This document shows, one piece after another, positions 1-4,692 of a stretch of 4,692 nt of DNA. The translations under genes and the position numbers were made by a program. The notes below the pieces were generated by a model. The model was not told the DNA's origin and did not search any database. It worked only from the letters and a program-made list of their open reading frames with translations. This DNA is from a virus (taxonomy: Duplodnaviria > Heunggongvirae > Uroviricota > Caudoviricetes). The stretch is taken from IMG/VR virus record IMGVR_UViG_2778261344_000003, positions 1 through 4,692 of that record; one strand, 5' to 3'. Within the stretch, counting starts at the first letter, position 1; each line of letters begins with the position of its first letter.

Positions 1-147
1 ATGCTTCCATCAGAAACGATGATCTGGCAGCCTGAGTTCACAGATAAAACACTCTCCAGGAAAACCGGGGCGGTTCAGGTCAGGGTTAACAGCGCCATCA
101 GGGCAAAGCCCATCCAGAGTCTTCGGGTCAGGGTTAAATTCACGGTC

Positions 148-177
148 GGTGCACTTAAGGTGAATAAGTTGTATATT
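148..177. other. Putative att core region (attL or attP core: C/B half-site, overlap, C' half-site), non-lambda specificity
   Basis: Sits about 60-90 bp downstream of the int stop, where lambda has its core. Sequence GCACTTAAGGTGAATAAGTTGTAT; the C'-like half (TAAGTTG) resembles lambda's, but the central part (AGGTGAA) replaces lambda's TTTATAC. Exact core boundaries cannot be set from sequence alone. Confidence 0.4.
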
Positions 178-192
178 TAAAAACTCTTTTAT

Positions 193-205
193 TATCAATG
201 AATTA
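193..205. promoter_or_regulatory. IHF binding site (H'-like) in the P' arm
   Basis: tATCAAtgaaTTA matches the IHF consensus WATCAANNNNTTR and occupies the same position relative to the core and int as the H' site in lambda attP. Confidence 0.45.
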
Positions 206-215
206 ATGTAAGTGG

Positions 216-245
216 GTCATTATTAGTCAAAATAAAATCATTTGT
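216..245. promoter_or_regulatory. Three tandem arm-type Int binding sites (P'1-P'3-like)
   Basis: GGTCATTATT / AGTCAAAAT / AAAATCATTTG are near-identical to the lambda P' arm (GGTCACTATC / AGTCAAAAT / AAAATCATTAT). The int stop codon (238-240) lies within the third site, as in lambda. Fits the lambda-identical N-terminal arm-binding domain of the encoded Int. Confidence 0.55.
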
Positions 246-1311
246 CGATTTCAATTTTGTCCCATTCCCGTCCACGGCTGTCCCTATACCGCGCCGCCAT
301 TAAATCTGATTTATGCCCGAGAAGACGTTGAGCAAACTTATCGCCAATCTGGTTCCGGTATAGCCTCGCTGACAGGCTACGCAGTTCATGGAATGTTGGC
401 GGGTTTCCATCAAATGAGAGTCCAGATGCATTTCTCGCCTTTGTAAAATACTTTGATACTGTTTTCGGGGAAAGCGGATCGTGATGCTTTGATGCGATTA
501 TAGTTTCACTGCTGCTGGCCTCCCTGCATTTCTGTAGTGTATCAGCCAATGAGATATTGAGCGCGTCAATCGTTAGCGTTAGCGGAATGGCGAGTTTAGC
601 CCCTGTTTTACTCTGTTCAATGTGAAGATGGTTGTCGTTTATGTCTGACCATTTCATTCTGCACAAATCGCCGACTCTCTGCCCTGTAACGACGGCCAAA
701 TCCATCGCCAGCCTTAGCCAGATAGGGAGAGGTTCGGCTGCATGGTAAATCTCGACATACTCATTAGCTGTCAGCCTTGAGCGCCTTACTTCTGACTTTG
801 CTGTACGGGTTGCTGTTACCGGATTCGTTGCAACATGCCCCTCGGCTATTGCTTCACGAAAAACGTCAACAAGGGTTGACCTGATTAATTTTGCGGAAGC
901 TGCTTTACCTTCTGCCACGTAGGTGTTTAGCATTGCTGCCACTTCTTTCGTTGATATGTCAGTGAGCGGTTTGTCCGGCAATTTTCTTCGGATTGCCCTG
1001 ATTTTGCTGGCGTAGTCGAGTAGAGTTTTCGGCCTGATCCCTCTTTCGGTGAGGATTCTTTCATATCGGTCAAGCCACACATGAAGAGTGATTGCGTCAC
1101 CGCCTTTAATTCTGTCTATCAGTGATTTGCGTCCGCTGTCTGAGAGTAACTCAATATTGGCCTGTATTGCTTCAGTGATTGCTATCCTCCTGTCTCGGCC
1201 TAATCCAAACTCTTTACCCGTCCTTGGGTCCCTGTAGCAGTAATATCCATTGTTTCTTATATAAAGGTTAGGGGGTAAATCCCGGCGCTCATGACTTCGC
1301 CTTCTTCCCAT
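238..1311 (-). CDS. int: Tyrosine site-specific integrase, lambda Int family (357 aa)
   Basis: ATG at 1311-1309, TGA at 240-238, GAGGA ribosome-binding site 7 nt upstream. The N-terminal ~55 aa (MGRRRSHERRDLPPNLYIRNNGYYCYRDPRTGKEFGLGRDRRIAITEAIQANIEL) match lambda Int as I recall it. Catalytic motifs are present: GQRVGDL (Arg), HELRSLSARLY (His/Arg), LLGHKSDLMAARY (His/Tyr). The core-binding and catalytic regions diverge from lambda. Confidence 0.95.
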   Translation of the reverse strand: MGRRRSHERRDLPPNLYIRNNGYYCYRDPRTGKEFGLGRDRRIAITEAIQANIELLSDSGRKSLIDRIKGGDAITLHVWLDRYERILTERGIRPKTLLDYASKIRAIRRKLPDKPLTDISTKEVAAMLNTYVAEGKAASAKLIRSTLVDVFREAIAEGHVATNPVTATRTAKSEVRRSRLTANEYVEIYHAAEPLPIWLRLAMDLAVVTGQRVGDLCRMKWSDINDNHLHIEQSKTGAKLAIPLTLTIDALNISLADTLQKCREASSSETIIASKHHDPLSPKTVSKYFTKARNASGLSFDGNPPTFHELRSLSARLYRNQIGDKFAQRLLGHKSDLMAARYRDSRGREWDKIEIDK

Positions 1312-1507
1312 TTCTGATCCTCTTCAAAAGGCTACCTGTTACTGGTCGATTTAAGTCAACCTTTACCGCTGATTCGTGGAACAGATACTCTCTGCCATCC
1401 TTAACCGGAGGAGGGAATATCCTGCATTCGCGCACCCATCGACGAACTGTTTCAAGGCTTCTTGGGCGTCGCTGGCGAGCGTTCCACTCCTGAAGTGTCA
1501 AGTACAT
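1289..1507 (-). CDS. xis: Excisionase Xis (72 aa)
   Basis: The protein MYLTLQEWNARQRRPRSLETVRRWVRECRIFPPPVKDGREYLFHESAVKVDLNRPVTG... matches lambda Xis almost exactly. The 3' end overlaps the int start by 23 nt, as in lambda. Confidence 0.93.
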   Translation of the reverse strand: MYLTLQEWNARQRRPRSLETVRRWVRECRIFPPPVKDGREYLFHESAVKVDLNRPVTGSLLKRIRNGKKAKS

Positions 1508-1519
1508 CGCAAAGTCTCC

Positions 1520-1533
1520 GCAATTACACGCAA
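1520..1533 (-). promoter_or_regulatory. cII activator site (TTGC-N6-TTGC) of the pI promoter for int
   Basis: The minus strand reads TTGCGTGTAATTGC just upstream of the xis ATG, matching the lambda pI cII-binding motif in the same position. In lambda the pI transcript starts inside xis, giving int without xis. Confidence 0.6.
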
Positions 1534-1534
1534 G

Positions 1535-1554
1535 AAAAAACCGCCATCAGGCGG
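1535..1554 (-). terminator. Candidate intrinsic terminator (minus strand) between the 55-aa ORF and xis
   Basis: Minus strand CCGCC-TGAT-GGCGG followed by TTTTTT; a 5-bp all-GC stem, 4-nt loop and T6 tract. The stem includes the stop codon of the 55-aa ORF. The stem is short, so strength is uncertain. Confidence 0.35.
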
Positions 1555-1714
1555 CTTGGTGTTCTTTCAGTTCTTCAATTCGAATATTGGTTACGTCTGC
1601 ATGTGCTATCTGCGCCCACAGCATCAAGTGGTCATAGCAGTCGCTGATGTTCTCGGCTTCGATAACTCTGTTGAATGGTTCTCCATTCCATTCACCTGTA
1701 ACTCGGAAGTGCAT
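1547..1714 (-). CDS. Small conserved hypothetical protein (55 aa), not in the supplied ORF track
   Basis: Hand translation of the minus strand: ATG at 1714-1712, TGA at 1549-1547, GGAG 7 nt upstream of the ATG. Product MHFRVTGEWNGEPFNRVIEAENISDCYDHLMLWAQIAHADVTNIRIEELKEHQAA. It sits where lambda has a ~55-codon ORF between xis and ea8.5. Confidence 0.6.
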   Translation of the reverse strand: MHFRVTGEWNGEPFNRVIEAENISDCYDHLMLWAQIAHADVTNIRIEELKEHQAA

Positions 1715-1722
1715 TTATCATC

Positions 1723-1752
1723 TCCATAAAACAAAACTCGCCGTAGCGAGTT
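1723..1752 (-). terminator. Candidate intrinsic terminator (minus strand) downstream of ea8.5
   Basis: Minus strand AACTCGC-tacg-GCGAGTT (7-bp stem, 4-nt loop) followed directly by TTTGTTTTATGG. It lies between the ea8.5 stop (1803) and the start of the 55-aa ORF (1714). Confidence 0.45.
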
Positions 1753-1802
1753 CAGATAAAAGAAATCCCCGCGAGTGCGAGGATAGTTACTTGTTCATAT
1801 TA

Positions 1803-2084
1803 TTAATCGTCAATGTATTTTGAGCATTGTGGGCAATCATCGATCCCACAATACGATTCATATGCATCCTTTATTGCGTCGCGGGCTTCAGTAAGAGTAT
1901 TGAATAAGTTGCAGCTATTATCTTTTTGATATAGGTAAGTTCCTAATTTATAAGCAGAAGAAGCATCATTTCCGCTGTCTAAAATTACATCGTTATGGAT
2001 TCTGCACCTTGCAAGAACTCCTGATCCCATAAGGGTCTGCATAGCCCATTGCTCTTGATCTTCACACAAATCATGAATGCTCAT
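1803..2084 (-). CDS. ea8.5: Ea8.5-like protein (93 aa), Cys-containing putative zinc-binding protein
   Basis: The ORF track starts at a GTG (2102); I place the start at the ATG 2084-2082, which has GAGG 7 nt upstream and yields 93 aa beginning MSIHDLCEDQEQWAMQ. Stop TAA at 1805-1803. Same size and position as lambda Ea8.5, with a C-terminal CPQC motif. Confidence 0.8.
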   Translation of the reverse strand: MSIHDLCEDQEQWAMQTLMGSGVLARCRIHNDVILDSGNDASSAYKLGTYLYQKDNSCNLFNTLTEARDAIKDAYESYCGIDDCPQCSKYIDD

Positions 2085-2183
2085 TTCAACACCTCTCTTC
2101 ACGTTTCACACACGTTAAGATTAACAGTGTTTTTACATGCTTTGGAAGATTTATTTTATAAAAACTCTTTTAATACAAATAGA

Positions 2184-2203
2184 TATAATAGTTCACTATT
2201 ATA
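2184..2203. repeat. Perfect 9-bp inverted repeat with 2-bp spacer (TATAATAGT-tc-ACTATTATA)
   Basis: Seen directly in the sequence. It overlaps the stop codon of the 2199-2996 gene and carries a TATAAT hexamer on both strands. Confidence 0.55.
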
Positions 2204-2996
2204 GCTCCTTTAATCGAGGCGGTTCTGGTAGAGGCATCCAGTGGGTTACACCGCCAATTGGCTCATCGTCGTCGTACTCCAATGCGGTTATATAGAACCC
2301 GTCACGACGAGAATAAGAAATCCCGGACATTACAATGCCATCCGAAACAACAATAATGTCACCCGTTTCTTTCGGCATTCGCTCACTACAGCTTATCCAA
2401 CCATCCGGAGTCACCGGAAGCGAGAACGGCAGCACATCTCTGTGAACAAGTTTTTGCTGTGACAGGTTATCCAGAACTTTCTGTACTGCTGCATCACCGA
2501 ATACACCAAGCGCATCTGCCATAACTCCTACAACCTGATAAGCCTCAGCGCATACCGTGGATAAACCATCCGGAATTACCGGAGAGTTGCCGGGTTCTTT
2601 AATGTGCAAGCGAGGCTCACCATCTTTTGGTTCAGGCCACTGGCGCTCCATGTTGATCTTCAATTTATCTTCCATAGCAGCGGTAATTTCAGCATCGCTG
2701 ATGCCAGCACGGCGCTGTGCATCCCACAACAGGAAATGCATATCAGCCCACTCGCTGAGATCGTCTGGTTCGACTGCGGCTTCCAGAGCCTCTTTTGAGA
2801 GGTGTTTCAGTGGACCAATGGGGCCAACGCAGCCAAATGTGGAGTCAGACCATTTGGCATGCTCGTGGCGAATCAGTTCGCGTTCCAGTGATGCCAGTGC
2901 AATTCGTGCCAGTTCCATTTGTTCGCCACGAGTAAGCCCGTTTTCAAGCGGATTTTTAATGAACAATTCAATACGTTCTTTGGTAATAGTGGGCAT
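2199..2996 (-). CDS. Two-domain phage protein (265 aa): N-terminal MazG-like dATP/dGTP pyrophosphohydrolase domain (DUF550) plus C-terminal DUF551
   Basis: ATG at 2996-2994 with AAGGA 7 nt upstream; TAA at 2201-2199. The N-terminal half has acidic-helix motifs typical of all-alpha NTP pyrophosphohydrolases (KEALEAAVEPDDLSEWADMHFLLWDAQRR; ISDAEITAAMEDKLKINMER). The C-terminus ends in the W...VTHWMPLPEPP pattern I associate with DUF551. Family assignment is from memory, not a search. Confidence 0.65.
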   Translation of the reverse strand: MPTITKERIELFIKNPLENGLTRGEQMELARIALASLERELIRHEHAKWSDSTFGCVGPIGPLKHLSKEALEAAVEPDDLSEWADMHFLLWDAQRRAGISDAEITAAMEDKLKINMERQWPEPKDGEPRLHIKEPGNSPVIPDGLSTVCAEAYQVVGVMADALGVFGDAAVQKVLDNLSQQKLVHRDVLPFSLPVTPDGWISCSERMPKETGDIIVVSDGIVMSGISYSRRDGFYITALEYDDDEPIGGVTHWMPLPEPPRLKEL

Positions 2997-3006
2997 TTGT
3001 TAGTCC

Positions 3007-3762
3007 TTAAAGTGCTAGTTGCAATTGCATTTCAAAGCGGTCGCGTTGTTCACAATACGCAAGAGAACCAGGGCTATTGTGTGCCTCAATCCGTTCTACC
3101 ATTAATGCTGCGCGTGTCTCTTTACTTGCAGGTGCATAAGCCCCAGACCAGGCTTTATCAATACCGATGTTTCGAGCGACGTTCGTACTATCTGCGCTGG
3201 CTAAGGGTAATTTTGTGAATATCAGCGGATTTAACATGCGCAATCCATGTAGTTTCGTAACCGGCTGACCATGCCCATCAACAATGTGACGAATCAGGTC
3301 TTTCATTCTGGCTACCGCAAGAGTTGGGCGCTTTACGTCATAGTCGCCACAACTACCGATAGCCACTCGCGGAAACTCATTGCACAAATGAATAAATCGC
3401 TCGTCACTTTCATTCATGTGCCACACTGGAACGCCAGCTAGTTTTCCGTGAGGCCACTCATTCAGAAGCGCATCATTTTCCTCCTCTCCGCCATCAATAA
3501 CATCCGAGATAATGGCAAAATCGAATCCTGGGTGATTCTTCCAGCGAGCAACAAACTCGTAGTAATCGCTCCAGTCGATTTTGTTTTTGCCAGCTGCTTT
3601 CCAGGCGGTGAATGCACCGTTGTCCAGCGCGAACGACTGACAGTATTCAGCCGCGAGATTGATCTGGCCTGAATGCGCAAAACTGATAAACGCATGTCGC
3701 CCTTTCCATGCTCTCATTGCGCACGTATCAGGAGTAATAGGCCCACCGTGGTAGTGAATCAT
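3007..3762 (-). CDS. Hypothetical protein (251 aa); tentative TGT (tRNA-guanine transglycosylase)/DpdA-like TIM-barrel fold
   Basis: The track ORF (3007-4005) would overlap ea22 by about 240 nt. I place the start at ATG 3762-3760, one nucleotide after the ea22 TGA, with AAGGAG 6 nt upstream. Four collinear motifs resemble TGT catalytic segments with similar spacing: ALDNGAF (cf. LTDSGGF), AIISDVIDGG (cf. IVMIFDECT), RVAIGSCG (cf. RYLMGVG), ADSTNVARN (cf. FDCVMPTRNARN). There is no C-terminal Cys/His zinc cluster. Confidence 0.5.
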   Translation of the reverse strand: MIHYHGGPITPDTCAMRAWKGRHAFISFAHSGQINLAAEYCQSFALDNGAFTAWKAAGKNKIDWSDYYEFVARWKNHPGFDFAIISDVIDGGEEENDALLNEWPHGKLAGVPVWHMNESDERFIHLCNEFPRVAIGSCGDYDVKRPTLAVARMKDLIRHIVDGHGQPVTKLHGLRMLNPLIFTKLPLASADSTNVARNIGIDKAWSGAYAPASKETRAALMVERIEAHNSPGSLAYCEQRDRFEMQLQLAL

Positions 3763-3763
3763 C

Positions 3764-4402
3764 TCACTCTCCTTTGATGCGAATGCCAGCGGCGCGCTCG
3801 GCTTCACTTTGTTCCCAAAACCACTTGTGAAGCTCCATAAGCTTTTCGTCAATCGGTGCATATTTGCGATTAAAGTAGGCCTGAGCATCTTTCTCAGATT
3901 CGTCCGGCAATTCGCCTGGGCCAAACAGTGTGTTATAAATCCATGCCAGTCCGCTTTTAGCGTCGCCAGTTGCCTGCCATTCGATAATCGCAGCCTGCAT
4001 GACAAGAATGTTTTTCCCGATTAACAGGTCCAGTTCTTTGTACCGGTTGCGGATGTATGCATTCTCGCTTTGTAATTTTGCGTTGCGCTTTTCTGAGGCT
4101 TCAAGTAACGCCTGCTTATCGCGTAGCGCTTCTTCCAGTTCAGCAACATGGCATTCACTATCAATAAGGTTGTTCTCTGCTGCTTCCAGCTCAACACGCA
4201 GCTTCCCTACCGTAAGAGCAATATCCTCGTTCTCCTGGTCGCGGCGTTTGATGTATTGCTGGTTTCTTTCCCGTTCATCCAGCAGCGCCAGCACAATCGA
4301 TGGTGTTACCAGCTCATGGAAAAGGTCCGCATCAAATCCCCAGTCGTCATGCATTGCCTGCTCTGCCGCTTCACGCAGTGCCTGAGAGTTAATTTCGCTC
4401 AC
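3764..4402 (-). CDS. ea22: Ea22-like protein (212 aa), mosaic
   Basis: GTG start at 4402-4400 overlapping the upstream TGA (GTGA); TGA stop at 3766-3764. The N-terminal ~75 aa (MSEINSQALREAAEQAMHDDWGFDADLFHELVTPSIV...) and the last residues (GIRIKGE) match lambda Ea22 as I recall it. The central coiled-coil-like segment and C-terminal domain differ. Confidence 0.85.
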   Translation of the reverse strand: MSEINSQALREAAEQAMHDDWGFDADLFHELVTPSIVLALLDERERNQQYIKRRDQENEDIALTVGKLRVELEAAENNLIDSECHVAELEEALRDKQALLEASEKRNAKLQSENAYIRNRYKELDLLIGKNILVMQAAIIEWQATGDAKSGLAWIYNTLFGPGELPDESEKDAQAYFNRKYAPIDEKLMELHKWFWEQSEAERAAGIRIKGE

Positions 4403-4620
4403 TTCGAACCTCTCTGTTTACTGATAAGCTCCAGATCTTCCTGGCAACTTGCACAAGTCCGACAACCCTGAACGGCCAGACGTCTTCGTTCATCTATGGG
4501 ATCGCCACACTCACAACAATGAGTGGCGGATATAGTCTGGTAGTTCAGACGACGCATTTTTATTGCTGTATTGCGCTGTAATTCTTCAATTTCTGATGCT
4601 GAATCAATGATGTCCGCCAT
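4399..4620 (-). CDS. TraR/DksA-family C4 zinc-finger protein (73 aa), lambda orf73-like
   Basis: ATG at 4620-4618, TGA at 4401-4399. The protein MADIIDSASEIEELQRNTAIKMRRLNYQTISATHCCECGDPIDERRRLAVQGCRTCASCQEDLELISKQRGSK has a CxxC-N17-CxxC zinc finger and matches the lambda TraR homolog at this position. Confidence 0.85.
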   Translation of the reverse strand: MADIIDSASEIEELQRNTAIKMRRLNYQTISATHCCECGDPIDERRRLAVQGCRTCASCQEDLELISKQRGSK

Positions 4621-4692
4621 CTTTCATTAATCCCTGAATTGTTGGTTAATACGCTTGAGGGTGAATGCGAATAATAAAAAAGGAGCCTGTAG

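Follow-up and report, generated by a model that had tools for sequence, protein, structure and literature searches.

DpdA is a phage enzyme that exchanges guanine in DNA for a 7-deazaguanine base. In the census of Hutinet et al. 2019, the largest group of DpdA proteins was that of the singletons, which lack preQ0 pathway genes. These singletons cluster on their own, and a possible divergence in function was pointed out for them. Group 3 of that work contains the singleton DpdAs of gamma-proteobacterial temperate phages (BTP1 SIU02687, SPN3UB, SfI, HK106, and SEN1), and its Supplementary Data 1 gives the orthologs of BTP1, SPN3UB, SfI, and HK106 as those of DpdA-only phages. DNA modification is feasible without phage pathway genes, as the DpdA of phage 9g expressed alone in E. 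coli draws on host preQ0 and gives dPreQ0 in plasmid DNA. Salmonella phage 7-11, a DpdA-only phage that carries a homolog of the gene described below, contains 50 dADG per 10^6 nt (~0.02% of G replaced), and no G replacement was detected in Mycobacterium phage Orion. In the bacterial DpdA, which depends on the ATPase DpdB, the catalytic roles of aspartates D95 and D256 are known from mutagenesis, and base recognition is by D130 plus H181. The phage DpdA1 proteins keep a conserved histidine that is missing in DpdA2. A further relative, Cap10 of type IV CBASS, handles NDG-modified CD-NTase.

Here we describe two genes, called A and B, that lie between the ea22-like and ea8.5-like genes of a defective lambda-like prophage of E. 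coli O103:H2. The window analyzed is the 4,692-nt stretch at positions 1 to 4,692 of IMG/VR record IMGVR_UViG_2778261344_000003, and all coordinates are given in its numbering unless another genome or record is named.

Gene layout and mosaic structure of the ea22-ea8.5 interval

The minus strand carries genes A and B as well as both flanking genes. Gene A occupies 3007-3762 (ATG at 3762, TAA at 3007, 251 aa) and gene B 2199-2996 (ATG at 2996, TAA at 2199, 265 aa), as had been read in an earlier note on this DNA. Both are genuine coding genes. The dN/dS of gene A versus its Salmonella BTP1 ortholog is 0.022 and thus gene A has been under long-term purifying selection.

Upstream, the ea22-like gene (3764-4402, minus strand) encodes a mosaic protein of 212 aa with a Pfam Ead_Ea22 match (E 2e-23) on aa 2-94. 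Its open reading frame ends AAA GGA GAG TGA, followed by a single G and then the gene A ATG. The block comprising the ea22 tail and the junction (3761-3796, minus strand) therefore holds the last ea22 codons (...AGIRIKGE), the AAGGAG ribosome-binding site of gene A within those codons, the TGA, and the intervening G. The very tight junction described in the earlier note is thus borne out by the sequence, and the same TGA-G-ATG spacing (a gap of 1) was found in 34 of 73 IMG/VR loci. The gap between genes A and B (2997-3006, minus strand) is 10 nt long, contains the gene B ribosome-binding site AAGGA, and is near-identical in BTP1. It is also 10 nt in 45 of 79 IMG/VR loci. Together with a GTGA overlap at the traR-ea22 junction, these junctions make a chain of overlapping or tightly spaced genes, within which no internal promoter-like site was found.

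Downstream, the ea8.5-like gene (1803-2084, minus strand; Pfam Lambda_ea8_5, E 1e-15) corresponds to the RefSeq CDS at 13803-14084 of L001, which agrees with its ATG at 2084. It is a divergent allele having ~50% nucleotide identity to lambda ea8.5. Two terminator-like hairpins (1734-1784, minus strand) lie 3' of the gene, where homology to lambda resumes. The spacer between gene B and the ea8.5-like gene (2085-2198, minus strand) is 114 bp of 27% GC, and a perfect 8+8 palindrome (ATAATAGT-TC-ACTATTAT, 2185-2202) overlaps the gene B stop codon. The length, AT-richness, and palindrome are as previously noted, but the repeated 14-mer reported with them is not there, as the best direct 14-mer pair has three mismatches. 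The best repeat of the spacer is a 16-nt inverted repeat with two mismatches (2120-2135 and 2159-2174). When the mononucleotides of this AT-rich sequence were shuffled 100 times, about half of the shuffles did equally well or better, and the spacer repeats thus give no detectable signal. RNA folding of the spacer is ordinary (z = -1.37), and searches of it found no Rfam family or promoter-like or terminator-like site.

In phage lambda, ea22 (29847-30395) and ea8.5 (29374-29655) are separated by a gene-free gap of 191 nt. Genes A and B are missing at the equivalent position in both lambda and HK022 and are accessory in E. coli, so alignment upheld the view that they are extra relative to lambda. 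Within the window, matches to lambda DNA are confined to 215-1849, 3761-3791, and 4178-4692. The alignment is near-identical up to ~1790, and from there to 4177 the two sequences differ throughout, a stretch that takes in the ea8.5 allele, the spacer, and the C-terminal two thirds of ea22. The lone exception is a 31-nt island (3761-3791) that is 100% identical to lambda and has unrelated sequence on both sides. The upstream joint can be placed within 3 nt, as the lambda-like ea22 tail homology stops at 3761 and the BTP1-like gene A homology stops at 3763. Hence the breakpoint sought in the earlier note could be located, but the arrangement is not that of one two-gene cassette set into a lambda backbone.

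The mosaicism extends into the genes themselves. The N terminus of the ea22-like protein is lambda-like (4178-4402), whereas blastn comparisons with lambda and UTAK-6 gave a C-terminal domain (~3797-4177) unrelated to that of lambda; this domain is a common Ead/Ea22 variant among E. coli prophages. The middle of the gene (3797-4360) has been swapped independently, as seen in UTAK-6, whose homology reaches 3796. A breakpoint at 2373/2374 lies inside gene B, where its DUF551 domain starts, and Stx1a_EH2115 homology begins at 2374. A conserved 46-nt block at this point (2373-2418, minus strand) is the sole gene B match of HK022 (98%) and HK106 (94%). These alignments indicate that the 46-nt block is an intragenic recombination linker and that the ea22 tail/junction block (3761-3796) acts as a mosaic linker. 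The ea22-to-xis interval is thus a hypervariable slot in which mosaic segments are nested and meet at short conserved linkers, and the locus offers a cleanly resolved case of lambdoid mosaicism at such linkers, both between genes and within a gene. Genes A and B do not stand out as foreign in GC content, a comparison proposed in the earlier note: their value (48-50%) is that of the flanks, and the outliers are instead ea8.5 (38.7%) and the spacer (27%).

Gene A, a predicted singleton DpdA homolog

Gene A gave no sequence match in Pfam, NCBIfam, PADLOC, or the PDB, and its HMMER profiles did not extend to the TGT and DpdA entries of either Pfam or the PDB. It matched PHROG 887 (“queuine tRNA-ribosyltransferase”) with an E value of 3.6e-102, and tblastn gave identities of 92% to BTP1 and SPN3UB, 67% to SfI, 35% to HK106, and 26% to the DpdA of phage Iggy (E 6e-6). 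When a gene A family profile (A4) was aligned with the experimentally validated Iggy DpdA, hhalign returned a probability of 98.8% with an E value of 4.5e-17 and 26% identity over 156 columns. The motifs paired in this alignment (gene A/Iggy) were LDNGAF/LDSGAF, KLHG/KVHG, and SADST/SCDSS. These data argue that gene A encodes a lone (“singleton”) homolog of the DpdA family of DNA-guanine transglycosylases. RefSeq labels the product “hypothetical protein”, an annotation gap for a DpdA-family homolog.

The key residues of gene A are D47 (in LDNGAF), D87, H115, H172, and D191 (in SADST). Across 46 diverse representatives having 34-55% identity to the query, D47, H172, S189, D191, and S192 are invariant, and H115 and D87 are nearly so. 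By motif and spacing, D47 and D191 are the likely counterparts of bacterial DpdA D95 (the general acid/base) and D256 (the nucleophile), and F51 follows D47 by four residues as F99 follows D95 in the bacterial protein. The candidates for base recognition are H172 and H115, which align with histidines in Iggy DpdA, and D87 and D90, which align with Ser and Asp, respectively. The alignment is ambiguous as to which of the last two matches the base-reading aspartate, D130 of bacterial DpdA.

The AF2 model of gene A (pLDDT 75.5, pTM 0.76) has alternating strands and helices and a predicted TIM barrel ((beta/alpha)8) fold that is nearest to Cap10, bacterial DpdA, TGT, and archaeosine TGT, with no tRNA-binding or PUA-type extension. 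Foldseek searches of BFVD gave 25 matches with E <= 1e-3 (best E 7e-15), and all of the named ones were phage queuine tRNA-ribosyltransferases. Foldseek matches to the PDB were non-specific.

Gene A was found in 204 of 5426 complete E. coli genomes (~4%), of which 201 carry it in near full-length form (>= 80% covered). It is carried by the viable phages BTP1, SfI, AH07, and RothD and is frameshifted in one close relative, UTAK-6. In other phages it follows the replication genes, in the nin region, and there too it belongs to a lytic operon. The window and the 28.7-kb host locus contain no preQ0/G+ synthesis or transport genes, and none was found within 4 kb in 80 close IMG/VR loci except for L076, in which an 89%-identical homolog overlaps by 4 nt a gene of the Vut_1/YhhQ family (a preQ0 transporter family). 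In Caulobacter phage DMCA, a 39%-identical homolog lies directly 3' of a QueD-like gene. Note that the lack of linked preQ0 pathway genes is the defining trait of the singleton subgroup and that the supplier of preQ0 is E. coli. The window contains no ParB-like (DpdB) gene. ParB-HTH genes lie upstream of gene A homologs in AH07 and eight IMG/VR loci, and the AH07 protein, the sole one scanned, did not match the PADLOC DpdB model.

Gene B and its association with gene A

Gene B encodes an EaA-type modular protein predicted to have nucleotide pyrophosphatase activity. Its N-module (aa 1-41) is followed by a DUF550 domain (aa 42-137, nt 2586-2873), then by a linker, and finally by a DUF551 domain (aa 199-260, nt 2217-2402). 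Pfam membership was judged against the gathering scores and both domains scored above them: PF04447 (dATP/dGTP pyrophosphohydrolase) with 138.6 bits versus a cut-off of 23 (E 8e-41, profile positions 1-96 of 97) and PF04448 (DUF551) with 52.8 bits versus a cut-off of 22 (E 7.5e-14). MazG-like all-alpha NTP pyrophosphohydrolases have a metal-binding acidic motif, ExxE...ExxD. The candidate acidic motif of gene B, E69-x2-E72 plus E82-x2-D85, has a shorter spacing than this MazG motif, and its four residues are invariant across 20 sequences including BTP1 EaA (47% identity). The dATP/dGTP pyrophosphohydrolase activity of DUF550 has been shown for the Acinetobacter phage SH-Ab 15497 protein only. 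The AF2 model of gene B is poor (pLDDT 39.7). In the PGAP annotation, gene B is split into a fragment and a shorter CDS although the 265-aa open reading frame is continuous, and this full-length form is present in many database records as “DUF550 domain-containing protein”.

In the 80 close IMG/VR loci, the gene next downstream of gene A is EaA-type in ~43, and in only ~17 of these does it contain DUF550. The other downstream partners encode NinB, RusA, HNH, and other proteins. Moreover, the gene B N-module is found in 1308 E. coli genomes versus 204 for gene A. These distributions suggest that A and B are two independent accessory genes that often travel together, and both belong to already catalogued accessory families.

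Proposed roles, alternatives, and relation to known systems

Gene structure, homology, the conserved active-site residues, the mosaic breakpoints, and the distribution have direct support. The best overall explanation, in which our confidence is slightly better than even, is that an accessory slot of the pL operon holds a small DpdA that marks phage DNA early in lytic growth plus an independent EaA-type gene. The ea22-ea8.5 interval would be a hypervariable accessory slot of the lambdoid leftward early (pL) operon, and pL and N lie upstream of the cassette. Gene A would be translationally coupled to ea22 and so made early in lytic growth rather than in the repressed prophage. In the present strain, expression is doubtful because the prophage is degraded, with IS3-family insertions in exo and beside cII and a frameshifted terminase, and the IS3-family element in exo lies between pL and the cassette.

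From these data we infer the expression timing, the substrate, the base inserted, and the anti-restriction benefit of gene A, its most likely role being to exchange, early in lytic growth, a small share of the G in phage DNA for preQ0 made by the host. The mechanism, modeled on other DpdA and TGT enzymes, would be that of a small transglycosylase without adjacent preQ0 synthesis genes. D191 would attack a target deoxyguanosine of double-stranded DNA at C1', D47 would aid the release of guanine, and a 7-deazaguanine base from the queuosine pathway of the host (preQ0, which might later become ADG) would be inserted. Progeny phage DNA would be marked sparsely and at specific motifs, and the mark could make restriction in the next host less effective, possibly also that by Dpd-type systems directed at unmodified DNA. 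The DUF550 domain of gene B would most likely hydrolyze dATP/dGTP (or aberrant purine dNTPs) to the monophosphate, and no mechanistic coupling of A and B would be required. Several observations weigh against the role proposed for gene A. The gamma-proteobacterial singleton DpdAs are not known to modify DNA to a useful extent, given the very low level in phage 7-11 and the negative result for Orion, and bacterial DpdA depends on DpdB, a partner that the locus does not have. Gene A is also ~60 aa shorter than Iggy DpdA, its profiles leave a gap to Pfam and PDB TGT and DpdA proteins, its counterpart of the base-reading D130 aligns ambiguously, and the UTAK-6 copy is frameshifted.

The earlier note had guessed at a defense or anti-defense function. 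The anti-defense half is reasonable because characterized members of the gene A family protect phage DNA from restriction, whereas neither A nor B matches a PADLOC defense model. This lack of matches bears on the alternative of a prophage-borne defense module (lysogenic conversion), in which A would attack or mark foreign DNA and B would deplete dATP/dGTP against superinfecting phage. Accessory slots beside int/xis in lambdoid prophages are frequent carriers of defense genes and DUF550 enzymes destroy dATP/dGTP. However, no promoter of its own was detected for the putative module, its genes form part of the chain of the pL early operon, whose expression is repressed in lysogens, and the nin region that holds gene A in other phages is likewise lytic. 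The ea22 C-terminal domain does match the PADLOC model “DpdH” (E 7e-36), but that domain is missing from other Ea22-like genes preceding gene A and sources call it only Ead/Ea22-like. We therefore consider a defense module improbable. To the same low degree we credit the idea that the cassette is a functionless relic, intact in this strain only through the recency of prophage decay, with gene A having no selectable activity in lambdoid phages. The IS3-family insertions in exo and by cII, the frameshifted terminase, the UTAK-6 frameshift, and the fragmented PGAP calls for gene B accord with decay, but the low dN/dS between the E. coli and Salmonella orthologs, the near full-length gene A in 201 of 204 E. 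coli genomes, its presence in the viable phages BTP1, SfI, AH07, and RothD, and the continuous 265-aa gene B frame, seen in the same form in many records, do not.

Somewhat less improbable, yet still unlikely, is a retargeted gene A that moves a 7-deazaguanine onto or off a protein, tRNA, or host defense component, and that might thereby counter CBASS or Dpd systems, for instance. The D47/H172/D191 set, which is invariant, resembles D73/H226/D248 of Cap10, the singleton DpdAs cluster apart and were flagged for possible divergence (Hutinet et al. 2019), and the only tested phage with a gene A homolog, 7-11, has very low modification. Nonetheless, the profile homology is directly to a validated DNA-modifying phage DpdA (Iggy), and relatives are linked to QueD and YhhQ (free base supply) rather than to Cap9-/QueC-like conjugating enzymes or CD-NTases. 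Moreover, a tRNA-binding or PUA-type extension is lacking, and the Cap10 and bacterial DpdA matches differ by just 1.4 Z units for a model of pLDDT 75.

More broadly, we tentatively suggest, as a possibility on the doubtful side, that in lambda-like phages of E. coli and Salmonella, including Stx phages, a minimal 250-aa DpdA writes a sparse, sequence-specific 7-deazaguanine mark from host queuosine precursors, or acts on a Cap10-like non-DNA target to disarm host defense. Either activity would bring deazaguanine biology to the classic lambdoid model system, in which it is not known to have been seen before, and a DNA mark would make restriction evasion by temperate and Stx phages partly dependent on host queuosine metabolism. 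Gene A sits in the best-understood early operon of phage biology, is common in lambdoid prophages of pathogenic E. coli (~4% of complete genomes), and is under strong purifying selection.

Compared with known systems, gene A shares with Cap10 (PDB 9NTN) a similar Asp/His/Asp constellation but only 9% identity, and Cap10 acts on a protein substrate with a QueC-like Cap9 and a CD-NTase as partners, none of which is found here. Counterparts of D95 and D256 of the bacterial DpdA of the Salmonella Montevideo Dpd island (PDB 7UI4) are present, but identity is 14%, and the bacterial enzyme has 413 aa, a large insertion (Ins8), and a need for the ParB-like ATPase DpdB. Unlike the bacterial Dpd module, the present locus has no DpdB, DpdC, or restriction genes. 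The phage DpdA1 proteins (Iggy, CAjan, and 9g) have a homologous catalytic core with conserved Asp/His/Asp motifs. However, gene A has 251 aa versus 312 aa for the Iggy protein and has no folE, queD, queE, or queC beside it, whereas Pseudomonas phage Iggy, Escherichia phage CAjan, and Enterobacteria phage 9g encode the full preQ0 pathway. Those phages are virulent and have 16-32% of their G replaced, whereas sparse modification, if any, would be expected for gene A. Gene B resembles P22 EaA and the DUF550-DUF551 proteins in having both domains in full length and 47% identity to BTP1 EaA, although the domain combination is shuffled among these relatives. In contrast to the DUF550 (MazZ-like) enzyme of Z-genome phages, it is not accompanied by purZ, datZ, or dpoZ and is thus not part of a Z-DNA pathway. 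The closest likeness is to the singleton DpdA group, which also lacks preQ0/G+ synthesis genes in the phage, and to BTP1 in particular, which has the same Ea22-like, DpdA, EaA gene order. The present copy differs from that group in being housed in a lambda/HK022-type int-xis backbone of E. coli O103:H2 and joined to a lambda-type ea22 tail.

Gene A as a singleton DpdA homologue

HMMER searches with gene A (3007-3762, minus strand, 251 residues), either as a single sequence or as profiles built from a closer (A3) or a more diverse (A4) family alignment, gave nothing meaningful in Pfam, NCBIfam, PADLOC or the PDB sequences. Profile-profile and fold comparisons were required to establish the link to DpdA. 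A 46-member profile matched the experimentally validated DpdA of Pseudomonas phage Iggy with 98.8% probability (E 4.5e-17), and the alignment paired the motifs LDNGAF/LDSGAF, KLHG/KVHG and SADST/SCDSS. By tblastn the Iggy protein is 26% identical to gene A, and a Foldseek search of the PDB yielded nothing but generic TIM barrels. PHROG 887 ('queuine tRNA-ribosyltransferase') also matches gene A (E 4e-102). The family comprises 808 cluster representatives at E <= 1e-3, and D47, H172, S189, D191 and S192 do not vary among the 46 diverse members. Judged by motif and spacing, these residues correspond to the general acid/base and nucleophile aspartates, whose mutation inactivates bacterial DpdA. 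We consider it very probable that gene A belongs to the DpdA family.

Closer relatives of gene A were found by tblastn in BTP1 and SPN3UB (92% identity), Pantoea phage AH07 (88%), SfI (67%) and HK106 (35%). BTP1, SPN3UB, SfI and HK106, together with SEN1 and 7-11, are among 76 phages that encode DpdA without preQ0 or G+ synthesis genes; the singletons from gamma-proteobacterial phages form clusters of their own, and their possible functional divergence was flagged for study (Hutinet et al. 2019). Literature searches combining DpdA with BTP1, prophage or temperate found no tested lambdoid singleton.

A mosaic slot between ea22 and ea8.5

The window is identical to NZ_AP038976.1 1250166-1254857 of E. 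coli O103:H2 strain 129, where it lies at the left end of a lambda-like prophage. Every gene is on the minus strand: int (238-1311), xis (1289-1507), a lambda orf55 homologue (1547-1714), an ea8.5-like gene (1803-2084), gene B (2199-2996), gene A, an ea22-like gene (3764-4402) and a TraR/DksA zinc-finger gene (4399-4620). Farther upstream the prophage carries exo, bet, gam, kil, cIII, N and a cI-like repressor gene. The prophage is degraded, with IS3-family copies in exo and adjoining cII and a frameshifted terminase. It is thus defective, and these lesions may block pL transcription into the gene A/B cassette. In all, three copies of IS3-family elements border or interrupt the prophage, adjoining attL, in exo and adjoining cII (window 1-35; 10822-12035, 17858-19071 and 25436-26649 of the host prophage locus).

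The gene coordinates and the tight junction described in the earlier note proved correct: ea22 ends AAA GGA GAG TGA, a single G follows and then the gene A ATG, with the AAGGAG ribosome-binding site inside the final ea22 codons. Only 10 nt separate gene A from gene B. Between gene B and the ea8.5-like gene the AT-rich spacer is present as described (2085-2198; 114 bp, 27% GC), as is its palindrome, a perfect 8+8 at 2185-2202 that overlaps the gene B stop codon. The 14-mer said to be repeated there was not found; the best direct pair has three mismatches, and the best repeat is an imperfect 16-nt inverted repeat equaled by about half of the shuffles of this AT-rich sequence. The spacer contains no promoter-like site, terminator-like site or Rfam family and its RNA fold is unremarkable. 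A regulatory role was rejected, as none of these features, nor the repeats, exceeded chance.

That two extra genes lie where lambda has only a short gap was borne out: in lambda a 191-nt gap devoid of genes separates ea22 and ea8.5. Note that lambda 29844-29874 (2245-2275 of the extracted lambda locus) has the identical ea22 tail, including the ribosome-binding site, TGA and GAT, and no gene after it. Retention of this tail hints at a possible loss of a translationally coupled downstream gene from lambda rather than at a gain by the prophage.

Lambda matches the window at 215-1849, 3761-3791 (31 nt, 100%) and 4178-4692 (95%). All of the stretch from ~1790 to 4177 differs from lambda, including the ea8.5 allele (~50% nucleotide identity to lambda ea8.5), the spacer and the C-terminal two thirds of ea22, the sole exception being the 31-nt island composed of the last eight ea22 codons, TGA and GAT. 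E. coli UTAK-6 matches at 72-3796 (99.7%) and 4361-4692, indicating that the ea22 middle was swapped independently. Stx1a_EH2115 matches the flank at 72-1594 in two overlapping pieces, then 2374-3796 (99.4%) and 4361-4692, with a breakpoint within gene B exactly at the start of the DUF551 domain; within gene B, HK022 and HK106 match only a 46-nt block (2373-2418). Salmonella phage BTP1 matches at 1722-1789 (90%, the terminator region), 2596-2885 (70%, the DUF550 domain) and 2976-3763 (82%), the last spanning gene A, the 10-nt gap and seven codons at the start of gene B. As lambda-type homology of the ea22 tail ends at 3761 and BTP1-type homology of gene A at 3763, the upstream joint is placed within 3 nt. 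In UTAK-6 gene A is annotated as frameshifted (3236-3992 of its locus) in the 99.7%-identical copy of the region, where ea22 is a variant of reduced length encoding 135 aa.

The composition check suggested earlier did not set genes A and B apart: their GC contents are 48.3% and 49.5%, respectively, and those of the flanks 46-50%. The stretches that deviate in composition are ea8.5 (38.7% GC) and the spacer, together 1803-2198. Judged from these alignments, the ea22-ea8.5 region is a hypervariable accessory slot of nested modules joined at short conserved linkers. The proposed mosaic accessory insertion therefore stands as accessory and mosaic, although not as one insertion. The earlier observation was largely right and its interpretation partly so.

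The C-terminal domain of the ea22-like protein (aa 101-199, window 3806-4102) adjoins the DpdA homologue and matches PADLOC 'DpdH' (E 7e-36). We rejected a functional link to gene A, since the Ea22-like genes located before gene A in BTP1, RothD and UTAK-6 lack the domain, and since it is a widely distributed variant of the Ead/Ea22 C-terminus, formerly 'enterohemolysin 2'; sources call it just Ead/Ea22-like. The RefSeq/PGAP ea22 start lies 16 codons 3' of the GTG annotated in lambda.

Gene B and the neighborhoods of gene A relatives

Gene B is an EaA-type modular protein of 265 residues with PF04447 at aa 42-137 (E 8e-41) and PF04448 (DUF551) at aa 199-260 (E 7.5e-14); its predicted structure, from a shallow alignment, has a pLDDT of 39.7. 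The reading frame is continuous and occurs in the same full-length form in many records. In this genome RefSeq/PGAP divides it between an N-terminal fragment marked 'pseudo' and a CDS of 234 aa (14199-14996 of the host prophage locus), and this split and the late ea22 start look like annotation artefacts arising from mosaic genes. Acinetobacter phage SH-Ab 15497 has a DUF550 protein that acts as a dATP/dGTP pyrophosphohydrolase; the window has no Z-genome genes. Genes A and B both belong to known, catalogued families.

Among 5426 complete E. coli genomes gene A is present in 204 and the A-B junction in 160; BTP1 also has the A-then-B order. The N-module of gene B alone occurs in 1308 E. coli genomes and is a very widespread N-terminal module or linker. 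In these 1308 genomes, window 2883-3010 (the first ~38 codons of gene B, the 10-nt gap and the outermost bases of the gene A 3' end) is found at 93-98% identity, and the N-module is fused to varying downstream domains, DUF550, DUF551 and others.

The neighborhood census was made from alignment A3, which returned only relatives of at least 86% identity, and hence is biased towards Enterobacteriaceae. The gene downstream of gene A was EaA-type in ~43 of 80 close IMG/VR loci (~17 with DUF550, ~28 with DUF551) and NinB, RusA, HNH or others in the remainder, and the upstream gene was Ea22-like in ~50 of 73. We conclude that A and B are accessory genes independent of each other, whose frequent association is due to shared linkers.

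In AH07 and RothD gene A lies in the nin region, 3' of the replication genes. ParB-HTH genes are found directly or 1-3 kb upstream of nin-region gene A homologues in AH07 (2182-3504 of its locus) and in IMG/VR loci L049, L078, L084, L087, L089, L090, L091 and L093, with an MT-A70 DNA methyltransferase gene between the two in L087. The arrangement is reminiscent of DpdB, although a scan of the AH07 ParB-like protein gave no match to PADLOC DpdB. The AH07 gene, which has only the ParB HTH domain, was rejected as a DpdB analogue and not relied on, since such genes are ordinary in nin regions. No C-terminal partner domain common to Ea22, AH07 ParB and SfI_0035 was found.

Two neighborhoods have deazaguanine links. 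In the temperate, integrase-encoding Caulobacter phage DMCA, a short (98 aa) QueD-like gene of the PTPS family shares its last base with the start of a homologue 39% identical to gene A (the pair at 4705-5726 of its locus). In UViG_3300013935_000001 (L076) a gene for a Vut_1/YhhQ-family membrane protein (3414-4004; the preQ0 transporter family, Pfam E 3e-9) overlaps an 89%-identical homologue downstream by 4 nt. No queC, queD, queE or folE was found within 4 kb of gene A in the 80 closest IMG/VR loci, which fits dependence on the host preQ0 pool.

Expected role of gene A

The chain traR-GTGA-ea22-TGAGATG-gene A-10 nt-gene B lies within the pL early operon and has no internal promoter-like site. 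In lambda this operon is N-antiterminated and is repressed in lysogens. From its position, gene A would be expected to be made early in lytic growth. The enzyme would replace G at specific positions of the phage DNA with preQ0 made by the host, a marking that could partly shield the phage when it meets restriction in its next host. We infer this to be the most likely role, at slightly better than even chances.

A defence role for the prophage, which the earlier note had entertained alongside anti-defence, is quite improbable given the pL operon position of genes A and B and their lack of a PADLOC match. That gene A is a relic without function we rate just as low, as the gene is under purifying selection (dN/dS 0.022 against the BTP1 orthologue). 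It is also unlikely that gene A has shifted to another target, as in Cap10.

Anti-restriction marking of phage DNA is our preferred reading. What singleton DpdAs do is the point of interest, and this locus brings the question into a very tractable phage system. Among known systems, phage 9g DpdA alone placed dPreQ0 in plasmid DNA in E. coli, and phage 7-11, which has only DpdA, contains 50 dADG per 10^6 nt. By motif and spacing, the Asp/His/Asp set of Cap10 also corresponds to invariant residues of gene A.

Follow-up and report, generated by a model that had tools for sequence, protein, structure and literature searches.

The closest characterised homologues of the protein considered here are two phage enzymes. 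MazZ of cyanophage S-2L is (d)GTP-specific and adopts the MazG-HisE fold (PMC8342488). Across MazZ-1 homologues, E34 is the one metal ligand that is not strictly conserved, while E35, E38, E50 and E53 are the acidic positions also kept in MazZ-2; I56 and D60 are guanine determinants and R83 sits on the beta-phosphate (PMC8342488). The second enzyme, a DUF5664-DUF550 protein of Acinetobacter phage SH-Ab 15497 (positions 32865-34022), converts dGTP and dATP to their monophosphates (PMC12884076, PMC8342488), and a DUF5664 protein alone is a dNTP pyrophosphohydrolase (PMC12884076). DUF551 is a portable domain that has been described on Ea22 variants (PMC10834534) and on YfdS (PMC4776307). A literature search on DUF550, DUF551, EaA, MazG anti-defence and DpdH returned no functional study of enterobacterial Eaa proteins.

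A third described system concerns DNA-guanine transglycosylases. DpdA enzymes act after replication, inserting preQ0 as a free base (PMC10516641), and the invariant active-site aspartates of bDpdA are D95, D130 and D256 (PMC10164549). Phages HK106, SfI, SPN3UB, BTP1, SEN1 and Athena1 encode only DpdA, with the precursor supplied by their hosts, and a gamma-proteobacterial "singleton DpdA" cluster of putative function has been described (Hutinet et al. 2019).

The window analysed here, a 4,692-nt stretch of a Caudoviricetes record, is a 100% match to E. coli O103:H2 strain 129 and is similar to the int-xis-ea8.5-ea22 regions of lambda and Stx-converting phages. We take the int-xis-ea22 stretch to be the accessory part of a lambda-type early-left operon. 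The genes of the window are as follows, the Eaa-type gene being hereafter called the target:

238-1311, minus strand: integrase
1289-1507, minus strand: excisionase
1547-1714, minus strand: 55-aa ORF matching phrog_676
1803-2102, minus strand: Ea8.5-like gene
2199-2996, minus strand: target, an Eaa-type gene of 265 aa with an ATG start, taken from the ORF list and matching PF04447 and PF04448
3007-3762, minus strand: DpdA-like gene of 251 aa, the upstream neighbour, given as context only
3764-4402, minus strand: Ead/Ea22-like gene
4399-4620, minus strand: DksA/TraR-type zinc-finger gene

Neither purZ nor datZ was found nearby, the surrounding ORFs of the window being, by Pfam, integrase, Xis, Ea8.5, Ea22 and DksA-like only. 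A Z-genome cluster, in which an adenylosuccinate synthetase homologue (PurZ) and an HD phosphohydrolase (DatZ) would lie alongside, is absent, and the target is not part of a Z-genome pathway. Within 1534-1784 (minus strand), three terminator-like hairpins were located on the coding strand (1784-1765, 1753-1734 and 1557-1538), placed behind the Ea8.5-like gene and in the gap that separates xis from the 55-aa ORF. Nine terminator-like sites were counted in the region, compared with 2.6 expected from shuffles.

The target is a known and already annotated Eaa-type protein; in RefSeq NZ_AP038976, a 100% match, it is named "dATP/dGTP pyrophosphohydrolase domain-containing protein". With a probability of roughly 0.7, we read it as an Eaa accessory gene that combines an intact MazZ-1-type core with shuffled modules and that forms no conserved unit with the DpdA-like gene beside it.

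PF04447 (formerly DUF550, now "dATP/dGTP pyrophosphohydrolase") matches aa 42-137 of the target with E=8.2e-41 and 138.6 bits against a cutoff of 23, spanning model positions 1-96 of 97. PF04448 (DUF551) matches aa 199-260 with E=7.5e-14 and 52.8 bits against a cutoff of 22, spanning model positions 1-67 of 68. Both scores are far beyond chance and above the gathering score, as expected from the earlier note, which had named these two families. Its description of a two-domain protein was correct in that DUF550 and DUF551 are both present, and was a simplification as to their number, since dissection by PHROG and phmmer separated four modules, each of which occurs independently in other proteins:

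2874-2996, minus strand: N-terminal module "eaaN", aa 1-41, MPTITKERIELFIKNPLENGLTRGEQMELARIALASLE, matching phrog_3323 and phrog_10451 at aa 1-45
2586-2873, minus strand: DUF550/PF04447 core, aa 42-137, assigned by Pfam and by MazZ homology
2403-2576, minus strand: helical linker, aa 141-198, matching phrog_28884 at aa 145-195
2217-2402, minus strand: DUF551/PF04448, aa 199-260, a small beta domain, conserved at both ends and variable in between

Neither the N-terminal module nor the linker gave usable matches when scanned leniently against Pfam, no match to the target protein was found in NCBIfam or PADLOC, and PHROG assigns it no functional category. AF2 placed linker helices at residues 145-165 and 168-180 with low confidence. 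The eaaN module starts downstream genes both with and without DUF550 and stands in front of many different C-terminal parts in Eaa genes, and the presence of the linker varies independently of DUF550 and of DUF551. In the annotation of E. coli ATCC 25922 and O104:H4, RefSeq cuts off or pseudogenises the N-terminal module, the frame being continuous. The DUF551 domain shows a pattern of its own: its ends are conserved (DGWISCSERMPE ... VTHWMPLPEPP) while the middle is wholly different between proteins otherwise 97-100% identical (alignment A3), which points either to recombination at those ends or to diversifying selection.

The core itself is widespread. An exhaustive search of 1.84 billion representative proteins (E<=0.001) returned 4817 clusters at 50% identity that contain it. 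Across the top matches it is 50-95% identical, but its place varies widely within proteins that range over 140-457 aa. Of the top 149, about 43 have DUF551 as well, and about 84 are extended at the N-terminus by a further domain longer than 50 aa. A tblastn search with the core identified 525 phage records, mostly Klebsiella siphophages and P22-like phages, often annotated as "EaA" or DUF550.

The relationship of the core to characterised enzymes was established by profile comparison. A profile of DUF550 cores (A5), which includes the core of the window and the SH-Ab 15497 domain, matched MazZ of cyanophage S-2L (PDB 7ODY) with E=4.1e-12 over residues 13-103 of 111, and hhalign of the DUF550 profile against S-2L MazZ gave a probability of 97.6%. 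Only this profile, with the SH-Ab 15497 domain in it, led to MazZ; single-sequence PDB searches with the target and with the 251-aa neighbour returned nothing. This homology argues for the MazG-like pyrophosphohydrolase that had been proposed for the N-terminal part of the protein. Alignment to S-2L MazZ showed that the ExxE...ExxD metal-binding residues and the catalytic Arg are present in the target core, with the following correspondences:

S-2L E35, metal ligand: window E69
S-2L E38, metal ligand: window E72, a pairing read from the sequence after a two-residue shift of the gap printed by hhalign
S-2L position 53, metal ligand (E53 in the paper, Asp in the sequence): window D85
S-2L E50, metal ligand: window E82
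S-2L I56, guanine determinant: window F88
S-2L D60, guanine determinant: window D92
S-2L R83, on the beta-phosphate: window R118

E69, E82, D85, D92 and R118 are invariant in alignment A5. E72 is missing from that list, MAFFT having set a His of the SH-Ab 15497 enzyme in its column; the hmmsearch alignment pairs KEALE with HEIPE around this position. Since the metal ligands, the guanine Asp and the Arg are retained, the catalytic apparatus appears intact, and the best-supported biochemical reading of the core is a putative (d)GTP-preferring pyrophosphohydrolase. D92 alone, as the equivalent of D60, would support the guanine preference, which is uncertain because a Phe stands in for I56 and residues near the base may be different. 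AF2 modelled four helices across the core with low confidence (pLDDT 36-63), and the fold is for that reason assigned by sequence homology only.

The current name of PF04447 derives from the SH-Ab 15497 enzyme, which matches the family weakly (E=5e-8), also carries an N-terminal PF18909 (DUF5664) and is 34% identical to the window protein over 71 aa. Because this enzyme is divergent and its PF18909 domain may itself be active, the name is not safely transferable to the target. More generally, "dATP/dGTP pyrophosphohydrolase" should not be taken at face value as a Pfam name, the characterised enzyme being a divergent two-domain fusion.

An anti-defence or host-takeover factor is an unlikely alternative to this reading. 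The core would then destroy (p)ppGpp or a defence second messenger, or deplete a dNTP, and DUF551 would direct it to a host or defence protein, its variable middle reflecting an arms race. Such a role would suit a gene in an early accessory region beside other auxiliary genes, with an extremely conserved catalytic core, heavily shuffled flanking modules and a DUF551 domain that differs in its hypervariable middle, and not at its conserved ends, between near-identical proteins; the action of E. coli MazG on ppGpp also counts in its favour. MazG-like domains are in addition predicted NTP-targeting effectors in conflict systems (bioRxiv 10.64898/2026.01.15.699771), although the literature search found no paper tying DUF550 or DUF551 to anti-defence, and the target has neither a PADLOC match nor a PHROG functional category. 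The retained D92, moreover, fits a plain (d)GTPase as in MazZ.

The position of the target behind the DpdA-like gene was read directly from the sequence, which bears out the claim that it starts 10 nt after the upstream stop:

2997-3009, minus strand: junction, comprising the TAA stop of the DpdA-like gene and the 10 nt GGACTAACAA

The TAA occupies 3009-3007 and the target ATG 2996-2994, and a Shine-Dalgarno sequence, AAGGA, overlaps the DpdA-like stop codon 7 nt before the target ATG. No promoter-like or terminator-like sites were found between the two genes. Spacing of this kind recurs along the stretch, with 1 nt from the ea22-like stop to the DpdA-like ATG and a 4-nt overlap of the dksA-like and ea22-like genes, and an equal junction of 8-10 nt precedes many unrelated downstream genes. 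The whole operon is spaced this tightly. Because both genes lie in one tightly packed operon, the target would be co-transcribed with the upstream DpdA-like gene.

The 251-aa neighbour matches phrog_887, "queuine tRNA-ribosyltransferase", with E=3.6e-102. It has no match in Pfam (including TGT), NCBIfam or PADLOC, and its family profile retrieved nothing among PDB sequences. A tblastn search returned 137 phage records, including BTP1, SPN3UB, SfI, HK106 and 7-11 and, more distantly, annotated DpdAs; the neighbour shares 92% identity with the proteins of BTP1 and SPN3UB and 67% with that of SfI. Aligned by hhalign, the family profile gave a probability of 97% (E=9.5e-11) against the characterised Iggy DpdA and 94.7% against the WildeMaa DpdA. 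The features by which a DpdA/TGT enzyme is recognised, a TIM-barrel TGT fold and homology to a characterised DpdA, are both found. In the alignments with phage DpdAs, LDSGAF is the counterpart of LDNGAF (D47) and SCDSSS that of SADSTN (D191), and both motifs of the neighbour are invariant in alignment A1. By their motifs, D47 and D191 presumably correspond to the bDpdA/TGT catalytic aspartates; the third active-site Asp is ambiguous, either D87 or D90. Judged by these comparisons, the neighbour is a "singleton" DpdA-like homologue of DNA-guanine transglycosylases from an already published family, and the phrog_887 and DpdA profile alignments agree with its first description as TGT-like.

The Ea22-like protein contains a C-terminal domain (aa 101-199) that matches the PADLOC "DpdH" model PDLC02890 with E=7e-36 and for which NCBIfam has no match; it sits directly upstream of the DpdA-like gene. 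This domain was considered as a conserved partner of the DpdA-like gene and rejected, the two being found together in only 3 of 159 loci.

It had also been proposed that the DUF550-DUF551 protein and the DpdA-like transglycosylase constitute a nucleotide-pool or DNA-modification module. The hydrolase might, for example, adjust guanine pools or remove deazaguanine dNTPs, base exchange then working or being tolerated. Had it held, this pairing would have supplied a first partner and a testable pathway for the enterobacterial "singleton DpdA" genes. It is suggested by the adjacency of the genes, with their 10-nt junction and overlapping Shine-Dalgarno sequence, and by the place of MazZ-type enzymes as an integral part of a phage base-replacement pathway in Z-genomes (PMC8342488). 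Co-occurrence was tested from both genes, and no conserved linkage was found.

Starting from the DpdA-like gene, one genome per species yielded 78 loci with a relative of the 251-aa protein, or 79 with phage S107, and at 72 of the 79 the ORF immediately downstream could be identified. Pfam detected PF04447 or PF04448 in the downstream neighbour at none of these 72 species-level loci, where the neighbours were MT-A70, C-5 DNA methylase, GPA, PAPS-reductase-like, NinB, RusA and other proteins. A rescan with our own HMMs within 4 kb identified DUF550 in 3 of the 78 loci, never adjacent, and DUF551 in one. The 80 closest viral contigs (DpdA-like identity 86-100%) carry 63 distinct downstream proteins, DUF550 being present in only 10 and DUF551 in 20; those with neither domain include Lar, RusA, NinB, HNH and DUF968 proteins. 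Beside DpdA-like genes that are 98-100% identical, the downstream gene has the same junction and usually the same N-terminal module, after which comes DUF550-linker-DUF551, DUF551 only, or unrelated sequence.

The slot after the DpdA-like gene holds MT-A70 proteins at 3 loci and C-5 DNA methylases at 2, as well as PAPS-reductase-like proteins and Lar. These occupants, the methylases and Lar of which can be counted for the proposed module, hint at a DNA-modification or anti-restriction neighbourhood.

Starting from the target, we took the 80 viral contigs whose DUF550 cores are closest, each with 900 nt or more of upstream sequence; 63 are without the DpdA-like gene and 17 have it, and the identical four-module architecture occurs in 8 of those 63. 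Among 5426 complete E. coli genomes, the DpdA-like gene was found in 201 and this DUF550 allele in 500; the two are adjacent in 101, so that half of the DpdA-like loci favour the pairing, whereas about 400 of the 500 genomes with the allele lack the DpdA-like gene. In E. coli ATCC 25922, O104:H4 and FDAARGOS_1372, the gene region is present without a DpdA-like gene, always between xis and ea22, and the N-terminal module is retained in two of the three annotated E. coli examples of this kind. A tie between the N-terminal module and the DpdA-like gene was likewise rejected, as the module also heads Eaa genes without a DpdA-like gene.

The proposed module is not supported by the species-level or the close-relative neighbours, and we regard it as quite improbable. 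That the two genes adjoin reflects common descent within one E. coli prophage lineage and the mosaic make-up of the "ea" region; the target and the DpdA-like gene are not a conserved functional unit. Nor is there a metabolic logic that links the two enzymes, because DpdA inserts a free base post-replicatively and the hosts supply the precursor. Such insertion of preQ0 needs no dNTP hydrolysis, GTP hydrolysis would remove the preQ0 precursor, and these phages are listed as DpdA-only by Hutinet et al.

Since 101 of the 201 E. coli DpdA-like loci carry the target, some lineage-specific cooperation is possible. It can be elaborated, with very little probability in our estimate, into a dedicated cassette slot after the singleton DpdA that here houses a lineage-specific MazZ-like/DpdA-like pair for DNA modification or anti-defence. 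The constant junction, often with a constant N-terminal module of ~40 aa, would be joined to interchangeable effector domains, namely the MazZ-like hydrolase, DUF551 variants with a hypervariable middle, methylases and Lar. The MazZ-like (d)GTPase and the DpdA-like enzyme of this E. coli lineage would then act together, for example in shaping the guanine/deazaguanine nucleotide pool or against a defence that depends on guanine nucleotides.

A house-cleaning role, in which the core, as a pyrophosphatase without a specific partner, clears damaged or non-canonical dNTPs when the prophage is induced, would recall the link of the DUF551-bearing YfdS to oxidative-stress sensitivity (PMC4776307, PMC10834534) but is extremely doubtful, as both S-2L MazZ and the SH-Ab 15497 enzyme use canonical dGTP, GTP or dATP.

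In the preferred reading the target is an Eaa accessory gene that a lambda-like E. coli prophage carries in its early-left (int-xis ... ea22) region. The core of the protein, aa 42-137, would be an intact nucleoside-triphosphate pyrophosphohydrolase of MazZ-1 type and MazG fold, and by homology would form the usual MazG-type oligomer. Two or three Mg2+ or Mn2+ ions would be bound through E69, E72, E82 and D85, with R118 acting on the beta-phosphate and D92 placed at the position that reads guanine N2 in S-2L MazZ. Cleavage of the alpha-beta bond of (d)GTP, possibly also of dATP, would release the monophosphate and pyrophosphate. The N-terminal module of ~40 aa, the helical linker and DUF551 have been recombined around this conserved core. 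Most plausibly the protein serves in phage-host conflict, where it would act early on the guanine-nucleotide pool or on a nucleotide signal.

The biochemical type of the family can now be stated more precisely, as a predicted MazZ-1-like core with apparently intact catalytic residues. The locus is also a caution that closely spaced genes in a mosaic lambdoid operon should not be taken to be functionally coupled.

Compared with the described systems, S-2L MazZ and the target share a core of ~100 aa that is homologous throughout, in a subfamily prone to domain fusions; the target differs in its extra N-terminal, linker and DUF551 modules, in the replacement of I56 by Phe and in the lack of purZ and datZ nearby. 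The SH-Ab 15497 enzyme has PF04447 and the ExxE...ExxD motif in common with the target, but it adjoins purZ and datZ and carries PF18909, which the target lacks. The BTP1, SPN3UB and SfI members of the singleton DpdA group, for which no partner gene has been described, resemble the upstream neighbour. DUF551 stands at the C-terminus of Ea22 variant V2 of Stx phages and of YfdS of the cryptic prophage CPS-53, as in the target, behind different N-terminal parts. Salmonella phage S107 "EaA" has only the N-terminal 40 aa in common with the target. P22 EaA and the "Eaa" proteins of lambdoid and P22-like prophages and of Klebsiella siphophages belong to the same family and the same genomic region as the target, with flanking modules that vary from phage to phage.

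Follow-up and report, generated by a model that had tools for sequence, protein, structure and literature searches.

The closest described relatives of the protein considered here are the stand-alone, or singleton, DpdA proteins of gammaproteobacterial phages, enzymes that replace a guanine of DNA by a 7-deazaguanine. DpdA-only phages form group 3 of Hutinet 2019, a set of 76 phages in which BTP1, SPN3UB, SfI, HK106 and 7-11 are listed in Supplementary Data 1 (PMC6884629). SEN1 is placed in the same group, and MED16, in cluster 'DpdA/TGT_1', is counted with them. These proteins are 234-266 amino acids long, their phages carry no preQ0 genes of their own, and in temperate phages the gene occupies an early-left accessory position. 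DNA has been analysed for only two relatives in this family, the lytic phages 7-11 and MED16, and for no lambdoid or P22-like member. The DNA of 7-11 contains dADG at 50 per 10^6 nucleotides, or 0.02% of G (PMC6884629). MED16 DNA contains 354 dADG per 10^6 nucleotides, or 0.13% of G, with trace dPreQ0, and every tested restriction enzyme whose site includes G cleaved it (PMC8306585).

Two further kinds of DpdA are better characterised. DpdA1 of phages 9g, CAjan and iggy is 312-317 amino acids long, with extra N- and C-terminal segments. Its gene adjoins folE, queD, queE and queC, and in CAjan and iggy approximately 16-32% of G is modified, in contrast to at most 0.13% in the related singleton phages. 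The 9g and iggy enzymes are experimentally characterised preQ0 inserters (PMC6884629, PMC10484667). The bacterial DpdA of S. Montevideo (7UI4) has 413 residues and needs the ATPase DpdB. It has one insertion, Ins3, after strand 3, and a second, the 128-residue Ins8, after strand 8, which holds a zinc site and DNA contacts. Its active site comprises D95 (acid/base), F99, D130, H181, G206/G207, L236 and D256, and the role of D256 as nucleophile was shown by mutagenesis (PMC10164549). More distant are Tgt (PF01702), which ends in a CxCxxC...H zinc subdomain (C302, C304 and C307 in the E. coli enzyme), and Cap10 of type IV CBASS (9NTN), a partner of the QueC-like Cap9 that binds a CD-NTase carrying an NDG modification.

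Here we analysed a window of 4,692 nucleotides of tailed-phage DNA that encodes a 251-residue protein of the singleton kind. In family, length, early-left position and the lack of phage preQ0 genes it agrees with the singleton DpdA proteins, and nothing essential differs. It is the allele of an E. coli O103:H2 prophage, it is labelled 'hypothetical protein', and it has Ser86 for Pro86.

Results

The window is 100% identical to positions 1,250,166-1,254,857 of the chromosome of E. coli O103:H2 strain 129, and is the left arm of a lambdoid prophage. The gene under study occupies 3007-3762 on the minus strand, which the first-pass annotation had not specified, running from an ATG at 3762 (codon 3760-3762) to a TAA at 3007-3009, and encodes 251 amino acids plus the stop (RefSeq WP_000582237.1). 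On direct reading of the sequence, a Shine-Dalgarno element, AAGGAG, lies at 3769-3774 on the same strand, 6 nt upstream of the ATG. The TGA of the upstream ea22-like gene is at 3764-3766, one base ahead of the ATG, which suggests that translation of the two genes is coupled.

The remaining genes of the window are also on the minus strand. They are int (238-1311), xis (1289-1507), an adjoining homologue of lambda p35 (55 aa, phrog_676; 1547-1714), an ea8.5-like gene (1803-2102), a dATP/dGTP pyrophosphohydrolase (PF04447) fused to DUF551 (2199-2996), the Ead/Ea22-like gene (3764-4402) and, upstream of ea22 at a position where lambda has no gene, a 73-residue TraR/DksA-type C4 zinc-finger protein (4399-4620). 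Beyond the window the prophage continues with DUF1382, DUF1317, exo, bet, gam, kil, cIII and N. Given the lambda order of int, xis, p35, ea8.5, ea22, orf61, orf63, orf60a and exo, the gene under study and the pyrophosphohydrolase gene are extra genes between ea8.5 and ea22. This bears out the statement in the first-pass annotation that lambda has no gene at this place. The same annotation had described the gene as solitary, and indeed no folE, queC, queD or queE was present in the 25 kb of prophage examined, which is the defining trait of the singleton group.

The stretch 2199-2996 is an uninterrupted 265-codon reading frame with PF04447 at residues 42-137 and DUF551 at 199-260. RefSeq divides it into a shorter CDS (2199-2903) and a 'pseudogene' fragment (2877-2996). 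The PHROGs matched by its first approximately 45 residues are not those matched by the remainder, suggesting that the N-terminus is mosaic.

We then assigned the protein to a family by its matches to phage proteins. PHROG phrog_887, 'queuine tRNA-ribosyltransferase', matched residues 1-248 with an E-value of 3.6e-102. A tblastn search of 50,697 phage records gave 118 matching records, 60 of which were listed. These ranged from the Stx1a-converting phage EH2115 (99% identity), through Salmonella phages BTP1, SPN3UB and relatives (92%), Pantoea phage AH07 (88%), SfI and Klebsiella phages (67-69%, SfI 67%) and a group of Vibrio phages (60%), to SEN1, HK106 and 7-11 (35-38%, with HK106 and 7-11 at about 35%) and finally the DpdA of Pseudomonas phage iggy (26%, E 6e-6). 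The MED16 DpdA is 38% identical to the protein. A family profile built from 51 relatives sharing 34-93% identity (alignment A2) matched 7-11 DpdA with a probability of 100 and an E-value of 3.5e-45 in hhalign, and matched iggy DpdA with a probability of 98.9 and an E-value of 2.3e-17. In the latter alignment LDNGAFS falls opposite LDSGAFS, and SADST opposite SCDSS. Iggy DpdA is in turn 68% identical to that of 9g.

With these matches and the catalytic residues shared with phage DpdA, the TGT/DpdA-like identity proposed in the first-pass annotation is upheld, and the protein is very probably a member of the phage DpdA family. The assignment is correct but already known, and adds little, since Hutinet 2019 lists proteins 92% identical to this one as DpdA and it has therefore been in print since that year.

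Alignment with MAFFT of the protein with those of BTP1, HK106, 7-11, MED16, DMCA, Pam5, iggy and 9g identified thirteen positions that are invariant through 9g and iggy, namely L46, D47, G49, A50, F51, G91, P112, H115, G136, H172, P186, D191 and S192. DpdA1 and the protein studied here accordingly have in common the LDxGAF, PxxH and S-x-D-S motifs and the signature His, and both are free of CxCxxC, in spite of an identity of only 17-21%. Within the 51-member family, D47, H172, S189, D191 and S192 are present in every sequence and G136 in 49.

Asp47 (codon 3622-3624, minus strand as for all codons below), in the LDNGAF motif at the end of barrel strand 3, is the predicted general acid/base. It is also present in 9g and iggy DpdA, where it aligns with D72 and D69, and we predict that it is equivalent to D95 of bacterial DpdA and D102 of TGT. 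Phe51 (3610-3612) gives the same DxxxF spacing as D95 and F99 of the bacterial enzyme. Asp191 (3190-3192), in SADST at the end of strand 8, is the predicted catalytic nucleophile and aligns with D215 of 9g and D212 of iggy. His115 (3418-3420), in PVWH at the end of strand 5, is on the active-site face and is found in 50 of the 51 members. His172 (3247-3249), in KLHGLR on strand 7, aligns in MAFFT with H196 of 9g, the conserved His that Hutinet 2019 describes as a DpdA feature missing from DpdA2 (PMC6884629). Cap10 has an analogous pair, H226/D248. Asp87 (3502-3504), in the PDVIDG motif after strand 4, occurs in 50 of 51 members and is the predicted base-recognition residue. Its predicted equivalence to D130 of bacterial DpdA, D156 of TGT and D122 of Cap10 is ambiguous in its exact form, because the MAFFT alignment pairs D90, rather than D87, with the 9g and iggy Asp. 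Directly before Asp87, codon 86 (3505-3507) encodes Ser in the E. coli allele and Pro in 47 of 51 members, including the BTP1 protein.

The first-pass annotation had reached its interpretation from four TGT-like segments. All four exist, as ALDNGAF at residues 45-51 (D47), AIISDVIDGG at 83-92 (D87 and D90), GSCG at 136-139 and ADSTNVARN at 190-198, and the pattern is far more than chance. The final Asp is D191 and not D201, however, and of the inter-motif spacings given as 40, 66 and 47 residues the first holds, whereas the others are 49 and 55. GSCG had been equated with the LMGVG of TGT. From strand order and the published DpdA spacings it probably corresponds instead to the 'AVGG' strand, with KLHGLR (170-175) in the place of LMGVG. 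The interpretation was right in substance, with some residue numbers, and probably one motif equivalence, wrong. It also overlooked the two conserved histidines, H115 and H172.

The protein folds in the AF2 model as a TGT-like (beta/alpha)8 barrel. A first model, made with 30 close relatives, had been discarded (pLDDT 73), and its Foldseek matches were generic TIM barrels; Foldseek gave generic barrels only. Cap10 (9NTN_B) was the first-ranked structure match with a score of 15.9, followed at rank 2 by bacterial DpdA (7UI4; 14.9). Bacterial TGT (3UNT; 13.6), archaeosine TGT (1IQ8; 13.3) and QTRT2 (6FV5; 12.0) were at ranks 4, 6 and 10. Reading the strand positions from the model, D47 and F51 are at the end of strand 3, D87 follows strand 4, strands 5 and 6 end with H115 and G136, respectively, strand 7 contains H172 and L174, and strand 8 contains D191. 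The spacings between successive active-site positions are 35, 51, 25, 30 and 20 in bacterial DpdA and 40, 28, 21, 36-38 and 17-19 here. Residue order and spacing thus appear comparable between the two enzymes, with the mapping drawn from strand order and not from superposition.

The two enzymes differ in their metal site and partners. The present protein lacks zinc ligands, and neither DpdB nor DpdC accompanies it. It extends 60 residues beyond D191 and its five cysteines include none that is conserved, in agreement with the earlier description of a minimal fold devoid of the C-terminal zinc subdomain of Tgt. Neither CxCxxC, nor CxxC in the last 90 residues, was found in any of the 51 relatives, and iggy DpdA likewise has no such motif. 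The zinc site is therefore a defining feature of TGT and bacterial DpdA, and not of phage DpdA.

Searches directed at TGT itself gave no match. Single-protein searches of Pfam, NCBIfam, PADLOC and PDB sequences returned nothing but a chance-level hit to NCBIfam tannase_B (E 0.11). At a cutoff of E ≤ 1 neither the protein nor any of its 51 relatives matched the Pfam TGT model (PF01702), which had been put forward earlier as a means of checking the identity. HMM profiles built from 30 and from 51 relatives found only chance hits among PDB sequences (such as Rab8, GCN4 and designed repeat proteins) and no TGT or DpdA chain. When the family alignment was used to search the databases a second time, it recovered close relatives only, with no Pfam-labelled distant ones. 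Comparison of the family profile with E. coli Tgt, or with 81 gammaproteobacterial TGTs, was not significant in hhalign (template Neff 2.2, run without the secondary-structure term). Given the low template diversity and the missing term, we regard this as a limit of sensitivity and not as evidence against homology. The bona fide DpdA proteins of 9g, iggy and MED16 are also without a Pfam hit, and that of iggy is without a PDB sequence hit. As these proteins are equally without a match, the negative results indicate that phage DpdA has diverged far from TGT, not that it lies outside the superfamily. The published links between phage DpdA and TGT all come from HHpred (MED16 DpdA against 2ASH, 99.2%; nt-1 DpdA2, 100%). 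That the protein is instead an unrelated TIM barrel of an aldolase-like or TrpA-like kind, with TGT-like motifs by coincidence, is extremely improbable, as the match between the family profile and iggy DpdA excludes it.

We evaluated whether the gene is still under selection. The allele is 81.5% identical in nucleotide sequence and 92.5% identical in protein sequence to that of Salmonella phage BTP1, and the dN/dS of 0.022 between the two indicates strong purifying selection. At a nucleotide identity of at least 95% it was found in 204 of 5,426 complete E. coli genomes, and many of these 204 belong to strains that produce Shiga toxin. The prophage of strain 129 (NZ_AP038976.1; locus L001, 18822-34649) is itself almost certainly defective, since exo and cII are both disrupted by copies of one IS3-family element and the gene for the large terminase carries a frameshift. 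The same element also borders the int side, where the end of another copy extends into positions 1-35 of the window. These lesions, together with the replacement of the near-invariant Pro86 by Ser, would fit a decaying and non-functional passenger gene. We consider this very unlikely, as the reading frame is intact and preceded by a strong ribosome-binding site, its dN/dS against the Salmonella allele is low, and the allele is 95-100% conserved in the 204 genomes and in the Stx1a-converting phage.

Genes encoded beside DpdA were compared across the relatives. In BTP1 the DpdA gene is likewise flanked by an ea22-like gene and a DUF550 pyrophosphohydrolase gene (eaA), giving an identical three-gene cassette. 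HK106, SfI, KO-TP1, Vibrio phage D105 and three metagenomic phage contigs have different neighbours, including recombination and replication genes, and there is no conserved partner. The pyrophosphohydrolase was considered as an obligate partner of DpdA and rejected, as these seven do not have it next to DpdA, in contrast to BTP1. The PADLOC Dpd models for DpdA, DpdB and DpdC matched nothing, the neighbours being lambdoid ea genes, int and xis. Residues 101-199 of the ea22-like protein did match the PADLOC model PDLC02890, 'DpdH' (E 6.9e-36, 121 bits). This domain occurs in 98 phage records, with 97-99% identity in 933W, VT2-Sakai and many Stx phages. The ea22-like gene was nevertheless rejected as a Dpd partner, since 933W and VT2-Sakai carry the domain yet are absent among the 60 of 118 DpdA tblastn records listed. 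On the same grounds the 'DpdH' match looks like a quirk of naming or of the training set.

In three relatives the surroundings of the gene are of a different nature. In Caulobacter phage DMCA (locus L008, 5705-6726) the DpdA homologue directly follows a QueD/PTPS-like gene (98 aa, with a Pfam score just above threshold), and in Pseudanabaena phage Pam5 (locus L009, 4989-6468) it is two genes from a gene for a VUT/YhhQ-family transporter. Both phages carry more distant members of the family that are otherwise singletons. Independently of homology, these neighbours link the clade to 7-deazaguanine metabolism, and the partial pathways suggest different routes to the host precursor. In KO-TP1 (locus L099, 2501-5504) the homologue is directly followed by a PD-(D/E)XK protein and two DNA methyltransferases, in what looks like a small early-left DNA-modification island.

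Discussion

These data allow us to propose that the protein is a stand-alone DpdA, a minimal eight-stranded TIM barrel of the TGT superfamily, that inserts a host-made 7-deazaguanine (preQ0 or ADG) into DNA. We assign this statement as a whole a probability of roughly 0.65, and by analogy with characterised relatives we regard the DNA-insertion step itself as likely. Judging from the position of the gene in the early-left (pL) operon, the protein would be made during lytic growth. As in DpdA and TGT, guanine would be displaced by attack of Asp191 on C1' of a deoxyguanosine in duplex DNA, with Asp47 as the putative general acid. The attack would give a covalent intermediate, which a 7-deazaguanine base made by the host would then resolve.

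Escherichia coli makes preQ0 itself via FolE, QueD, QueE and QueC, and the incoming base, presumably bound through Asp87 and His172, may be preQ0, to be hydrated later, or the QueC intermediate ADG, to be inserted as such. We would expect such an enzyme to leave dPreQ0 or dADG in phage DNA at a low level, probably within a specific motif, and an anti-restriction benefit might follow. A DNA base exchange or excision involving a base other than preQ0 or ADG, such as preQ1 or CDG, or glycosylase activity alone, has some precedent, in that the DpdA2 of VH7D inserts preQ1, preQ0 and CDG, and the bases inserted by DpdA3 are probably CDG, ADG or DG. We think this quite unlikely here, given that only dADG and trace dPreQ0 have been found in relatives. 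The QueD and VUT transporter genes adjoining homologues point in addition to 7-deazaguanine precursors.

Given that Cap10 is the best structural match, and that Cap10 handles a protein-linked 7-amido-7-deazaguanine, the protein might alternatively be a TGT-superfamily enzyme with a substrate other than DNA. This could be tRNA or another RNA, or a protein-linked 7-deazaguanine, in which case it would perhaps counter host defences that depend on 7-deazaguanine, such as type IV CBASS or QatABCD. Several observations make this unlikely. Cap10 is only 9% identical to the protein and no relation between them was found at the sequence level, and the detectable sequence homology runs to DNA-modifying phage DpdA and not to Cap10 or TGT. 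The DpdA-only phages 7-11 and MED16 carry dADG in their DNA. The neighbours of the family are recombination, replication and DNA-methylase genes with no CD-NTase-like partner, and neither a CD-NTase nor a Cap9 gene was present in the window or in the 20 kb on either side.

Insertion of preQ0 or ADG into DNA remains our preferred activity. The pathway cluster that accompanies DpdA1 has no counterpart at this locus. We know of no enzyme in singleton DpdA phages that converts preQ0 to ADG. Together with the trace dADG of the tested singleton phages, which comes without protection from restriction, and with Cap10 as the nearest solved structure, this leaves room for a reading in which the lambdoid and P22-like singleton DpdA proteins are not bulk anti-restriction modifiers. 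They might instead use the host's ADG directly to mark a few specific sites with dADG, or act on 7-deazaguanine-protein conjugates and so disarm type IV CBASS or QatABCD. We hold this reading to be improbable.

The family is widespread and largely unnamed. In large protein databases, relatives made up more than 7,600 clusters at 90% identity, a lower bound set by the 8,000 candidates scored, and 808 clusters at 50% identity. All 240 clusters listed are without a Pfam domain and nearly all are named 'hypothetical protein', as is the E. coli allele in all 30 entries listed from the 204 genomes. The RefSeq viral records of BTP1, HK106, SEN1 and SW9 are, by comparison, named queuine tRNA-ribosyltransferase. 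Bacterial genome annotation thus misses the family, there being no Pfam, NCBIfam or PADLOC model for it, and leaves thousands of homologues nameless. For stand-alone DpdA the data are few, and show trace dADG of unexplained origin and no protection from restriction. The role of the enzyme in temperate phages could be addressed conveniently with inducible prophages such as BTP1 or the Stx1a phage, whose hosts are genetically tractable.
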